Below are positions 1 through 64,000 of a DNA stretch of 64,000 nucleotides, in pieces. Under the pieces are notes generated by a model. That model was not told where the DNA came from. It saw nothing but the letters and a program-made list of their open reading frames with translations, and did not search any database. The DNA is taken from positions 17,627 through 81,626 of the forward strand of contig CACIRR010000001.1 in NCBI GenBank assembly GCA_902589095.1, given 5' to 3'. Made by a program: the position numbers and the translations under genes. Source of the DNA: an uncultured Alphaproteobacteria bacterium. Its GTDB lineage: Bacteria > Pseudomonadota > Alphaproteobacteria > HIMB59 > GCA-002718135. Positions within the stretch are counted from its first letter, which is position 1. Every line of letters begins with the position of its first letter.

Positions 1-611
1 AACAAGCTGGAGATTATCCTGATATTATTGTTGGATGTACTGGTGGCGGTAGTAATTTAGCAGGATTAATGTTTCCTTTCCTTGGTCAGCAATTAAGAGG
101 TGGTCAGAAAATTGATATAATTGGATGTGAACCACTTTCCTGTCCTTCTTTTACTAAAGGCAAGTATGCATATGATCATGGAGATATGGCAAGAATGACA
201 CCGTTAATTAAAATGCACACTCTTGGATCAGACTTTTTACCACCTGCTAATCATTCTGGAGGACTTAGATATCATGGTATGTCTTATCACTTAAGTCATT
301 TATATGATCTTGGTTTAATGAGAGCAAAAGCTTATGGTCAAAAAGATTGTTTTGAGGCTGGAGTAATTTTTGGAAAACAAGAAGGAATTATTCCTGCTCC
401 TGAAGGTAATCACGCTGTTAAGGGAGCTATTGATGCAGCCCTTGAATGTAAAGAAAAGGGTGAGTCAAAGACAATTTTATTTAACTTATGTGGGCATGGA
501 CATTTTGATATGACTGCTTATGACGATTATTTTAGTGGAAAGTTAGCCGATGACTTTTATGATGAAAGTTCAGCAAATCAATCATTGTCTAAGTTACCTG
601 AAATTGCATAA
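1..611 (+). CDS. TrpB-like PLP-dependent enzyme (TrpB2 branch of tryptophan synthase beta family), 5'-truncated by window edge
   Basis: Reading frame is open from nt 3 (QAGDYPDIIVGCTGGGSNLAG...) into the track ORF 69-611. It has the GGGSN phosphate-binding loop, and the segments GGLRYHG and FNLCGHGHFD are typical of TrpB2-type rather than canonical TrpB1 proteins. Confidence 0.85.
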   Translation, partial: QAGDYPDIIVGCTGGGSNLAGLMFPFLGQQLRGGQKIDIIGCEPLSCPSFTKGKYAYDHGDMARMTPLIKMHTLGSDFLPPANHSGGLRYHGMSYHLSHLYDLGLMRAKAYGQKDCFEAGVIFGKQEGIIPAPEGNHAVKGAIDAALECKEKGESKTILFNLCGHGHFDMTAYDDYFSGKLADDFYDESSANQSLSKLPEIA

Positions 612-670
612 ATTGTTTTAGTATTAGAAATTATTGTTTTTCTTTAATAGTAAATGAAATATTGACTATA

Positions 671-747
671 TTTCAAAGGGAGAGATTAATTTATTAACGC
701 CGAAGGAGCAACGACCCGGAAACTCTCAGGCAAAAGGACCTTTGAAA
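671..747 (+). promoter_or_regulatory. Glycine riboswitch aptamer (single canonical aptamer)
   Basis: P1 is tttcaaagg (671-679) paired with cctttgaaa (739-747). Conserved cores GGGAGAG (678-684), CGCCGAAGGAGCAA (698-711) and CTCTCAGGCAAAAGGAC (723-739) match the glycine aptamer consensus. It lies 52 nt upstream of the ATG at 799. Confidence 0.85.
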
Positions 748-798
748 TTAATATCTGAAGATCTTAAATGATTAACAGAAGGGCAAGAGAGATCGAGA

Positions 799-1989
799 AT
801 GGTAGATATATGGCCTTTCTATGGTACTAGACCCTATAATCAAGACGCTAAAACATTAATAGCTCCATCTACTGATCATTTAAGTATAGAAAATATAGAA
901 ATATTTAGAAAAAATAATTATTGGAATTATCTCAAAATTTTAAATCCTGTCGGACAATTAAAAGAGAAAGACTCATTATTAGAAGCAAAAAATCATTTCA
1001 AAGAAATGAAAGATAATGATGTAATTAAAAAAGATGAAGCGTTACATTTTTATATCTATCAAATTGAACTGGGTAATCATAATCAATTGGGCTTTTTATC
1101 TTTAGCTTCAATAAAAGATTTTGAAAAAAAAATCATTAAGCCTCATGAAAAAATTTATGAAAGTAGAAAAATTGAAAGAGCAGATCAAATGATGAATTTA
1201 GGAACCCAAATAGGTCCAATTTATGTTTCGTATCCAAGTGCAAACAATATTCGAGAGTTACTTTTATCAAAAATTGACAAACCTCCATCATATGATTTTG
1301 AAAGTTTTGATAATTCTGTTCATAGATTATGGTGCATAAGTGATTTAGTTTTTATTGAAAAATTAAAAAGTTTATTAAATGATGTAAATGCATTTTATAT
1401 TGCTGACGGTCATCATCGAATGGGAGCCATGGAATATATATGTAAAAAAAATCCCTCTAATGAAAAATTTATGATAGCTGCTTTTCCTTCAGATGAATCA
1501 AAGATTTTTGATTACAATCGGGTTATCAAAGATCTTAATGGACTTTCTAAAGATGAATTTGTTAATATTTTATCAAATGATTTTAAAATTACAAAAAAAG
1601 ACTCTGCTTTTAAACCAAGCAAAAAAAATAATTTTGGGATGTATCATGAAAAACAATGGTATGCTCTTGAGTTTATTTCATCAACTGTAAGTGATAATTT
1701 TATTGATACATTGGATATAAATATCCTAAACAATTTTTGCTTTACTAAAATTTTGAATATTAAGGATGTTAATAATGATGAAAGAATTAGATTTATAGCA
1801 GGTTGCCATGGTTTAAGTGCTTTAGAAAAAAAAGTTAATGAAAATCCTGATAGTGTGGCCTTTTCTATCTTTCCATCTGAAATAACAGATGTTATTAGAG
1901 TCGCTGATGACAACTTAACTATGCCGCCCAAATCAACATGGTTTGATCCTAAACCACTTGATGGATTGGTTGTGTATGAATTTGAATAA
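799..1989 (+). CDS. DUF1015 family protein (function unknown)
   Basis: 396-aa ORF with the family-typical ADGHHR motif (YIADGHHRMGA). Its stop is 2 nt before the serC start, so it is probably co-transcribed and translationally coupled. Confidence 0.8.
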   Translation: MVDIWPFYGTRPYNQDAKTLIAPSTDHLSIENIEIFRKNNYWNYLKILNPVGQLKEKDSLLEAKNHFKEMKDNDVIKKDEALHFYIYQIELGNHNQLGFLSLASIKDFEKKIIKPHEKIYESRKIERADQMMNLGTQIGPIYVSYPSANNIRELLLSKIDKPPSYDFESFDNSVHRLWCISDLVFIEKLKSLLNDVNAFYIADGHHRMGAMEYICKKNPSNEKFMIAAFPSDESKIFDYNRVIKDLNGLSKDEFVNILSNDFKITKKDSAFKPSKKNNFGMYHEKQWYALEFISSTVSDNFIDTLDINILNNFCFTKILNIKDVNNDERIRFIAGCHGLSALEKKVNENPDSVAFSIFPSEITDVIRVADDNLTMPPKSTWFDPKPLDGLVVYEFE

Positions 1990-1991
1990 CT

Positions 1992-3155
1992 ATGGAAAAA
2001 CCTAATAAAAAACCTAATAATCCAAATTTCTCAAGTGGTCCCTGCGCTAAAAGACCTGGGTGGAAAATTGAAAATTTAATTAATGCAAATACAGGTAGAT
2101 CCCATAGGTCAGGTGAAGCAAAATTAAAACTTAAGCTAGTTATTGATAAATCAAAAGAATTATTGAAACTACCTGATGATTATGTTGTAGGTATTATGCC
2201 TGGCTCTGATACTGGTGCCTTAGAGGCATCTCTATGGTCTTTATTAGGTCAAAGAGGTGTTGACATACTAGCTTGGGAAAATTTTGGTAAAGATTGGATA
2301 CAAGATGTTGTCAAACAACTTCAAATTGAAAATTTAACGGTGCATGATGTTGATTATGGTCAATTTCCTGATGTAAGTAGAGTTAATTTCAAAAATGATG
2401 TTGTTTTTACATGGAACGGAACCACTTCTGGAGTTAAAGTTCCAAATGCTGACTGGATACCTGACAATAGAGAAGGTTTAACAATATGTGATGCTACCTC
2501 TGCAATTTTTGCAATGCCTATTGATTACAAAAAATGTGATGTTCTTACTTGGTCTTGGCAAAAAGTATTAGGAGGGGAGGCTGCACATGGAATGATTGCA
2601 ATGTCGCCACGAGCTCTGAGTCGATTAGAGAGTTTTAAGCCTTTATGGCCAATACCCAAGGTTTTTAGAATTGCTAATAACAACAAAATTATAAAAGGTA
2701 TTTTTGAGGGAAGTACAATTAACACACCCTCAATGATTTGTGTTGAAGATGCTCTGGATGGACTTAATTGGGCAGAAAAAAATGGGGGTTTGAATTTTCT
2801 ATTAGATACTTCAATTAAATCTTTTAACTTAATTTATAATTGGGTTGAAAAAAATAATTGGATAACTTTTTTATCTGAAAACAAAAGTAAGGAATACTTA
2901 TCAAATACTGGAATTACATTTAAAATATGTGAAGATTGGTATTTATCAAAAAATGAAGATGAACAAAGATCAATTGTCAAAAAAATTTGCAAAAAATTAT
3001 CCGATGAAAATGTCGCTCATGATATTAATGGTTATGCAAAAGCACCACCATCTTTTAGAGTATGGGCGGGAGGCACCGTTGAACCTTCAAATATTGAATT
3101 ATTACTCCCTTGGTTAGATTGGGCATATTCAGAAGTAAAGAAATCTTATGCCTAA
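1992..3155 (+). CDS. serC: Phosphoserine aminotransferase (long, alphaproteobacterial-type SerC)
   Basis: 387 aa. The N-terminus PNNPNFSSGPCAKRPGW and overall layout are typical of ~390-aa phosphoserine transaminases. It overlaps serA by 8 nt (ATGCCTAA). Confidence 0.88.
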   Translation: MEKPNKKPNNPNFSSGPCAKRPGWKIENLINANTGRSHRSGEAKLKLKLVIDKSKELLKLPDDYVVGIMPGSDTGALEASLWSLLGQRGVDILAWENFGKDWIQDVVKQLQIENLTVHDVDYGQFPDVSRVNFKNDVVFTWNGTTSGVKVPNADWIPDNREGLTICDATSAIFAMPIDYKKCDVLTWSWQKVLGGEAAHGMIAMSPRALSRLESFKPLWPIPKVFRIANNNKIIKGIFEGSTINTPSMICVEDALDGLNWAEKNGGLNFLLDTSIKSFNLIYNWVEKNNWITFLSENKSKEYLSNTGITFKICEDWYLSKNEDEQRSIVKKICKKLSDENVAHDINGYAKAPPSFRVWAGGTVEPSNIELLLPWLDWAYSEVKKSYA

Positions 3156-4086
3156 AGTACTTATTTCAGATGCTATGGATGACATCGCTGAAAAAATACT
3201 TTTATCAAATAATATTAAAGTTGATGTCATGACAAATTTCACACCTGACGAACTTAATCAAAATATTAATTCCTATGATGGGCTAATTGTTCGTTCAGCA
3301 ACTCAAGTGAATAAAGAATTAATAGAAAATGCAAAAAATTTAAAGGTGGTTGGTAGAGCTGGTGCTGGAGTTGATAATATTGATATAAAGGCAGCTAAAC
3401 AGAAAAATATTATTGTAATGAATACTCCTGGAGGGAACACAAATGCTACAGCAGAACATACTTTAGCTTTACTATTATCCTTATCAAGAAAAATTTCTAA
3501 AGCTGATATTACAACACATAAGGGTGAATGGGCAAAGAAAAGTTTAAAAGGAAATGAAATTAAAGGTAAAACTATTGGTATTATTGGTTTTGGAAATGTT
3601 GGTAAAAGATTTGCACAAATGTGTAACGCCCTTGGACTTAAGGTTCTAATATATTCAAAAACATTTGATGCAATTAAAAACGAATTTCCAGATTATATGT
3701 CTTGTGATTTGAATAAAATTTTAAAAGAAGCAGATATAATTAGCTTTCATTGCAAACCAAATCCAGATGGATCCTCAATCATAAGTGCTAAAGAAATTAA
3801 CATTATGAAAAAAAACGTATTAATAATTAATACTGCAAGAGGTAATTTAGTTTCTGAAATAGATTTGAAAGATGCGATTAAAAATAAAACGATTGGTGGT
3901 GTTGCTCTAGATGTTTATGAGGAGGAACCAGCTAAAAATAATATTTTATTTGGATTGGACAATGTATTATTAACCCCCCATATTGCTGCCTCAACTGTTG
4001 AAGCTCAGATAATTGTTGCTGAAATGATAGCAAATCAGTTTGTTGACTTTTTTTTAAAAAATAAGGTTAGTAATTCTGTTATTTAA
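3148..4086 (+). CDS. serA: D-3-phosphoglycerate dehydrogenase, short form without ASB/ACT regulatory domains
   Basis: 312 aa. It has the SerA-type N-terminus (VLISD...DGLIVRSATQV...VVGRAGAGVDNIDI...MNTPGGNTNATAEHT), an NAD fold GIIGFGNVGK, and ends right after the catalytic domain. Confidence 0.82.
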   Translation: MPKVLISDAMDDIAEKILLSNNIKVDVMTNFTPDELNQNINSYDGLIVRSATQVNKELIENAKNLKVVGRAGAGVDNIDIKAAKQKNIIVMNTPGGNTNATAEHTLALLLSLSRKISKADITTHKGEWAKKSLKGNEIKGKTIGIIGFGNVGKRFAQMCNALGLKVLIYSKTFDAIKNEFPDYMSCDLNKILKEADIISFHCKPNPDGSSIISAKEINIMKKNVLIINTARGNLVSEIDLKDAIKNKTIGGVALDVYEEEPAKNNILFGLDNVLLTPHIAASTVEAQIIVAEMIANQFVDFFLKNKVSNSVI

Positions 4087-5959
4087 TAAAAAGTTCAGTA
4101 AGACTTTCCATATATCCAGTAGGATTTGACAATACGTTGCCATCTAATATGTTTGCTTGATCCAGAATAACTTGAGAGATTTTTTTATGATCAAAAGAAC
4201 TAAGATTTTCAGATATTTTAACAATCATTGGATGTTCAGCGTTAATTTCTAGTATTTTTTTTGAATCTGGAGTTTTTTGATTATGCATTTTCATTAATTT
4301 TTCCATATTTATATCCATACCTGACTCTTCAGCTACTAATAATACTGGACTTTTAGTTAATCTATTTGAGATGATAACATCTGATATACTCTCTTTAAGT
4401 TCTTCTTTTAAAAGAACAGCTAAATTGTTGATATTATTATTTATTTTTTTATCACTATCTTTTTTAGTTTCTTTGTTTTCACCAACTTTCGATAAATCAA
4501 CTTTACCCTTTGAAATGGATTTAAAATCATAATCTTTATATTTTCCAATATTTTGTAACCAAAATTCATCTACTGCGTCTGTCATAAACAATACAGGTAC
4601 TTTTTTATCGGTAAAAGCCTCCAATTGAGGTGAATTTTGAATATGGTCTTTATCCGTATTTGCAAAATAATATATTTCTTTTTGGTCTTTAACCATACTC
4701 TCTACATATTTGTCCAATGACATGAACTCTTTATTCATGGAGTTTTCAAATCTCAATAGAGTTAGTATTTTTTCATGATGATCATTAAACTCGTACAGAC
4801 CTTCCTTAATTACTGCTCCAAAATTTTTCCAAAAATCTAAAAATTTATTGTTATCTTTTTTTGCCAAAGTACTAATTTCATTTAATACTTTATTCGTTAT
4901 TCCTTTTTTTATTTTTTCAATCACAGGATTATTTTGTAACATTTCCCTACTGATGTTGAGCGATATATCTTGAGAGTCTACTACACCAGGAACAAAACGT
5001 AACCAATTTGGCATAATTTCATCACATTCATCTGTGATAAAAACTTTTTGAACGTATAATTTAATTTTATTTTTTCTCTCTGAGTTAAATAAATCCATTG
5101 GTTGGTTTGTTGGAAGGTACAAAAGTGCCTTATAATTGATAACGCCTTCAGCATTATAATGAATTGTTTTGAGTGGCTCATCAAAGTTAAAAGAAATATT
5201 ATTATAGAATTGTTTATAATCTTCTTCTTTAATATCTTTTTTTTCTTTTAACCAAAGAGGATCACCTTCATTAATTTTTTCTTCTTTTTCTTTAGAGTTA
5301 TCAAGATCATCAAGGATTATTGGAAAAGGTATATAGTTTGAATATTTTGTAATTATTGATCTTAATCTAAAAGAGTCTAAAAATTCATCCGCATCTTTTT
5401 TTATTAGTAGTTTGATTGTTGTCCCACGCTTTTTATTATCATTTTTTTCAATTGAGTAATTTTCTTTTCCATTTGATTTCCATAAATAACTATCTTCTGC
5501 TTCAGCTCCTTTTGAGATAACCTCTACATTATCAGCAACCATGTAAGAAGAATAAAAACCAACACCAAATTGACCAATTGCTGATACGTCTGTTTCTTTT
5601 TTGTTTTTCATTGCCTCCATAAATTTAGAAGTTCCTGAACGCGCAATTGTTCCAAGATTATCAATTAATTCTTGTTCAGTCATCCCTATGCCGTTGTCTT
5701 GAATTTCTATATATTTTTTCTTTTTTGAGACTCGAACATTAATTTTTAAATCTACATCATCGCCAAGTATATTTTTCTTAGATAAAGACTGATACCTTAA
5801 TTTTTCACAGGCATCTGCTGAATTAGATATTAACTCCCTTAGGAATATTTCTCTTTCACTATAAAGAGAGTTTGCCACTAGATCTAAAAGTTTACTAACT
5901 TCTGCTTGAAAACTATGATTTTTTGCTGTTTTTTCTGTCATTTTGAATGATTTAAGCAC
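4079..5959 (-). CDS. htpG: Molecular chaperone HtpG (Hsp90)
   Basis: 626 aa with a canonical Hsp90 N-terminal ATPase signature (FQAEVSKLLDLVANSLYSEREIFLRELISNSADACEKLRY, GQFGVGFYS). Confidence 0.96.
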   Translation of the reverse strand: MLKSFKMTEKTAKNHSFQAEVSKLLDLVANSLYSEREIFLRELISNSADACEKLRYQSLSKKNILGDDVDLKINVRVSKKKKYIEIQDNGIGMTEQELIDNLGTIARSGTSKFMEAMKNKKETDVSAIGQFGVGFYSSYMVADNVEVISKGAEAEDSYLWKSNGKENYSIEKNDNKKRGTTIKLLIKKDADEFLDSFRLRSIITKYSNYIPFPIILDDLDNSKEKEEKINEGDPLWLKEKKDIKEEDYKQFYNNISFNFDEPLKTIHYNAEGVINYKALLYLPTNQPMDLFNSERKNKIKLYVQKVFITDECDEIMPNWLRFVPGVVDSQDISLNISREMLQNNPVIEKIKKGITNKVLNEISTLAKKDNNKFLDFWKNFGAVIKEGLYEFNDHHEKILTLLRFENSMNKEFMSLDKYVESMVKDQKEIYYFANTDKDHIQNSPQLEAFTDKKVPVLFMTDAVDEFWLQNIGKYKDYDFKSISKGKVDLSKVGENKETKKDSDKKINNNINNLAVLLKEELKESISDVIISNRLTKSPVLLVAEESGMDINMEKLMKMHNQKTPDSKKILEINAEHPMIVKISENLSSFDHKKISQVILDQANILDGNVLSNPTGYMESLTELFIK

Positions 5960-6025
5960 TCATAAATAATATTCAATAGGTTGCAATAAATTTTTGCCAT
6001 AATTAATCTTATTACTATTAAATTT

Positions 6026-6658
6026 ATGTTAATACGTCGCTTTATGACATTTGATAGCCTGCTTAAATTATTATCTATTTTATTTATTTTTGTTGTTGCA
6101 TGTACCTCCAATCAACAAATTAATACTGCTGACTCATGCATTATTTTTGATCAGAAAAAAAATTGGTATAAAGCTACAAAAAAATCATACGATAATTGGA
6201 ATACCCCAATTGCCTTACAGTTAGCTATTATCAATCAAGAGTCTTCATTTAAACAATTTGCCAAACCTGAGAGAAAAAAAATATTTGGCATTATTCCTGG
6301 TTCACGACCTTCTACTGCTTTTGGTTATGCTCAAGTAACTAATCCTACATGGGATTGGTATAAAACAAAAACAGGAAACAAAAATGCTTCTAGAGCAAAC
6401 TTTTCTGATATTACAGATTTTATAGGTTGGTACACAACCCAAAGCGAAAAACTAGTTGGTATATCGAAAAACGATTATTATAATCAATATCTAGCATATC
6501 ACGAGGGTCAAGGTGGTTGGAAAAAAGAGTCATACCTTGAAAAGAAATGGCTAATTGAAGTGGCTAAAACGGTTGAAAGAAATGCAAAAATGTATAACAA
6601 TCAATTAAAAGAGTGTGAAGACAAATTAAATAAGAAAGGTTTTTTTGGAATTTTTTAA
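6026..6658 (+). CDS. Lipoprotein with lytic-transglycosylase (SLT)-like domain
   Basis: Signal peptide with lipobox (FVVAC). The QESSF...GYAQV segment resembles the SLT catalytic E-S and AQ motifs. Confidence 0.55.
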   Translation: MLIRRFMTFDSLLKLLSILFIFVVACTSNQQINTADSCIIFDQKKNWYKATKKSYDNWNTPIALQLAIINQESSFKQFAKPERKKIFGIIPGSRPSTAFGYAQVTNPTWDWYKTKTGNKNASRANFSDITDFIGWYTTQSEKLVGISKNDYYNQYLAYHEGQGGWKKESYLEKKWLIEVAKTVERNAKMYNNQLKECEDKLNKKGFFGIF

Positions 6659-7836
6659 TGGTTGTTTCTAATAGAATTAATCAAATGTATGATGAAATGA
6701 AGACTTGGAGGCAAGATCTGCATCGCATACCAGAAATTGGACTAGAAGAATATGAAACATCTCAATATATCAAATCTAAACTTTCTGAACTTAAAATAGA
6801 ATTCAAAGAGGGATACGCTAATACAGGAATAGTCGCCCGTATTAAAGGATCTCAGGGTAATAGTGATAGGTCTATTGGTCTTAGAGCTGATTTTGATGCA
6901 TTGCCAATGCCTGAAAAAAATGACTTTGACCACAAATCAACAAAAGAGGGAATGATGCATGCATGTGGCCATGATGGTCATACCTCTATGCTTTTAGGGG
7001 CTGCAAAATATTTAAGTGAAAATAATGACTTTGATGGGAATGTGTATTTAATCTTTCAGCCAGGTGAAGAAGGTTTTGCTGGGGGTGAAAAAATGATTCA
7101 AGATGGCATGTTTAATGATTTTAAAATTGATGAAGTTTATGCATTGCACAATTGGCCGGAATTACCCTTAGGTTCGATTGGAGTGAATAGCGGGCCTATG
7201 ATGGCTGCAGTTGATGAGTTTGATATTATTGTAAAAGGTAAAGGAGGGCATGCAGCTATTCCTCAGCTGGCTATAGATCCAGTAGTTATCGCATCTCAAA
7301 TCGTATTAGCTGTTCAAACAATTGTTAGTAGATCTACTGACCCAGTAGATAAGGCATTGATAAGCATCACTAAAATTAGTGGTGGGACTGCATACAATGT
7401 AATTGATGATAGTGTTAAAATGGGAGGTACAATAAGAACCTTCAAACCTGAAACAAGAGCATTTTATGAAAAAAAATTAAATGAAATTTCCTCTGGTATT
7501 GCTAAAGCAAATGGTGCGGATGCTGACGTAGAGTTTCATTTAACAAACAAATATCCTCCAACTATTAATTCAAAAAAAGAAAGTGAATTTGCTGCAAGTG
7601 TAGCAAAAAAAATTTTTGGAGAGTCTAACGTTAATACAAATATTGAGCCTTCGATGGGTGGAGAGGATTTTTCATATTTATTAGAAAAAAAACCTGGTTC
7701 CTATCTTTATATTGGTCAAGGGGATGAAAATCATAAAGCTCATCTTCATACAACTAAATATGATTTTAACGACAATCTTTTGCCCATAGGTGTAAATTTT
7801 TGGGTAGAATTGGTAAAAGAATATTTTTCAAAATAA
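6658..7836 (+). CDS. M20 family amidohydrolase (N-acyl-amino acid / hippurate hydrolase-like)
   Basis: 392 aa. Motifs MHACGHDGH, FQPGEEG and GGEDFS are typical of the M20D amidohydrolase subfamily. Confidence 0.85.
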   Translation: MVVSNRINQMYDEMKTWRQDLHRIPEIGLEEYETSQYIKSKLSELKIEFKEGYANTGIVARIKGSQGNSDRSIGLRADFDALPMPEKNDFDHKSTKEGMMHACGHDGHTSMLLGAAKYLSENNDFDGNVYLIFQPGEEGFAGGEKMIQDGMFNDFKIDEVYALHNWPELPLGSIGVNSGPMMAAVDEFDIIVKGKGGHAAIPQLAIDPVVIASQIVLAVQTIVSRSTDPVDKALISITKISGGTAYNVIDDSVKMGGTIRTFKPETRAFYEKKLNEISSGIAKANGADADVEFHLTNKYPPTINSKKESEFAASVAKKIFGESNVNTNIEPSMGGEDFSYLLEKKPGSYLYIGQGDENHKAHLHTTKYDFNDNLLPIGVNFWVELVKEYFSK

Positions 7837-7847
7837 CAAAAGTCTAA

Positions 7848-8609
7848 ATGTTTAATTTTTTTGCTATTTTTACGATAGTAAGATTTAGAATCAGAGAATT
7901 TACATCAGAATATCATTATTCAATTTTAGCACCTCTTACATCTAATCTTTTATTTGTAATTATCTTTTCAACTATCGATAGATATTACGCTTTATCAAAT
8001 GAGAATCTCTCTTTTATGCAATTTTTGATTCCTGGGTTGATAATCATGGTTGTGGCTCAGGAGAGTTTTGATAATCCCTCAATATCTATAGTTAATAGTA
8101 AGCAAATAGGATCATTTGATGATTTTCTTGTAGCACCAATCTCTAGAGTTGAAATTTTTGGAGCATATTTAATTTCTCAAATATTTATTGGACTATTCCT
8201 TGGTTTTTTAAATTTTTTAATTTTATCTTTTTTTATCTCTTATAACTATTTTTCATTAATAAGTTTTTTGTATTATCTTATATTAGTAATTGTATTTTTC
8301 TCATCCTTAGGCTCTCTTATAGGATTTCTAGCTTATCGTTGGGACACGATTAGTACAGTTTCTAACTTTTTTGTCAGTCCTATAAACTTTCTATCTGGAA
8401 CTTTTTTTTCAATAAATGCTCTTCCAGAGAATATAAAGTATATTCTTTTGTATAATCCTTATTATTATTTAATTACATATTTCAGAGACTCATTTTATGT
8501 AAAGAATGATGTAGATTATTATCTTAATTTGATAATTTTTATTTTTGTATTTTCATTCTTATTGATAACAGGTTATATTTTTAATAGAGGATATAAAGTA
8601 ATTAAATAA
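7848..8609 (+). CDS. ABC-2 type transporter permease (no adjacent ATPase)
   Basis: 253 aa, six predicted hydrophobic spans, ABC-2/YadH-like layout. No partner ATPase gene is adjacent. Confidence 0.6.
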   Translation: MFNFFAIFTIVRFRIREFTSEYHYSILAPLTSNLLFVIIFSTIDRYYALSNENLSFMQFLIPGLIIMVVAQESFDNPSISIVNSKQIGSFDDFLVAPISRVEIFGAYLISQIFIGLFLGFLNFLILSFFISYNYFSLISFLYYLILVIVFFSSLGSLIGFLAYRWDTISTVSNFFVSPINFLSGTFFSINALPENIKYILLYNPYYYLITYFRDSFYVKNDVDYYLNLIIFIFVFSFLLITGYIFNRGYKVIK

Positions 8610-8612
8610 TAA

Positions 8613-9377
8613 CTAATTTTTTTTCACTTTATTCCAAATTTGATTGTATTCGATAATACTTAAATTTTGTAATTCTAAATTTTCTTTATTTGTATATTTT
8701 TCTAACTTTTTCCATCTTTTTGAAAATTTTTTATTTGATTGTTTTAGCACTAACTCTGGGTCAAGGTTTAATTTTCTAGATACATCTAGCACAGCAAAAA
8801 TTAAATCACCTAATTCTTCTCGTATTTTTTTTTTATTGTTTATTTTTATTTCTTTCTTTAATTCATTCAATTCTTCATTAACTTTTTCGATAGCCTCAAT
8901 ATCATTTTTATATTCAAAACCTACAGCCGCAACTTTTTTTTGAATTTTGTTAGCTTCTTGTAAAGCCGGTAATGTAGCAGGAATACTATCTAAAATAGAA
9001 TTTTGTTTTTTATTTTTCGAATTTTCCCACCAAAGTTTGAAATCTTTTAAATTTTTAAATTTTCTATTTTTAAATACATGCGGATGTCTAAAAATCATTT
9101 TTTCTGTAATAATTTCTACAACATCCTTAAAATTAAATTTATTTTTTTCAGAAGCAATTTGTGAAAGATAAATTACTTGAAATAACAAATCTCCCAATTC
9201 TTCTTTTAACTTATCATAGTTACGACTGTATACTTGCTCAGATACTTCATACACTTCTTCAATTGTGTGAGGAATTATACTTTCCATTGTTTGTTTTTTG
9301 TCCCAAGGACACCCGTTAACTGGATCCCTGAGTTTTTTCATAACATTTAACAGTTTTGTTATTTCTGTTTTTTTCAT
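8613..9377 (-). CDS. mazG: Nucleoside triphosphate pyrophosphohydrolase MazG
   Basis: 254 aa with two MazG-type EExxE/ELGD repeats (EEVYEVSE...ELGDLLFQV and EELNELKKE...ELGDLIFAV). Confidence 0.9.
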   Translation of the reverse strand: MKKTEITKLLNVMKKLRDPVNGCPWDKKQTMESIIPHTIEEVYEVSEQVYSRNYDKLKEELGDLLFQVIYLSQIASEKNKFNFKDVVEIITEKMIFRHPHVFKNRKFKNLKDFKLWWENSKNKKQNSILDSIPATLPALQEANKIQKKVAAVGFEYKNDIEAIEKVNEELNELKKEIKINNKKKIREELGDLIFAVLDVSRKLNLDPELVLKQSNKKFSKRWKKLEKYTNKENLELQNLSIIEYNQIWNKVKKN

Positions 9378-9410
9378 AAAAAAAAGCCCTCTTTTAATAA
9401 AGAGGGCTTC
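9376..9410 (-). terminator. Rho-independent terminator after the small membrane-protein gene pair
   Basis: On the minus strand, a 10-bp GC-containing stem (aagccctctt, 4-6 nt loop, aagagggctt; plus-strand nt 9384-9409) is followed by a run of 8 T. It lies 17 nt downstream of the stop at 9427. Confidence 0.8.
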
Positions 9411-9426
9411 ATTATTATTAATTTAA

Positions 9427-9645
9427 TTATCTTCTAGCTAGCCAGTATAAAATACCTAGCACGATAATACCAACTAGACCGTTACCACCAAGGTCAGAAA
9501 CTAGTGCGCTAATATTATCAACTACTGCAGTACCAATAAACGGCACTGCTGGGCCAAAAATGATGCCAAGAACAACACTGAGTGGTATTATCACTAGTGC
9601 TACATCCATTACACCTCTAAGAAAACTTTTTGCTGAATCCATCAT
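9427..9645 (-). CDS. Small membrane protein, paralog 2 of tandem pair (72 aa, 2 predicted TM)
   Basis: An AAGGAG Shine-Dalgarno site sits 7 nt upstream. It shares about 40-45% identity with the upstream 76-aa protein (conserved VVLxIIFGxxVPFxG...AL...LGxxGLVGxI...WL). It is Gly/Ala/Val/Leu rich and noticeably GC-richer than its surroundings. Confidence 0.6.
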   Translation of the reverse strand: MMDSAKSFLRGVMDVALVIIPLSVVLGIIFGPAVPFIGTAVVDNISALVSDLGGNGLVGIIVLGILYWLARR

Positions 9646-9672
9646 TGCTTAACTCCTTTGTTTAAAGAAATT

Positions 9673-9903
9673 CTATCTACTACGATTATAAAGCCAAATA
9701 ATTACAGCTATTGAAATTAATCCAACTAGCCCTTGACTACCTAATTGTGCAGATAGTGCCGTGATGTTTCCTAGGATCGAAACTCCTAAAAAAGGAACCC
9801 CAGCTCCAAAGATAATTTCGAGAACAACAGCCGCTGCAATTAACATCAAACCAACTTCAGCTATTTGCCTCAACCAATTCTTAACAGTATCTAACATACC
9901 CAT
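9673..9903 (-). CDS. Small membrane protein, paralog 1 of tandem pair (76 aa, 2 predicted TM)
   Basis: A GAGGAG Shine-Dalgarno site sits upstream. It is paralogous to 9427-9645 and is preceded by the longest non-coding spacer in the window. Confidence 0.6.
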   Translation of the reverse strand: MGMLDTVKNWLRQIAEVGLMLIAAAVVLEIIFGAGVPFLGVSILGNITALSAQLGSQGLVGLISIAVIIWLYNRSR

Positions 9904-10113
9904 AATAACTCCTCGAACTTTAGTTCATCACGTTACTTAAGCTTTTCTTAAGTTGAGTTTCCATTATATTTTTTAATGTTTTGATTAATCTTATATTTTT
10001 ATAAAATTGTAAATATTTGAAATATATAATTTTTTTTTTAATTTTTAGTTGATATATTGTAATGAATCGATAAAAATGCTTGTTTTTATAATTAAAATAC
10101 TGAAAAATATGAA

Positions 10114-10500
10114 TTATTTTTTAAAAATACTATTAAATTTTATTAATACATAAACTAAATATATACTGACAAAAATGGCAGAATATATAGTAAAATCTAT
10201 AATTAAAGTTTTTTGAGCTGAAAATTCGTTGTAAAACCTAGAAAAAATAAGACCAATAGTTTGTAAGATCGAGGTGATTGTGATTATCAGAAATAAATCA
10301 TAATTTTTTTTTGGAGATTTATAAACTAGTAACAATCCAACAAATAATAGACCAGATATAGATGCGCCAATATTTCTTAGCCAAGCTATGTTTGTTTTCT
10401 CCGCTGCTGTAATTTCAGCAAAAAAGTTTGGAGCTAATAAAAAAATTAAACCATATAAAAGTGAAAATATTGAAATCAGAAGTAAGCTTTTTCTTATCAT
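10114..10500 (-). CDS. Hypothetical membrane protein (4 predicted TM)
   Basis: 128-aa ORF with four hydrophobic spans and no recognisable motif. Confidence 0.45.
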   Translation of the reverse strand: MIRKSLLLISIFSLLYGLIFLLAPNFFAEITAAEKTNIAWLRNIGASISGLLFVGLLLVYKSPKKNYDLFLIITITSILQTIGLIFSRFYNEFSAQKTLIIDFTIYSAIFVSIYLVYVLIKFNSIFKK

Positions 10501-10579
10501 TATTAAATTCTAGCTTAATTATTTAAAATATCTATATCTTTATTTATGAGTATTATATCAAATTATTTAAGAGGTAAAA

Positions 10580-10813
10580 ATGATTAGATTTGTAATTGTT
10601 ATTCTTTTAATTTTATTGATTTTGTTCATTTTAAGGTCTCGATCCGCTAAAATAGGAAATATCAGTAAAAAAAATTATAGATTAATAATAATTTCTATTT
10701 TGGTTTTGGCTTTCTTAATTGTTGTAGCAACCTCCGGCAGATTTTTGTTGCCTCAATTATTACAATTTGTCAAAATAGGTCTTCCATTTTTAACTAAATT
10801 TATTGGCATATAA
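10580..10813 (+). CDS. Hypothetical small membrane protein (77 aa)
   Basis: Has a gaggt ribosome-binding site upstream and two or three hydrophobic spans. No recognisable motif. Confidence 0.4.
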   Translation: MIRFVIVILLILLILFILRSRSAKIGNISKKNYRLIIISILVLAFLIVVATSGRFLLPQLLQFVKIGLPFLTKFIGI

Positions 10814-10814
10814 T

Positions 10815-11675
10815 ATGTATTTTGCAAAATCTGATTTACCCATGAACTCTGAAATGATTAATTTTTGGAACGAAAATGGTTATTTGATAATAGAGGATTT
10901 CAAAACTAACGATGAATGTGATGCTTTAATTGAGAGATCAAAAGAGCTAATTGAAGAACAAGACTTTAATAACCAACAATCCGTTTTTGATACTGTCAGT
11001 CAGAGTCACAATGATGATAATTATTTTTTAGAGTCAGGAGATAAGATCCGTTTCTTTTTTGAAGAAAAAGCTCAACTTGATGAAAGTAACTTAAAAAAAA
11101 ATAAGCAATATATTGTAAATAAAATTGGTCATGCTCTTCACGACTTAGATGATACATTTATTAATTTTTCAAAAAATAAAGAGCTTAATGAAATTTCAAA
11201 GGCTATTGGTTTTAAAGATCCTCTTTTGCTTCAATCGATGTATATTTTTAAACAACCAAAAATTGGTGGCGAAGTTGTTTGTCATCAGGATTCTACATTT
11301 CTAAAAACAGAGCCTGAGAGCACTGTTGGATTTTGGTTTGCTTTGCAAGATGCAACTAAAGATAATGGTTGTTTGCAAGTTGCAAGTGGTGGACACAAAG
11401 GTCCCCTGAGAAAGTTATTTAAAAGGGAAAATAACAAAATGAAAATGGAAGAATTATCAAATGAGCCCTTTCCCGAGACTGATACTTTTGTAGAAGTTAA
11501 AAAAGGAACCTTAGTACTCTTACATGGACGATTGCCGCATTATTCTTGTGAAAATACTAGCCCTCATTCAAGGCATGCGTATACATTGCATGTAATTGAC
11601 GGAACAACAAGGTATATGGATTACAATTGGCTTCAAAGACCAAATCTTAAACTAAGTGGCTTTAAAAATGCCTAA
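10815..11675 (+). CDS. Phytanoyl-CoA dioxygenase (PhyH) family Fe(II)/2-oxoglutarate oxygenase
   Basis: HQD iron-binding motif (VVCHQDSTF), distal His (HAYTLH) and PhyH-like N-terminus (FWNENGYLIIEDF). The start is moved to ATG 10815, 2 nt after the upstream stop, instead of the TTG at 10803. Confidence 0.78.
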   Translation: MYFAKSDLPMNSEMINFWNENGYLIIEDFKTNDECDALIERSKELIEEQDFNNQQSVFDTVSQSHNDDNYFLESGDKIRFFFEEKAQLDESNLKKNKQYIVNKIGHALHDLDDTFINFSKNKELNEISKAIGFKDPLLLQSMYIFKQPKIGGEVVCHQDSTFLKTEPESTVGFWFALQDATKDNGCLQVASGGHKGPLRKLFKRENNKMKMEELSNEPFPETDTFVEVKKGTLVLLHGRLPHYSCENTSPHSRHAYTLHVIDGTTRYMDYNWLQRPNLKLSGFKNA

Positions 11676-12612
11676 AAAAATTATTTTGGATTGTGATCCA
11701 GGGCATGATGATGCAGTAGCTATAATGCTTGCAATAGCGAGTGATGATATTGATTTATTGGGAATTACATGTGTAGGAGGAAATGCAACATTAGAAAATA
11801 CAAAACTAAATGCACTGAAAATTTGCTCTTTATTAAAACGAGAAGATATACCAATTTATGCAGGATCAGATAAACCATTAAAATATGATTTAGTTACAGC
11901 AGAACATGTGCACGGCAAAAGTGGATTAGATACAGATGGTGAGCCAATAAATTTAGATCCAAGTCATAAGATTGAAGAAATGAGTGCTATAGATTTTATA
12001 ATTAAAGAATGTAAAAATGCTGAAGAGCCCATTTATTTATGCCCTACAGGGCCTTTAACAAATATAGCTTTATGTCTTCAAAAAGATCCATCAATAAAAG
12101 ATAAAATTAAAGAAATAGTATTAATGGGTGGTGCTGCATTGTGCTTAGGTAATATCACACCAGCAGCAGAATTTAATATCTATGTTGATCCTCATGCGGC
12201 AAATGTTGTTTTTAATTCTGGTATTGAAATTACAATGATGGGATTAGATGTAACGCATAAAGTTAATGTTAATGATCAAATAATAAATTCTATCAAAACA
12301 AATAATAATAAAGCCTCTGTTTTCTTTGCTGACCTTATGGATTTTTATTCAAGATTTCATCAAGAATTATATGAAACAGGAGATTGCCCACTTCATGATC
12401 CTTGCGTAATTGCCTACCTAATCGACAATGAAATATTCAAAGGAAAAAAAGTTCATGTTCAAGTAGAAGAAAACTCGGATTTAACTAGAGGTGAAACAGT
12501 TGTGGATTGGTTAGGAGTCAAAAAACTTAATCCCAATTGTAATGTTATAACTGAAGCTGACTCTGATAGATTTTTTAAAATTTTAAAAAAAGAACTAGCT
12601 AAACTAAACTAA
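11668..12612 (+). CDS. Nucleoside hydrolase (inosine-uridine preferring, IUNH family)
   Basis: N-terminal DCDPGHDDAVAI aspartate cluster signature. The ATG at 11668 gives the typical MPKKIILDCDPG start and overlaps the PhyH stop by 8 nt. Confidence 0.9.
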   Translation: MPKKIILDCDPGHDDAVAIMLAIASDDIDLLGITCVGGNATLENTKLNALKICSLLKREDIPIYAGSDKPLKYDLVTAEHVHGKSGLDTDGEPINLDPSHKIEEMSAIDFIIKECKNAEEPIYLCPTGPLTNIALCLQKDPSIKDKIKEIVLMGGAALCLGNITPAAEFNIYVDPHAANVVFNSGIEITMMGLDVTHKVNVNDQIINSIKTNNNKASVFFADLMDFYSRFHQELYETGDCPLHDPCVIAYLIDNEIFKGKKVHVQVEENSDLTRGETVVDWLGVKKLNPNCNVITEADSDRFFKILKKELAKLN

Positions 12613-13510
12613 ATTTTTTTGCAATTTTGCCCGCTAACAAAGCGTTATTAACAATTAAAGCTGAATTTGCCTCTAAAGATTTATTTTTAGAAAGAGAGTT
12701 AATTTCTGAAATCAAAAATGGAGTCACATCTTTTCCCGTAACATTTAATTGTTTAGCCTTATCAATTGATAGCTTTATCCAATTTTGAATGATATTTTTA
12801 TCAATTGCTTTTTCCTTTGGTACTTTATTAAATATTAAGACTGATGATTGATGTTCGTAATCTTCTAGAATTTTTAAATAGTTTGCAATGTCATTAATAC
12901 TAATAAAATTTTTATCTACTTTAAAGTCAGTTTCTTCATACCAAAATCCTGGCATGAAATCTGAGTTATATGCAATTCTAGGTATTCCAAAAGTCTCTAA
13001 CTTTTCAAAAGTTTTTTCTAAATCTAAAATTGATTTTGCCCCACTTGATATAACAAACATTTTGTTTCTGCTAAGTTGAGTCAAATCTGCTGAAACATCA
13101 CTATTTTTTTCTGCACCTAAATGTACACCACCAATTCCACCAGTGGCAAAAAAATTAATTCCAACTTTAGAGGCGATACTTATTGTGGTAGCCACTGTTG
13201 TTGCCGCATGTTTTTTTTCATAAATGGATAAAGATATGTTGTGCAGAGATACTTTGTCTATATTTGTGCTAGTAGCTAAAATATTTATCTCTTCATCATT
13301 TAAACCTATTTTAATTTCACCATTAATGATGCCAATTGTAGCAGCAACAGATCCGCTTTCTTCAACAGCTTTTATCGAGTCATTAGCAACTTTTATATTT
13401 TCAGGGTAGGGAAGACCATGACTAATTAATGTACTTTCTAATGCTACTAGAGGTTTGCCTTCATTTATTGCATTGCTTACTTTGGGATCTATTTTAAATT
13501 TACTAAACAT
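12599..13510 (-). CDS. psuG: Pseudouridine-5'-phosphate glycosidase
   Basis: 303 aa with ALESTLISHGLPYPEN and GGIGGVH motifs characteristic of PsuG/YeiN. Confidence 0.9.
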   Translation of the reverse strand: MFSKFKIDPKVSNAINEGKPLVALESTLISHGLPYPENIKVANDSIKAVEESGSVAATIGIINGEIKIGLNDEEINILATSTNIDKVSLHNISLSIYEKKHAATTVATTISIASKVGINFFATGGIGGVHLGAEKNSDVSADLTQLSRNKMFVISSGAKSILDLEKTFEKLETFGIPRIAYNSDFMPGFWYEETDFKVDKNFISINDIANYLKILEDYEHQSSVLIFNKVPKEKAIDKNIIQNWIKLSIDKAKQLNVTGKDVTPFLISEINSLSKNKSLEANSALIVNNALLAGKIAKKFSLV

Positions 13511-14411
13511 TTAAATCTTCTTTTTGAATTTTAGTTTTATTTATAATTTTTTTTATATCAACTTCTTTAAACTTAGTATTTTTTTTACTTTTAGCATGCA
13601 CAGTTCCAGTAGCCACACCTAATGAAAGAGATTTTTCTAATGATAAATTTTTATATCGATAATAAATATAACTTCCAGCCATAGCATCACCTGCTCCATT
13701 TTCATTTAAGACTTTAATTTTAGGTGGTTTAACAGAAATAAATTTGGATAATTCATATCCATATGTTTTATTTGAACCATCAGAAACTACCAAATTAATA
13801 ATAGGGTTTTTTTTAATAATATATTTTATAGACTTATGAATATCTCGAATATTGGTTAACTTAAACAATTCTTCTTTATTCAGTATTAAACAATCTATTT
13901 TATTTAAATAACTTTTTATTTTATTAATTTTAAATGGTGAGGTACCACATATAATTATTCTGTTATTTTTATAATATTTTTCAATTATTTTTTTTGTTAA
14001 TATTTCTGAAAAATTTAAATCGATTATCACATGCTTTTCCCTTAATCTAAAATTTATTGATTTTACCGTACATTGTTCATAAGCGTCAGTATTTGCTATG
14101 CCTAGTTGTAATTCTTTAAATTTATTTAATAAAACAGCATAATATCTTTTTTGAATCTTTTTATTAAAAGTAAAAAAATTAATATTATTTTTTTTTAAGT
14201 AATTTATCGTTTCAATATCTGAATTAATTGAAACTAATGAAACTTTTTCCTTGCATGCTATCACTTTTGCAACATTATGAGCAACACCGCCAAAGCTTTC
14301 ATAATGTTTAACAGGATTTGTTCTAAATTTGATTAAATGATTTTTTAATTCAAAAACAAAATCTTGATGAACGGCTCCAAAAAATATAAAATTATTATAA
14401 ATTTGTTTCAT
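13503..14411 (-). CDS. psuK: PfkB-family sugar/nucleoside kinase, probable pseudouridine kinase
   Basis: PfkB C-terminal motif (NENGAGDAMAGS). It overlaps psuG by 8 nt, mirroring the psuK-psuG pairing in other bacteria. Confidence 0.7.
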   Translation of the reverse strand: MKQIYNNFIFFGAVHQDFVFELKNHLIKFRTNPVKHYESFGGVAHNVAKVIACKEKVSLVSINSDIETINYLKKNNINFFTFNKKIQKRYYAVLLNKFKELQLGIANTDAYEQCTVKSINFRLREKHVIIDLNFSEILTKKIIEKYYKNNRIIICGTSPFKINKIKSYLNKIDCLILNKEELFKLTNIRDIHKSIKYIIKKNPIINLVVSDGSNKTYGYELSKFISVKPPKIKVLNENGAGDAMAGSYIYYRYKNLSLEKSLSLGVATGTVHAKSKKNTKFKEVDIKKIINKTKIQKEDLNV

Positions 14412-14430
14412 ATAAATATATACCAGTAAT

Positions 14431-17400
14431 ATGTCAGTTTTTAATGAACAGCCACCTTTAATTAATGTTAAAAAATTTTCCTTATGGTTAAAAAATAATT
14501 ATCCTTTTTTAAAAACAAAGAATTTCAAATTAATAAGATTAAATAGCGAAAGAGATATAAATTTTGTTATTAAATTTAATGAAAATAAAAAATATGTTGT
14601 TAAGATTTCTAACCCCAAAGAGTCTTTAAAGCAGTTAGAATATCAGGATTTATTAATTCAGCATTTACGATCTAATAGACAATTAAAAGAAATCTATCCA
14701 AAAATTCTGCATAAAAAAATTTTATTTTATGAAGATAACAAAAATAGAGTTTGTGCAGTTAGGTTATTGACTTACATAAATGGAAATATGTATGCAAAAT
14801 CAAAAATTAATACTTCTATAGAAAAATCATTAGGTAAATTATTGGCTATACAATCTAAACAGTTAAATAGTTTTATGCATTCTCAAGCAATGCGAATTTT
14901 TGACTGGGATCCCTCAAATATCATATGGGTTAAAAAATTTTTGAGTTTATTTAGTGGGTTCAAAAAAGATGTAATTATTGAGTCAATAAAACAACATGAA
15001 CTATTTGTTCAAAAAAATAAAAAGAACTTAAAACATTCTGTTACTCACGGAGATCCTAATGACTATAATATAGTTGTTAAAAATGAAAAAATAGTTGGCT
15101 TGATTGATTTTGGTGACTCAATTTATGCACCTTCAATAAATGATCTTGCAATTGCACTTTCGTATTCTTTAACGCAAAGTCAAAATTTATTTGATACTCT
15201 CAATAATATAGTTGGCTCTTACAATAAAATTTATCCCATTAATGATTATGAAATCTACTCATTGTTTAGTCTTATAAAATCACGCCTAGTAATTACGCTT
15301 GTAATGGCTGCTAAACAAAGAAAGAAATATCCAGACAATAGATATCTAAGTATTAGTGAAAAAAATGCATGGTTGTTAATTTTTAAACTCAATAAAATTG
15401 ATCCTTATTTTTTTATTGCTGTAATCAGAAGTATTTGCAATAAAGAACCTATAGGTAATTTTAGTCAAAAACTTGATCTTTTGAAAAGTCAAAAATTTGG
15501 AAATATTTTTGATTTTGATCTAAATGATGTGAATAAAAAAATTGTTAACTTTGATAAAAGCAGTATTTTACTTAAATCAAATCCCTCAAACTTTAGACTT
15601 AATAACCTAGTCAAAAAATTTTTAAAAAACGATATTGGTATTGGTTTATATAAAGAAAAAAGAAAAGTTTATAAAAGTAATCATTATATCTCTTCACTTA
15701 ATTCCTCTAAAAGAAGAGATATTCATTTAGGCATAGATATTTTTATTGATGAAACAACTCCTATTAGAGCACCTTTAAGTGGAAAAGTAGTAATTTTACA
15801 TAATAATGATTTTAAATATGATTACGGACCTACGGTAATTTTAGAGCATAAAATTAGTATTTATAAGTTTTATACCTTGTATGGTCATTTATCAAAAAAA
15901 TGTTTGAAGAAATTAAAAGTTGGACAGTCTATTAATAAGGGAGACTGGATAGGTGAAATTGGAGGCTATAACGTTAATGGCAATTGGCCCCCACATTTGC
16001 ATTTTCAAATTATGACATCACTATTAAGTGAAGTTGATAATTTCCCTGGAGTAGGTGAAGAATATTTGCTCAAGATTTGGGAGCAAATTTCACCTGATCC
16101 AAACATCATACTAAAAATTCCTAAAACTTTTTTTACTAACAAATCTAAAATCCTAAATGTTTTATCAAAAAGAAAAAAGAACATAGGTCTTAACTTATCA
16201 ATCTCATATGAAAAACCACTCCATATGCTTGAGGCAAAAGATCAATACTTTTATGATGAGAATGGTAGAAAATATTTAGATTGTGTTAATAATATTTCAC
16301 ATGTTGGGCACTCAAATAGCTATGTTCATGAAGCTCTTGTAAATCAAAATCTTAAATTGAATACTAATACTCGGTACCTTTATGATATTATTAATGAATA
16401 TAGTGAGCGAATATTAAAAACTTTTCCAAAAAAATTAAACAGAATATTTTTTGTTTGTACAGGTTCAGAAGCCAATGATTTAGCATTACGAATTGCAAAT
16501 AATTATACAAAGGCAAATCACATCCTCGTGATGGATAATGCCTATCATGGTCATACTAATTCTCTGATAAACATCAGTCCCTACAAATTTAATAGTAAAG
16601 GGGGTGAAGGTAAAAAAGATAATATCCACATCTTAAGGATGCCAGATGAAATAAGAGGAAAATGGAATGCTAAAAATTCTAAATGGATAAATAACTATAC
16701 TAACGAGGCATTAGAATTTATCAATGAAATGTTCTTAAAAAAATATTCTTTATCAAGTTTTTTTTTCGAGAGTATATTAGGATGTGGTGGTCAAGTTGTA
16801 TTGCCCAAAGGATATCTTAAAAAAATTGTTAAATTAGTTAGAAAAAATAATGGTTTATGCATTGCCGATGAAGTACAAACTGGTTTTGGGAGAGTGGGTA
16901 ATTATTTCTGGGCATTTGAGGAGCATGGCATTGTTCCTGATATAGTCACCTTAGGCAAACCTATGGGTAATGGACACCCTATTGCAGCAGTTGTAACTAC
17001 TGAAAAAATTGCAAAAAGTTTTAATAATGGAATGGAATATTTTAATTCTTTTGGTGGTAATCCAGTTTCTTGTGCAGTTGGTAATGCCGTTCTTGATGTA
17101 ATTCAGAAACAAAATTTACAAAAAAATGCAAAAAAAGTTGGTAATTATTTTATAAATAAACTTCAAAATATCAAAAAAAAATTCCCAAAGTATATTAGTA
17201 AAATTAGTGGAAGGGGGCTTTTTATTGGTATTGACTTGATTGAAAATTCAAATTTTGACTTACCTAATCAAAAACTTGCAACAAAATTAATCAATAACTT
17301 AAGATTAAAGGGCATTCTTTTGAGCACTGATGGCCCGTATAATAATGTAATCAAAATTAAACCACCATTAGTTTTCAACAAAGATAATGTTGATTATGTT

Positions 17401-17445
17401 TGTAGTGAGATAAATAATTTTTTACTGCATGAAAATAAAAAATAA
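14431..17445 (+). CDS. Three-domain fusion: aminoglycoside-phosphotransferase/hydroxylysine-kinase-like domain + M23 peptidase domain + class-III aminotransferase-fold (phospho-lyase-like) domain
   Basis: Kinase catalytic loop HGDPNDYN (H206-N213) and DFGD. M23 zinc motifs HLGID (H432-D436) and HLH (H522-H524). Class-III PLP domain has [17 protein letters not shown] and a lysine in [12 protein letters not shown] (K843), closely resembling the ETNPPL/PHYKPL family signature. Confidence 0.85.
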
Positions 17446-18021
17446 GCCATAAAATAGCATTAGAAATCCCATTATATTATCAATGTAAAACCATATTTTT
17501 TTTGATTGTGTGTATTTAGATAAATAATTTGAAAAATAACCAATACTAAAAAAAAATATAAAACTTGAAAATATTGCACCTAATCCAAAATATATTTTGT
17601 CATCAAAATTTACAGAAATAGAGCCTAAAAGAACTACAGTATCTAAGTATACATGAGGGTTAGCGTAAGTAATAGCTAGAGTAGTAAATACCACTTTAGC
17701 AAAACTTGCTCTGCCATATTCTTTCGTATCAAAAAATTGATTTCTTGAGTTCTTTATTTTATTTATTCCGTATAAAATTAACCAAATTCCTCCAATTATT
17801 TTCATCATTGTAACTGTAAAGTTATTCAAACTTAAAACACTATTTGAAAGATAAATTCCACATATAATAAGTAGACTATCAGACAAACTACAAATTAAGA
17901 CAACTGCAAATGTATAATTTTTTTTTAATCCTTGGTTAATTACAAATAAATTTTGAGGACCTATTGCAACTATTAAAGTCATTCCAATTATAAATCCTTG
18001 AATAAAATCTGATATACTCAT
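17422..18021 (-). CDS. LysE/ArgO family amino-acid exporter
   Basis: 199 aa. The N-terminus GFIIGMTLIVAIGPQNLFVINQG is typical of LysE/ArgO. Its 3' end overlaps the convergent fusion gene by 24 nt. Confidence 0.85.
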   Translation of the reverse strand: MSISDFIQGFIIGMTLIVAIGPQNLFVINQGLKKNYTFAVVLICSLSDSLLIICGIYLSNSVLSLNNFTVTMMKIIGGIWLILYGINKIKNSRNQFFDTKEYGRASFAKVVFTTLAITYANPHVYLDTVVLLGSISVNFDDKIYFGLGAIFSSFIFFFSIGYFSNYLSKYTQSKKIWFYIDNIMGFLMLFYGLFFIFMQ

Positions 18022-18047
18022 ATTGTAAAAAAAATATATTACACTAA

Positions 18048-18515
18048 TTGATCATAATGAAAGTTTTTACAACTATAACATTTATTATTATATTCAGTAC
18101 ATCTCTTCTTGCTGAAATAAAAAAACCTTCACCAGACATTAAACCTGAAGATGTTATAAAAATTCAATTATCTTCTCTAATGAAAAATAATGAGCCCTAT
18201 TTAAATGCTGGTATAGAACAAACGTGGGAGTTTGCCCATCCCTCTAATAGAGCATTCACTGGACCCCTTCAAAGATTTACCAACATGATGTATGCTCCAT
18301 CTTACGCTGTTATGTTGGATCATTCAAAACACGAAATTCTAGAAGTTAAACTAGATAACAATACTGCCTATTTTTTTATTGAGCTTACTGCTTCTGATGG
18401 AAAAATGTTTGGATTTAAATGGACATTAGAAAAAGTCATGGAAGAAGGTATGTTTAAAGATTGTTGGATGACCACTGCTGTCTCTACGCCTATGCCTCTT
18501 TCCACATCATCCTAA
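18048..18515 (+). CDS. Secreted protein, possibly DUF4864-like
   Basis: Has an N-terminal signal peptide. The body loosely resembles the DUF4864 pattern (IQLSSL...AFTGPLQRFTNMMYAPSYAVML). The family call is from memory only. Confidence 0.4.
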   Translation: MIIMKVFTTITFIIIFSTSLLAEIKKPSPDIKPEDVIKIQLSSLMKNNEPYLNAGIEQTWEFAHPSNRAFTGPLQRFTNMMYAPSYAVMLDHSKHEILEVKLDNNTAYFFIELTASDGKMFGFKWTLEKVMEEGMFKDCWMTTAVSTPMPLSTSS

Positions 18516-19162
18516 TGTGTGGAAGATTTGCAAGCTATAAAAATCTTAATAAATTAAAAGATGTATTCAACTTTAACAATTCAGATTTCAAGATATCTCC
18601 ATCTTTTAATATTTCGCCAGGTCAAGATGTAAATATAATTATAAATTATAAACACGAAAATTATTTTTTACATTCTAATTGGGGTTACAATTTTATAAAT
18701 AAAAACACTCAAAATAAACAGACTGTTATCAATAGTAGAATTGAAACTATAAATACTAAACTTCTTTTTAAGGATTCATTTTTAAAAAGAAAATGCATCA
18801 TTCCAGCCAATGGATATTTCGAGTGGTGTCAAAAGGAAGGTGAAAAAAAACCTTATTTTCTTCAATTAGGTGAGGGTGAATTAATATATTTTGCAGGTGT
18901 GTGGAGGAAAGAAAAATATAATGATGATAAAAGAAGAGTTTTTTCAATCCTTACAAAACCAGCAAACAAAAAAATAAGTGAAATTCACCACCGAATGCCA
19001 TTAATTTTTAACCCAAATGATGCCCAAGAATATTTAGATAGAAAAGATAATAATTTAAATTTTGATCATCAAGAGGATATTGATTTAAACTACGTTGAAG
19101 TTTCTAAGTACGTCAACAATCCTAAAAATAATGATGAAAAATGTATTATGGCTATAAATTAA
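18515..19162 (+). CDS. yedK: SOS-response-associated peptidase (SRAP / YedK-type abasic-site processing protein)
   Basis: The start is set at ATG 18515 so the protein begins MCGRF, with the invariant catalytic Cys2 of SRAP proteins. The HHRMP motif is present. The ATG overlaps the upstream stop (TAATG). Confidence 0.85.
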   Translation: MCGRFASYKNLNKLKDVFNFNNSDFKISPSFNISPGQDVNIIINYKHENYFLHSNWGYNFINKNTQNKQTVINSRIETINTKLLFKDSFLKRKCIIPANGYFEWCQKEGEKKPYFLQLGEGELIYFAGVWRKEKYNDDKRRVFSILTKPANKKISEIHHRMPLIFNPNDAQEYLDRKDNNLNFDHQEDIDLNYVEVSKYVNNPKNNDEKCIMAIN

Positions 19163-19175
19163 TAATAGTAAATTA

Positions 19176-19337
19176 ATGAATTTTTGTTATTACCTCTTTA
19201 TGAATATATTCCATAAAAATGAATTTTGGCTTCTTGTTTTCTCACTAGGGCTTCTGTATTGGTTGTTTAACCCCTCGGTTTTAATGACATTAGTAATGAT
19301 TGTGCCTTTACTTTTAGCCACATCCGCTAAAAAATAA
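19176..19337 (+). CDS. Possible small membrane protein (53 aa), below the ORF-track cutoff
   Basis: An ATG-to-TAA ORF read by hand (MNFCYYLFMNIFHKNEFWLLVFSLGLLYWLFNPSVLMTLVMIVPLLLATSAKK) fills an otherwise empty 198-nt gap. It has no recognisable ribosome-binding site or motif. Confidence 0.25.
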   Translation: MNFCYYLFMNIFHKNEFWLLVFSLGLLYWLFNPSVLMTLVMIVPLLLATSAKK

Positions 19338-19360
19338 ACAATCTTTCACTTTCATTAATT

Positions 19361-19810
19361 ATGACCAACAAAATTAAATTTAAATTAAGCCTTACTAATA
19401 ACTCCATTTTAGATTCAACAAAGTTGGATAACAAAACTGTTTTGTTTTTCTACCCAAAAGCAATGACAGGAGGCTGTTCAATAGAAGTACAGGATTTTCA
19501 AAAAAAATTATCAACTTTTAAAAAGCTTGGTTTTGATGTTTTTGGTGCATCAAAAGACTCAATTGAAAAAAATACTAAATTTTCTAATAAATATAAACTT
19601 AAATATGATCTTGGGTCAGATTTAACTGATGTTTGTGAAAAACTGGGAATATGGATTGAAAAATCTATGTATGGCAAAAAGTATTTTGGCATTAATAGGT
19701 CTACATTTATTTTAGATAATAATGGCAAAATTTTACACAGCTGGACTAAAGTGAAAGTAAAAGATCATGTTGATGAAGTGTTAGCTTACATCAAAGAAAA
19801 CAAGCTATAA
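19361..19810 (+). CDS. bcp: Thioredoxin-dependent thiol peroxidase (Bcp-type peroxiredoxin)
   Basis: 149 aa with the peroxiredoxin active-site context FYPKAMTGGCSIE (PxxxTxxC). Confidence 0.85.
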   Translation: MTNKIKFKLSLTNNSILDSTKLDNKTVLFFYPKAMTGGCSIEVQDFQKKLSTFKKLGFDVFGASKDSIEKNTKFSNKYKLKYDLGSDLTDVCEKLGIWIEKSMYGKKYFGINRSTFILDNNGKILHSWTKVKVKDHVDEVLAYIKENKL

Positions 19811-19812
19811 TT

Positions 19813-20706
19813 CTACTTTGTTTTTCCAAGTTTTCTCTCTCTTTGTATTACAAATAAACCGCTAAATATAATAAATAATGCCCCAATGATCATATTGATC
19901 GTTGGAAGCTCATCAAAGAAAATGTAACCAAAAAATATTCCAAATATAATAACACTATATCTTGCTGATGACGTGAGAGATAATGGTGCATAAAAAACTG
20001 TTAAAACTGAGAGTAAATATGCAATAGATAAAAAAATAGAAGCCAGTATTATCTTAAAAAGTGATATAAATTCTAAACTAAATTCTGAAAATAAAGATCC
20101 AAAACCAGAAAATACAGTCATCAATAAAGATGTTATAAAAATTATTTCAAAACTATTATTATCATTAGCAATATTTTTTGTTTTAATATCTCTAATTGTC
20201 AAAAAAATTGCAGCCATAATTGGCAAAATATATAAAAAATTAAAATCTACTTTATTAGGATTTATAACTATCAATACTCCAATAAATCCAACTGTTATTG
20301 CTATCCATCTTCTTATTCCAACTTTTTCTTTTAAAAATAAAAAGGCGAAAATTGTTACAAATAAAGGATTTGTCATTAGCAAAGTGTAAACTTCTGCAAA
20401 TGGTAATAAAATTAATCCTGATAGAAAACAAATAGCTGTTAAAACTTCATATAAACCTCTTTTGTGATATGAGATCTTACTAACTATTGTAATTAAATTT
20501 TTTCTTTCAACAATTTTTATATATAATAAAATTACTAAAGTTGTAAAAAGCCCTCTAATAAATATTGTATTTAATAAAGAAAGTTGATTTGAGGATTCTA
20601 TTACAATTAATTTCACTAAACTATCATTTAGAGAAAAAGAAAATTGACTCAAAATCATGAATAAAATACCTAGTATTGCAGGAGAAAAAATATACTTGCG
20701 TTTCAT
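19813..20706 (-). CDS. DMT superfamily (EamA) transporter
   Basis: 297 aa, about 10 TM, two EamA-like halves. Confidence 0.8.
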   Translation of the reverse strand: MKRKYIFSPAILGILFMILSQFSFSLNDSLVKLIVIESSNQLSLLNTIFIRGLFTTLVILLYIKIVERKNLITIVSKISYHKRGLYEVLTAICFLSGLILLPFAEVYTLLMTNPLFVTIFAFLFLKEKVGIRRWIAITVGFIGVLIVINPNKVDFNFLYILPIMAAIFLTIRDIKTKNIANDNNSFEIIFITSLLMTVFSGFGSLFSEFSLEFISLFKIILASIFLSIAYLLSVLTVFYAPLSLTSSARYSVIIFGIFFGYIFFDELPTINMIIGALFIIFSGLFVIQRERKLGKTK

Positions 20707-20732
20707 AGTAAAAAAAAATAAGTAGTTTTTAT

Positions 20733-22067
20733 ATGCTAAAATCTAACCAATCACATCATCTATATGGTTTTACAGATTTAAAAACCTTAAATGAGAGAGG
20801 TCCTTTGGTTATTTCACATGGTAAAGGTATTTACGTATTTGATATTCATGATAAAAAATATTTAGATGCCAATTCAGGTTTGTGGAATGCATGTGCTGGT
20901 TTTGATCATCCCGGTTTAATAGAAGTAGCTCAAAAACAATATGCTAAATTTGCTGGTTATCACTCTTTGTTTGGAAGACTCCCAGAAGAAACTCTAGAAC
21001 TTGCAGATAAAATTATAGAAGTGTCTCCATTTGATGAAGGAAGAGTCTTTTTTTGTAATTCAGGATCAGAGGCAAATGATACGATGGTAAAAATGTTGTG
21101 GATGCTTAATGCTAGAAAAGGAAAACCAAACAAAAGAAAAATAATTACAAGAATAAATGGCTATCATGGAGTTACACTCGGTGCAGCATCGATGACTGGC
21201 AAACCCTATAACGGAGAGTTCCAATTACCCTTAGATGGATTTATTCATGCTGATTGCCCTCATTATTGGAAATTTGGCAAAGAAGGCGAATATGAAGAGG
21301 AATTTTCAAAAAGAATGGCAAATAATTTAGAGAAGTTAATTTTAAAAGAAGGCGCGGACACAATTGCAGGTTTTGTGGCTGAACCTGTTCAGGGAGCTGG
21401 TGGCGTAATTCCACCTTCAATAAATTATTTTGATTTAATTCAACCAATTTTAAAAAAATATGACATTCCTCTTGTTGCAGATGAAGTAATTTGTGGTTTT
21501 GGAAGAACAGGAAATTTATGGGGATGTGAAACATACAACATTAAACCAGATATCATTATTTCTTCTAAGTGTTTAACGGCAGGATATTTTCCAATGGGGG
21601 CAGTAATTGTAAATAAAGACTTTGCTGATGAGTTTACATCTGTGTCAGAAGACGCAGAAGAATTTCCTCATGGGTTTACAGCAGGAGGGCACCCAGTTGG
21701 CTGTGCAATAGCATTGAAAGCAATTGATGTAATTATTAATGAAGGTTTGTTAGATAATGTAAGAAGTGTATCACCATATTTTCATGAGAGACTTAATGAA
21801 TTTAATGACTATGAGCATATTGGTGAGACAAGAGGAATTGGACTCATGGCTGCTCTAGAAATGGTAAAAAATAAAAAAACAAAAGAACCTTTTGAAGGCC
21901 ATTTAAACATGGGTGATAAAATTGCAAATATGTCAATTGACAATGGTTTAATTTGCAGACCTTTAGGACCGGCTATTGTTTTATGTCCGCAATTTATAAT
22001 CAATAAAGTTCAAATAGATGAAATGTTTGATAGTCTTCACAATACTCTGAAACAAGCCTTTAATTAG
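20733..22067 (+). CDS. Class-III amine:pyruvate (omega) aminotransferase
   Basis: 444 aa with GSEANDT and DEVICGFGRTG, a lysine in SSKCLTAGYFPMGAV, and a tail EEFPHGFTAGGHPVGCAIALKAIDV...ICRPLG that closely resembles characterised Vibrio-type omega-transaminases. Confidence 0.88.
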   Translation: MLKSNQSHHLYGFTDLKTLNERGPLVISHGKGIYVFDIHDKKYLDANSGLWNACAGFDHPGLIEVAQKQYAKFAGYHSLFGRLPEETLELADKIIEVSPFDEGRVFFCNSGSEANDTMVKMLWMLNARKGKPNKRKIITRINGYHGVTLGAASMTGKPYNGEFQLPLDGFIHADCPHYWKFGKEGEYEEEFSKRMANNLEKLILKEGADTIAGFVAEPVQGAGGVIPPSINYFDLIQPILKKYDIPLVADEVICGFGRTGNLWGCETYNIKPDIIISSKCLTAGYFPMGAVIVNKDFADEFTSVSEDAEEFPHGFTAGGHPVGCAIALKAIDVIINEGLLDNVRSVSPYFHERLNEFNDYEHIGETRGIGLMAALEMVKNKKTKEPFEGHLNMGDKIANMSIDNGLICRPLGPAIVLCPQFIINKVQIDEMFDSLHNTLKQAFN

Positions 22068-22363
22068 TTTGTTTCATATTTTACAATAAAACCTGAGTAG
22101 GTAACATTGCTGATTATGCTTGAGGGAATAACTCCTTCGACAAGTGCCATATCAGGACCAGTTTTTGATTTTTCTGTTATAGATAATATCGATTGCATAT
22201 CACCTTGAATAATTGCTTCTACTTCGTCTTTACTTTCTTTATTTTGCACATAACCGTTTAAACCAAGTGATATTGCCAAATCACTAAACCAATGACGAAA
22301 ACCAACATTTTGAACTTTGCCTTTAATAATTAATCTATAAGTTTTAATTTCTTTATTTTCCAT
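22064..22363 (-). CDS. acyP: Acylphosphatase
   Basis: 99 aa with the signature GKVQNVGFRHW. Confidence 0.85.
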   Translation of the reverse strand: MENKEIKTYRLIIKGKVQNVGFRHWFSDLAISLGLNGYVQNKESKDEVEAIIQGDMQSILSITEKSKTGPDMALVEGVIPSSIISNVTYSGFIVKYETN

Positions 22364-22428
22364 AAATATTGTATTGTTTGTGAAATATAATAACTAAATC
22401 TTTCAATACAATCTTATTTAGAAAAAAT

Positions 22429-23304
22429 ATGAAAAAAAATATTATTTTAGCTTCCTCTGCTTTATTATTATCTAGTATTTTTTTTGTAATTAATGACGCG
22501 ATCATTAATTATTTATCTTCTAATAATATACAATTTTATCATTTTATTTTTTATGGAACACCTGCATATTTAAGTGTTCCAATATATTTATTTTTTAAAA
22601 AAAATTTAAAAAAACATCTGGTAAGCACTAATTATAAAATTTTGTTTATAAGATCTTTAATTTTTTCACCAATGCCTTTTATTACCTTTTTGGCACTTAA
22701 AAATATAACCTTACCTGAATTTACAACTTTAAATATGTCTTCGCCATTAGTAGGCGCTATACTTGCTTTTTTTATTTTAAAAGAAAAACTGAATATTTTT
22801 ATTTATACATCACTATTTTTTGGTTTTACTGGAGTCTTATTTGTTGTTCAACCAGGCTTTGATACTTTTAATATTTATTTTTTAGTTACTTTATTAGGTG
22901 TTTGTTTAATTACTTTAAGTACTGTTATAGTAAATAAATTTAATAACATTGCTACGGCCGTTGGTTATTTTATTTATGGTGGTTTAATTATACATATAAC
23001 ATCATTTATTTTATTTTTAATAGATCCTCTAAAAGTAGATTTAAAAATTTTTTTTCTAATAACAACAGCTTCAATATTTATTAACCTTGCTATTTTTTTA
23101 GCTACCTATTCATTTAGAATGGCGCAAAAGTATTATTCAGCAATTTTTTGCTTGGTTTATCTACAGATTGTTTGGTCATCTTTAGTCGGATACTTTTTCT
23201 TTAACGAATATCTCAATACATTCGCTTTTATTGGAGCTATATTGATTGTCTTTAGTGGTATAATTTCTGTTCCTGGTCAAATCAAACAAGTTTATGGCAA
23301 ATAA
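22429..23304 (+). CDS. DMT superfamily (EamA) transporter
   Basis: 291 aa, about 10 TM, EamA-like repeats. Confidence 0.75.
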   Translation: MKKNIILASSALLLSSIFFVINDAIINYLSSNNIQFYHFIFYGTPAYLSVPIYLFFKKNLKKHLVSTNYKILFIRSLIFSPMPFITFLALKNITLPEFTTLNMSSPLVGAILAFFILKEKLNIFIYTSLFFGFTGVLFVVQPGFDTFNIYFLVTLLGVCLITLSTVIVNKFNNIATAVGYFIYGGLIIHITSFILFLIDPLKVDLKIFFLITTASIFINLAIFLATYSFRMAQKYYSAIFCLVYLQIVWSSLVGYFFFNEYLNTFAFIGAILIVFSGIISVPGQIKQVYGK

Positions 23305-24181
23305 TTATATTGCTATTACACTAAAAATTTTATCTGTAATTTTTTTTGTCTTGATGGATGTATTAATTAAAAAACTATCTTCAGATTTTAATACTTTTCA
23401 AATTGTTTTTTTTAGATGTTTCTTTGGAATTTTTCCTGTTTTGGTCATGATGCATTTTACTAATTCAACCCTTAAAACGAATAAAATAAATTTGCATTTG
23501 CTAAGAGCTGTAATCGCTTGTCTAGCTATGTTTTGTTTTTTTAGAGCATTTGGTATTTTGCCTTTAGCTGATGTTTCATCAATAAGTTTTGCAAGCATTA
23601 TGATCATTACAATTCTTGCAATTTTTATTTTGAAAGAAAAAGTTGGCATTAGACGATGGTTAGCAATTTTTTTTGGATTTATTGGAGTTTTGATCGTTTT
23701 TAGGCCAGGTACTTCTTTATTTAGTTTTTTTTCTATTTATCCTCTTATAGGTGCATTTGCACTTTCGTTTGCAGTCATTATCATGAAAAAATTACTATCA
23801 TATGATGCTCCACCTACTTGTAGTTTTTATCTTCATGCATTTGTTTCTTTATTCTATTTGCCTATTCTTATCCTTAATTGGCAACAACCAACGTTAAATT
23901 TATGGTTATTATTAATTGCTATGGGGTTTTGTGGTGGTATCGCCCAAATCCTGTTAACTAATGCCTATAAAATATCAACTGTTAATCTTTTGCAACCTTT
24001 CGATTATACGGCTATAATCTGGGCAATAACTTTTGGAATTATATTTTTTAATGATTATCCTGATAAATATGTAATTATTGGCAGTCTAGTAATTGTTATT
24101 TCAACATATTATATTATTTACAGAGAAAACAAATTAGGCAAAAAAATCAACATCCTTAAAGTTAACCAAAGGCAAATATGA
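23294..24181 (+). CDS. DMT superfamily (EamA) transporter
   Basis: 295 aa, about 10 TM. The segment LKEKVGIRRW is shared with the DMT at 19813-20706. It overlaps the upstream DMT gene by 11 nt. Confidence 0.8.
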   Translation: MANNYIAITLKILSVIFFVLMDVLIKKLSSDFNTFQIVFFRCFFGIFPVLVMMHFTNSTLKTNKINLHLLRAVIACLAMFCFFRAFGILPLADVSSISFASIMIITILAIFILKEKVGIRRWLAIFFGFIGVLIVFRPGTSLFSFFSIYPLIGAFALSFAVIIMKKLLSYDAPPTCSFYLHAFVSLFYLPILILNWQQPTLNLWLLLIAMGFCGGIAQILLTNAYKISTVNLLQPFDYTAIIWAITFGIIFFNDYPDKYVIIGSLVIVISTYYIIYRENKLGKKINILKVNQRQI

Positions 24182-24900
24182 AAAAAATTATCATAATTAT
24201 ATTATTTCTTTCTAAAATAACGCTAGCAAACAATGTCACAGTTACAAATAATATTGAGGGTGAAGGCACAGAAATTATTTTGCATTCAAAAATTTTAGTT
24301 CATTACACTGGCAAGCTTGAGGATGGAACTGTTTTTGATAGCAGTTATGACAGAGATCAACCATTTAGTTTTCAAATAGGTTTAAGACAAGTAATAGAAG
24401 GTTGGGAGCAAGGACTTTTAGGAATGAGAGTTGGAGGTAAAAGAACTATTTTTATACCCTCTGAACTCGGATATGGAGATAGAGGTGCTGGTGATCTCAT
24501 ACCACCTAATTCAAATCTTATTTTTGATGTAGAAATTATGGACGTTCAACTTCCGAACTATAAACTTGTAGTTAGTAATGAGATTGGTAAATTGCAGAAA
24601 GATAATTACAAATTCATTGATATAAGAACAAAAAAAGAAAGAGATAATACTGGGATTATTCCTGGTTCTTTAGAAATCACCGCTTTTGATATCTATGGAA
24701 ATTTTGTTCCAGAATTTATGAAAACTTTTCAAGACCTTGTTGATTTAAATGACAATGTTGTTTTTATCAGCAATGAGGGTGAAATATCTTCTATTCTAGC
24801 AAACGGTTTTGCTGAGCAACTTGGTGCAAAAAATATGCACTCGTTAAAAGGGGGCATTCAACAGCTTGTTAAAGATAATTATAAATTAATTAAAAATTAA
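24178..24900 (+). CDS. Secreted FKBP-type peptidyl-prolyl isomerase fused to a rhodanese-homology domain lacking the catalytic Cys
   Basis: Signal peptide, then an FKBP core (VHYTGKLEDGTVFDSSYDR...GWEQGLLGMRVGGKR...IPPNSNLIFDVE). The C-terminal half aligns to rhodanese (FIDIRTKKER...IPGSLEI...VVFISNEGEISS...LKGGIQQ), with Ser where the active-site Cys is expected. Confidence 0.78.
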   Translation: MKKIIIIILFLSKITLANNVTVTNNIEGEGTEIILHSKILVHYTGKLEDGTVFDSSYDRDQPFSFQIGLRQVIEGWEQGLLGMRVGGKRTIFIPSELGYGDRGAGDLIPPNSNLIFDVEIMDVQLPNYKLVVSNEIGKLQKDNYKFIDIRTKKERDNTGIIPGSLEITAFDIYGNFVPEFMKTFQDLVDLNDNVVFISNEGEISSILANGFAEQLGAKNMHSLKGGIQQLVKDNYKLIKN

Positions 24901-25693
24901 TTTTTAAATTTTGATTTGAAGCTGTATCTAAAATAAACTGCCACGCAGTTCTTCCAGTTCTATTACCTCTTTGCAAACTCCATTGGATTGCTTTTTTTTT
25001 GATATTTTCATCATAGTTTATTTTATAATACTCACAGTATGTTTGAATTATTTTTAGATAATCAATTTGCGATAATTTGTGAAAACCAATCCATAGGCCA
25101 AATCTATCACTAAGACTTATTTTTTCTTCTACGCTTTCATCTGTATGTATTGCTGAAGATCTTTCATTATCAATCATATCTCTTGGCATTAGATGCCGCC
25201 TATTTGATGAGACATATAATAAAATGTTATTTGGCTGATTTTGAATACTGCCATCTAATGTTGATTTAATTATTTTATAATCACTATCTATTTTTTCAAA
25301 TGATAAATCATCGATAAAAATAATAAATTTGTAATCAGAAAACTTACCAATAAGTTGATATATAAACTCAATATCAAAAATATTATCTTTATTAAGCTGT
25401 ATTAGCTTTAAAGTTCTAAAAGTTGATAAAACTTCATGAAAAACTGATTTGATTAGAGAGCTTTTTCCATTCCCTCTTGCTCCCCATAGTAGTGCATTAT
25501 TTGTAAAATTACCCTCCGCAAAACTTCTAGTATTATTTAATAAAATGCTTTTTTGTCTTTCAACCCCTATAATCAAATCTAGTTTTAAAGGCTTAAAACT
25601 TTTAATTGGCTGGATACTTTTGTTTTCATTTTTCCAAATAAAATATGAGTTTTGCTTTATAGCTTGCTTTAATAGATACTTTCTCAAAAACAT
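24890..25693 (-). CDS. DUF815-type P-loop ATPase
   Basis: 267 aa with Walker A LWGARGNGKSS and Walker B FIIFIDDL. This family is commonly found next to yajC-secDF in alphaproteobacteria. Confidence 0.72.
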   Translation of the reverse strand: MFLRKYLLKQAIKQNSYFIWKNENKSIQPIKSFKPLKLDLIIGVERQKSILLNNTRSFAEGNFTNNALLWGARGNGKSSLIKSVFHEVLSTFRTLKLIQLNKDNIFDIEFIYQLIGKFSDYKFIIFIDDLSFEKIDSDYKIIKSTLDGSIQNQPNNILLYVSSNRRHLMPRDMIDNERSSAIHTDESVEEKISLSDRFGLWIGFHKLSQIDYLKIIQTYCEYYKINYDENIKKKAIQWSLQRGNRTGRTAWQFILDTASNQNLKINF

Positions 25694-25769
25694 GTAATTT
25701 CTTCACTTTAATTGCTTTTTTCTTTTACACAGTATAAGAAATCTCTCAAATTAATAATCAAGGAAATTT

Positions 25770-26120
25770 ATGGAATCAATTGGCGCTTTTCTACCATTAA
25801 TTTTAATTTTTGGTGTTTTTTATATCCTCTTAATTCGACCTCAACAAAAAAAGGTAAAGCAACATCGTGAAATGTTAAATAACCTGAGAAGAGGTGATAA
25901 AATAATTACTTCAGGTGGAATTATAGGCACTATTAATAAAGTTGCAGACAACAGAGAATTGCAAGTTCAAGTTTCTGAGAATGTTGAAATTAAGATTGCG
26001 CCAGGAATGGTAGCTGATCTTTATACCTCTGCAGAGACAGAAAAAAAACAACAAGTAAAAGAAACTAAGACTGAAGCAAAAGGTGGGTTATTATCAGGTC
26101 TTTTAGGTAAAAAAAAATAA
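25770..26120 (+). CDS. yajC: Preprotein translocase subunit YajC
   Basis: 116 aa with a single TM followed by RPQQKK...L..GD.ITSGGIIG, typical of YajC. It lies upstream of secDF. Confidence 0.9.
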   Translation: MESIGAFLPLILIFGVFYILLIRPQQKKVKQHREMLNNLRRGDKIITSGGIIGTINKVADNRELQVQVSENVEIKIAPGMVADLYTSAETEKKQQVKETKTEAKGGLLSGLLGKKK

Positions 26121-26126
26121 TTCAAT

Positions 26127-27677
26127 ATGAAAAATTATCCTCTGTGGAAGATTATTGTAGTTTTTATACTATTGGGTTTAGGCATTACATTTGCTATCCC
26201 TTCTTTACTTTATAAGGAAGATACAGGAAGTTGGTATCTTGATAATCGTTTAAATCTTGGATTGGATTTGCAAGGAGGATCCTATCTACTACTTGAGGTT
26301 CAAACAGATGTCTTAATCAAAGAAGAGTTTGAAAATTTTAGTGACACTGTAAGAGTCATATCAAGAGAAAACAGAGTTAAGATTAATAATATTGAGAAGC
26401 AAAAAGATGTTTTAAAAGTTCGGTTTGATAGTTCTGAGAAATTAAATACAATAAGAGAAGAATTTTTAAAAAATTATCGTTCAGTAACATTTAGTATTAC
26501 AAATAATATAGCATCTATATCGATTGATGAGATTTACAAAAAATCTATACAAGACGGTGCTATAAAACAATCATTGGAAATAGTAAGAAAAAGAATAGAT
26601 GAATCAGGCACAAAAGAACCTCTTATTCAAAGATCTGGCAGGGACAGAATACTTCTGCAATTACCTGGTGTAAAAGATCCTGAGCGAATTAAAGATCTTT
26701 TAGGCAAAACAGCTAAATTAAATTTTCATATGGTTGATGATGATGATACTAAATCACTATCCCTTAATATTGCTCCATTTGGTAGAATGATCGTTTCAGA
26801 TATTAGTAAAGAAGAAATAAAATACTTGTTAGAAAAAAAATCAAGAGTAGGGGGTGAAAATTTAATTGATGCTTATGCGTCTTTTGATCCTACAGAAGGT
26901 CATGCTGTCTCTTTTAGATTTGATACAACTGGTGCACAAAAATTTGGAAAAGCAACTTCTGAAAATATAGGAAAAAGATTTGCTGTTGTCCTAGACGGTG
27001 TTGTAATTACTGCACCTGTTATTAATTCAGCAATTACTGGAGGATCAGGAATAATTACTGGTAATTTTACATCTCAGGAAGCAACAGACTTAGCGGTTTT
27101 GTTAAGAGCTGGTGCATTGCCAGCCCCACTTGAAATAGTTGAAGAACGTTCTGTTGGTCCAGGACTAGGAGCTGACTCAATAGCAGCGGGTCAGATTGCA
27201 TCTATAATTGGCATGATACTCGTTTGTATATTTATGGTTCTTATTTATGGATCTTTTGGTTTGATAGCAAATATATCACTTATAGCTAACTTATTTATTA
27301 TAATAGCTCTTCTCGGCACTATAGGTGCTACGTTAACTTTGCCTGGTATTGCAGGTATAGTACTAACGATTGGGATGGCAGTTGATGCAAATGTTTTGAT
27401 TTTTGAGAGAATTAAAGAAGAAAATGCTAAAAATACAAAGGTGTATGAAACAATCAAAAAAGGTTTTGATAGAGCTCTATCGACTATTTTAGATGCCAAT
27501 ATAACAACATTAATTGCATCCTTGTTATTATTCATTTTTGGATCTGGGCCAATAAAAGGTTTTTCAATTACTTTATCTTTAGGGGTAATCGCATCAATGT
27601 TTACTGCATTGATGCTCACTAATCTCTTAGTGCATTTTTATATATCTTTTACTTCAAAAAAGGAGATTAATTTATAA
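26127..27677 (+). CDS. secD: Protein translocase subunit SecD
   Basis: 516 aa with a conserved LGLDLQGG motif and C-terminal 6-TM domain. It abuts secF. Confidence 0.95.
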   Translation: MKNYPLWKIIVVFILLGLGITFAIPSLLYKEDTGSWYLDNRLNLGLDLQGGSYLLLEVQTDVLIKEEFENFSDTVRVISRENRVKINNIEKQKDVLKVRFDSSEKLNTIREEFLKNYRSVTFSITNNIASISIDEIYKKSIQDGAIKQSLEIVRKRIDESGTKEPLIQRSGRDRILLQLPGVKDPERIKDLLGKTAKLNFHMVDDDDTKSLSLNIAPFGRMIVSDISKEEIKYLLEKKSRVGGENLIDAYASFDPTEGHAVSFRFDTTGAQKFGKATSENIGKRFAVVLDGVVITAPVINSAITGGSGIITGNFTSQEATDLAVLLRAGALPAPLEIVEERSVGPGLGADSIAAGQIASIIGMILVCIFMVLIYGSFGLIANISLIANLFIIIALLGTIGATLTLPGIAGIVLTIGMAVDANVLIFERIKEENAKNTKVYETIKKGFDRALSTILDANITTLIASLLLFIFGSGPIKGFSITLSLGVIASMFTALMLTNLLVHFYISFTSKKEINL

Positions 27678-28579
27678 TGTTTGGTCTAAATAAATTAATA
27701 CCTGTTAACTCTGATTATAAATTTTTAAACTACAGAAAAAATTTTTATATAGCTTCTGGTTTTGCTATTTTACTATCTTTAGTTCTCTTATTTTTTAAAG
27801 GATTAAATTTAGGTATTGATTTTAAAGGCGGTACTTTAATTGAAGTTAGTACCCAAAATACTAATATTGGTGAATTACGTGATATTCTATCTCCAAATTT
27901 TAATGAAGTTTCTCTTCAAGAATTTGGTGACGAAAATACTATAATAATTAGATTACAAAATGAAAATAATCAGGAAAGTATTGAAACAGTTAATAAGGTT
28001 AAGCAATTAATTAATGATAAGGTGCAAGAGTTTAGAAGATCAGAATTTGTAGGTCCTACAATTAGTTCTGAATTATTATGGAAAGGTTTTCAGGCTGTAT
28101 CTTTTGCTTTATTTGCTATTTTAATTTACATCTGGTTGAGATTTGAATGGCAGTTTGGTTTTGGAGCGGTAGTCGCCTTAACCCATGATGTACTTTTTAC
28201 TTTAGGCGTTTTGTCAATTTTGAATGTAGAATTTTCTTTATCCACAATTGCAGCTGTATTAACAATAGCGGGATATTCAATAAATGATACTGTTGTAATT
28301 TTTGACAGAGTCAGAGAAAACTTAAGGAAGTATAAAAAACTTGAACTCTTAGATTTGTTTAATTTATCAATTAATAATACTCTTTCAAGAACTGTTATGA
28401 CTAGTATTACGACACTATTAGCATTGTTATCACTTTATATTTTTGGTGGTGAGGTTATTAAACCTTTTGCTTTAACAATGATTATTGGTGTATTAATAGG
28501 AACTTATTCATCAATATTTATTGCGGTCCCAACTTTATTAGTTTTTAAGTTCAGACCGCAAGAAGAAGATGAAAGTTAG
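27677..28579 (+). CDS. secF: Protein translocase subunit SecF
   Basis: 300 aa with GIDFKGGT and GYSINDTVVIFDRVRE motifs. Confidence 0.95.
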   Translation: MFGLNKLIPVNSDYKFLNYRKNFYIASGFAILLSLVLLFFKGLNLGIDFKGGTLIEVSTQNTNIGELRDILSPNFNEVSLQEFGDENTIIIRLQNENNQESIETVNKVKQLINDKVQEFRRSEFVGPTISSELLWKGFQAVSFALFAILIYIWLRFEWQFGFGAVVALTHDVLFTLGVLSILNVEFSLSTIAAVLTIAGYSINDTVVIFDRVRENLRKYKKLELLDLFNLSINNTLSRTVMTSITTLLALLSLYIFGGEVIKPFALTMIIGVLIGTYSSIFIAVPTLLVFKFRPQEEDES

Positions 28580-28580
28580 C

Positions 28581-29180
28581 TTAAGCGCTATTTAAGAAAT
28601 TTTCTGTAACTTTTTCCCAGTTAACCATATTGTCAACGAATGCTTTTAAGTAATCAGGTCTTCTATTTCTATAATCAACATAATAAGAATGCTCCCAGAC
28701 ATCACAACCTAAAAGGGGAGTATGACCATGTACTATAGGGTTTTCTGCATTAGGAGTTTTGGTGATTTCAAGCTTACCACCATTTAATACAAGCCAACAC
28801 CATCCTGAACCAAACTGTCCAATACCAGCATTTATAAATGCTTCTTTCATTGCTTCAACTGATCCTAAATCTTCATTAATTTTATTTTCTAATTCAGAAG
28901 GTATTTTACCTTCTGGGTTATTTTTCATAATTTCCCAAAAATGGATGTGATTTAAGTGTTGTGAAACATTGTTAAATACAGGTGCATTTTTATTGTATGT
29001 ATTTTTAACAATATCTTCTATCGAATCTTCACTTAAATTATTTTCTTTAATAAATTTATTACCATTAGTGACATATGCCATGTGATGTTTGTCATGATGC
29101 AACTCTAAAGTTTCAGCAGACATATAAGGTGCAAGAGCATCTTTGCTATAAGGTAAATCAGGCAACTCTAAATTTATCAT
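28581..29180 (-). CDS. sodB: Fe/Mn superoxide dismutase
   Basis: 199 aa with HHDKHH and DVWEHSYY metal-ligand motifs. Metal specificity cannot be decided from sequence alone. Confidence 0.93.
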   Translation of the reverse strand: MINLELPDLPYSKDALAPYMSAETLELHHDKHHMAYVTNGNKFIKENNLSEDSIEDIVKNTYNKNAPVFNNVSQHLNHIHFWEIMKNNPEGKIPSELENKINEDLGSVEAMKEAFINAGIGQFGSGWCWLVLNGGKLEITKTPNAENPIVHGHTPLLGCDVWEHSYYVDYRNRRPDYLKAFVDNMVNWEKVTENFLNSA

Positions 29181-29194
29181 TTTTAATCCTTTAT

Positions 29195-31999
29195 TTATAA
29201 AATTTTTTTTAAGAAACTACCTGTAAAGCTTTTTTTACTATTTGCAATATCTTCAGGTGATCCCTTTGCTATGATTTCTCCTCCTTTAACACCTCCAAGT
29301 GGCCCTAGATCAATAATGTAATCTGCTGTTTTGATAACATCTAAATTATGCTCAATAACAATAACGGTATTACCTTCATCTACTAAAGTGTGTAATATTT
29401 TTAGTAACTTGTTAACATCATCAAAATGTAAACCAGTTGTTGGCTCATCTAATATATATAGAGTTTTTCCAGTTGATCTTTTGGATAATTCTTTTGATAG
29501 TTTTATTCTTTGAGCTTCTCCACCTGAAAGAGTGGTCGCCGATTGTCCAATTTTAATATAATCTAATCCCACATCAACTAGAGTTTTTAATTTTTGTTTA
29601 ATTGAAGGTATTTTAGAAAAAAAATTATAACCTTCTTCTACCGTCATATCCAATACATCTGCAATGGATTTATTGTTATATTTAACTTCTAATGTTTCTC
29701 GATTATATCTTTTACCTTTACAGATGTCACATTCAACATAAACATCTGCCAAAAAATGCATTTCAATCTTTTTGACACCATCACCTTCACAAGACTCACA
29801 TCTTCCCCCTTTAACATTAAAAGAAAAGCGTCCAGGCTTATATCCTCTTGCATTTGATTCATTTAAACCAGCATACCAATCTCTAATAGGCGTGAAACAA
29901 CCTGTATATGTTGCTGGATTAGATCTTGGCGTTCTGCCAATAGGAGATTGATCTATATCAATAACTTTATCAATATTTTTTATACCTTTAATATTGAAAT
30001 AACTCTCTTCTTTATTCAGTGATTTGTTAAAATATTCATCAAGTCTTTTATATAGAGTATCAATTATTAATGATGATTTTCCACTTCCAGACACTCCTGT
30101 GACACAAATAAAATTACCCAAAGGAAATTTTACTTCTAAATTATTAAGATTATTTGTTTTAATTTTTTGAAGAGTGAAAATTTTATTTTTATTAAATTTT
30201 CTTCTTTGATCAGGTATTTTAATTTCTTTTTTTTTATTTAGATATTGGGCAGTTAAACTTTTAGTATTTTTAAGTATATTTTTTAAACTTCCTTGTGCCA
30301 CAACTTCACCACCATGAATTCCAGCCTTCACACCAATATCAATTACATGATCAGATTGCTTTATTGCATCTTCATCATGCTCTACAACTATCACTGTATT
30401 ACCAAGATCTCTTAATTTAAAAAGTGTATTAATTAATTGTTGATTATCTTTTTGATGCAATCCAATTGAGGGTTCGTCTAACACGTATAATACACCAGTT
30501 AATCCTGATCCAATTTGACTGGCTAATCTAATTCTTTGACTCTCTCCACCTGATAAGCTTTTACTTGCTCTAGCTAAAGATAAATAATCAAGTCCAACTT
30601 TATTTAAAAATTCTAACCTATCTTTTATTTCTTTGATTACACCTTCTGCTATTTTGTTCTCATTATCTGATAGATTTTTATGTATTTTATTAAACCATGC
30701 ATAGCAATCATCAATTGATTTTTTTGTAATTTCTCCAATGTGATTTCCTGTTATTTTAACTGATAAAGCTTTTTCATTTAGCCTGTAACCTTTACATACT
30801 TCACAATCTCTCTCAGATAGATATTTTTCTAATTCATATTGAACCCACCATCTTTCTGTTTCAGAATATTTTCTATCGATAAAATTTATTATACCTTCAA
30901 AATCTCTAACAAATAATAGGTCGCTGTTTTCATCACCATAAAGTATAATTTCTTGTATATTCTTAGGTATTTTGTACCAAGGGGTGCTAATATTAACTTT
31001 ATAATTTTTTAAAATTTTTGATATTGTTTCAACAAAAAACTTTTTCTGGTAACCAAAAACTTTGGTTTCCCATGGTTTTATTGCACCCTTTAAAATTGAT
31101 CTTGAGTCGTCAGGAATAATCTTTTTTTCATCAAAAAATTTTTCTATTCCAATTCCATCACATTCGTTACAAGCTCCCATTGGAGCATTAAAACTAAATA
31201 GTCGTGGCTCAATTTCTTCTATAGAAAAACCAGACACCGGACACGCAAATTTTGATGAGTATGTCGTTATCTTTTTTGTGTCCAAGTTTTCAAGATAAAT
31301 TAAGCCATCTGATAATGCTAAACCTATTTCAATGCTTTCCGCTAATCTTTGTTGAATGTTTTTTTTTACAACTAATCTATCTACAAGAACATCTATATTA
31401 TGTTTAAAATTTTTTTTTAATTTTGGAACTTCATCAATTTCATAAATTGTTCCATCAACTTTTAATCTTTGATATCCTTTCTTTTTTAATTCTTCTATTT
31501 CTTTCCTATATTCACCTTTTCTATCTCTTACTATGGGTGAGAGAATGTAAGCTTTACTCCCGTCATTATTATCTAGTATGCTATCACATATTTCACTAAC
31601 ACTTTGTGATTTGATCGGCAATCCTGTAGCTGGAGAATAAGGAATACCAACCCTGGCAAAGAGAACTCTTAAATAGTCATAAATTTCGGTGACGGTACCA
31701 ACTGTACTCCTTGGATTTTTTTGTGTTGTTTTTTGCTCAATAGAAATAGCTGGTGATAAGCCATCAATTGAGTCAACATCTGGCTTATTCATCATTTGCA
31801 AAAACTGTCTTGCATAAGCAGACAGACTTTCAACATATTTCCTTTGTCCTTCAGAATAAATAGTGTCAAATGCTAACGTAGATTTACCTGACCCACTTAC
31901 TCCGGTAATAACTACAAATTTGTTTTTAGGAATCTCAAGACTAATATTTTTTAAATTGTGCTCTCTTGCACCTTTAATAACAATTTTGTCTTGATTCAT
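29195..31999 (-). CDS. uvrA: Excinuclease ABC subunit A
   Basis: 934 aa with two ABC modules (GVSGSGKS twice, LSGGE twice) and zinc-finger Cys clusters. Confidence 0.97.
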   Translation of the reverse strand: MNQDKIVIKGAREHNLKNISLEIPKNKFVVITGVSGSGKSTLAFDTIYSEGQRKYVESLSAYARQFLQMMNKPDVDSIDGLSPAISIEQKTTQKNPRSTVGTVTEIYDYLRVLFARVGIPYSPATGLPIKSQSVSEICDSILDNNDGSKAYILSPIVRDRKGEYRKEIEELKKKGYQRLKVDGTIYEIDEVPKLKKNFKHNIDVLVDRLVVKKNIQQRLAESIEIGLALSDGLIYLENLDTKKITTYSSKFACPVSGFSIEEIEPRLFSFNAPMGACNECDGIGIEKFFDEKKIIPDDSRSILKGAIKPWETKVFGYQKKFFVETISKILKNYKVNISTPWYKIPKNIQEIILYGDENSDLLFVRDFEGIINFIDRKYSETERWWVQYELEKYLSERDCEVCKGYRLNEKALSVKITGNHIGEITKKSIDDCYAWFNKIHKNLSDNENKIAEGVIKEIKDRLEFLNKVGLDYLSLARASKSLSGGESQRIRLASQIGSGLTGVLYVLDEPSIGLHQKDNQQLINTLFKLRDLGNTVIVVEHDEDAIKQSDHVIDIGVKAGIHGGEVVAQGSLKNILKNTKSLTAQYLNKKKEIKIPDQRRKFNKNKIFTLQKIKTNNLNNLEVKFPLGNFICVTGVSGSGKSSLIIDTLYKRLDEYFNKSLNKEESYFNIKGIKNIDKVIDIDQSPIGRTPRSNPATYTGCFTPIRDWYAGLNESNARGYKPGRFSFNVKGGRCESCEGDGVKKIEMHFLADVYVECDICKGKRYNRETLEVKYNNKSIADVLDMTVEEGYNFFSKIPSIKQKLKTLVDVGLDYIKIGQSATTLSGGEAQRIKLSKELSKRSTGKTLYILDEPTTGLHFDDVNKLLKILHTLVDEGNTVIVIEHNLDVIKTADYIIDLGPLGGVKGGEIIAKGSPEDIANSKKSFTGSFLKKIL

Positions 32000-32055
32000 T
32001 GAATTACTGATAGTTTATTTATATAATTTGTTATAAAGATATATATAGAAAATCT

Positions 32056-32526
32056 ATGGTTGGTAGTGTTAATAAAGTTATTTTGCTAGGGAGGTTAGGT
32101 AAGGATCCTGACATAAGATCAATGCAAAATGGAAAAAAAATTGCTAATTTTAGTATAGCAACTTCAAAGCGTTGGACTGATAGAGATACTCAAGAAAAAA
32201 AAGAAAAAACTTCTTGGCACAATGTTGTAGTGTTTAATGAGGGTTTAGTTGGAATAGTTGAGCAATATGTAAAAAAAGGATCCCAAATCTATGTTGAGGG
32301 CGAATTACAAACTCGTAAATGGCAGGATCAAGAAGGAAAAGATAGGTACACAACCGAGGTTGTTCTTCAAAATTATACTGGTAATCTAACTCTTCTAGGC
32401 TCAAGAAATCAATCTGATGCAATTGAAAATCAGACATCATCAATGGATAACAACTCAGTTTCTGATGACTCCTTTGGAGAAATGACAAGTGATTCTACTG
32501 ATTTGGATGAAGATATTCCTTTTTAA
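32056..32526 (+). CDS. ssb: Single-stranded DNA-binding protein
   Basis: 156 aa with an OB-fold N-terminus (NKVILLGRLGKDP...TSWHNVVVF) and acidic tail DEDIPF. Confidence 0.95.
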   Translation: MVGSVNKVILLGRLGKDPDIRSMQNGKKIANFSIATSKRWTDRDTQEKKEKTSWHNVVVFNEGLVGIVEQYVKKGSQIYVEGELQTRKWQDQEGKDRYTTEVVLQNYTGNLTLLGSRNQSDAIENQTSSMDNNSVSDDSFGEMTSDSTDLDEDIPF

Positions 32527-32666
32527 TTATAAACTTTAAATTAATAAATTAAATAGCTGATAAATATAAATAATTTATTCTAATTATTGAATTTAATAAG
32601 ATTGTATTAATATTGCATATTTGCTATAAATTTTTTTTAAATTTCGCAGAAAACCAGTAAAAATCA

Positions 32667-35333
32667 GTGTCAGATAACAATATAAGTTCGGATAACGAGT
32701 CACCAAGTAATATTTCTAATATTTCCTTAGTAGAGGAAATGAAAAAATCATACCTCGATTATGCGATGTCTGTCATAGTCAGCAGAGCTCTCCCAGATTG
32801 CAGGGATGGATTAAAACCAGTTCATCGAAGAATATTGTATTCTATGAATGAGTCTGGTTACAATTACAATAAACCATATCGAAAATCAGCAAGGATTGTT
32901 GGGGATGTTATGGGTAAATATCATCCTCATGGTGATGGAGCTATTTATCAATCAATGGTTCGTATGGCTCAAGATTTTTCGATGAGATTAGAGTTGATAG
33001 ATGGTCAAGGTAATTTTGGCTCTCTTGATGGCGATCCACCAGCTGCAATGCGATATACAGAAGCAAGACTATCAAAGGTGTCTGAAAAAATAGTAACTGA
33101 CTTAGAGAAAGAAACAATTAGTTTTCAACCTAACTATGATGACAGCACAAAAGAACCAACTGTATTACCTGCTCAGTACCCTAACTTACTTGTTAATGGC
33201 GCTTCAGGAATTGCTGTTGGAATGGCAACCAATATTGCACCACATAATTTAGGTGAGGTTATTGATGCAACTTTACACCTTATCGAAAATCCAGACTCAG
33301 ATCTTCATGATCTCATTAAATTTATTCATGGTCCTGATTTTCCAACTGGAGGTCAAATAATTGGTAAAAAGGGAATAATTGATGCTTTTGAAACAGGTAA
33401 AGGGGGAGTAGTTTTAAGATCTAAGACTTCTATTGAAACTTTTAAAAAGGATAGAGAAGCGATAGTTATTCATGAAATACCATACCAAGTTAACAAATCT
33501 AAACTAATCGAAAAAATTGCTGAAACGGTAAAAAACAATATTATTGAGGGTATCTCAGATTTAAGAGACGAGTCTGATCGTAATGGTGTTCGAGTAGTAA
33601 TTGAGTTAAAAAAAGATGTAGACGCTAATATTATTTTAAACCAATTATATAAACACACACTTCTACAAACTACGTTTAACTCAAATATGTTGGCTTTGAA
33701 TAAAGGTAAGCCTGAGCAAATGAATCTCAAAGATATGTTAAGCGCTTTCATTGATTTTAGAGAAGAGGTTATCACTAAAAGAACAATATTTGATTTGAAT
33801 AAAGCAAGAGATAAGGCTCATATTTTAATAGGCTTAGTAGTTGCAAATGCCAATATAGATGAAATTATAAATTTAATTAAAGCATCAAAAGACTCTAAAG
33901 AGGCGAGAGAAAAACTAATCAAGAAAAAATGGGAATTAAGTGAAAAAAATTTAAATTTTATTCGGTTAGTTGATGATGAAAATACTCAAGTTGAAAAAAA
34001 CATATTTCAATTTACTGAGGCGCAAGCAAAAGCAATTCTTGAATTAAGATTACATCGCCTAACTTCATTAGAGAGAGATGATATTCAAAAAGATTTGGAG
34101 CAATTAATTTTAGAAATAAAAAAATATCTTGATATTTTGCAATCTAGATCAAAACTATTGAATGAAATAAAGAAAGAATTAAATGAAATAAAAAAAGAAT
34201 TTGCTACACCGCGAAAAAGTGAAATCATTGATAGAGAATATGAAGAAGTTGATGATCTAAAATATATCCAAAAAGAAGACATAGTAATTACTATTTCTAA
34301 TAATGGATATATTAAACGGTCACTTCTTGAAAATTATAGAGCTCAAAATAGAGGTGGCAAAGGTAAAACAGGAATGTCAACTAGAGAAGAAGATTTTGTC
34401 AAAGAAATACATCTGGCAGATACTCATACAAGACTTTTGGTTTTTTCATCACTAGGAAAAGTTTATTCTCTTAAATCACATGACATACCTGAGGCATCTT
34501 TAAAAGCCAGAGGTAAGCCAATTGTTAATTTGTTGCCTTTTTCCAATGATGAAAAAATTGCAACTTTCCTGCCATTACCTTTGGAAGAAAGTTCTTGGTC
34601 TGATAATTTAATTATTTTTGCAACTAAAAATGGAATGGTTAGAAAAAATAAACTAATTGATGTTGCTAAAAGTGGTAAACGAGAATTAAGAGAGAGTGGA
34701 AAGCTTGCCATTAAACTTGATTCAAAAGATCAGCTTATAGGAATCAAATTAGCTAACCCTGAAGATGATATTTTGTTATCAACTAAAAATGGAAAATGTT
34801 TAAGATTTCCTCTTGAAAAGTTAAGATTATTTTCAGGATTAAATTCTTCAGGTGTAAGAGGTATAAACCTAGAAAAAAACAATTATGTAATCTCTCAGGC
34901 AATATTAAAACATTCAAAAATAGATATAAATATTAGACAAGAATACCTCAGAGCTGCATCTGAAAATAGAAAAAGTACTGGCAGTCTTAAAGCTGAATTT
35001 AACGAACTCAATTTAAATGAAGAATTCCTTTTAGCTTTAACAACCAATGGTTATGGCAAAAGATCTTCAGCCTATGAATATAGAATATCAAATAGAGGAG
35101 GAAAAGGTATTACTGGCATTTTAACAACAGAAAAAAATGGTGAGGTAATTGATTGCTTTGTCGTAGAAGAAAATGATCAAATAATATTAGTAACTGATAA
35201 AGGTCAAATTATACGTGTAAATGTTAATCAAATCAGGATAGCTGGTAGATCAACTAAAGGAGTTAGTGTATTTAAAATACCAGATTCAGACTCCATAGTT
35301 TCTGTTTCTAGAATACAAGATATTGAAAATTAG
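32667..35333 (+). CDS. gyrA: DNA gyrase subunit A
   Basis: 888 aa with a GTG start. It has the catalytic [10 protein letters not shown], a QRDR-equivalent [17 protein letters not shown], and C-terminal beta-pinwheel repeats. Confidence 0.97.
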
Positions 35334-35334
35334 T

Positions 35335-35826
35335 ATGTCCAAAATTGGTATATATCCTGGCACTTTTGACCCAATGACAAATGGCCATTTAAATATAATT
35401 AAAAGATCACTAAAAATAGTTGATATGCTTATAATCGGTGTAGCAGACAATCAAAATAAAACCCCCTTATTAAGTATTGAGGAAAGAAAAGAAATAATTG
35501 AAAATGATTTAAAGGCAGAAAAGTTAGATAATAGTAAAATTACCATTTTATCTGTTCAAGGTCTTTTAACTGAATTTGCAAAATCTCATAATGCAAACTG
35601 TATTATTCGAGGTTTAAGAGCTGTTTCTGATTTTGAATATGAATTTCAAATGACGGGAATGAATTATCAACTTAGTCCAGATATCGAGACAGTTTTTTTA
35701 ATGTCTTCTGATAATAATTCTTTTATTTCATCTAACTTAGTTAAAGAAGTTCATAAACTGGGTGGTGATGTATCTAAATTTGTTTCAAAAAATACGATCA
35801 AAATTTTAAATCGTAAAAACTCTTGA
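35335..35826 (+). CDS. coaD: Phosphopantetheine adenylyltransferase
   Basis: GIYPGTFDPMTNGH (T/HxGH nucleotidyltransferase motif). The ATG at 35335 (2 nt after the gyrA stop) is preferred over the TTG at 35323. Confidence 0.9.
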   Translation: MSKIGIYPGTFDPMTNGHLNIIKRSLKIVDMLIIGVADNQNKTPLLSIEERKEIIENDLKAEKLDNSKITILSVQGLLTEFAKSHNANCIIRGLRAVSDFEYEFQMTGMNYQLSPDIETVFLMSSDNNSFISSNLVKEVHKLGGDVSKFVSKNTIKILNRKNS

Positions 35827-35835
35827 TCATAGGTC

Positions 35836-35864
35836 TTGCGTTCATGAATTTTGAACTATATAGA
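35836..35864 (+). promoter_or_regulatory. Possible sigma-70 promoter for tRNA-Lys
   Basis: TTGCGT (35836-35841), a 17-nt spacer, then TATAGA (35859-35864), about 12 nt before the tRNA 5' end. This is weak evidence in AT-rich DNA. Confidence 0.3.
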
Positions 35865-35876
35865 CTTCAAAGTGAT

Positions 35877-35952
<76 letters not shown>

Positions 35953-35959
35953 TTATTCA

Positions 35960-36142
35960 ATGAAACAAACCATCATTAAAAATATTGCCACTGGAATAAC
36001 AAAAAAGTGCGATATTCTCAAAAAAAATGATAATTTTTTAGAAGTAGTTCTTGAAGGTACTACAATTAAAATAACATTAAAAAAAAAGGGTGAAATTTAT
36101 GTTGGCTTATTTAAGGACATGGAGTTCACGTCTCAGGGTTAG
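35960..36142 (+). CDS. Hypothetical small protein (60 aa)
   Basis: The track ORF 35918-36142 starts inside the tRNA. The internal ATG at 35960 gives MKQTIIKN.... It has no recognisable motif, and its 3' end overlaps the convergent gene by 17 nt. Confidence 0.3.
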   Translation: MKQTIIKNIATGITKKCDILKKNDNFLEVVLEGTTIKITLKKKGEIYVGLFKDMEFTSQG

Positions 36143-36587
36143 CATAACCATTTAAAATTGAAATTTCATTGTCATAATCCTCTTTTAGGTACTTTTTTAT
36201 TAACTTAGAGCTTATTTTTTTACCTTTACCAATACCAGGACAATTAACCGATATATCTTCATTCCAAGTTTTTGCATTCATATTTTCATTCCAAAAAGGC
36301 CATGTTCTGCATTGAGATGGTCTAGATTCATAAACTGTACATTTATAATTTTTAAGAAACAAGCACTTACCATTTAAACTATTCTTCTCAGCAAGATGAA
36401 TATAACCGTCAGTTGTTTGGCAATATTTTTTTTTGAAATGTTCAATTGGTAAATTAAAATGTTTAGCAAATCTTGTTAAATCATTTTTGCTTAAATATAC
36501 AAACCCATATGATCCTCTTGATATACAACAATTGCCAGAGCTCTGACATTTAAATTTTATTCCATTTTTATAATTTATTTTTGACAT
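36126..36587 (-). CDS. YkgJ-family Cys-cluster (zinc/iron-chelating, CxxCxxCC-type) protein
   Basis: 153 aa with an N-terminal Cys cluster KCQSSGNCC and later Cys residues spaced as in the UPF0153/YkgJ family. Confidence 0.7.
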   Translation of the reverse strand: MSKINYKNGIKFKCQSSGNCCISRGSYGFVYLSKNDLTRFAKHFNLPIEHFKKKYCQTTDGYIHLAEKNSLNGKCLFLKNYKCTVYESRPSQCRTWPFWNENMNAKTWNEDISVNCPGIGKGKKISSKLIKKYLKEDYDNEISILNGYANPET

Positions 36588-38671
36588 TAGCCCGCACCTA
36601 AAGTTTTAATCGCTGTATCTCTTTCATGTATGTATAGTAAATTTTTTAAGTTTTGATTTTTATCTTTTAAAAGTTTTGGATCATCACTGATCACATTATC
36701 TGCCTCTATTTTAGCTTCTTCCAGTAAATCACTATCAAAACTAAGATCAGCCACATTAAAAGAGGGTAAACCAGACTGTTTTTTTCCTAATATTTCACCC
36801 GGGCCTCTAATTATTAAATCTTCCTCAGCAATTTTAAAACCATCATTAGTTTCAGTCATAATTTGTATTCTTTTTTTTGCAGTATCGCCTAAATTTTCTT
36901 TATGCAGAAGAATACAAAATGACTCTTGATTATTTCTGCCAACCCTACCTCTTAATTGATGTAATTGCGCCAAACCAAATCTTTCAGCGTGTTCAATTAT
37001 TATTGTAGTAGCTGATTTTATATCAATTCCAACCTCTATTACTGTTGTTGCAACAAGTATTCTAAAATCTTCATTTTTAAATTTTTCCATTATATTTTCT
37101 TTTTCTTTTTCATTCAGTTGACCATGAATGAGAAGAACTTTATTTTTAAATATTTTGTTCAGGTTATTGAATCTTTCGGTAGCAGCTTTTAGATCAAGTT
37201 CTTGAGACTCTTCTATTAATGGACAGACCCAAAAAAATTTTTCAGATGTTTTTTGAATTTTATTACTAATTCTATCAATTAGTTGTTTTTCTTTTTTTAA
37301 ACTTAAACCTGAAGTCATAATTGGTTTTCTGCCAATTGGTTTGTCAATTAATCTACTTTCATCCATATCTCCATAGGCAGCCAATGTGAGAGTTCTTGGA
37401 ATTGGAGTTGCACTCATGACAAGTATTGAAGGTCGAAACCCCTTGTAATTAAAAGCTAATCTCTGATAGACTCCAAATCGATGTTGTTCATCAATTATGG
37501 ATAAGCCTAAATTTTTAAACGTTACTCCTTCTTGAATAAGAGCGTGCGTACCGACAATTAATTCTACTTCTCCATCACGAATTTTTTCTAATTTTTCCTT
37601 TCTAATTTTACCTTTATCTTTGCCAGTTAAAAGAGTAATTTTGATGGACAAATTCTCTAGTAATATTGAAATATTTTCATAATGTTGATAGGCAAGAATG
37701 CTGGTTGGGGCCATAAAAGCACATTGAAAGCCTGACTCAATTACAGTTAGCATTGAAGCAAGAGCCACAATAGTTTTTCCTGAACCTACATCGCCTTGTA
37801 ATAATCTTATCATTTGAGTATTTGATTCTAAGTCAGTTTTAATTTCTTCTAAAACTTTTGTTTGCGATTTAGTTAATTGAAAAGGTAAATTTTTAATTAA
37901 ATTATTTTTTAAGTTATTGTTATTTTTAAATGCTACTGATTTTTTTTTACTATCAATAAGTCTTATAATTGCAATTGCTAATTGATGTGCATATAACTCA
38001 TCAAAAGCCAACCGCCTTCTAAAGACATTTTTATCGGCAAATGTATCTTCTATTTCAGGATTATGCAATTTTTCTATGGAATCTTTCCAGTTAAAGAATT
38101 TATATTGTTTTAAAATTCTACTATTAATCCACTCTTCTAAATTTGGAAGCGATGATAAAACCTGTTTTGATATTTTTGTAAAATATTTCAAATTTAGTCC
38201 AGCTGTTAAACTGTAGATCGGCTCTCTTTCCCTTAATAATTGAATTTTAGTTACATCCTCTACGGTTGAAGGATGAGTAATTTGGAATTTATTTCTAAAA
38301 AATTCTAATTTTCCTGAAATCATTCTAAAAGATTTGACTGGTAAAATTGATCTAATTACAGGATGTCTTGCATTAAAATAAACGATATCTATTGGTGTTT
38401 CGTTTGCAACACAACTTACTTTATATGGCTGTCTTCTAAATCTTGATGGATTGTGTTTAAGAACTTCTACTTTTAAAGTTACTAAAGTGTTTATTGGGGC
38501 ATCATGGATATTATCATAATATTTTTTTTCTATTATTTTGTATGGAAAATGCCATAAGAAATGAATATTTAATGAAATTCCAAGTTTATTAATTATATTT
38601 TCTATTTTGGGGCCAACGCCCTTTAATTTATTGATTGGTGAAAGTAATAAGTCTAAATGTGCTGGTTTCAT
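36587..38671 (-). CDS. recG: ATP-dependent DNA helicase RecG
   Basis: 694 aa with a wedge domain plus helicase motifs GDVGSGKT and DEQHRFG, and QLHQLRGRVGR. Confidence 0.95.
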   Translation of the reverse strand: MKPAHLDLLLSPINKLKGVGPKIENIINKLGISLNIHFLWHFPYKIIEKKYYDNIHDAPINTLVTLKVEVLKHNPSRFRRQPYKVSCVANETPIDIVYFNARHPVIRSILPVKSFRMISGKLEFFRNKFQITHPSTVEDVTKIQLLREREPIYSLTAGLNLKYFTKISKQVLSSLPNLEEWINSRILKQYKFFNWKDSIEKLHNPEIEDTFADKNVFRRRLAFDELYAHQLAIAIIRLIDSKKKSVAFKNNNNLKNNLIKNLPFQLTKSQTKVLEEIKTDLESNTQMIRLLQGDVGSGKTIVALASMLTVIESGFQCAFMAPTSILAYQHYENISILLENLSIKITLLTGKDKGKIRKEKLEKIRDGEVELIVGTHALIQEGVTFKNLGLSIIDEQHRFGVYQRLAFNYKGFRPSILVMSATPIPRTLTLAAYGDMDESRLIDKPIGRKPIMTSGLSLKKEKQLIDRISNKIQKTSEKFFWVCPLIEESQELDLKAATERFNNLNKIFKNKVLLIHGQLNEKEKENIMEKFKNEDFRILVATTVIEVGIDIKSATTIIIEHAERFGLAQLHQLRGRVGRNNQESFCILLHKENLGDTAKKRIQIMTETNDGFKIAEEDLIIRGPGEILGKKQSGLPSFNVADLSFDSDLLEEAKIEADNVISDDPKLLKDKNQNLKNLLYIHERDTAIKTLGAG

Positions 38672-38682
38672 AGAATATATAA

Positions 38683-38952
38683 ATGTTTATATTATATTCT
38701 ATTAAAGATCATATGACATTAAATTCACTCAAAAAAATAATAAAATATAGAGCTAATTATTCCGGCACTAAAGAAACAGATATATTATATGAAAAGTTTT
38801 TTATCAAAAACTTAGATAAATTTAGTAACGAGGATTTGATATTATTAAAATCATTATTTGACACTTATTCTGATGATGAAATTTATTCAATTTTAGCAAA
38901 AAAAACTCAACCAAATAACAAATTTATGAAACTCTTTAATAAAATAATATGA
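38683..38952 (+). CDS. sdhE: Succinate dehydrogenase flavinylation factor SdhE (DUF339/SdhAF2 family)
   Basis: The small protein between recG and mfd is a conserved alphaproteobacterial arrangement. The pattern YRANYSGTKETDILYEKF...SNEDL resembles the SdhE R-G-x-x-E-x-D motif. The true start may be ATG 38713. Confidence 0.65.
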   Translation: MFILYSIKDHMTLNSLKKIIKYRANYSGTKETDILYEKFFIKNLDKFSNEDLILLKSLFDTYSDDEIYSILAKKTQPNNKFMKLFNKII

Positions 38953-38956
38953 GATT

Positions 38957-41900
38957 ATGAAATTTTTAGGACCCATTGTTGAAAAATCTGAGTCTTTTAT
39001 TATTGGTGAAATTTTTCGAACTAGTAAAAATTCTCTAATTTATATAGCTAAAGATGATAGGGAGATTAATGATATTTACAGTAAACTCTTATGGTTGTTA
39101 CCAAATAAAAAAATATTAATTTATAAAGCGTGGGATCAAATTCCGTATGATAATATATCTCCCTCTAAGGAAATACAAACATCAAGATTGAATACATTAA
39201 ACTATCTTAATACTTATAACGAAGAGCAAAAAATCCTTTTAACTACAGTTAACGCTATAATTCAAAAAACAATTCCAAAGAAAATTTTGAATGAATATTT
39301 TTTAAATATTGTTACTAATACTAAATTAAACTTAAGTAATTTAATTTCATCACTTATACGACTAGGGTATGAAAGAACATCTATAGTCAGAGATAAATCA
39401 GAATTTGCAATTCGTGGATCTATTATAGATATTTTTCTCCCACAATATAAAAGTCCATTTAGAATCGATTTATTTGACAATGATATAGAGTCAATATTTG
39501 AATTTGATCCAATCACACAAAAGAGAACGACAAAGACTTCTGTAGAAAATATAATCCTCAGCCCAAGCTCAGAATTAATAATAGATGATAAAAATTTAGA
39601 GATATTTCGTTCAAAATTTAGAACTAATTTTGACAATTATAGAAAAAGTCAAGTTTATGAATTATTTTCAAATAGGGCAGTCCCTGCGGGAGGTGAACAA
39701 TACTTACCTTTTTTTCATGATAACATGGATACACTTTTTGATTATTGTGAAAACTATCATCTATTATTACAAAATGATGTTTTAGATTTAGCACATGAAA
39801 GAATTGAAAATTTAAATGATTTTTATGATGCCAGAATTCAATCTAATGATAAATTTTATTTAAAACCAGAATTTTTATTTATTGATAGTAAATTTTTTAA
39901 AAAAAATATTAAATCATTTGAAGCTACTACTTTATCATTATTTAAAAATGAAAATACTAGACCATTAAGCATAAAAAAAATTAATAATATTTCTTCAATA
40001 CGCAAAGAAATTGATTTTAATTTTATTAAAAAATTTTTTGAAATTAATTTAAAAAATAAAAAAATAGTTATTTGTTGCAATTCAAATGGGTCATTAGAAA
40101 AAGTATCTAAAATATTATTTGACAATATTTATATAAGAGCAAAGAAAATTTCAAATTTCTATGAAATTACAAACAATGGTATTTTTATAACATCTTTGAA
40201 AATAGAAGAGTCCCTTGAATTTAATGATGTATTATTTATCAATGAAAAAACAATCTTTGGCTATAGTTTTGCTGTTAAATCATCTCAAAAAAATAATAAA
40301 CAAAAGTTTGTTTTTGAAGAACTCAATAAGTTATCCCAAGGATCTCTTCTTGTGCATTCAGATTATGGGATTTGTCGATTTAACAATATTAAAAAAATAA
40401 ATCTAAATGACTCTGTTCATGATTGTTTGGAATTAGAATTTGCAGACAGTCAAAAACTTTTTCTACCTGTAGAAAATTTAAGTTATGTAACTAAATATGG
40501 AAATGATGATGAAACAAGTATAAGCTTAGATAAATTAGGTGCCTCAAGTTGGCAAAAAAGAAAGGCTGAAGCTAAAAAGAAAATAAAAGATGCTGCAAAA
40601 AAGTTAATAAAAATTGCATCAAAAAGATTAGAGTCTAAATCATATCAGATTAATACTAATCATACAGAATATGATAAATTTTGTAGCACATTTCCATTTG
40701 TTGAAACTGATGATCAGCTTAACTCAATCAACGATGTAATTAATGATTTTGAAAAAGATACGCCTAGTGACCGTTTAATTGTTGGAGATGTTGCCTTTGG
40801 TAAAACGGAGGTAATTATAAGAGCTTTATTTCTTGCTGCAAAATCTAAAGTGCAATCAATAGTTTTTGTTCCAACAACATTACTTTCACGTCAACACTAT
40901 AATAATTTCATTAAGAGATTTAATTTGTTTGATATAAAAGTTGCAGAAGTATCAAGACTCATTTCACAAAAAGAAAAAAATGAAATTTATAAAGAATGCA
41001 CTGAAGGAAAAATTGATATTTTAATTGGTACTCATGCTCTTTTAAGTGATAAATTGTCTTTTAAAAAACTTGGTTTAATTATTTATGATGAAGAACAAAA
41101 ATTAGGAACAATCCAAAAAGAAAAGTTTAAAGAAATTGCTCCTAATGCACATGTTTTAGCTCTATCAGCAACTCCAATACCACGTACATTGTCTATGTCT
41201 TTATCGGGTATAAGAGATTTAAGTTTAATTCTCACAGCTCCTTACGAGAGATTAGCGGTAAGAAGCTATGTAACCAAATTTGATACAGTTACAATTTCTG
41301 AGGCGATTAAAAGAGAAATTTATGGAAGAAGAAATGGTGTATATTATGTAACTCCAAGAAAAAAAGATATTCCATTCATTGAAGAATTTTTAAAAGAAAA
41401 TTTACCTGACATTAAATATGTAGTTACTCATGGTCAGTTGGCACCAGCAATACTTGAGTCAAGAATTTCAAAGTTTTATAATCAAGAAGTCCCTCTAATG
41501 GTTAGTACAAATATAATTGAAAATGGATTGGATCTTCCTCACGTTAATACAATTATTGTTCATAGATCAAATTTATTTTCTTTGGCTGCACTTTATCAAC
41601 TTAAGGGAAGAGTTGGAAGATCTTCTAAAAGAGGCTATGCCTACATCACTTTCAAAGAGAATGAACTTAAAGATAATGGTAAGAAAAGATTATCGATTAT
41701 AAATACTTCAGATGCTCTTGGTTCAGGTTTTAATATTGCCTCACAAGATTTAGATATGAGAGGAGGAGGGTCAATAATTGGGGAAGAGCAGAGTGGTTTT
41801 ATACGAGAAATAGGAACTGAATTATATCATCAATTACTAGAAGAAGAGATAATTTTTCAAAAACAAAAGAAACTATCAAATGATGATAAAAATATAAATA

Positions 41901-42337
41901 ATTTTCAACCAGTTATTAAAATTCCAGAAGAAATTTATATACCTGATGACTACATAGATGATCTAGATTTGCGACTCTCTATTTATAAAAGGATATCTAA
42001 TGTAACCGATTATCAAGAACTTTCCAATTTAAGCACAGAGTTCGCTGATAGATTTGGGTCAATACCAAAACCTCTAGATAATTTATTTAATTTAATTGAG
42101 TTAAAAATTCTATGTATAAGTTACAACATAGAACAACTTGAATTTAGTAGAAAGGGAATTGTCATTGGTTTTTACAAAAATAATCCTACTAATCCTGAAA
42201 AATTACTTAGTCTTACTCTTAATAAAAATGATCATTATTCATTGAGACCTGATCAAAAAATATTTTATGATTTTAGAGGTTACTTAAATGAGAATAGATT
42301 TAATTTAGCAAAGAAAATAATAAGTCAGATTAGTTAA
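38957..42337 (+). CDS. mfd: Transcription-repair coupling factor Mfd
   Basis: 1126 aa with helicase motifs GDVAFGKTEV and DEEQKLG, QLKGRVGRS, and a TRG-like region. Confidence 0.95.
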   Translation: MKFLGPIVEKSESFIIGEIFRTSKNSLIYIAKDDREINDIYSKLLWLLPNKKILIYKAWDQIPYDNISPSKEIQTSRLNTLNYLNTYNEEQKILLTTVNAIIQKTIPKKILNEYFLNIVTNTKLNLSNLISSLIRLGYERTSIVRDKSEFAIRGSIIDIFLPQYKSPFRIDLFDNDIESIFEFDPITQKRTTKTSVENIILSPSSELIIDDKNLEIFRSKFRTNFDNYRKSQVYELFSNRAVPAGGEQYLPFFHDNMDTLFDYCENYHLLLQNDVLDLAHERIENLNDFYDARIQSNDKFYLKPEFLFIDSKFFKKNIKSFEATTLSLFKNENTRPLSIKKINNISSIRKEIDFNFIKKFFEINLKNKKIVICCNSNGSLEKVSKILFDNIYIRAKKISNFYEITNNGIFITSLKIEESLEFNDVLFINEKTIFGYSFAVKSSQKNNKQKFVFEELNKLSQGSLLVHSDYGICRFNNIKKINLNDSVHDCLELEFADSQKLFLPVENLSYVTKYGNDDETSISLDKLGASSWQKRKAEAKKKIKDAAKKLIKIASKRLESKSYQINTNHTEYDKFCSTFPFVETDDQLNSINDVINDFEKDTPSDRLIVGDVAFGKTEVIIRALFLAAKSKVQSIVFVPTTLLSRQHYNNFIKRFNLFDIKVAEVSRLISQKEKNEIYKECTEGKIDILIGTHALLSDKLSFKKLGLIIYDEEQKLGTIQKEKFKEIAPNAHVLALSATPIPRTLSMSLSGIRDLSLILTAPYERLAVRSYVTKFDTVTISEAIKREIYGRRNGVYYVTPRKKDIPFIEEFLKENLPDIKYVVTHGQLAPAILESRISKFYNQEVPLMVSTNIIENGLDLPHVNTIIVHRSNLFSLAALYQLKGRVGRSSKRGYAYITFKENELKDNGKKRLSIINTSDALGSGFNIASQDLDMRGGGSIIGEEQSGFIREIGTELYHQLLEEEIIFQKQKKLSNDDKNINNFQPVIKIPEEIYIPDDYIDDLDLRLSIYKRISNVTDYQELSNLSTEFADRFGSIPKPLDNLFNLIELKILCISYNIEQLEFSRKGIVIGFYKNNPTNPEKLLSLTLNKNDHYSLRPDQKIFYDFRGYLNENRFNLAKKIISQIS

Positions 42338-42354
42338 AATTATTAAAATTAAAA

Positions 42355-42444
42355 TGGCGGAGAGACAGAGATTCGAACTCTGGAAGGTGTTGCCACCTTG
42401 CCGGTTTTCAAGACCGGTGCTTTCAACCGCTCAGCCATCTCTCC
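42355..42444 (-). tRNA. tRNA-Ser (anticodon TGA), long variable arm, CCA encoded
   Basis: The reverse complement folds with acceptor GGAGAGA/TCTCTCC, anticodon stem CCGGT/ACCGG with loop CTTGAAA, a long variable arm, and T arm CAGAG-TTCGAAT-CTCTG. Confidence 0.95.
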
Positions 42445-42459
42445 GTTTTTGTGGGTTTT

Positions 42460-42487
42460 GTTATACTTTTAAATATATTAAAGTCAA
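42460..42487 (-). promoter_or_regulatory. Probable sigma-70 promoter for tRNA-Ser
   Basis: On the minus strand: TTGACT (42482-42487), a 16-nt spacer, then TATAAC (42460-42465), about 15 nt upstream of the tRNA 5' end. Confidence 0.45.
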
Positions 42488-42541
42488 AATATAAAGGATA
42501 TAAAAATATACGAATTTATAAAAATTTGTTATTTCGTTAAT

Positions 42542-43573
42542 ATGATTCATAAATATATTTTTCTAATTTTCATCTTTTTTACATACTCATTAAAAGCATG
42601 TGAGAAACCAACAATGCCTACTCCTAGTGAATGGAATAACTGGTTAGAAGATGTTAGAAATGAGGCTAAGGATAAAAACATCAGTGAAAAAACAATCAGC
42701 CTCTATTTGTCTGATGTTAAACCTCAGGAAAAAATTATTCTCCGTGACCGATGCCAACCAGAGTCAACAATTACTCTAGAAGAATATTTGTATTATCGCG
42801 TTGATAAATCTAGGATAATTGCAGGCAGAAACGTTTTAAAAGAACATAAGGATATTTTAAACAAAATTTCTAAACATTTTGGCATTCAGCCTCGTTTTAT
42901 TGTAGCAGTTTTGGGAATGGAGAGTTTTTATGGACGAAATCAGGGGAAAGTAGATACTATTACAGCAGTAACAACACTAGCTTTTGACAGACGAAGAAGT
43001 GATTTTTATAGAAAGCAGTTATTTGCCGCTCTAAAAATATTAGATGATGAATTAGTCCCTTCAGGTCAATTGATAGGTAGCTGGGGCGGTGCTGTTGGAA
43101 TGACACAAATGATACCAACAACCTTTTTAGAGAGTGCTTATGATTGGGATGGAGGAGGGATTGATATATGGAATAGTTATGCCGATGGTTTTGCTAGCAC
43201 AGCTAATTATTTAACTTCAATTGATAAGAACCCTTGGTCAAACGATAGTACGTGGGGAAGAGAGGTTTTACCTCCTGATAATATTGAGTTTATATATCCA
43301 TCTTTAAAACAAGATAATCCAAAAGGGTGCGGAGCTGTTAAAAGAAGATCTGTACCTAAATCATTACCCGAATGGTCCAATTTAGGATTTAAAACAATAA
43401 ATAATACTCCACTTCCTCAAAGACCAGATCTTGAAGCGCGATTAGTTGCACCAGATGGGGTTAAAGGGAGAATGTTTTTAGTTTATCCAAATTATAAAAA
43501 CATTTTATATTACAATTGTTCATCTTATTACGCAATTTCTATAGGACTTCTTAGTGATGAAATTAATAATTAG
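42542..43573 (+). CDS. mltB: Lytic murein transglycosylase (MltB family)
   Basis: 343 aa with a signal peptide and the catalytic region VLGMESFYG...GAVGMTQMIPTTF, typical of MltB/Slt35-like enzymes. Confidence 0.85.
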   Translation: MIHKYIFLIFIFFTYSLKACEKPTMPTPSEWNNWLEDVRNEAKDKNISEKTISLYLSDVKPQEKIILRDRCQPESTITLEEYLYYRVDKSRIIAGRNVLKEHKDILNKISKHFGIQPRFIVAVLGMESFYGRNQGKVDTITAVTTLAFDRRRSDFYRKQLFAALKILDDELVPSGQLIGSWGGAVGMTQMIPTTFLESAYDWDGGGIDIWNSYADGFASTANYLTSIDKNPWSNDSTWGREVLPPDNIEFIYPSLKQDNPKGCGAVKRRSVPKSLPEWSNLGFKTINNTPLPQRPDLEARLVAPDGVKGRMFLVYPNYKNILYYNCSSYYAISIGLLSDEINN

Positions 43574-44489
43574 TTTATTTTTTATTTTTTTATTTTCTTG
43601 CGATAATATCTCTAACAATAAAGTTGTAAATAAAATAGAAAATGCAAAAAATATCATTGAGGATAAGACTAAAGAAAATGTTGCAAAATTCGTTGAACCA
43701 AAAAAAAACTTAGATAAAAAAAAATCAACTAGTGAAAATATTTTCTATTTTATAGGGGATCCATATTTTATTGAAGGTGTAAAATATACTCCTAAAGAAG
43801 ATTATTCTTATTCAGAAGTTGGACTTGCCACTTTCTATGATAAAGAGTTGCATAACCAAAAAACTCTTAATAATGATCTAAACAAAGTTACAGAATTACT
43901 TGGTCGACACAAAACTCTACCCTTACCCAGTATTGTTAAAATAACAAATTTAGAAAATGGATTATCCTTAACAATTAAAGTAGTTGATAGACATGATGAC
44001 AATGCTTCAGTTATTCAAGTTTCTCGTAAAGTGGCACAATTATTAAGGTTCTACAAAAATAGAATAGCCAGAGTAAAAGTAGAAATTTTATCTGATCCAT
44101 CAAAACAATGGAAAAATGTTACTATGTCCATCAACGATGAAGATTTTAACTCTACAGTTGAATCAGCGCCAACTGAAATTGTATCTATTTCTAACATAGA
44201 TGATGATATTGAAGAGAGTAGCGTACAAGAAGATATGGAACAACCAATTGAATTAGGTTTCGAGAAAGTCGAAAATTTAGAACTATTTTTACATATTAAT
44301 AATTTCAAAAATTATGAAGATATTCAAAAAATTGTTAATGAAATACAATTAAAAGAAAAATTCACTTCAGAAAATATGGGCGATTTTTATAAACTAATAA
44401 TTGGTCCAATTGAAAACGAAGTAGCTAATAAATTAGTTTCGACATTCATTCTTAAAGGTTATAAGGAGAATGAAATAATTTTGGAATAA
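43554..44489 (+). CDS. rlpA: Septal ring lytic transglycosylase RlpA-like lipoprotein (DPBB + C-terminal SPOR-like domain)
   Basis: Lipobox LFSC. It has a DPBB region (GLATFYDKELHNQKT...PLPSIVKITNLENGLSLTIKVVDR) and a C-terminal SPOR-like segment (LFLHINNFKNYEDIQKI...FYKLIIGP). Confidence 0.8.
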   Translation: MMKLIISLFFIFLFSCDNISNNKVVNKIENAKNIIEDKTKENVAKFVEPKKNLDKKKSTSENIFYFIGDPYFIEGVKYTPKEDYSYSEVGLATFYDKELHNQKTLNNDLNKVTELLGRHKTLPLPSIVKITNLENGLSLTIKVVDRHDDNASVIQVSRKVAQLLRFYKNRIARVKVEILSDPSKQWKNVTMSINDEDFNSTVESAPTEIVSISNIDDDIEESSVQEDMEQPIELGFEKVENLELFLHINNFKNYEDIQKIVNEIQLKEKFTSENMGDFYKLIIGPIENEVANKLVSTFILKGYKENEIILE

Positions 44490-44527
44490 TCTTACTTACA
44501 ACATATTTAAAAATTATAAATAATACT

Positions 44528-45661
44528 ATGAGAACACAAACGATCACCTTCATCTTATTAATTTTCTTAATTTCTAAAAATGTATTTGCAATTGATACGA
44601 AAGCTGAACAAGCAATCGTTATGGATTTTGATACAAATGAAATACTCTTTGAAAAAAACTCAAATTCAAAAACACCCCCTGCATCGATGACGAAAATTAT
44701 GACAGTTTATGCTGCATTTGACAGATTAAAAAATACTGATCTTTCAATTAATAATGAATGCACCGTTTCAGCAAAAGCCTACAAAATGGGCGGATCTAGA
44801 ACTTTTCTAGAAATAGACGATAAAGTTTCAATCGATGATCTTCTTAAGGGAATAATTATACAATCAGGAAATGATGCTTCAGTAGCGTTAGCAGAGTGTT
44901 TAGCAGGTACCGAAGAAGATTTCGCAAAATTAATGAATGTTTATGCTAAGCGTTTAGGGATGAATAACACAAACTTTATTAATTCATCGGGATGGCCTGA
45001 AGATGATCATTATTCTACAGTATATGATTTAGCAATCCTATCAAATGCTGTTATAAGAGAGTTTCCTAATCTTTACCTTTATTTTGCTGATGAAGAATTT
45101 ACTTACAATGACATCAAGCAACCAAACAGAAACAAGCTATTAAGTTCTGTTCAAGGAGCTGATGGATTAAAAACAGGTTTTACAAAAGCATCTGGATGGG
45201 GAATTGCAGCAACAGCCAAAAGAGAAGATAGAAGAATTACTGTTGTAATCAATGGAACTAATAGCTCCAGATCAAGAATGAATGAATCTGCAAATTTAAT
45301 TAATTGGGCCTTTTCACAAACAAGTCAAAAAGAACTAGTCAGGGAAGGTCAAGTGATTACACAGGTAGATGTATGGCTTGGAAATAAGCCAAGAGTGAAC
45401 TTAATTTCTTCTAGAAAAGTTGTGTCAACTTTATCTTTTGATCAATTGCAATTAATTAAGCCTTCAATTCAGTATAAGAAGCCCCTAGATGCACCAATTT
45501 TGAAAGGTAATTCATATGGTAAATTATTAATTTCAATTGAAGGTAAACCAAATATAGAAATTGATTTAGTGGCTGAAGAAAATGTAGGAACTATAAATCC
45601 AATATTAAAGATTTTCGCTGCACTGAAGTATCTTATTTTTGGTTCAACTTTAGATGAATAA
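44528..45661 (+). CDS. D-alanyl-D-alanine carboxypeptidase (PBP5/6 family)
   Basis: Signal peptide plus the SMTK (SxxK), SGN and KTG motifs. Confidence 0.9.
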   Translation: MRTQTITFILLIFLISKNVFAIDTKAEQAIVMDFDTNEILFEKNSNSKTPPASMTKIMTVYAAFDRLKNTDLSINNECTVSAKAYKMGGSRTFLEIDDKVSIDDLLKGIIIQSGNDASVALAECLAGTEEDFAKLMNVYAKRLGMNNTNFINSSGWPEDDHYSTVYDLAILSNAVIREFPNLYLYFADEEFTYNDIKQPNRNKLLSSVQGADGLKTGFTKASGWGIAATAKREDRRITVVINGTNSSRSRMNESANLINWAFSQTSQKELVREGQVITQVDVWLGNKPRVNLISSRKVVSTLSFDQLQLIKPSIQYKKPLDAPILKGNSYGKLLISIEGKPNIEIDLVAEENVGTINPILKIFAALKYLIFGSTLDE

Positions 45662-46271
45662 AAAAAAAGGTTTATTTATAACTTTTGAAGGTCCCGAGGC
45701 TAGTGGTAAATCATCACAAATTTTACTGTTGGAAAAATATTTAAAAAAAAACAAAATTCCATTTATTACAACAAGAGAACCTGGTGGAACTAAAATTGCA
45801 GAGTCGCTAAGAAAACTTATTTTAAAAGTTAAGTCAGATATTAATATACAGGAAGAAATATTAATGCTTATGGCAGCCAGATCACATCATATCAATAATG
45901 TTATAGTCCCATCTCTGAAAAAAGGTAAGTTAGTTATATCAGATAGATTTGCTGACTCTACTTTTGTTTACCAGGGTTATGTAAATAAATTTGGTATACA
46001 AAAAGCTAAAAATTTACATAAAAATCTGTTAAATAATTTTTTACCCCATAAAACTTTTCTATTTGAATTATCTACCAAGTTAATTTTATTAAGGTTAAAG
46101 CAAAGAAAATTAAAAAATAAATACGATAAATTAGATAGAAAATTCCATGACTCTGTTAATAAAGGCTATAAATTAATTTATAATCACAAAAGATTTATAA
46201 AAATAGATGCATCTAAGCCTATTACTCAAATTAATAATGAAATTATAAATTATATAAATTCATTGTTATGA
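45654..46271 (+). CDS. tmk: Thymidylate kinase
   Basis: P-loop FEGPEASGKSSQ, followed by TREPGGT and the DRF motif. Confidence 0.9.
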   Translation: MNKKKGLFITFEGPEASGKSSQILLLEKYLKKNKIPFITTREPGGTKIAESLRKLILKVKSDINIQEEILMLMAARSHHINNVIVPSLKKGKLVISDRFADSTFVYQGYVNKFGIQKAKNLHKNLLNNFLPHKTFLFELSTKLILLRLKQRKLKNKYDKLDRKFHDSVNKGYKLIYNHKRFIKIDASKPITQINNEIINYINSLL

Positions 46272-47257
46272 AATCATTAGTGGGTTTTGAAAAAGAATTT
46301 GAAATTATTTCAAAAAATTTAATTGCTGACAAACTAAATCACTCGGTTCTTATTTGTGGAAATAAAGGAATAGGTAAATATTTTTTTATTATTAAAATAA
46401 TTGAAGAGTATATGAAATTAAAAATCAACGCAGATCAAATCAATCACCATTTAACTCTCTTAGATAATAATTCACATCCTAATATTAAAATATTAAATAA
46501 AAAACTTGATGAAAAAACTAGTAGAGTAAGAAATAATATTACAATAGATCAAATTAGAGAATTAAATAATTTTTTTACAGAGACATCATTAATTGATAAT
46601 TTTCCAAAATTTATTTTGATTGATAGCGCTGATGATTTAAATATCAGTTCTTCAAATGCTCTTTTGAAAATATTAGAAGAACCAAAAAAGAATACTTATT
46701 TTTTTTTAATTTCACATCACCATTCATCATTATTGCCAACAATTAAATCTCGATGTTTAAAATTGCAATTGCCTGCTCATAATTATAATGATTTTGAAAA
46801 AATTTTAATTTCTAATAATCTTAAATATGATGATGAATTATTAAAATTATTATTTGATATAACTAATGGCTCTCCTGGCATATCTTTTGAATATAATGTC
46901 GAAAATTTTATTGATCTATTTAGTCGATTAAAAAATTCTTTAATAGACAGTGATATTTTTTCAAATGAAAATAATACGTTAATTGATACATTTTCTGCCT
47001 TTGAAAATGATAGGTTTTATATTCATTTATCACTATTTAAATTTATTTTAGTTGTGTTAAAAAAAATAAAATTAGGTATCAATATAAATGACATTTATTT
47101 ATCAAATAGTGTTTTAGATATAGAAAATTTATCAAATAAGTTGAATTCAGATATTATCGAAAAAAAATTTGATTACTTGATAAATAATGAAAATGATTTA
47201 TTCACATTCAATCTAGACAAAAAATTTTTTATGATTAACTTTTTTTCAACAAAATAA
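46268..47257 (+). CDS. holB: DNA polymerase III subunit delta'
   Basis: 329 aa with a degenerate P-loop GNKGIGK, an SRC motif (KSRC), and the conserved tmk-holB-metG position. Confidence 0.78.
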   Translation: MKSLVGFEKEFEIISKNLIADKLNHSVLICGNKGIGKYFFIIKIIEEYMKLKINADQINHHLTLLDNNSHPNIKILNKKLDEKTSRVRNNITIDQIRELNNFFTETSLIDNFPKFILIDSADDLNISSSNALLKILEEPKKNTYFFLISHHHSSLLPTIKSRCLKLQLPAHNYNDFEKILISNNLKYDDELLKLLFDITNGSPGISFEYNVENFIDLFSRLKNSLIDSDIFSNENNTLIDTFSAFENDRFYIHLSLFKFILVVLKKIKLGININDIYLSNSVLDIENLSNKLNSDIIEKKFDYLINNENDLFTFNLDKKFFMINFFSTK

Positions 47258-47262
47258 TTAAC

Positions 47263-48780
47263 ATGACTTATTTCATTACTACACCAATTTATTATGTTAA
47301 TGACGCTCCTCATATCGGTCATGCTTACACAACAATTGCTTGTGATATTTTATCAAGATATAGTAAGTTAAAGGGTGATAAAACATTTTTCTTAACTGGA
47401 ACTGATGAGCATGGGCAAAAAGTAGAAAAAGCTGCTTTGTCTAAGAAAAAAGATACACAAAATTTCGTTGATGAAATGTCCCAAAATTTTCGAGATTTAA
47501 TTCCATTTCTTGGCTGTCAAATAGATGATTTTATTAGAACTACAGAAGAAAGACATAAAATTGCAACACAATTTTTATGGAAAAAATTAAAAGATAATGA
47601 CCAAATTTACTTATCTAATTATGAGGGTTGGTATTCTATAAGAGATGAGGCATTCTATTTAGAATCTGAATTAACTAAAACCGAAAATGGACTTATTGCT
47701 CCATCAGGAGCTCCAGTTGAATGGGTTAAAGAAGAAAGTTATTTTTTTAAATTATCACAGTGGGAGGATAAATTATTAGAATATTATGAAAAAAATCCTG
47801 ACTCAATACTACCACGTTCAAGATATAATGAAGTTTTGAGCTTTATTAAGGGTGGATTAAAAGATTTATCAATCTCAAGGACAACTTTTAAGTGGGGTGT
47901 TCAAGTACCAGATACCGAAAACCATGTTATGTATGTATGGATCGATGCTCTATGCAATTATATTACAGCATTAAATTATCCAAATACTGACCACGATTCA
48001 TTTAAGACATTTTGGCCTGGAATTCACGTTGTTGGAAAAGACATTTTAAGATTTCATGCTGTCTATTGGCCAGCCTTTTTAATGGCTGCAGGATTAGAAC
48101 CTCCAAAACAAATTTTTGCCCATGGTTGGTGGACTAATGAGGGTCAAAAAATATCAAAATCTGTTGGAAATATAATTAATCCATATGAAATAATTGATAC
48201 TTATGGCCTCGATCAAATTAGATTTTTTCTTTTCAGAGAAGTCCCTTTTGGTAATGATGGAGATTTTTCAAAAGATGCAATTTCTCAAAGAGTTAATGCA
48301 GATTTATCGAACAATTATGGAAATTTAATTCAAAGAATAAGTTCATTTATAATTAAAAATTCTGATTCAACTGTTTCCAAACCTCATAGTTATAAAGAAA
48401 TAGATCATAAATTGTTAAAGTCATTTGATAAAACTTTAGTTAATTATCTTAAAAATATGAATTCTTTTCAAATTGACAAAGCTCTTAAAAACATTTTTGA
48501 TTATTTATCTGAAGTTAATGCTTATGTTGACTCCCAGGCTCCTTGGTCATTAAAAAAAACAGATAACCAAAGAATGAAAGATGTTTTATATTTAGTAACT
48601 TTGATAACAATAAAAATTTCAGTAATTCTATATCCAGTAATACCCTCTAGTATTGATAAAGCACTTAAAATTTATAATTTATCAATTGATAATTTAAACT
48701 TAAAAAATATTGAACATTTTTCACCTGATTTGATTAATTTAAATATCCCAAAACCTCTTTTTCCTCGAATTGATTTGTGA
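47263..48780 (+). CDS. metG: Methionine--tRNA ligase (short form, no C-terminal tRNA-binding domain)
   Basis: HIGH motif (APHIGHAYT) and KMSKS variant (KISKS). Confidence 0.95.
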   Translation: MTYFITTPIYYVNDAPHIGHAYTTIACDILSRYSKLKGDKTFFLTGTDEHGQKVEKAALSKKKDTQNFVDEMSQNFRDLIPFLGCQIDDFIRTTEERHKIATQFLWKKLKDNDQIYLSNYEGWYSIRDEAFYLESELTKTENGLIAPSGAPVEWVKEESYFFKLSQWEDKLLEYYEKNPDSILPRSRYNEVLSFIKGGLKDLSISRTTFKWGVQVPDTENHVMYVWIDALCNYITALNYPNTDHDSFKTFWPGIHVVGKDILRFHAVYWPAFLMAAGLEPPKQIFAHGWWTNEGQKISKSVGNIINPYEIIDTYGLDQIRFFLFREVPFGNDGDFSKDAISQRVNADLSNNYGNLIQRISSFIIKNSDSTVSKPHSYKEIDHKLLKSFDKTLVNYLKNMNSFQIDKALKNIFDYLSEVNAYVDSQAPWSLKKTDNQRMKDVLYLVTLITIKISVILYPVIPSSIDKALKIYNLSIDNLNLKNIEHFSPDLINLNIPKPLFPRIDL

Positions 48781-49553
48781 TTGACTCACACTGCCACTTA
48801 AATTTTGAAACTTTAAGTAAAGATCTTCCAAATATTGTTAAAAGATGCATTGATAATGGTGTTACGCATTTACTTTCAATAAATACAAACCCACAAGATT
48901 TCCAAACACATTTGAATTTAATTAGTGATTTTAATAATATTTTCATTTCATATGGTATTCATCCTGAAGGTATTAATAATGATACGATCTTTTCTTTTGA
49001 GGAAATAGAAAAAGTAATTAAAAATCCTAGATTAATTGCATTTGGAGAAACTGGTTTAGATTTTTATCATTCTATTGAATATAAAAATAAGCAATTTGAA
49101 ATATTTGAAGCTCACATTGAGGCATCAAAAATTTATGATATACCCTTGATTATTCATCAAAGAAATTCTGAAGAAGAAATAATTAGAGTTCTTAATAAAT
49201 TTAAAAATGATAATTTAAAACTTGTTTTTCATTGTTTCACCGGATCAAAAAAATTGTTAGAATTCTGTATTGAAAATAATTACTATATATCTCTATCAGG
49301 CATCGTAACTTTTAAAAATGCCGTTTCATTAAGGGAGATTATTGTTAATGCCTCATTAGATCATTTATTAATTGAAACAGATAGTCCTTTTTTGGCTCCT
49401 GTACCAATGCGAGGTAAATCTAATGAGCCATCTTTTGTTAAATTTACTGGTGAATTTCTTGCTGAATTTTATTCAATGTCTAAAGAAAATTTTTTTGAAT
49501 TAACAAATAACAATTTTTACAAATTGTTTTCTCGCGCAAAAAGAGATAATTAA
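48777..49553 (+). CDS. tatD: TatD family metal-dependent hydrolase
   Basis: The N-terminal IDSHCHL, GETGLD and ETDSPF motifs are present. Confidence 0.9.
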   Translation: MIDSHCHLNFETLSKDLPNIVKRCIDNGVTHLLSINTNPQDFQTHLNLISDFNNIFISYGIHPEGINNDTIFSFEEIEKVIKNPRLIAFGETGLDFYHSIEYKNKQFEIFEAHIEASKIYDIPLIIHQRNSEEEIIRVLNKFKNDNLKLVFHCFTGSKKLLEFCIENNYYISLSGIVTFKNAVSLREIIVNASLDHLLIETDSPFLAPVPMRGKSNEPSFVKFTGEFLAEFYSMSKENFFELTNNNFYKLFSRAKRDN

Positions 49554-49558
49554 ATCTA

Positions 49559-50311
49559 ATGAAAGTTCGAGTTTTGGGATGTGGTGGTTCTTTTGGTTCA
49601 CCCCTTGCATGGAATAGAAATGGGAATATTGACATCAATAACCCTAAAAATCATCGAACTAGATCATCTGTTTTAATCAATATTAATGATCAAAATTTAC
49701 TCATAGATACAAGTCCTGATTTGCGTTCACAATTATACAATGCAAGATGTACTAAAATTGATGCAGTATTATTTACGCATGAACATTCAGACCATACTGC
49801 AGGATTGCCAGATATGAGAGCAATGTCATTAATCAATCAATCAATAATTCCAGCATTTCTATCAAGTGATATTAAAGACTCCATGACAAGAAATTACCAA
49901 TATATATTTGATGGACATAGAGATTATTCACCATTTATGTCAGTTAAGACAATTGATAGTACTTTCAGTATTGGTAATACAAAAATCAATACTTTCAAAC
50001 ATAATCATGGATCTATAGATGTTCAAACATATAGAATCAATAATTTCGCATATTCAACTGATTTAAAAAATTTTTATGAAAATGATATTGATAAATTGAA
50101 AGATTTAGATCTCTGGATTGTTGGGTTGCTTAGATATGATCCGCACCCCTCTCATGCAGGGTTTGATCAAATTAATGAATATATAAATTATTTAAAACCC
50201 AAAAGGACTTTGTTTACTCACATGACAGCTTTACTTGATTATGATGAATTAATGTCAAAATGTCCTGAAAATGTTGAACCGGCATATGATGGTATGTCTA
50301 TAGAATTATGA
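49559..50311 (+). CDS. MBL-fold metallo-hydrolase (PhnP-like)
   Basis: HxHxDH motif (THEHSDHTAG). It occupies the conserved position after tatD in alphaproteobacteria. Confidence 0.8.
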   Translation: MKVRVLGCGGSFGSPLAWNRNGNIDINNPKNHRTRSSVLININDQNLLIDTSPDLRSQLYNARCTKIDAVLFTHEHSDHTAGLPDMRAMSLINQSIIPAFLSSDIKDSMTRNYQYIFDGHRDYSPFMSVKTIDSTFSIGNTKINTFKHNHGSIDVQTYRINNFAYSTDLKNFYENDIDKLKDLDLWIVGLLRYDPHPSHAGFDQINEYINYLKPKRTLFTHMTALLDYDELMSKCPENVEPAYDGMSIEL

Positions 50312-51252
50312 AAGATAAAAAAATTGGCTTTATTGGCCTAGGAAATGTTGGTAGTAAAATTGCTTATAATATTCTGAAAAACAAAAATTATAGCTTATTT
50401 ATTTTTGATTTAAATAAGAAGACTTCAAAAAAATTAGTATCTGAAGGTGCCATTTTATGTAACTCTATTGAGGAATTAATAAATAATGTAACAGTTTTTA
50501 TTACATGCTTACCATCCCCCAGTTCTGTAAAAAATGTTTTACTGAAAACCATTCCTCTTATAAATAAATCTCACCTATGGATAGAAATGAGCACAACTGA
50601 TGAAGAAGATATGAGAGTTTTATCTAATTTAGTAATTAAAAAAAACGCTTCAGTTCTTGAAGCGCCTATAACAGGAGGTCAACACAGAGCAGAAAGTGGC
50701 AATATATCTATATTAGTTGCTGGTAGAAAAAAAACGTTTCAAAGAGCATTTCCAGTTTTAAGCTGTGTTGGTCATCAAATTTTACATTGTGGTAAAATTG
50801 GTAATGCTTCAACACTTAAAGTGGTAACAAATTATTTAGCATCAATAAATCTTTTGGCAATAGGAGAGGCGCTAATGGTTTGTAAAAAATATGGGTTGGA
50901 TCTTAAAACAGCTTACAATGGAATAAAAATAAGTTCTGGTAATAGTTTTGTTCATGAAACAGAGAGTCAAGTTATTTTAAATGGTTCATACGATGTTGGA
51001 TTTACAATGGATTTGGTTTGTAAAGATGTTGGGCTTTTTGATAAATTGACAAAAAAATTTAATATTCCAGCAAAAATTAGCAATCTTATGTTAAAAATTT
51101 TTAAAAATGGACAGAGAAAATTAGGAAAGAGATCTTTAAGTACCAGTATTGTTAAACTTCTCGAAACTGATTGTGATGAAAATTTGCGATCTAAGGGTTT
51201 TCCATCAACTTTAGTTGATTTAAATAAAAAGAAAAAAGGTATAGAGATTTAG
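50308..51252 (+). CDS. NAD(P)-dependent beta-hydroxyacid dehydrogenase (3-hydroxyisobutyrate dehydrogenase family)
   Basis: The N-terminal Rossmann motif IGFIGLGNVGSKIA and overall length and layout fit the HIBADH family. Confidence 0.78.
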   Translation: MKDKKIGFIGLGNVGSKIAYNILKNKNYSLFIFDLNKKTSKKLVSEGAILCNSIEELINNVTVFITCLPSPSSVKNVLLKTIPLINKSHLWIEMSTTDEEDMRVLSNLVIKKNASVLEAPITGGQHRAESGNISILVAGRKKTFQRAFPVLSCVGHQILHCGKIGNASTLKVVTNYLASINLLAIGEALMVCKKYGLDLKTAYNGIKISSGNSFVHETESQVILNGSYDVGFTMDLVCKDVGLFDKLTKKFNIPAKISNLMLKIFKNGQRKLGKRSLSTSIVKLLETDCDENLRSKGFPSTLVDLNKKKKGIEI

Positions 51253-51256
51253 AATT

Positions 51257-52183
51257 ATGAAGAAAGATTTTAGCCCCACAGTTTATAAATACAAAGACTC
51301 CGTAATGGAACATGTTGAAAACTCAGATTTATTTAACAGTTATCTTAAAACTAACATTTTTACACAAGTTTACGATGGCACATTATGGGCAGAAGGCCCA
51401 TGTTATATTCCGCATAAAGATATGCTAGTGTGGAGTGATAATCCTAATAATAGAATGATGAAATTAGTTGATGGTCAAGTTTCAGAATTCAGAAATCCCT
51501 CAAATTTTTGCAATGGAAATACAATTGACAATGAAGAAAATTTAATATCGTGTTCACATGGGGGGCGTTGTGTCTATAAAACTGATGATAATATCAATGT
51601 ATCTGTAGTAGTAGATAGGTTTGAAGGAAAAAAATTTAATTCTCCTAATGATATATGCGTTAAGTCAGATAATACAATTTGGTTCACAGATCCACCATAT
51701 GGTATCTTATCTGATTACGAAGGGTATAAAGGGGAGCAAGAATATGAAGGATGTTATGTATTTAGATTTAATCCTCATACACAAAAATTAGATGTTATGA
51801 CTAAAAATCTTGATAGACCAAATGGAATAGCATTTTCCCATGACGAAAAGAAATTATACATCGCTGATACAGGTGAAAATGTAAAATGTCTTTATGTGTT
51901 TGATGTTTTGAACGATGAAATAATAAATCAAAAATTAGTTTATGACTTCAAGCCTTTCTTTTCTGATGGTTTTAGATCTGATAAGGATGGTAATATTTGG
52001 ACAAGTGCAGGTAAAGCTGTGAAATGTTTTAATCCAAATAATGAATTGATTGGGCAAATTTTAGTGCCTGAATTGGTATCTAATTTAGAGTTTGGAGGCA
52101 AAGAAGGAAATATTTTATATGTTACGGCTACAAGCTCTCTTTATGAAATGGAACTTAACCAAATAGGAGCTAAATTTAAATGA
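51257..52183 (+). CDS. SMP-30/gluconolactonase/LRE family protein
   Basis: 308 aa with WAEGPCY, NSPNDI, DPPYG and RPNGIAFS segments typical of the six-bladed lactonase family. Confidence 0.8.
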   Translation: MKKDFSPTVYKYKDSVMEHVENSDLFNSYLKTNIFTQVYDGTLWAEGPCYIPHKDMLVWSDNPNNRMMKLVDGQVSEFRNPSNFCNGNTIDNEENLISCSHGGRCVYKTDDNINVSVVVDRFEGKKFNSPNDICVKSDNTIWFTDPPYGILSDYEGYKGEQEYEGCYVFRFNPHTQKLDVMTKNLDRPNGIAFSHDEKKLYIADTGENVKCLYVFDVLNDEIINQKLVYDFKPFFSDGFRSDKDGNIWTSAGKAVKCFNPNNELIGQILVPELVSNLEFGGKEGNILYVTATSSLYEMELNQIGAKFK

Positions 52184-52512
52184 CTATGGAACTAAAAAAT
52201 CAAAAATGCCAAGCTTGTTCTGGAAATACACCAAAATTTGATGAAAAACAAATTAGTGATAATTTATCCAAACTAAATAGTTGGTCAGTTAATGATGAGC
52301 AAAAAATGATTTATAAAAAATTTAATTTTAAAACTTTTAAACAAGCTCTCAATTTTACAAATAAAGTTGGTGAAATTGCTGATTTAGAGGGACATCATCC
52401 TGATATTTCACTAGGCTGGGGGTATTCATTAGTTATGCTTCACACACATGCAATTCAAGGTTTATCTATCAATGATTTTATCATTGCAGCTAAAATTGAT
52501 GAAATAACTTAA
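52180..52512 (+). CDS. phhB: Pterin-4-alpha-carbinolamine dehydratase
   Basis: 110 aa with the GHHPD catalytic motif (LEGHHPDISLGW). Confidence 0.9.
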   Translation: MTMELKNQKCQACSGNTPKFDEKQISDNLSKLNSWSVNDEQKMIYKKFNFKTFKQALNFTNKVGEIADLEGHHPDISLGWGYSLVMLHTHAIQGLSINDFIIAAKIDEIT

Positions 52513-53018
52513 TAATAGATCGTAAACAATTGAAATATATAGCTTAATAAAAAATATATAAACCAATAAACAAACCAGTACCAAAAAACAAAATGAGCTA
52601 TTAAGTTCTGAACTAGTAAATTGGTTCTTTGATCACTTTTAGATGCAAAAAAACCTAAATTATATGCAAATGGCATCAAAAAACACCAGCCACCTAAAAC
52701 AGTACTAAAGCCAAAAATATAAGCTAATAATATAGACGGATAGTCAAATAGTAAGAAGTTAAGAATTACAAAAACTATTCCATATATTATTCCTATTAAA
52801 TAATGAAAAAAATATCCCCATAATAATTCATTTTCTAATTCCACATCATCAATAAGGTTTTTTCTAATAAATTTATTTTCTTTGTATCCTAAAAAATACC
52901 GCCCTAATAAATTCCATTTTGGTTTTTCGATATCATAAGCATATTTTAGAGATGATTGATATAAATCAAAAATAATTGTAGCAAATAATCCTGATATTAT
53001 GCCTTGAAGAAAAATCAT
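52509..53018 (-). CDS. Hypothetical membrane protein (possibly DUF2938-like)
   Basis: 169 aa, 4-5 TM. It starts 1 nt after the pxpA stop, so it is probably co-transcribed. The family assignment is from memory only. Confidence 0.4.
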   Translation of the reverse strand: MIFLQGIISGLFATIIFDLYQSSLKYAYDIEKPKWNLLGRYFLGYKENKFIRKNLIDDVELENELLWGYFFHYLIGIIYGIVFVILNFLLFDYPSILLAYIFGFSTVLGGWCFLMPFAYNLGFFASKSDQRTNLLVQNLIAHFVFWYWFVYWFIYFLLSYIFQLFTIYY

Positions 53019-53792
53019 TTATTTGAATTTTGATAACATATTTAAGGGTTTAAAGATCACACCTCTATCTGTTAATCCTTTTTTAATCATTTTTGCAATT
53101 CCAACAGCATTGGGGCCATCACCGTGGACACATATAGTATCAATATCTGTTTTTAGGAATTTACCACTGATAGTTTTAATTCCATTGTTTTCTAGCATTT
53201 GAAAAATATTATTTACTGCAATTTTTGGATCACTAATCATTGAGTTTGATTGTTTTCTATCAATTAACAGACCGGATTCATCATAATTTCTATCTGCAAA
53301 TATCTCACAAACATATCTTAGGTTAATTTTTTCAGCAGCTTTTATCATTTGAGTGCAAGGTAAAACCATAAAAATTAAATCATTATTAAAAGCACTAATC
53401 GATTTAGCAATTTGTATCGAAATATCTAAATTTTCACAAGCCATGTTGTTTAGTGCTCCGTGAGGTTTTACATGAGTGAAATCATAATTTTCTAACTCAG
53501 CAACTTCACTAAAAATTTCAAGTTGCTCTTTTATTAATTTATCCAATTCTTTTAGAGTTAGATTAATTCTTTTTCTTCCAAAATTTAATTTGTCATCAAA
53601 TCCTGGATGAGCACCAATACTGACTCCAAATTTTTTTGCATTAATAATTGTTTCTTGGATAATTTCTTTGCTTCCAGCATGGTAACCACAAGCAATATTT
53701 GCTGTATTAATAATTTTTAGGAGTTCATAATCATTAATACCATCAAATACTTCGGACTTTTCTCCTAAATCACAATTTATATTTAATTCCAT
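53019..53792 (-). CDS. pxpA: 5-oxoprolinase subunit A (LamB/YcsF family)
   Basis: 257 aa with N-terminal LNCDLGE and later ACGYHAG and KPHGALNN motifs. Confidence 0.85.
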   Translation of the reverse strand: MELNINCDLGEKSEVFDGINDYELLKIINTANIACGYHAGSKEIIQETIINAKKFGVSIGAHPGFDDKLNFGRKRINLTLKELDKLIKEQLEIFSEVAELENYDFTHVKPHGALNNMACENLDISIQIAKSISAFNNDLIFMVLPCTQMIKAAEKINLRYVCEIFADRNYDESGLLIDRKQSNSMISDPKIAVNNIFQMLENNGIKTISGKFLKTDIDTICVHGDGPNAVGIAKMIKKGLTDRGVIFKPLNMLSKFK

Positions 53793-53821
53793 TTTGTTTA
53801 ATTAGTTGTAATATATTTGTT

Positions 53822-54487
53822 ATGTTTATCACTTATGAGCAAACTAGTGAACAGTCATATTTATTGGATTATGGTGAAGACATCAATTTTATTACTAATA
53901 AAAAGGTTATTTCTCATTTCAAATATTTATTAAAAAAAAATTATAAATATATTTTGAATGTTGTTCCCTCATTTAATAAATTATTAATTGTATTTGATAT
54001 TGAATTTAAAAAAGATATTGAAATTTTAATTAAAAAATTAAAATCAATCAAAGATTATGATGAGATAGACTCAATTCAACATTTAATTTCCATATGTTAT
54101 GATGAAGAGTATGCATTAGATTATAAAAATGTAGAAAATGCTTTTTCGATGGATTTTGATGAATTTATTAATTTCCATTCATCAACTATTTTTAATGTCT
54201 TTATGATAGGTTTTATGCCTGGTTTGCCTTTCTTAGGCTTATTGAGTGTTAATAAATCATTACCTAGACTAGAAAATCCAAGAATATCAATTCCTGCTGG
54301 TTCTGTTGGAGTTGTAGATAATCTAAGTGTTATTTATCCTAATCAAAGTTCTGGTGGTTGGAATTTGATAGGAAAGACAAGTTTTAATTTATTTAATAAA
54401 CATACAAACAAGCCAACTCTTAATCCAGGAGATAGTGTGAAATTTAAAAGTATTACAAAAAAAGAATTTATTGAAAATGAAGAGTGA
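53822..54487 (+). CDS. pxpB: 5-oxoprolinase subunit B (KipI / allophanate hydrolase subunit 1 family)
   Basis: 221 aa with a cyclophilin-like region FMPGLPFLG...IPAGSVGV...YPNQSSGGWNLIG. Confidence 0.8.
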   Translation: MFITYEQTSEQSYLLDYGEDINFITNKKVISHFKYLLKKNYKYILNVVPSFNKLLIVFDIEFKKDIEILIKKLKSIKDYDEIDSIQHLISICYDEEYALDYKNVENAFSMDFDEFINFHSSTIFNVFMIGFMPGLPFLGLLSVNKSLPRLENPRISIPAGSVGVVDNLSVIYPNQSSGGWNLIGKTSFNLFNKHTNKPTLNPGDSVKFKSITKKEFIENEE

Positions 54488-55436
54488 AACTAAAATAGAA
54501 TTTTTAAGAGCTGGTTTAGTAACTTCCTTACAAGGAGAAAATATCAACAATCTTCAACATCTTGGAATAACTACAAGTGGACCTATGGATTATTTTCTTT
54601 CAAAAATTGGCAATCTAATTATGGAAAATAATGAGGATGATTTGACGTTTGAAATATGTAAATTTGGACCAATAATTAAAGTCATAGAAGGTAGTTTTAT
54701 TTTTTTAATTTCTGGAAATATTAATTTTAAGATTATCAATAATTCTAATAGCCAAAAAGGAGAATGTTTTAAAAGTTACATCTTAAAAAAAGGAGACATA
54801 TTAGAAATAAATCAGACCATAAACAGTAATTATGCCTATTTGATTTTTAAAGGTGAATTAAATGGTAACATATCTTCTGAATACAGAAGTACCATTGTTA
54901 GTTCTTCATTAGGATTAAACGATGGAAAGAAAATTAGTGATTTTGATAAATTTAACATTTTAAACATTTCTTTTTTTAGAAATAGATCACTACCTTTTTC
55001 ACTTATTAATTTTTATGATAATAAAATTAGAGTTGTAAAAGGTCCGCAAATGAATTTTTTTAAAATATCTATAATAAAAAAATTTTTTTCAAAAAAATTC
55101 AAAATATCAAAAAATATTAATAGGGTAGGGATACGCCTTATTGAGAACCCTGTTAAACCAACAATCTCATCAAATATTGACTCTGAAGGCATTATTAAAG
55201 GCTCTATACAAGTGCCAGGAGATGGCAATCCAATAGTTCTAACATCAGAACATCCAACAATTGGTGGATATCCTAAAATAGCTACCATATTAATTGCTGA
55301 TTTATTTAAACTTGTTCAACTTCAAGAGGGATCAGAATTTAACTTTAAAGAAGTAGAAATTAATGTTGGTGAAAATCTACATTTTGATTTTCTTAAGATA
55401 ATTAAGTCCATTCCTAACAAAATTGTTTATTTATAG
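54471..55436 (+). CDS. pxpC: 5-oxoprolinase subunit C (KipA / allophanate hydrolase subunit 2 family)
   Basis: 321 aa with GxxTSLQ, GSIQVPGDGNPIVL and HPTIGGYPKIA motifs. It overlaps pxpB by 17 nt. Confidence 0.8.
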   Translation: MKMKSETKIEFLRAGLVTSLQGENINNLQHLGITTSGPMDYFLSKIGNLIMENNEDDLTFEICKFGPIIKVIEGSFIFLISGNINFKIINNSNSQKGECFKSYILKKGDILEINQTINSNYAYLIFKGELNGNISSEYRSTIVSSSLGLNDGKKISDFDKFNILNISFFRNRSLPFSLINFYDNKIRVVKGPQMNFFKISIIKKFFSKKFKISKNINRVGIRLIENPVKPTISSNIDSEGIIKGSIQVPGDGNPIVLTSEHPTIGGYPKIATILIADLFKLVQLQEGSEFNFKEVEINVGENLHFDFLKIIKSIPNKIVYL

Positions 55437-55463
55437 AAAAAAATCTATAGCAAATTATCTCTA

Positions 55464-56015
55464 ATGAAATACTCAAATTACTTTAAAGAATATAACAAAT
55501 CAATTTATGATTTATTAAATAATTTTGATACATCTTTAATTGATAAGTCAGTTGAATTAATTCTAGATTGCAAAAAAAATAATGGTAAAGTCTATATTGT
55601 AGGAAATGGAGGAAGTTCCTCCGTGGCAAGTCATGTTAGTGTAGATTTTGCTAAAGTAGCAAATGTTCCCTCAGATACTTTTAATAATGCTAATTTAATT
55701 ACATGTTTTGCAAATGATTATGGCCATGATAACTGGGTAAAAGAGGCAATCAAAGCATATACAAACAAAAATGATATTCTAATTTTAATAAGTAGTAGTG
55801 GCACATCAAAAAATATTGTCAATGCAGCACAATATTGCAAGCAAAGTAAAATCCCACTTATTACTCTTAGTGGTTTTGAAGTTGATAATCCTTTATCTGA
55901 ACTTGGCAATATAAATATTCATGTTCCTTCAAATAAATACAACTTTATAGAGATGGCTCATCATATTATTTTAGTTTCAATCGTTGATATTTTTGCTGAA
56001 AAATTATTCAAATAA
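55464..56015 (+). CDS. SIS-domain protein (phosphoheptose isomerase GmhA/DiaA-like)
   Basis: 183 aa with VGNGGSSSVASH and ISSSGTSKN motifs. Confidence 0.8.
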   Translation: MKYSNYFKEYNKSIYDLLNNFDTSLIDKSVELILDCKKNNGKVYIVGNGGSSSVASHVSVDFAKVANVPSDTFNNANLITCFANDYGHDNWVKEAIKAYTNKNDILILISSSGTSKNIVNAAQYCKQSKIPLITLSGFEVDNPLSELGNINIHVPSNKYNFIEMAHHIILVSIVDIFAEKLFK

Positions 56016-56016
56016 A

Positions 56017-57423
56017 TTAGGTTCCACAAAAAGTTTGATGAACTTTTTCATCCTCTGTTGGCCCTTTTTGAAAATCACTGATTATATCATTTGAATAGGG
56101 ATCATTTAAATTTTCTATGAATTTAATCAATAAAGAGTAATTGCCATTTTCAGACTCATTTAATACTTTTTCGACTAAATGATTTCTTGGGATAATTCTT
56201 GGGTTATATTTATATTTTATTTTATCAAATTTTTTATTTATTTTCTTTCTATCTTCAAATTTTGAGATCCAATTTTTCATAAATTCATATTTGCTAATTT
56301 GATCATTATCAATTTCAATAAAAGTATTTGTAAAATCAAGTTTAAATACATGCATTAAGTCCAATAATTCAGTAATAAGTTTTCCATCATTTTCAGTATG
56401 ATTATTAATTTGAAGCTTATTTTTCATCATTTCTAACCAACGTTCATGATATTTCTTTTCAAAAGATTTAAGCACATCTTCAATTTTTTTTATGGCTAAT
56501 GATTGATCTTTATCAATTAGGTGCAATATTGTTTCAGCAAAACGAGCTAAATTCCATAGTGCTATTTTAGGCTGATTATTAAATGCATATCTCCCGTTTT
56601 GATCAATTGAACTGAAAACCTTTTTTGGGTTGTATTCATCTAGAAAAGCACATGGTCCGTAATCAATTGTTTCTCCACTAAGCGCCATATTATCTGTATT
56701 CATAACTCCATGAATAAAACCCACTCTCTGCCATTCAATTATTAAGTTAATTTGGTTTTCAACAATTGTTTTATAGAATTCAAGATACCTGTCTTTATGA
56801 TCGTAAATCTCAGGTTGTAATCTTTTTATTGAATAATTAACTAATGCTTCAATATTATCACTTTCTTCACTCAAAGCTGCTAACTGAAAAGTACCAACTC
56901 TAATATGACTTTTAGCAACTCTCACTAAAATTCCACCTTCTTCAAAACCATTTCTAATTATTTTTTCTCCAGTTTTCAAAACAGCTAATGATCTAGTAGT
57001 TTTAATATTAAGATTATGCATTGCTTCACTTACAATGTACTCTCGAAGCATCGATTTTAATGTGCCTTTACCATCACCATTTCTAGAGTAGGGTGTTTTC
57101 CCAGATCCTTTTAATTGAATATCAAACCTTTTATTTTCTCTATTTATATGTTCACCCAGCAATGTAGCTCTACCGTCTCCTAAAATAGTAAAATGTCCAA
57201 ATTGATGACCTGCATAAGCTTGTGAAAAACAATTATTATTATTATTTGTAATCGATTTTAAAAGCAGATCATTAAATTCACTTTTATTAATACTTAATTT
57301 TTCAACCAATTTTTCGTTTTGAAGAATTATTTTTAAATCATTAAATTTATTTGGTTTAGTTTTAGAAAAAAATATTTGTGGTAATTCTAAATATGAGTTA
57401 TCAAAATTCCATTCTGATAACAT
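56017..57423 (-). CDS. selO: Protein adenylyltransferase SelO (YdiU/UPF0061)
   Basis: 468 aa with YAGHQFGHF, QLKGSGKTPYSR and HGVMNTDNM segments characteristic of SelO. The C-terminus ...QTFCGT carries Cys where eukaryotic SelO has selenocysteine. Confidence 0.9.
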   Translation of the reverse strand: MLSEWNFDNSYLELPQIFFSKTKPNKFNDLKIILQNEKLVEKLSINKSEFNDLLLKSITNNNNNCFSQAYAGHQFGHFTILGDGRATLLGEHINRENKRFDIQLKGSGKTPYSRNGDGKGTLKSMLREYIVSEAMHNLNIKTTRSLAVLKTGEKIIRNGFEEGGILVRVAKSHIRVGTFQLAALSEESDNIEALVNYSIKRLQPEIYDHKDRYLEFYKTIVENQINLIIEWQRVGFIHGVMNTDNMALSGETIDYGPCAFLDEYNPKKVFSSIDQNGRYAFNNQPKIALWNLARFAETILHLIDKDQSLAIKKIEDVLKSFEKKYHERWLEMMKNKLQINNHTENDGKLITELLDLMHVFKLDFTNTFIEIDNDQISKYEFMKNWISKFEDRKKINKKFDKIKYKYNPRIIPRNHLVEKVLNESENGNYSLLIKFIENLNDPYSNDIISDFQKGPTEDEKVHQTFCGT

Positions 57424-57425
57424 TT

Positions 57426-57833
57426 TTATATTTTAATAAATTTTGAACAATAAAAACCTATAAACATAAAAATAACAAAAATAATTGATGGCACTTCTAG
57501 AAGGGCTAAGGAAGAAATTGCAGGACCTGGACACAATCCAACTAAACCCCAACCTGCACCAAATATCAATGATCCAATGATTAATTTTTTATCTATTTCT
57601 TTATTCGTTGGTAAATGAAGTTCTTTTGATAAAATTAAATTTTTATTCTTAGTTAAAACAAATAACATTGGAGCAGTAATAATTATGGCTCCTCCCATAA
57701 CAAAAGCTAAGGAAGGATCCCAATTATTAAATAAATCTAAAAATCCTAAAACTTTATCAGGATTTGTCATGCTTGAAATAGTAAGTCCTAAACCAAATAT
57801 TGAACCACTAATCAAAGCTAGAATGTTTTTCAT
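57426..57833 (-). CDS. Small YeeE/YedE-associated sulfur-transport membrane protein (DUF6691-like half)
   Basis: 135 aa, 4 TM, with motif GAGWGLVGLCPGP. Confidence 0.7.
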   Translation of the reverse strand: MKNILALISGSIFGLGLTISSMTNPDKVLGFLDLFNNWDPSLAFVMGGAIIITAPMLFVLTKNKNLILSKELHLPTNKEIDKKLIIGSLIFGAGWGLVGLCPGPAISSLALLEVPSIIFVIFMFIGFYCSKFIKI

Positions 57834-58267
57834 TAATTTAATCCTAATATATTCATTAAATATACAACTATAACTCCTGAAAAAATAAAGGAAATGGTAG
57901 CTATAATAGATCGTACAGAAAATCTGCTAATTCCACAAACTCCATGACCACTAGTACAGCCCATCCCAATTTGTGTTCCTATTCCAACAAGAAGACCGCC
58001 TATTATTAAGATTAATGTATTATTATTTATTATATATGGGATATCTGAGGAAATAAAAACTTGATAAAATATTGGTCCTGAAATTAGTCCAATTAAAAAA
58101 AGTAAATTAGTTGCTCTATTTGTATTTTTAGTAAGAGCATTATTCGCAATTCCACTTACACCGGCCAGTCTGCCAGTTGAATAAAAGAATAAAACTACAG
58201 CTAATCCAATTACTATTCCGCCTATCAGAGCTGGAATTGGTGTAAAGTTTACAAAATCAATTTTCAT
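57833..58267 (-). CDS. YeeE/YedE family sulfur-transport membrane protein (half-size)
   Basis: 144 aa, 4 TM, with motif GMGCTSGHGVCG. Confidence 0.78.
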   Translation of the reverse strand: MKIDFVNFTPIPALIGGIVIGLAVVLFFYSTGRLAGVSGIANNALTKNTNRATNLLFLIGLISGPIFYQVFISSDIPYIINNNTLILIIGGLLVGIGTQIGMGCTSGHGVCGISRFSVRSIIATISFIFSGVIVVYLMNILGLN

Positions 58268-59280
58268 ATTTGAATTGGCATTTCTTTTTTAATCCATTCC
58301 TTAATGCCTCCAATAAGGTGGTATGAATTAAATATATCATATGATCTAATAACTTGGGTTGCAAGAGTAGATCTTTCACCAATAGCACAAAATAGGAGAA
58401 GATTTTTGTTAAATTTAGAAGAATTATATTTAATAGAGTCTAAGAAATCTTGAAAAGGAATATTTAATGAATTTTTAATTGTTCCAATCTTTTTAATTTC
58501 ATTATTTTCTCTTAAATCGATTAATTGATATTCTGCACTTTTGATTTTATGATTAAATGCATCAACATCAAGACCATTAATTTTCTTCTGTCTTTCAAGA
58601 TTAATTCCTAGTTGTTGATTTGCAGGTACAGCAACATCCATCATTTTAGGATTTGATAGATTTAAATTATTCATTATTTTTACATATTCTTCAGCTGAGT
58701 TAACTTGCAAACGTGGATTAAATTTTTTTTCTTCACCAATTGTGCTTACGGTATTTCCGTTATAATCATGTGCAGGATATAATAGTGTATTTTCAGGTAA
58801 TTTTAGTAATCTCTCAAAAATAGAATTATAGGAATCATAAGGATCTCCATTTTGAAAGTCTGTTCTACCTGTTCCTCTAATTAGTAATGTATCACCCGAA
58901 AAAATTCTATCATTCATCATGAAACTAAATGAATCATCTGTATGACCAGGCGTGTACAAAGATTTTAATTCTAATTTTTCTAATTTGATAACTTCATTGT
59001 CTGCAACTCTCATTGAAACAACATCTGCTTTTGTTGCATCACCCATTATAGTGATACAGTTTGTTCTATCTCTAAGTTCTGCAATTCCAGATATATGATC
59101 AGCGTGTATATGCGTGTCAATTACTTTTACCAACTTCACGTCAAGTTGTTCTAATAATTTTATATAACTATCAACTTTTTCTAATACTGGATCAATTATT
59201 AATGCCTCACCACCAGCTCTTGATCCAATCAAATAAGTATAAGTTGAAGAAACTGAATCAAATAGTTGTCTGAATATCAT
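58264..59280 (-). CDS. Persulfide dioxygenase (ETHE1-like MBL fold) fused to a C-terminal rhodanese domain
   Basis: HxHxDH (THIHADHISG) in the N-terminal MBL domain. The C-terminal rhodanese has an intact active-site loop (FCAIGERS). Confidence 0.85.
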   Translation of the reverse strand: MIFRQLFDSVSSTYTYLIGSRAGGEALIIDPVLEKVDSYIKLLEQLDVKLVKVIDTHIHADHISGIAELRDRTNCITIMGDATKADVVSMRVADNEVIKLEKLELKSLYTPGHTDDSFSFMMNDRIFSGDTLLIRGTGRTDFQNGDPYDSYNSIFERLLKLPENTLLYPAHDYNGNTVSTIGEEKKFNPRLQVNSAEEYVKIMNNLNLSNPKMMDVAVPANQQLGINLERQKKINGLDVDAFNHKIKSAEYQLIDLRENNEIKKIGTIKNSLNIPFQDFLDSIKYNSSKFNKNLLLFCAIGERSTLATQVIRSYDIFNSYHLIGGIKEWIKKEMPIQI

Positions 59281-59327
59281 TTAAATATTAATATAATATA
59301 TTATGTCCTTTAACAATTTGTTATTAA

Positions 59328-60359
59328 ATGAAATATTTTAGTCTTATTAAAGAAGCTTGGAGAGATTACGATTATTCAAGGAAAATATTAAGCATCACTG
59401 ATATCAGTATAAAAGTTTCTACCAATCATGTTTATAGAATTATCCTCAAAGATGGATCTAAAATAATTGTTAAAATATCTGATTATGGTTATGTTTCAAA
59501 CTTTTCAGAAGATCACTCTATTATCAATGCATTATCTATAAATCTTTCATACCCATTCGAAAATTTCTTAGCTAAATCTTTAACTAAAAATGGAAAATTA
59601 TATATTTATGAAAAAAAAGTTAAGAACTCTCCTATTTGGGTAGTTTTTTATAATCCTATAAGAACTGATAAAAGACCAGCAAAAAAGCAAAGTCTTAAAA
59701 GTATTAAAAATTTGGGGAAAGAATTAGCTAATTTTCATTTAGCATGTAAAAATACTACTAAGATCTTACCAAGTAAGTCTAAAACTTTTCATGAAGATAT
59801 AAAATTTATTAAGAAAAATATTTTTTCTAAAACATATTTTCACTTTGATAAAAGTCAAAAAATAGAAATTATTAAACATTGTGATATTTTTATAAAAAAT
59901 ACAAATAGGATTATAAATAAAAAAAATTTACTTCCTGTATTTATTGACTGGAATATTGGCAATTTTTCAGTTGATAAAAATTATAATTTTTTTAGCAGGT
60001 GGGATTATGATTGGTTCAGAATAGGTCATAGAACTTTGGATTTTTATTTTCTAAGTCGTGTTTGTTCTCAGCAGGGAGATTCGACATTATTTACTTACTC
60101 ACCCCTCCCTTTAATGGAAAAAAGATTTATGCTTTTTCTTAAATCATATCATAAAATATACCCTCTTAAAAATGATGATTTCATATTAATTCCTGAAATG
60201 TACAGATTTTTTATTCTCAATTATGTGATCAAAGATGGTTTTAGATTTTTTAATAAAAATATAGCACAAAAATTAATTAAAGATTCAGTTAATCTTTATT
60301 TGCCTAATATTGATAAACTAGTAATCTCAAATAAAATTAAAGATTATGTCTTATCATGA
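59328..60359 (+). CDS. Protein-kinase-like fold phosphotransferase (APH/CotS/choline-kinase superfamily), substrate unknown
   Basis: 343 aa with a candidate beta3 Lys (KIIVKISD), a catalytic-loop-like FIDWNIGNF (DxxxxN) and a metal-binding-like WDYDW. It is divergent, so the call is moderate. Confidence 0.55.
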   Translation: MKYFSLIKEAWRDYDYSRKILSITDISIKVSTNHVYRIILKDGSKIIVKISDYGYVSNFSEDHSIINALSINLSYPFENFLAKSLTKNGKLYIYEKKVKNSPIWVVFYNPIRTDKRPAKKQSLKSIKNLGKELANFHLACKNTTKILPSKSKTFHEDIKFIKKNIFSKTYFHFDKSQKIEIIKHCDIFIKNTNRIINKKNLLPVFIDWNIGNFSVDKNYNFFSRWDYDWFRIGHRTLDFYFLSRVCSQQGDSTLFTYSPLPLMEKRFMLFLKSYHKIYPLKNDDFILIPEMYRFFILNYVIKDGFRFFNKNIAQKLIKDSVNLYLPNIDKLVISNKIKDYVLS

Positions 60360-60760
60360 AGGATAAAATTAGAACTCTAAGTGCCTCATGTTTATGCAAT
60401 GGTGTTTCTATGAAAATTACAGGCGAATTTAGGCCTGTTATAAACTGTCATTGTATACAATGCACTAAAACTCATGGAAATTTTGCAGCTTACACTTCTG
60501 TCTTAGAGAGTAATATTGAATATAAATCCAAAAAAACATTAAAATGGTATAAATCATCAAAAATTGCAAAAAGAGGTTTTTGCAAAACTTGTGGTGCTAG
60601 TATTTTTTTTAAAAGATATGGTAGCAAAGGTGTATCAATATCAGCAGGGCTATTCAGAAATCCAAGTAAGCTTAAAACAAAATCCCATATCTACATAAAG
60701 AATAAAAGAGATTATTATGAAATTAAAGATGATTTACCAAAATTTAATAAATACAAATAA
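60356..60760 (+). CDS. GFA (glutathione-dependent formaldehyde-activating / CENP-V) family zinc protein
   Basis: 134 aa with Cys clusters CLCNGV, CHCIQC and CKTCG. It overlaps the upstream gene by 4 nt. Confidence 0.8.
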   Translation: MKDKIRTLSASCLCNGVSMKITGEFRPVINCHCIQCTKTHGNFAAYTSVLESNIEYKSKKTLKWYKSSKIAKRGFCKTCGASIFFKRYGSKGVSISAGLFRNPSKLKTKSHIYIKNKRDYYEIKDDLPKFNKYK

Positions 60761-60763
60761 TTA

Positions 60764-61543
60764 ATGGTTAATATTAATTCAATTGTTGATTTTTCAAATC
60801 ATCCTATAGATGATTCACAATATATATATAAATGTAATTCTTACATAAAAGAAAATTCAATATTGGTTTTGGAAAATTTTTTATTGAATAGCAGTTTAAA
60901 TAAAATTTTAAATGAGGCCAAATTATTAGAAAAAGAAGCTTTTTATTGTCAGCAAAAGCATACAATTTTATTAAAAAAACAATCGTCTGATTATGATCAA
61001 GACGACCCTTTAAATATTTTAATGACTAGTGATAAAGGTTGCGTCCCTCATGATTTAATTGAGAAAAATTCGGATTTAAATATTTTATATCAATCAGATA
61101 TTTTTAAAAATTTTATTATAAAAGTTTTAGATCTTGAAAAAATTTATCCATATGTTGATAAATTATCTTCAGTTAATTTAAATTATTATCAAAAAGGTCA
61201 ACAACTTGGATGGCATTTTGATAATGCATCTTTTGCAATAACACTTATGATTCAGTCAGCTCCAGAAGGGGGTGAGTTTGAATATATATCAGAGGGAAGA
61301 GACTCAAATAAAGACTTTATAGATAAAGATACTATTTCAAAGATTATTTCAGGTTCAGAAAAACCAAATAAACTTAATGCAAATGATGGCACATTGATAT
61401 TATTTTATGGAAGAAATTATCTCCATCGAGTAACACCGGTTGAAAGTGAAATACCAAGAATACTTGTTACTCTAAATTATAATGAAGAGAATAATGTTGA
61501 ACTCTCTGAAAATGCCAGGCTTACTTTTTTTGGTAGAGTATAA
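60764..61543 (+). CDS. Fe(II)/2-oxoglutarate-dependent oxygenase, unassigned subfamily
   Basis: 259 aa with the facial triad candidate HFD (WHFDNASF) plus distal His (YLHRVTPV). It starts 3 nt after the GFA gene stop. Confidence 0.62.
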   Translation: MVNINSIVDFSNHPIDDSQYIYKCNSYIKENSILVLENFLLNSSLNKILNEAKLLEKEAFYCQQKHTILLKKQSSDYDQDDPLNILMTSDKGCVPHDLIEKNSDLNILYQSDIFKNFIIKVLDLEKIYPYVDKLSSVNLNYYQKGQQLGWHFDNASFAITLMIQSAPEGGEFEYISEGRDSNKDFIDKDTISKIISGSEKPNKLNANDGTLILFYGRNYLHRVTPVESEIPRILVTLNYNEENNVELSENARLTFFGRV

Positions 61544-61633
61544 TTTTATTAACAATTTTTATCATTTACTGATCAATTGAAATTTATTTTTTATCTTTTT
61601 TATGAAATTTATATTTTTAAATATAATTAAATT

Positions 61634-62668
61634 ATGAATTTATTAGAACGTTTAGATAAAGGCCCCATAATTTGTGCTGAAGGTTATTTGTTTGCAATGG
61701 AAAGAAGAGGGTATCTTTCTGCAGGTGCATTTGTTCCTGAAGTAGTAATAGAACATCCTGAAGTTGTAACTCAATTACACCGAGAGTTTATACGTGCTGG
61801 AAGTGATGTTGTACAAGCTTTTACATATTATGGACATAGAGAAAAACTTCGAATTATAGGTAAGGAACATTTATTAGAACAGCTTCAAAAAGATGCATTA
61901 CAAATAGCTAAAGATGCAGCGAATGAATTCAAAGAATTAGATTTGATGGTCTGTGGAGATGTGGCAAATACAAATGTTTATGATCCAAATGATCAATCTT
62001 CAATTAAGAAATGTCAACAAATGTATGAAGAACAAATTTTGTGGGCAAAAGAAGCTGGTGTGGATTTTGTTATTGCAGAAACAATTAATTGGGTTGAAGA
62101 AATGAAAATAGCACTACAAGCTATTAAAAGAGAAAACATGATAGCAGTTACAAACTTTGCAATACCTAGAGGTGATATGACAAGAGATGGTTATACTCCT
62201 GCTGAAGCTTGTAAAATGATGGAAGATCTTGGGGCAGATGTTGTCGGCTTAAATTGTTATAGAGGTCCCAAAATGACCATGAAATTTCTTGATGAAATAA
62301 GAACTAATGTTTCATGTCATGTATCTGCATTGCCTGTACCTTATCGAACAACTGAAAATGAGCCAGGTTTTTTAAATATAAGTGATCATGGTTGTGATTG
62401 TATACCTGGTAACAACGCTTTTCCAGTTGCTCTGGATAACTTGTATTGTAACCGTTATGAAATGGCAGAATTTGCAAAAGAATGTATGCAAAAAAAAGTT
62501 AACTTTATTGGCATTTGTTGTGGAGCTGAAGCTCATCATGTGAGAGAAATGTCCATATCCGTTGGTAAAGAACCTATCTCAATGAAATATATTCCTGACA
62601 TGAGCAAGCATTTCCATCATGGTTCTGATAAAACATTGAAAGACATTAATAAAAAAATTACTTATTGA
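61634..62668 (+). CDS. bhmT: Betaine--homocysteine S-methyltransferase (Pfam S-methyl_trans family)
   Basis: 344 aa. The N-terminus LLERLDKGPIICAEGYLFAMERRGY...EHPEVVTQLHREFIRAGSDV closely parallels animal BHMT. Zinc-ligand Cys residues lie in GLNC and ICCGA. Confidence 0.85.
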   Translation: MNLLERLDKGPIICAEGYLFAMERRGYLSAGAFVPEVVIEHPEVVTQLHREFIRAGSDVVQAFTYYGHREKLRIIGKEHLLEQLQKDALQIAKDAANEFKELDLMVCGDVANTNVYDPNDQSSIKKCQQMYEEQILWAKEAGVDFVIAETINWVEEMKIALQAIKRENMIAVTNFAIPRGDMTRDGYTPAEACKMMEDLGADVVGLNCYRGPKMTMKFLDEIRTNVSCHVSALPVPYRTTENEPGFLNISDHGCDCIPGNNAFPVALDNLYCNRYEMAEFAKECMQKKVNFIGICCGAEAHHVREMSISVGKEPISMKYIPDMSKHFHHGSDKTLKDINKKITY

Positions 62669-63471
62669 TTATAATTATAGAAAAATAATTGTTTATCTTT
62701 AACTTTAAAATTATTAATTATTTCTTTGACTTCATTTGTTTTAAACCACTCAAAATATTTTTTTGCATTAATAAAATTTAAATTTTTATTAAGATCTGGA
62801 TTAACTAGAATTATTCCATACTGATTAAATAGAGGAGGGAGATTTTCACAAACAATTTTTAGATTATTTTTGTAATTAAAAGCTATCCACGTACTTCTAT
62901 CTGACAAAGAATAACCTTTTTTTTCATTAGCAATTAACAGTGTGCTACCCATTCCTTGACCAACACTGAAATACCATTGAAATTTTTCATCGATTTTGAG
63001 TTTAGCTTGTAACCACATTTCCAATTCTTTTCTATGAGTTCCACTATCATCTCCTCTAGAAATGAATAAAAATTTTTTATCATGTATTTCTTTTAATTTA
63101 TTCTCAACTGATGAACATTTTCTATTATCTTCTTTAGGTCCAACTAAAATATAATCGTTATACATGATTTCCTTTCTTTCCAATCCGAACCCATCTTTCA
63201 TAAATTCTAATTCTGAAGGTTCATGATGAACAAGTAAAATTTCAGCATTTCCGTCCTTTGCCGTTCGAATAGCTTGACCTGTACCTAAAGATAATACCTG
63301 AACTCTAATTTTATATTTATCATAAAATGCATTATTTAGTGCATCTAGTAGACCTGTATCATAAGTCGACGTTGTGCTAGCTACAATTATTTTATTTTCA
63401 GCATAAACAGTGCTTGCAAAAATAGTTAGAACTATAATTTTTATAATTATTATTAAAAAATTATTTTTCAT
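62662..63471 (-). CDS. Periplasmic substrate-binding protein, TupA-like (tungstate/oxyanion ABC binding component)
   Basis: Signal peptide. ASTTSTYDTGLLD (TTTS-type motif), GTGQA and MYNDYILVGP segments match TupA-type binding proteins. No permease or ATPase gene is adjacent. Confidence 0.7.
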   Translation of the reverse strand: MKNNFLIIIIKIIVLTIFASTVYAENKIIVASTTSTYDTGLLDALNNAFYDKYKIRVQVLSLGTGQAIRTAKDGNAEILLVHHEPSELEFMKDGFGLERKEIMYNDYILVGPKEDNRKCSSVENKLKEIHDKKFLFISRGDDSGTHRKELEMWLQAKLKIDEKFQWYFSVGQGMGSTLLIANEKKGYSLSDRSTWIAFNYKNNLKIVCENLPPLFNQYGIILVNPDLNKNLNFINAKKYFEWFKTNEVKEIINNFKVKDKQLFFYNYNQ

Positions 63472-63472
63472 T

Positions 63473-64000
63473 TTAAGGTGTTTTTAAAGTGTAAGAGGCC
63501 CACAATGAATGCCATTTAGCGTATTTATCCTTCTTTTTATTGCTACCTTTTATAATAACTACGCTATCAATTAAATATCTTGTATTTCTTTTAAAGTTGT
63601 ATTCAATATATCCTTGTTCGTTAGTTTTTAAATAATCTACGTTGACCTTATCATCTCTAATGCTCATAATTGCAATTTGATGATCTATTAGAATATTATT
63701 TTTATATTCTAATAAAATTCTTTTATTTTTTGTTAATTCTAATAGCGGATTATCTAAAAAAATTAACTCCAATTCCATTCCAGTATCGACATCTGAACCT
63801 TCATAATTATCAATCGAGACAATTGATTTTGCATATCGTTTATAACTTTCTACAAAATTCAGTGGGTAGTTATTATTTTGGTGTTCTTTTGCCAAACTTG
63901 GATAACCTTTTTTTCTTGAAAATATATCAAATTTTAAGAGGCCTTCATAATCAACATAATTCATTGCAGAAATTACTTGAAGAACATTTAATCCTGTAAA
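63473..64000 (-). CDS. DUF4198-like periplasmic protein, 5' end beyond window
   Basis: The frame stays open upstream of Met 63964 to the window edge (…FTGLNVLQVISAMNYVDY…), so the gene is probably truncated by the window. The C-terminal pattern (YAKSIV...LELIFLDNP...) loosely resembles DUF4198. Confidence 0.45.
   Translation of the reverse strand, partial: FTGLNVLQVISAMNYVDYEGLLKFDIFSRKKGYPSLAKEHQNNNYPLNFVESYKRYAKSIVSIDNYEGSDVDTGMELELIFLDNPLLELTKNKRILLEYKNNILIDHQIAIMSIRDDKVNVDYLKTNEQGYIEYNFKRNTRYLIDSVVIIKGSNKKKDKYAKWHSLWASYTLKTP

Follow-up and report, generated by a model that had tools for sequence, protein, structure and literature searches.

The region upstream of the DUF1015-serC-serA genes in the window (the 64-kb stretch of DNA analyzed here, from a SAR11-like marine bacterium) is, judged by its sequence, a genuine single-aptamer glycine riboswitch of an already described type. 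The leader holds a glycine aptamer, a conserved ghost hairpin, and a conserved complementarity to codons 5 to 8 of the first gene (helix S), which overlaps the ghost and the G-run that follows it; all features lie on the forward strand. We consider the element probably a type-1 singlet that switches translation of DUF1015-serC-serA on with glycine. The inhibition by helix S and the polarity are predicted, the latter because the pseudoknot and the inhibition on which it depends are themselves predictions.

Glycine aptamer and ghost hairpin

The aptamer (positions 667 to 751), equivalent to aptamer 1 of tandem riboswitches, was matched over the full length of the Rfam Glycine model RF00504 (model positions 1 to 94) with 70.4 bits (E value, 1.2e-12 in the 64-kb window), and its binding-core and junction nucleotides all agree with the model where that is conserved. 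The original prediction had named a canonical aptamer with a 9-bp P1 and proposed this covariance-model scan as its check; the match is significant (gathering score, 32), and the aptamer is confirmed. P1 (671 to 679 paired with 739 to 747) belongs to the Rfam consensus structure and shows covariation, with two-sided changes at 6 of its 9 pairs among 37 sequences. The covariation score for P1 and the ghost together was 0.233, compared with 0.120 in shuffles, and none of 500 shuffles reached it. The three-way junction of P1, P2, and P3a/P3b is present; P2 and P3 are nearly constant among the 37 sequences, and the aptamer core is unvarying across 37 relatives. Two adenine segments of P3, GCAAC (708 to 712) and GGAAAC (718 to 723), are also constant in the 37 sequences and are predicted to make an A-minor contact with the ghost.

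A second aptamer was sought between positions 560 and 900, where RF00504 gave no further match even at E ≤ 10 and only chance-level STAXI and tsr24 matches were seen. The 51 nt from the aptamer to the AUG hold neither the CCGAAGG nor the CUCUCAGG core, so the element is a singlet, as first proposed, and not a two-aptamer tandem.

What follows the aptamer is a conserved hairpin (754 to 779; −6.5 kcal/mol). Its lower stem, UCUG/CAGA (754-757/776-779), pairs in 100% of cells, and the purine mispairs AA/AA above it (758-759/774-775) set A758 and A759 opposite A774 and A775. The first two pairs of the upper stem (760-763/770-773) form in 100% of cells and the remainder in 95.8%, while the loop (764-769) differs among relatives in length and sequence. 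CUG/CAG is constant in 37/37, one upper-stem pair covaries (U-A in 21 sequences, C-G in 14), and the first mispair position is G in L007, L072, and L011 (GA/AA in L007 and L011), which agrees, at the level of sequence, with the GA/AA motif published for type-1 singlets. The lower stem measures 4 bp in the window and 4 to 6 bp in relatives, shorter than the 9-bp P1. A degenerate ghost partner had been predicted and exists, but it had been placed wrongly: CAGAAGGGCAA (776 to 786) was taken for a relic of the CGAAGGGGCAA core, whereas its CAGA is the 3′ strand of the ghost and its GGG is the G-run behind it.

The origin of the ghost is indicated by four orthologous loci with tandem riboswitches (L064, L069, L075, and L089), which share the DUF1015 gene order as far as the contigs extend (all of it in L069 and L075). 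Aptamer 2 is full in these loci, though reduced. That aptamer keeps its glycine-binding core (22.3 bits; E value, 0.02 with RF00504, scored in L064 of the four), while the window has a ghost only. In the alignment, the ghost strands and G-run of the window have their counterparts in the aptamer-2 P1 strands of these loci (AUAUCUG ... ACAGAU-GGGG), and CAGAAGGGCAA aligns with ACAGAUGGGG, the terminal part of aptamer 2. On this evidence, the ghost hairpin and the aptamer-2 P1 of L064 are homologous, and P1 alone remains of aptamer 2 in the window.

Type-1 singlets (Listeria monocytogenes, Clostridium tetani; Ruff et al. 2016, PMC5066625; Torgerson et al. 2018, PMC6239177) likewise consist of one aptamer with a long P1 and then a short P1-like ghost. 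They also share with the window the purine mispairs atop the ghost helix, the conserved P3 adenines, a G-run after the ghost opposite C's in the P3b loop, and an alternative expression-platform helix overlapped by the ghost 3′ strand and the G-run. Type-1 singlets have in addition a P0 helix with a kink-turn. A candidate P0 strand in the window (660 to 665) would pair with the linker (748 to 753), and the two are complementary there; pairing in relatives (75.6%) equals the shuffled mean, 263 of 500 shuffles were equally high, and covariation gave no support. No G-A/A-G kink-turn core was seen when the leader was read by eye.

Six further orthologous loci retrieved by protein (L012 to L015, L017, and L018) lack the aptamer; their intergenic region is short and carries a Shine-Dalgarno sequence of the AAGGA type. 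It follows that riboswitch loss has occurred at this locus. One orthologous position offers a natural series of tandem, singlet with ghost, and no riboswitch, which exemplifies the published proposal that tandem riboswitches decay to singlets. The same six loci could suggest that the window aptamer is a relic without regulatory role and heading for loss. We regard this as very improbable, given that 38 leaders, whose DUF1015 proteins diverge to ~69% identity, show no change or covarying change in the aptamer core, ghost stem, and G-run, and that the conserved binding-core positions all agree with the Rfam model.

Helix S and the proposed pseudoknot

The apical loop of P3b carries CCC (715 to 717; position in the Rfam alignment), and GGG (781 to 783) stands directly 3′ of the ghost, where it forms the core of the helix S 5′ strand. 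In type-1 singlets, a pseudoknot between 3 to 4 C's of the P3b loop and 3 to 4 G's after the ghost is found in ~85% (Torgerson et al. 2018, PMC6239177). All 13 aptamer-carrying loci retrieved by protein have CCC, and 38/38 leaders have GGG, with CCC in the metagenome leader set fixed by the search pattern used to collect it. As the CCC/GGG pairs never vary in this set, and the pattern fixes CCC in its metagenome part, we infer the pseudoknot (715-717/781-783) by analogy with the published singlets.

The 5′ strand of helix S, AGAAGGGC (777 to 784), overlaps the ghost 3′ strand (777 to 779) and the G-run, and the 3′ strand, GCCUUUCU (813 to 820), lies within the coding sequence at codons Trp5-Pro6-Phe7-Tyr8. 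Contiguous complementarity was found in 38/38 leaders (mean, 9.4 bp); in 35 of them it extends into the ghost 3′ strand. When the first 120 nt of the coding sequence were searched, codons 4 to 8 were the best partner of the post-ghost segment in 36/38 leaders, with a mean of 9.5 bp versus 6.6 in shuffles; the window helix by itself has 8 bp (P about 0.055 versus shuffles). The minimum-free-energy fold of positions 748 to 825 contains helix S (−13.4 kcal/mol). Over the same positions, the ghost with a 5-bp helix S core has −9.9 kcal/mol versus −10.9 kcal/mol for full helix S with the upper ghost stem, a near balance of the kind that switching needs.

Codon usage in the leader set points in the same way to selection on the pairing. 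At Pro6, 37 leaders have CCT and 1 has CCC, compared with four different codons at Pro12. Phe7 is encoded by TTC in 28/38 leaders, including 22/22 of the CAGA[A/U]GGG[C/U] type, against a count of 99 TTT and 11 TTC in the genes of the window. Trp5 is confined to singlet lineages, with Lys in the riboswitch-less orthologues and Leu or Ile in the tandem ones. The 38 leaders are related, so these codon counts are not independent. In many relatives, helix S is lengthened on its loop-proximal side, where the untranslated region 3′ of GGGC pairs with codons 3 to 5 (CUAGAU/AUUUGG).

No terminator-like site was found between positions 500 and 1000. The original prediction of translational control without a U-tract terminator therefore holds as the most plausible mode, and the alternative helix reaching codons 5 to 8 implies the same. 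In this the window differs from the type-1 singlets studied so far, which switch an intrinsic terminator. A promoter scan gave weak consensus matches only, one of which would start inside P1. Whole-leader folding z-scores (−0.17 and +0.21) were unremarkable, as expected for an AU-rich RNA.

The inhibitory effect of helix S is uncertain because the Shine-Dalgarno sequence and AUG of the window lie in its loop and outside its stem. This placement, the weak and variable Shine-Dalgarno sequences of related leaders, and the lack of an intrinsic terminator in the region scanned would suit a functional aptamer that acts by another route, such as Rho-dependent termination or mRNA stability, with either polarity; in that case, 777-784 and 813-820 would owe their complementarity to inheritance or to some other function. 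Such control seems rather improbable to us, since the signals at Pro6, Phe7, and Trp5 and the loop-proximal extension suggest selection on the pairing and the gcvT relatives have their start codon within the equivalent helix. A pairing of the ghost 5′ strand with AGAU upstream of the AUG (4 to 6 bp, seen by eye only) was set aside, as it is missing from some clades.

Regulated genes

The first gene (799 to 1989) encodes a DUF1015 family protein (Pfam PF06245, 211 bits), for which a PDB sequence search gave no match at E ≤ 1. The family presumably corresponds to COG4198. Two nucleotides past its stop codon begins serC (1992 to 3155), an equivalog-level match to phosphoserine transaminase (NF002841, 596 bits, and TIGR01365, 545 bits, both above cut-offs). 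The third gene, serA (3148 to 4086), starts 8 nt before the end of serC and encodes a short, 312-amino-acid D-3-phosphoglycerate-dehydrogenase-like enzyme. Its best NCBIfam match, TIGR01327 (PGDH, 323 bits), spans positions 1 to 310 of 525, and the C-terminal part of the model is absent. We take the missing part to be the serine-binding regulatory ACT domain. The operon is the one originally named.

This target had been called uncommon, and it is, but there is precedent for it. In Sargasso Sea metagenomes, glycine riboswitches with one aptamer had already been listed before COG4198 genes and, in one case, before serC (Kazanov et al. 2007, PMC2211319). The aptamers on scaffolds CH011954, CH011983, and CH008153 of that study match the window family in sequence (e.g., ...GGACCTTTGAAATTA), and the element is almost certainly the same as that of the window. 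The earlier description covers the aptamer and the downstream COG only, with the fragments assigned to Firmicutes and with no ghost, platform, polarity, or operon. Type-1 singlets studied to date precede glycine cleavage system genes, in contrast to DUF1015-serC-serA.

Polarity and its consequences

In the mechanism that we favor, the aptamer (667 to 751) would bind glycine, and binding would stabilize the adjoining ghost hairpin (754 to 779) and also favor the CCC/GGG pseudoknot (715-717/781-783), as described for type-1 singlets. Without glycine, positions 777 to 784 would be free to pair with codons 5 to 8 (813 to 820), and helix S would close the ribosome-binding region and AUG in a 28-nt loop, which would lower initiation. 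With glycine, positions 776 to 783 would be held by the ghost and the pseudoknot, helix S would be excluded, and the start region would be open; serC and serA would follow through their tight or overlapping gene junctions. When the pseudoknot is left out, the 5-bp helix S core, longer in some relatives, is compatible with the ghost.

The ON reading derives from the exclusion of helix S by the ghost and pseudoknot and from the same layout in the gcvT leaders of this lineage. In SAR11-like bacteria, gcvT is preceded by tandem glycine riboswitches (Meyer et al. 2009, PMC2704228), which were reportedly also described by Tripp et al. in 2009. Their 41-nt aptamer-1 core, like that of the tandem DUF1015 loci, is identical to that of the window. 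Both kinds of tandem also have the ...ACAGA-GGG(G)... junction after the switching helix and a start-region helix that begins at the G-run. In the gcvT leaders, this helix of 7 to 10 bp, running from the G-run after aptamer 2, covers the start codon and shows compensatory changes. The gcvT riboswitches known elsewhere are ON switches (Torgerson et al. 2018, PMC6239177), and all type-1 singlets were predicted to be ON (Ruff et al. 2016, PMC5066625), with ~93% located upstream of glycine catabolism genes. In type-1 singlets, the pseudoknot between P3b and the G-run overlaps the alternative platform helix, and the ghost is stabilized by 2 to 3 kcal/mol by the ligand.

The original prediction was the opposite, a translational OFF switch in which glycine leads to occlusion of the ribosome-binding site and so represses, by feedback, an operon for serine and glycine biosynthesis. 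The feedback logic is sound. A dehydrogenase that lacks the C-terminal part of the PGDH model would make gene-level control useful, SAR11 relatives carrying serA/serC genes are glycine/serine prototrophs, and a DUF1015 protein complements an E. coli serB mutant (10.1101/2024.10.14.618325). Helix S adjoins the ghost without a spacer and could stack on it once the ghost has formed. A naive opening-energy model of positions −14 to +5 around the AUG also tilts toward OFF: with P1 and ghost forced, the start became slightly more closed (+0.8 ± 1.3 kcal/mol, 29/38 leaders), an effect that is small, of mixed sign, and dependent on the region chosen, in a model that cannot represent the pseudoknot; it was not counted toward our verdict.

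The structural evidence makes the OFF reading unlikely. The 6-bp helix first proposed to occlude the Shine-Dalgarno sequence (760-765/789-794) is present in the window, but it is weak (−3.8 kcal/mol), clade-specific, and not conserved. Across 37 relatives, 67.7% of cells pair, two of the six pairs are mostly unpaired, and only a GAUC/GAUC core is retained in the closest clade. The comparison of 748 to 798 in relatives, proposed as a check, yielded a covarying pair in the ghost and poor pairing in this helix. The 6-bp helix competes with the ghost upper stem, and as it uses a strand of that stem, glycine would disfavor the occlusion. An anti-P1 pairing of 739 to 745 with ACAGAGG, up to 7 bp in some relatives, would also serve an OFF switch; it was rejected as the main mechanism, as it has only 5 bp in the window and would need to displace the 9-bp P1, which is transcribed earlier.

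Known glycine OFF switches are type-2 singlets and tandems before sodium:alanine symporter genes (Khani et al. 2018, PMC5829553; Babina et al. 2017, PMC5666159). They belong to the same aptamer class, but they have either a ghost on the 5′ side of the aptamer or an aptamer 2 that is better conserved than aptamer 1, their targets are transporters, and no pseudoknot was found in type-2 singlets. The window, with aptamer 1 kept, its ghost 3′ of the aptamer, a G-run, and DUF1015/serC/serA downstream, does not fit this type. It has the type-1 architecture linked to ON. The helix around its start region draws its 5′ strand from the ghost 3′ strand and G-run, a topology of the ON type that is also present in the gcvT leaders.

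The element is best described as a type-1 singlet whose probable translational platform extends into the coding sequence. A reporter fused at the ATG, as originally proposed, would remove half of the regulatory helix. An ON switch would fit breakdown of serine and glycine to 3-phosphoglycerate rather than feedback on serine synthesis. DUF1015 proteins were recently proposed as serine kinases, and the family is named SerBK in a 2026 preprint (10.1101/2024.10.14.618325). A wider reading, which we offer tentatively as somewhat doubtful, is that glycine induces the operon to run the phosphorylated serine pathway backwards in SAR11-like bacteria, with a platform that has co-opted codons 5 to 8. If so, serine would be converted to phosphoserine by the DUF1015 kinase, then to 3-phosphohydroxypyruvate and 3-phosphoglycerate, and carbon derived from glycine and serine would enter gluconeogenesis. 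Recruitment of codons 5 to 8, including the lineage-specific Trp, would mean that the protein N terminus has coevolved with the RNA switch. The serA/serC genes of SAR11 subclades, so far taken as signs of glycine/serine prototrophy, would need to be read again, and the riboswitch would indicate, in vivo, in which of the disputed directions DUF1015 enzymes run.

The polarity of the switch is thus a cheap experimental readout of what DUF1015-serC-serA is for. An OFF response would make the element the first characterized glycine feedback switch on serine synthesis. An ON response would back the DUF1015 serine kinase proposal (10.1101/2024.10.14.618325) and would argue that the operon serves these abundant, streamlined marine bacteria to assimilate glycine and serine into 3-phosphoglycerate.

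Glycine aptamer and downstream operon

An Rfam scan of the whole window returned a sole glycine aptamer (RF00504, full model; positions 667 to 751, + strand; 70.4 bits; gathering score, 32), and a permissive scan (E≤10) of 560 to 900 found no second one, in agreement with the original prediction of a singlet riboswitch. Aptamer P1 comprises 9 bp (671 to 679 with 739 to 747, +). The predicted lack of a terminator also held, with no terminator-like site in 500 to 1000. Pfam and NCBIfam matches bore out the downstream gene order: a DUF1015 gene (799 to 1989, +; Pfam, 211 bits), serC (1992 to 3155, +; NF002841, 596 bits, above cut-off) starting 2 nt past the DUF1015 stop, and a gene for a 312-amino-acid phosphoglycerate-dehydrogenase-like protein (serA; 3148 to 4086, +) overlapping serC by 8 nt. 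The dehydrogenase aligns with the 525-position PGDH model over positions 1 to 310 only and therefore lacks the model's C-terminal part. Convergent htpG closes the operon downstream.

The window has a G+C content of 28.3%, and its remaining annotated genes are housekeeping (secD, secF, uvrA, gyrA, recG, mfd, and mazG). It also encodes a 1,004-amino-acid protein (14431 to 17445, +) with a long N-terminal region and a class-III aminotransferase domain (residues ~575 to 1000; best match, NF004799 "hypothetical protein," 1002 bits, under the cut-off of 1128) and two tRNA genes, at 35877 to 35949 (+; 74.4 bits) and 42358 to 42444 (−; 60.6 bits, long variable arm).

Relatives of the locus and the ghost aptamer

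A protein-based genome scan retrieved 21 close DUF1015 relatives (68 to 91% identity) from marine single-cell and metagenome-assembled genomes (uncultured Alphaproteobacteria, Pelagibacteraceae, and MarineAlpha5) and one distant Bacteroidales homologue (28% identity). From the company of these close relatives, the source is termed SAR11-like. The upstream region was reached in 19 of the close loci; 13 carry an aptamer at the equivalent site, and 6 (L012 to L015, L017, and L018) have none, with a ~50-nt spacer and an AAGGA-type Shine-Dalgarno before DUF1015. Scanning metagenomes for the invariant 41-nt core of the aptamer yielded 77 loci. Leaders from these, the genome loci, and the window were pooled and sorted into 38 distinct single-aptamer leaders before the orthologous DUF1015 gene, ~40 tandem riboswitches before gcvT, and 4 loci (L064, L069, L075, and L089) with a tandem riboswitch before the orthologous DUF1015 gene. 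Where contigs were long enough, the order trpB-like/leader/DUF1015-serC-serA/htpG (convergent) is common to DUF1015 loci with a tandem riboswitch, with a singlet, and with no riboswitch, three leader classes that therefore represent alternative states of one orthologous locus. The four tandem DUF1015 leaders have a duplicated AGAUGGGGUA motif ahead of the AUG, and in L064, L075, and L089 the protein begins MVTILPFKG.

The 3′ end of the TrpB-like gene (1 to 611, +; NF009057, 236 bits, C-terminal 180 amino acids) lies directly upstream of the leader and is outside riboswitch control because it precedes the riboswitch. This gene, encoding a TrpB2-type PLP enzyme, is the immediate upstream neighbor in all three classes (the window and related loci L001 to L019, L032, L042, L064, L069, and L075). 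TrpB2 enzymes use O-phosphoserine in place of serine, and the conserved neighborhood may link phosphoserine from DUF1015/SerC to the TrpB-like enzyme.

Downstream of the aptamer is a conserved hairpin, the ghost (754 to 779, +), with a lower stem UCUG/CAGA (754 to 757 with 776 to 779, +), a 2×2 purine loop AA/AA (+; GA/AA in 3 relatives), an upper stem GAUC/GAUU (760 to 763 with 770 to 773, +), and a terminal loop of variable length and sequence among relatives. Across 37 sequences, P1 and the ghost pair in 92.5% of cells, with changes in both partners at 8 pairs and a covariation score of 0.233, versus 0.120 when shuffled (0/500 shuffles as high). Within the ghost, pairing is complete (100% of cells) for the lower stem and the first two pairs of the upper stem and reaches 95.8% for the rest of the upper stem. 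One pair of the upper stem is U-A in 21 sequences and C-G in 14. In the tandem riboswitch of L064 (2585 to 2735), aptamer 2 is strongly reduced (22.3 bits, E of 0.02, under the Rfam threshold) and reads AUAUCUG-GAAAA...UAUACAGAU-GGGG, the window counterpart reading AUAUCUG-AAGAUC...AUUAACAGAA-GGGC. These strands correspond, and the ghost is therefore aptamer-2 P1 with its binding core deleted. A degenerate second aptamer, as predicted, thus exists, but CAGAAGGGCAA, originally read as a relic of the CGAAGGGGCAA core, was misplaced and is instead the ghost 3′ strand followed by a G-run.

The closest clade to the window has GAUC at both 760 to 763 and 791 to 794 and GAU[C/U] at 770 to 773, so the ghost upper-stem strand could pair with either of two others. 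The 760 to 763 column covaries with both partners, and the alternative pairing may be a clade-specific extra platform layer or merely common ancestry.

By definition, type-1 singlets have an aptamer and, 3′ of it, a P1-like ghost helix whose loop is variable (Ruff et al. 2016, PMC5066625). Their aptamer P1 is long, their ghost helix is short and bears purine-purine mispairs, and ligand stabilizes the ghost by only 2 to 3 kcal/mol; in 85%, a pseudoknot joins 3 to 4 C of the P3b loop to 3 to 4 G directly past the ghost, often overlapping an alternative platform helix (Torgerson et al. 2018, PMC6239177). They retain aptamer 1, 93% precede glycine cleavage genes, and they originate by tandem decay (Crum et al. 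2019). The window matches all sequence features named, including CCC in the P3b apex (715 to 717, +) and GGG one nt past the ghost (781 to 783, +; G-run in 38/38 leaders), the P0/kink-turn being the one feature without support. The riboswitch is real, well conserved, and a member of the type-1 singlet class. The CCC/GGG pseudoknot, whose pairs never vary here, is proposed by analogy only.

Helix S and switch polarity

Helix S would pair 777 to 784 (AGAAGGGC) with the complementary 813 to 820 (GCCUUUCU; codons Trp5-Pro6-Phe7-Tyr8) on the + strand, its stems at approximately −22 to −15 and +15 to +22 relative to the start. The translational platform reaches into the coding sequence, and the closed loop (785 to 812, +) contains the pre-AUG purine-rich stretch and the AUG. 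At this anchored position, contiguous complementarity is present in 38/38 leaders (5 to 12 bp; mean, 9.4), covering 2 to 5 nt of the ghost 3′ strand in 35. When the post-ghost 16-mer was searched without anchoring against the initial 120 coding nt, its best partner lay on codons 4 to 8 in 36/38 (mean, 9.5 bp versus 6.6 shuffled); for the window alone, the 8-bp helix gave a P of ~0.055 against shuffles. Many relatives extend helix S loop-proximally, pairing the UTR just 3′ of GGGC with codons 3 to 5 (CUAGAU with AUUUGG), and a Tyr8-to-Cys codon change in relatives L001 and L019 lengthens it to 10 bp.

The Pro6 codon is CCT in 37 leaders and CCC in 1, versus CCT 14, CCC 13, CCA 10, and CCG 1 for Pro12. 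Phe7 is TTC, giving a G-C pair, in all 22 leaders with CAGA[A/U]GGG[C/U]; in the window's six annotated genes, TTT outnumbers TTC 99 to 11. Trp5 (UGG) is confined to singlet lineages, with Leu or Ile in tandem orthologues and Lys in the six riboswitch-less loci, 5 of which have TTT at Phe7. These codon choices, together with the helix extensions in relatives, are evidence for selection on helix S. For 748 to 825, computed energies were −6.5 kcal/mol (ghost alone), −9.9 kcal/mol (ghost plus 5-bp core of helix S), −10.9 kcal/mol (full helix S plus upper ghost stem), and −13.4 kcal/mol (minimum-free-energy fold, including full helix S); the competing states are thus predicted to be near in energy, as a switch needs.

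The aptamer-1 core also occurs in gcvT leaders of this lineage, most of which contain a 7- to 10-bp helix running from the G-run right past aptamer 2 and covering the start codon, with compensatory changes (e.g., GGGCAAAGU/ACUUUGUCU, GGUAACU/AGUUACC, and GGCAAAA/UUUUGCC), and the DUF1015 leaders are of the same design. In these SAR11-like gcvT tandem riboswitches (e.g., L030, L031, and L039), the predicted start codon is often UUG, inside a 7- to 10-bp hairpin (such as GGGCAAAGU/ACUUUGUCU) with an AGGA Shine-Dalgarno in the loop. On the marine metagenome contig L030, an IMES-4 motif (RF02037, 83 bits) lies at 2302 to 2381, ~760 nt upstream of the gcvT riboswitch. Where tested, gcvT riboswitches are ON switches (Torgerson et al. 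2018, PMC6239177).

With glycine bound, the ghost (776 to 779) and pseudoknot (781 to 783) would take the helix S 5′ strand, blocking helix S and leaving the start region open; without glycine, helix S would form and enclose 785 to 812 in its loop, an effect assumed to be inhibitory. The original prediction of OFF feedback on a serine operon is metabolically sensible, especially for a dehydrogenase that matches the full-length PGDH model except in its C-terminal part. However, competition of the ghost and G-run with helix S is an ON topology, paralleled in the gcvT leaders, and all type-1 singlets are predicted to be ON switches (Ruff et al. 2016). A simple opening-energy model of the start region, which omits the pseudoknot, was ambiguous. 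On balance, we consider an ON switch more likely than not, and the OFF polarity originally predicted is not supported.

Prior reports and metabolic meaning

Sargasso Sea data had placed glycine riboswitches before serC and single-aptamer ones before COG4198 genes (Kazanov et al. 2007, PMC2211319); aptamers printed in that supplement match the DUF1015-leader family, one ending ...GGACCTTTGAAATTA like the window. The target is therefore unusual, as originally claimed, but already listed, and the riboswitch-gene association is not new; its architecture and polarity appear to have had no earlier published analysis. Serine-biosynthesis genes of some SAR11 subclades ("serACB" operon, HIMB114; "serABC," subclade IIIa) have been taken as a sign of glycine/serine prototrophy. 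A DUF1015 protein complemented E. coli serB, the family shows resemblance to SbnI, a serine kinase, a Bacteroides homologue is required for serine as a nitrogen source, and a bidirectional "SerBK" has been proposed (2026 preprint, 10.1101/2024.10.14.618325).

An ON switch would be hard to reconcile with a biosynthetic role, since GlyA can already convert glycine to serine. Catabolism or assimilation (serine to phosphoserine to 3-phosphohydroxypyruvate to 3-phosphoglycerate) would fit better, and a glycine-induced operon running from serine to 3-phosphoglycerate is a possibility that we hold tentatively, at rather less than even weight. Such a role, if true, would be in line with the general use of type-1 singlets to control glycine consumption.

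Follow-up and report, generated by a model that had tools for sequence, protein, structure and literature searches.

What is an intact zinc 'cell-wall peptidase' module doing in the middle of a bacterial protein, between a kinase domain and a lyase domain? The question is raised by a 1004-amino acid protein encoded within the 64,000-nucleotide stretch of DNA analyzed here (the window), and it is the only real puzzle that this protein holds. The kinase–lyase pair is by now textbook, and the M23 fold, to which the central module belongs, is generally taken to be a cell-wall hydrolase fold. We consider it probable that the protein, which belongs with the PRK06148 family, is a self-contained enzyme of cytoplasmic catabolism that would act as an amino-alcohol kinase and then as a phospho-lyase, with the M23 module probably contributing a third activity.

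One gene with three modules

The gene, its modules and its neighbors are as follows, with the basis of each module in brackets.

14431..17445, + strand, three-module gene, 1004 aa, ATG start (ORF list and translation)
14527..15444, + strand, APH-fold small-molecule kinase domain, aa 33-338 (Pfam, invariant residues, AF2 and Foldseek)
15493..16125, + strand, central M23 module, aa ~355-565, with one segment ahead of the core and a PDP motif behind it (homology to stand-alone proteins)
15721..16017, + strand, M23 catalytic core, Pfam match at aa 431-529 (Peptidase_M23, 1.8e-17, 63.8 bits vs 28.7)
16159..17424, + strand, class-III PLP domain of the phospho-lyase clade, aa 577-998 (Pfam and PDB matches)
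12599-13510, - strand, Indigoidine_A/PsuG protein, on the divergent side beside the PfkB kinase gene
13503-14411, - strand, PfkB kinase, divergent from the three-module gene
17422-18021, - strand, LysE/ArgO-type exporter, convergent with the three-module gene

An open reading frame of 1004 codons at ~25% G+C, carrying three Pfam domains above their gathering scores, far exceeds the chance level. All of the motifs quoted in the original prediction are present in the translation (HGDPNDYN at residues 206-213, DFGD at 226-229, HLGID at 432-436, YGHLS at 484-488 and HLH at 522-524), its 12-residue PLP-domain motif lies at residues 839-850, and the neighbors are arranged as it described, with a 19-nt gap to the divergent pair and a 24-nt overlap with the convergent exporter. 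Its claim that a signal peptide is absent likewise stands, as the maximum 10-residue Kyte-Doolittle value within the first 40 residues is 0.61 and no N-terminal hydrophobic stretch is present; neither a signal peptide nor a transmembrane segment was found. Judged by its sequence, the three-part enzyme is most likely cytoplasmic. The full-length AF2 model is a compact prediction (mean pLDDT 90.6, pTM 0.79 for all 1004 residues). A scan for promoters and terminators at the gene gave no signal above background, and the adjacent LysE/ArgO exporter is kept only inside the HIMB59-like lineage.

For the N-terminal domain, Pfam score, fold matches and catalytic loop agree on the small-molecule kinase of APH fold that had been predicted. 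Pfam APH (PF01636) matches residues 48-249 (1e-12; 48.8-52 bits against a gathering score of 23.2), and the domain has both the HxDxxxxN catalytic loop (H206-G-D208-x-N210-x-x-N213) and the DFG-like aspartate, in a metal-binding D226-F-G-D229, together with a putative ATP lysine, K58. Residues D208, N210, N213, D226, G228, D229 and K58 are invariant in alignments of 48 and of 62 sequences. Modeled alone, the domain reaches a pLDDT of 92.3 and a pTM of 0.90, and Foldseek matches it in the PDB to AmiN, homoserine kinase 2ppq, YihE, NahK, APH(9) and the aminopropanol kinase 6ef6. The nearest solved relatives, which are the amicoumacin kinase, the type-II homoserine kinase and the microcompartment aminopropanol kinase, share 12-15% identity with it; a PDB sequence search with the kinase domain returned no match, and the PDB is without an HYKK entry.

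The C-terminal domain belongs to the class-III aminotransferase fold by both its Aminotran_3 score (PF00202; residues 597-996, 6e-79, 266 bits against a gathering score of 30.5) and its PLP-binding Schiff-base lysine, K843 (nt 16957-16959), which lies in the motif GKPMGNGHP and is invariant among the aligned relatives. Its nearest characterized relatives are phospho-lyases, not transaminases: human ETNPPL (6tor) matches at 4.2e-126 over 422 residues and an Arthrobacter phospho-lyase (5g4i) at 4.8e-89, far ahead of the next PDB matches, racemases and GABA-AT at ~1e-45. The original placement of this domain in the ETNPPL/PHYKPL branch is thus upheld.

A catalogued family of single-polypeptide enzymes

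The original prediction treated the three-domain architecture as unusual, which it is not. It is that of NCBIfam PRK06148 (NF004799), a widespread bacterial family with hundreds of clusters in many phyla that is already catalogued as 'hypothetical protein' and is uncharacterized. Residues 33-999 of the window protein align colinearly with positions 29-1009 of the 1015-position profile (1002.2 bits, E 2.8e-301), a score that does not reach the curated cut-off of 1128 bits; orthologs from S. meliloti pSymB, Paracoccus, Brucella and a Chloroflexia MAG pass it with 1208-1710 bits. The window protein shares 35-42% identity with these orthologs, its lineage being AT-rich and divergent, and on this sequence comparison it is best called a divergent member or a sister lineage of PRK06148. 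The sister family PRK06149 (NF004800, 'aminotransferase') is only marginally similar to the window M23 region (E 0.085); its profile also matches a stand-alone M23 protein at 1.8e-9, so the middle of PRK06149 is a more diverged M23-like segment. Our literature search on the three-domain protein, PRK06148 and cytoplasmic M23 proteins returned nothing relevant and no description of any member's activity.

Nor is the joining of kinase and lyase in one chain a novelty. Bacterial kinase–lyase fusions reportedly served a 2012 study as a clue to the animal hydroxylysine kinase and ammoniophospholyases, and the abstract of Veiga-da-Cunha and colleagues from that year is said to speak of 'bi- or tri-functional proteins'. 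Two later papers (PMC12138971, PMC5714238) cite this work (Veiga-da-Cunha et al. 2012; JBC 287:7246) as a discovery made through gene fusion and comparative genomics.

The single polypeptide is nevertheless genuine, as originally claimed. Each of the 47 relatives that were checked, which span more than 10 phyla and come from independent genomes or single-cell assemblies, is likewise encoded by one uninterrupted ORF of 1001-1155 aa. The same three Pfam domains occur in more than 120 clusters with 58-96% identity to the window protein and in 120/120 of the best profile matches among the distant clusters, which number more than 120; kinase and M23 domains are contiguous in 451 clusters (at 50% identity). 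The intact ORFs and contiguous clusters show that the gene is no assembly artefact, and the intact ORFs together with the three domains in distant clusters rule out a sequencing fusion or frameshift. Split 'kinase–M23' proteins of ~580 aa were also considered, and the 550-620-aa matches are best explained as contig-end fragments covering the 575-aa query.

A constrained M23 module from a distinct clade

When the M23 core is aligned residue by residue with the active peptidases 2hsi, Pgp3 (6jmx), 5kqb and lysostaphin, all five catalytic residues are present, comprising the predicted zinc ligands H432 and D436 (HxxxD) and H524 and the predicted catalytic histidines H486 (YGHLS) and H522 (HxH). 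These residues are invariant in 48/48 sequences and in at least 135 of 139 representatives at 50% identity. Pfam score, HxxxD, catalytic histidine and HxH all place the module in peptidase family M23, and the earlier description of its residues as intact survives proper alignment and extends across phyla. A degenerate relic is ruled out by the alignment to active peptidases and the invariance of the catalytic residues, and the idea that the window gene is an assembly or sequencing fusion, or its M23 segment a relic, has in our view practically no chance of being right: no support for it was found, and uninterrupted ORFs, close and distant three-domain clusters and invariant catalytic residues all speak against it. 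With a mean pairwise identity over 21 lineages of 47%, against 38% for the kinase domain, the M23 module is, judged by these alignments, under strong constraint and more conserved than the kinase.

Canonical M23 enzymes (LytM, lysostaphin, MepM, ShyA and Pgp3) share the fold family and the HxxxD, H and HxH residues with the window module, but they are exported to the periplasm or beyond and attack the cell wall, whereas the window module has no export signal of the kind typical of M23 peptidoglycan hydrolases and is embedded between the ATP- and PLP-dependent domains of a putatively cytoplasmic enzyme. It also carries motifs beyond the canonical ones (GxYxExRxxY, DYGP, NGxW and PDP). EnvC, NlpD, SpoIIQ and DipM are likewise M23 folds that serve other than direct cell-wall cleavage; these degenerate LytM-domain factors have lost their metal ligands, while in the window module all ligands and catalytic histidines are invariant. 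A 2022 review of M23 proteins includes no cytoplasmic metabolic-enzyme role among those it gives.

The same clade is also found as independent proteins of ~220 aa. Residues 404-563 of the window protein are 37.5% identical to a stand-alone protein of Vibrio tritonius, from which WP_342609936.1 is an example of such homologs, and a set of clade-specific invariants (G405, Y407, E409, R411, Y414, Y465-G-P467, H473, N516, W519, Q526, P555 and P557) is common to the window module and 120 stand-alone proteins. Against NCBIfam, the stand-alone protein matches the middle of PRK06148 best (4e-49), with MepM at only 2e-9. By these sequence signatures, the middle module falls into an M23 clade of its own that lacks signal peptides, a finding that we report here as new. 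Because the catalytic residues are invariant and homologs of the module occur alone, the role of pure scaffold that the original prediction had offered for it is disfavored.

A proposed phosphorylate-then-eliminate route

With an APH-fold kinase and a domain of the phospho-lyase clade in one polypeptide, the best reading of the enzyme is still the proposed two-step route, in which a substrate would be phosphorylated and phosphate and ammonia then eliminated. By homology, the kinase would use an NTP to phosphorylate the hydroxyl of a compound with a terminal 1-amino-2-ol group, candidates being ethanolamine, 1-amino-2-propanol, 5-hydroxylysine or a related molecule. The PLP domain, if it behaves like its homologs ETNPPL, PHYKPL and A1RDF1, would then take the free amine as an external aldimine and eliminate phosphate and ammonia to leave an aldehyde or ketone. 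In this way, an oligotrophic HIMB59/SAR11-like alphaproteobacterium of the sea would gain nitrogen and phosphorus.

Erwinia has been known since the 1970s to have both an amino-alcohol kinase activity and a phospho-lyase activity on the O-phosphate. The animal enzymes HYKK/AGPHD1 with PHYKPL (AGXT2L2) and ETNPPL (AGXT2L1) follow the same logic, with an APH-family kinase acting first and a PLP enzyme of class-III fold then eliminating phosphate and ammonia, but they are separate polypeptides and have no M23 domain, whereas the window protein is fused and has one. The two-gene amino-alcohol route, as in the Mycobacterium RMM/aminoacetone microcompartment (6ef6 plus a phospho-lyase) and with Arthrobacter A1RDF1 (5g4i), appears to use the same chemistry, again with separate enzymes and without M23; in structural alignment, the window kinase is ~12% identical to 6ef6.

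Two-gene kinase plus lyase forms without M23 also occur in Rahnella, Azospirillum, Pseudomonas mandelii and S. meliloti pSymA. An SDR gene and an ABC transporter lie beside the unfused pair in Rahnella, P. mandelii and S. meliloti pSymA, and a GntR regulator in Rahnella, P. mandelii and Azospirillum; the best PDB match of the SDR, an uncharacterized Brucella SDR, is uninformative. The window PLP domain shares 36-38% identity with the unfused lyases (43-45% for the fused rhizobial and Paracoccus PLP domains), and the window kinase is 27-30% identical to the unfused kinases, whose best PDB sequence match is the aminopropanol kinase 6ef6.

It is also conceivable, though we think it quite improbable, that the protein has nothing to do with amino-alcohol catabolism, its PLP domain being a transaminase, racemase or ammonia-lyase acting on another phosphorylated or aminated metabolite, for example an antibiotic- or opine-like one, and its kinase a resistance or modification enzyme. 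The antibiotic kinases AmiN and APH(2'')/(3')/(9) are indeed among the top fold matches of the kinase, rhizobial copies lie on megaplasmids beside polar-amino-acid-type ABC transporters, and class-III enzymes are functionally plastic, as illustrated by the ammonia-lyase PbfA (199 bits; PMC8154272). However, the PLP domain is more than 40 orders of magnitude closer to two proven phospho-lyases than to other solved class-III enzymes, the fusion of a kinase to this clade is the very association through which the animal kinase/lyase pair was found, and the 6ef6 match of the unfused kinase points to amino alcohols as well.

What the M23 module may do

Under the kinase-then-lyase reading, the M23 module with its complete predicted zinc site would most likely provide a third activity, directed at a small molecule in the cytoplasm. 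Our preferred guess, which is speculation, is that the module hydrolyzes an amide in which the amine of the amino alcohol is masked; the N-CH2 group of such a masked amine would resemble the glycine that Gly-specific M23 enzymes accept. That the central module and the stand-alone ~220-aa clade are the first enzymes of the M23 fold to serve metabolism in the cytoplasm is a tentative proposal, to which we would give somewhat less than even weight; they might act as a small-molecule amidase that unmasks the amino alcohol, or the zinc site might handle a phospho-intermediate.

A rival that we rate as rather unlikely keeps the kinase and lyase steps and makes the module non-hydrolytic, its zinc site holding or channeling the O-phospho intermediate or forming a structural or regulatory zinc-dependent interface. 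Crystals of active LytM, according to Firczuk and colleagues in 2005, reportedly bind phosphate at the zinc site as a tetrahedral transition-state mimic. The module lies between both catalytic domains in every member, the pTM of the full-length model suggests fixed interdomain packing, and genomic context yields neither an amide-containing substrate nor an amidase-related partner. Moreover, since the unfused kinase and lyase operons lack M23, the core chemistry would appear to work without it. Against a non-hydrolytic role, the stand-alone proteins have the same invariants and no adjacent kinase or lyase, which argues for an autonomous function, and all five catalytic residues are invariant, including the two histidines that are not ligands.

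If the amidase reading is true, the protein would work as an assembly line with the three steps 'deconjugate, phosphorylate, eliminate', which could be significant in the scavenging of organic nitrogen and phosphorus by abundant marine HIMB59/SAR11-like bacteria. The three-domain family is present both in a model organism (S. meliloti pSymB) and in very abundant marine lineages, and a conserved cytoplasmic M23 clade, predicted to be catalytically intact and found both fused and alone, would extend the known roles of the fold. For streamlined oligotrophs, one gene that converts an amino alcohol to an aldehyde, ammonia and phosphate would be a compact nutrient-scavenging device, one that would merit inclusion in models of marine dissolved organic nitrogen and phosphorus.

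Genomic neighborhoods

No conserved operon partner was found for the three-domain gene: the 139 neighbors of 25 diverse loci represent 201 Pfam families, the commonest being generic methyltransferases and TPR proteins, and no family occurs in more than 6. Context does not indicate the substrate. Around the stand-alone M23 relatives, the genes are heterogeneous, the only recurrent partner being a translationally coupled MFS transporter (in Vibrionaceae and Dongshaea), and the amidase idea is therefore without contextual support. An APH kinase two genes away from one stand-alone M23 gene (locus L096) was judged by its sequence to be SrkA/YihE-like and unrelated, resembling the fusion-type kinases only weakly and locally (E ~1e-4 over 70-100 residues).

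Individual loci show further associations. On S. meliloti pSymB, the three-domain gene, at NC_003078.1 1203439-1206363, lies behind an amino-acid ABC transporter and an SDR gene. Two weak leads are a PhyH dioxygenase near the three-domain gene in 3 lineages and an OCD/mu-crystallin gene directly upstream at 5 loci, whose fusion proteins belong to 2 of the clusters made at 60% identity.

Family and architecture of the fusion protein

The fusion gene, which joins an APH kinase, an M23 module, and a class-III PLP domain, belongs, as a divergent member, to a family that is widespread and already catalogued; the logic of such fusions has been recognized since 2012. The ORF list and translation give one ORF with an ATG start and 1004 codons, in a region of ~22–30% G+C, and the protein motifs named in the original prediction all occur at the positions reported. 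Its neighbors, described as divergent pseudouridine genes and a convergent LysE-type exporter, are also as claimed, and its three Pfam domains score above the gathering threshold:

10803-11675, + strand: PhyH-family Fe(II)/2-oxoglutarate dioxygenase, four genes upstream of the fusion gene
5' of the fusion gene, - strand: PfkB-family kinase and Indigoidine_A (PsuG-type) gene, divergent, 19-nt gap
14431-17445, + strand: fusion gene, encoding APH (aa 48-249), Peptidase_M23 (aa 431-529), and Aminotran_3 (aa 597-996)
17422-18021, - strand: LysE-family exporter (LysE/ArgO-type), convergent, 24-nt overlap with the fusion gene 3' end

Consistent with the proposed lack of a signal peptide, the N-terminus is hydrophilic and transmembrane segment prediction was negative; judged by sequence, three intact active-site signatures sit on one cytoplasmic chain. 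As the start codons of the PfkB and fusion genes are 19 nt apart, both promoters must fall within coding sequence. The stretch at 11656-14411 is a nucleoside salvage cluster, comprising an inosine-uridine nucleoside hydrolase (+), the Indigoidine_A/PsuG-type glycosidase (-), and the PfkB kinase (-). For the exporter, the top matches were the L-lysine exporter and ArgO models, both below cut-off, and its arrangement relative to the fusion gene is kept in the four HIMB59-like loci examined.

The fusion gene is one real gene: the claimed single polypeptide is encoded by one uninterrupted ORF of 1001–1155 aa in 47/47 loci examined, and more than 120 protein clusters (58–96% identity) from independent marine assemblies share its length and its three Pfam domains. 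All three domains were also present in each of the 120 top matches of a profile search, the source names of which were generic only. Scanning one genome per species turned up 535 relatives. The closest are in single-cell genomes and a HIMB59-type MAG (97% and 76% identity), which assigns the window to a streamlined marine alphaproteobacterium of HIMB59/SAR11-like type, with full-length matches at 35–42% identity in Chloroflexota, Acidobacteriota, Bacteroidota, Verrucomicrobiota, Gemmatimonadota, Planctomycetota, Deinococcota, Actinomycetes, delta- and gammaproteobacteria, and Brucella. An exhaustive search with the kinase and M23 modules (aa 1-575; E <= 1e-30, clusters at 50% identity) yielded 451 clusters, and most of the best 150 of these align as a single stretch over both modules.

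One cluster of loci linked by pairwise identities of at least 60% (L036, L037, L038, L040, L041, L044, L052, L075) carries the labels Chloroflexia, Blastocatellia, 'Heliobacteriaceae', Acidobacteriota, and Anaerolineae, reflecting either horizontal transfer across phyla or mislabelled MAGs. Another locus, labelled 'Klebsiella sp.' (L071), groups with lake Chloroflexi.

The whole three-domain architecture is already curated as NCBIfam NF004799 (PRK06148, 'hypothetical protein'). The fusion protein matches this model colinearly at 1002 bits, slightly below the 1128-bit cut-off, which is passed by orthologues from S. meliloti pSymB, Paracoccus seriniphilus, Brucella, and a Chloroflexia MAG. Bacterial 'bi- or tri-functional' proteins combining an AGXT2L-type PLP enzyme with an APH-family kinase were reportedly described by Veiga-da-Cunha et al. 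in 2012 (J Biol Chem 287:7246) and are said to have led to hydroxylysine kinase and two ammoniophospholyases. That work is cited in two later articles (PMC12138971, PMC5714238) as discovery assisted by gene fusion or comparative genomics. Given the 2012 work and the curated family, reading the protein as a kinase followed by a phospho-lyase is established thinking and not a new inference. The original prediction was correct in its observation and reasonable in its phosphorylate-then-eliminate chemistry, but the architecture is not new, PRK06148 having already been catalogued.

Terminal domains and their unfused counterparts

The C-terminal domain is of phospho-lyase type, as had been proposed, with human ethanolamine-phosphate phospho-lyase (6tor, 4e-126) and an Arthrobacter phospho-lyase (5g4i, 5e-89) as its best solved relatives in a PDB sequence search, versus ~1e-45 for the next class-III enzymes. 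Alignments of relatives show K843, the Schiff-base lysine, and the motif around it, GKPxGNGxP, to be invariant or nearly so, and D208, N210, N213, D226, G228, and D229 of the APH-fold kinase domain to be invariant. The AF2 model of the kinase domain (pLDDT 92.3) matches the folds of amicoumacin kinase, type-II homoserine kinase, YihE, N-acetylhexosamine kinase, APH enzymes, and the microcompartment aminopropanol kinase 6ef6, all of them small-molecule kinases; no solved structure of the animal hydroxylysine kinase was found in the PDB.

AF2 modelled the full-length chain with confidence (pLDDT 90.6) and a pTM of 0.79, which suggests that the domains pack in a defined way into a compact particle, not like beads on a string. 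Segments with pLDDT below 50 in this model are limited to aa 1-3 and aa 867-872 (nt about 17029-17046). The latter lies within the conserved PLP-domain motif NNGMEYF, in which 6/7 residues are invariant in a 23-sequence alignment, and may be an active-site loop whose ordering requires dimerization or bound substrate.

When plasmids were searched, genes encoding a 350-aa phosphotransferase and a 420–440-aa class-III enzyme turned up side by side in Rahnella, Azospirillum, Pseudomonas mandelii, and S. meliloti pSymA, usually accompanied by an SDR oxidoreductase, a PotD-like ABC transporter, and a GntR regulator. Identities to the fused domains (27–37% for the kinases, 36–45% for the PLP enzymes) mark them as clear homologues, and the top PDB sequence match of the unfused kinase is aminopropanol kinase 6ef6. 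No M23 gene was found near the pairs at these loci, indicating that the core chemistry can do without M23 and that M23 is an added module. Sinorhizobium meliloti has both forms, a three-domain gene on pSymB (L083) behind an amino-acid-type ABC transporter and SDR, and an unfused pair on pSymA (L087) in an operon that includes an SDR and ABC transporter, and so offers a ready genetic system for comparing fused with unfused forms.

The central M23 module

The M23 domain, originally described as intact, aligns residue by residue with the active peptidases 2hsi, Pgp3, and lysostaphin and has the complete catalytic set: H432 and D436 (HxxxD), H486, and H522 and H524 (HxH). These five residues are invariant in 48/48 sequences of a cross-phylum alignment and kept in at least 135 of 139 cluster representatives. 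Over 21 lineages, mean pairwise identity is 47% for the M23 module versus 38% for the kinase domain.

By its sequence relationships, the module belongs to an M23 clade of its own, which includes stand-alone proteins. One of these, from Vibrio tritonius, has 223 aa, lacks a signal peptide, is 37.5% identical to aa 404-563 of the fusion protein, and has, like the fusion proteins, a GRYNExR motif before the core and a PDPN motif after it. As a query it retrieved 5666 proteins (E <= 1e-10). The best 120 consist of M23 alone (203–248 aa; Vibrionaceae, Legionella, Bacteroidota, and others), and 117 of them lack a hydrophobic N-terminus. Beyond the canonical M23 motifs, these 120 and the fusion protein's module have in common the invariant residues G405, Y407, E409, R411, Y414, Y465-G-P467, H473, N516, W519, Q526, P555, and P557. 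The top NCBIfam match of the stand-alone protein is the middle of PRK06148 (4e-49; MepM, 2e-9), and its plasmid matches at E <= 1e-15 were confined to the protein itself and the middle parts of three-domain proteins. A PDB search found no close solved structure, and a comprehensive 2022 review of M23 functions includes neither aminotransferase or phosphotransferase fusions nor a cytoplasmic metabolic role.

Neighborhoods of stand-alone M23 genes are heterogeneous and so do not reveal function. The V. tritonius gene is translationally coupled to an MFS transporter gene; overlap with the upstream transporter's stop codon is seen in V. tritonius, Photobacterium damselae, and Dongshaea marina (L088 7809-8480; L089; L095), and suggests that the stand-alone protein acts on an imported small molecule.

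Substrate context and proposed mechanism

Among 25 diverse loci, no neighbor family recurs meaningfully around the three-domain gene to indicate a substrate, and our literature search found no study on what the cytoplasmic M23 clade does or which substrate the three-domain protein uses. Weak hints come from an OCD/mu-crystallin gene upstream of the three-domain gene in 5 loci and from the LysE/ArgO-type exporter conserved within the HIMB59-like lineage. A PhyH homologue also lies 2–4 genes from the fusion gene in two further lineages, lake Chloroflexi (L071, L072, L076) and Gemmatimonadota (L056); its presence in three lineages could reflect a hydroxylase making the amino alcohol, or coincidence. 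Such hints would fit a lysine- or ornithine-like hydroxy-amino acid but do not discriminate.

From homology and the literature, the kinase would use an NTP to phosphorylate the hydroxyl group of a compound with a terminal 1-amino-2-ol, and the PLP domain would then eliminate phosphate and ammonia to give an aldehyde. For the M23 module we favor, as a speculative guess, zinc-dependent hydrolysis of a small amide that masks the amine; the alternative, likewise speculative, is that its zinc site binds the phospho-intermediate.

Other features in the window

Further features were noted along the window:

667-751, + strand: glycine riboswitch aptamer (Rfam RF00504, 70.4 bits), directly 5' of ORF 799-1989
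799-1989: 396-aa ORF without an NCBIfam match
1992-3155: serC (phosphoserine transaminase)
18461-19162, + strand: SRAP gene (SOS-response-associated peptidase, YedK-like), its predicted start overlapping a preceding weak DUF4864 ORF
20733-22067, + strand: second, separate class-III aminotransferase, passing NCBIfam PRK06105 (552.9 bits vs cut-off 517) and not related to the phospho-lyase clade
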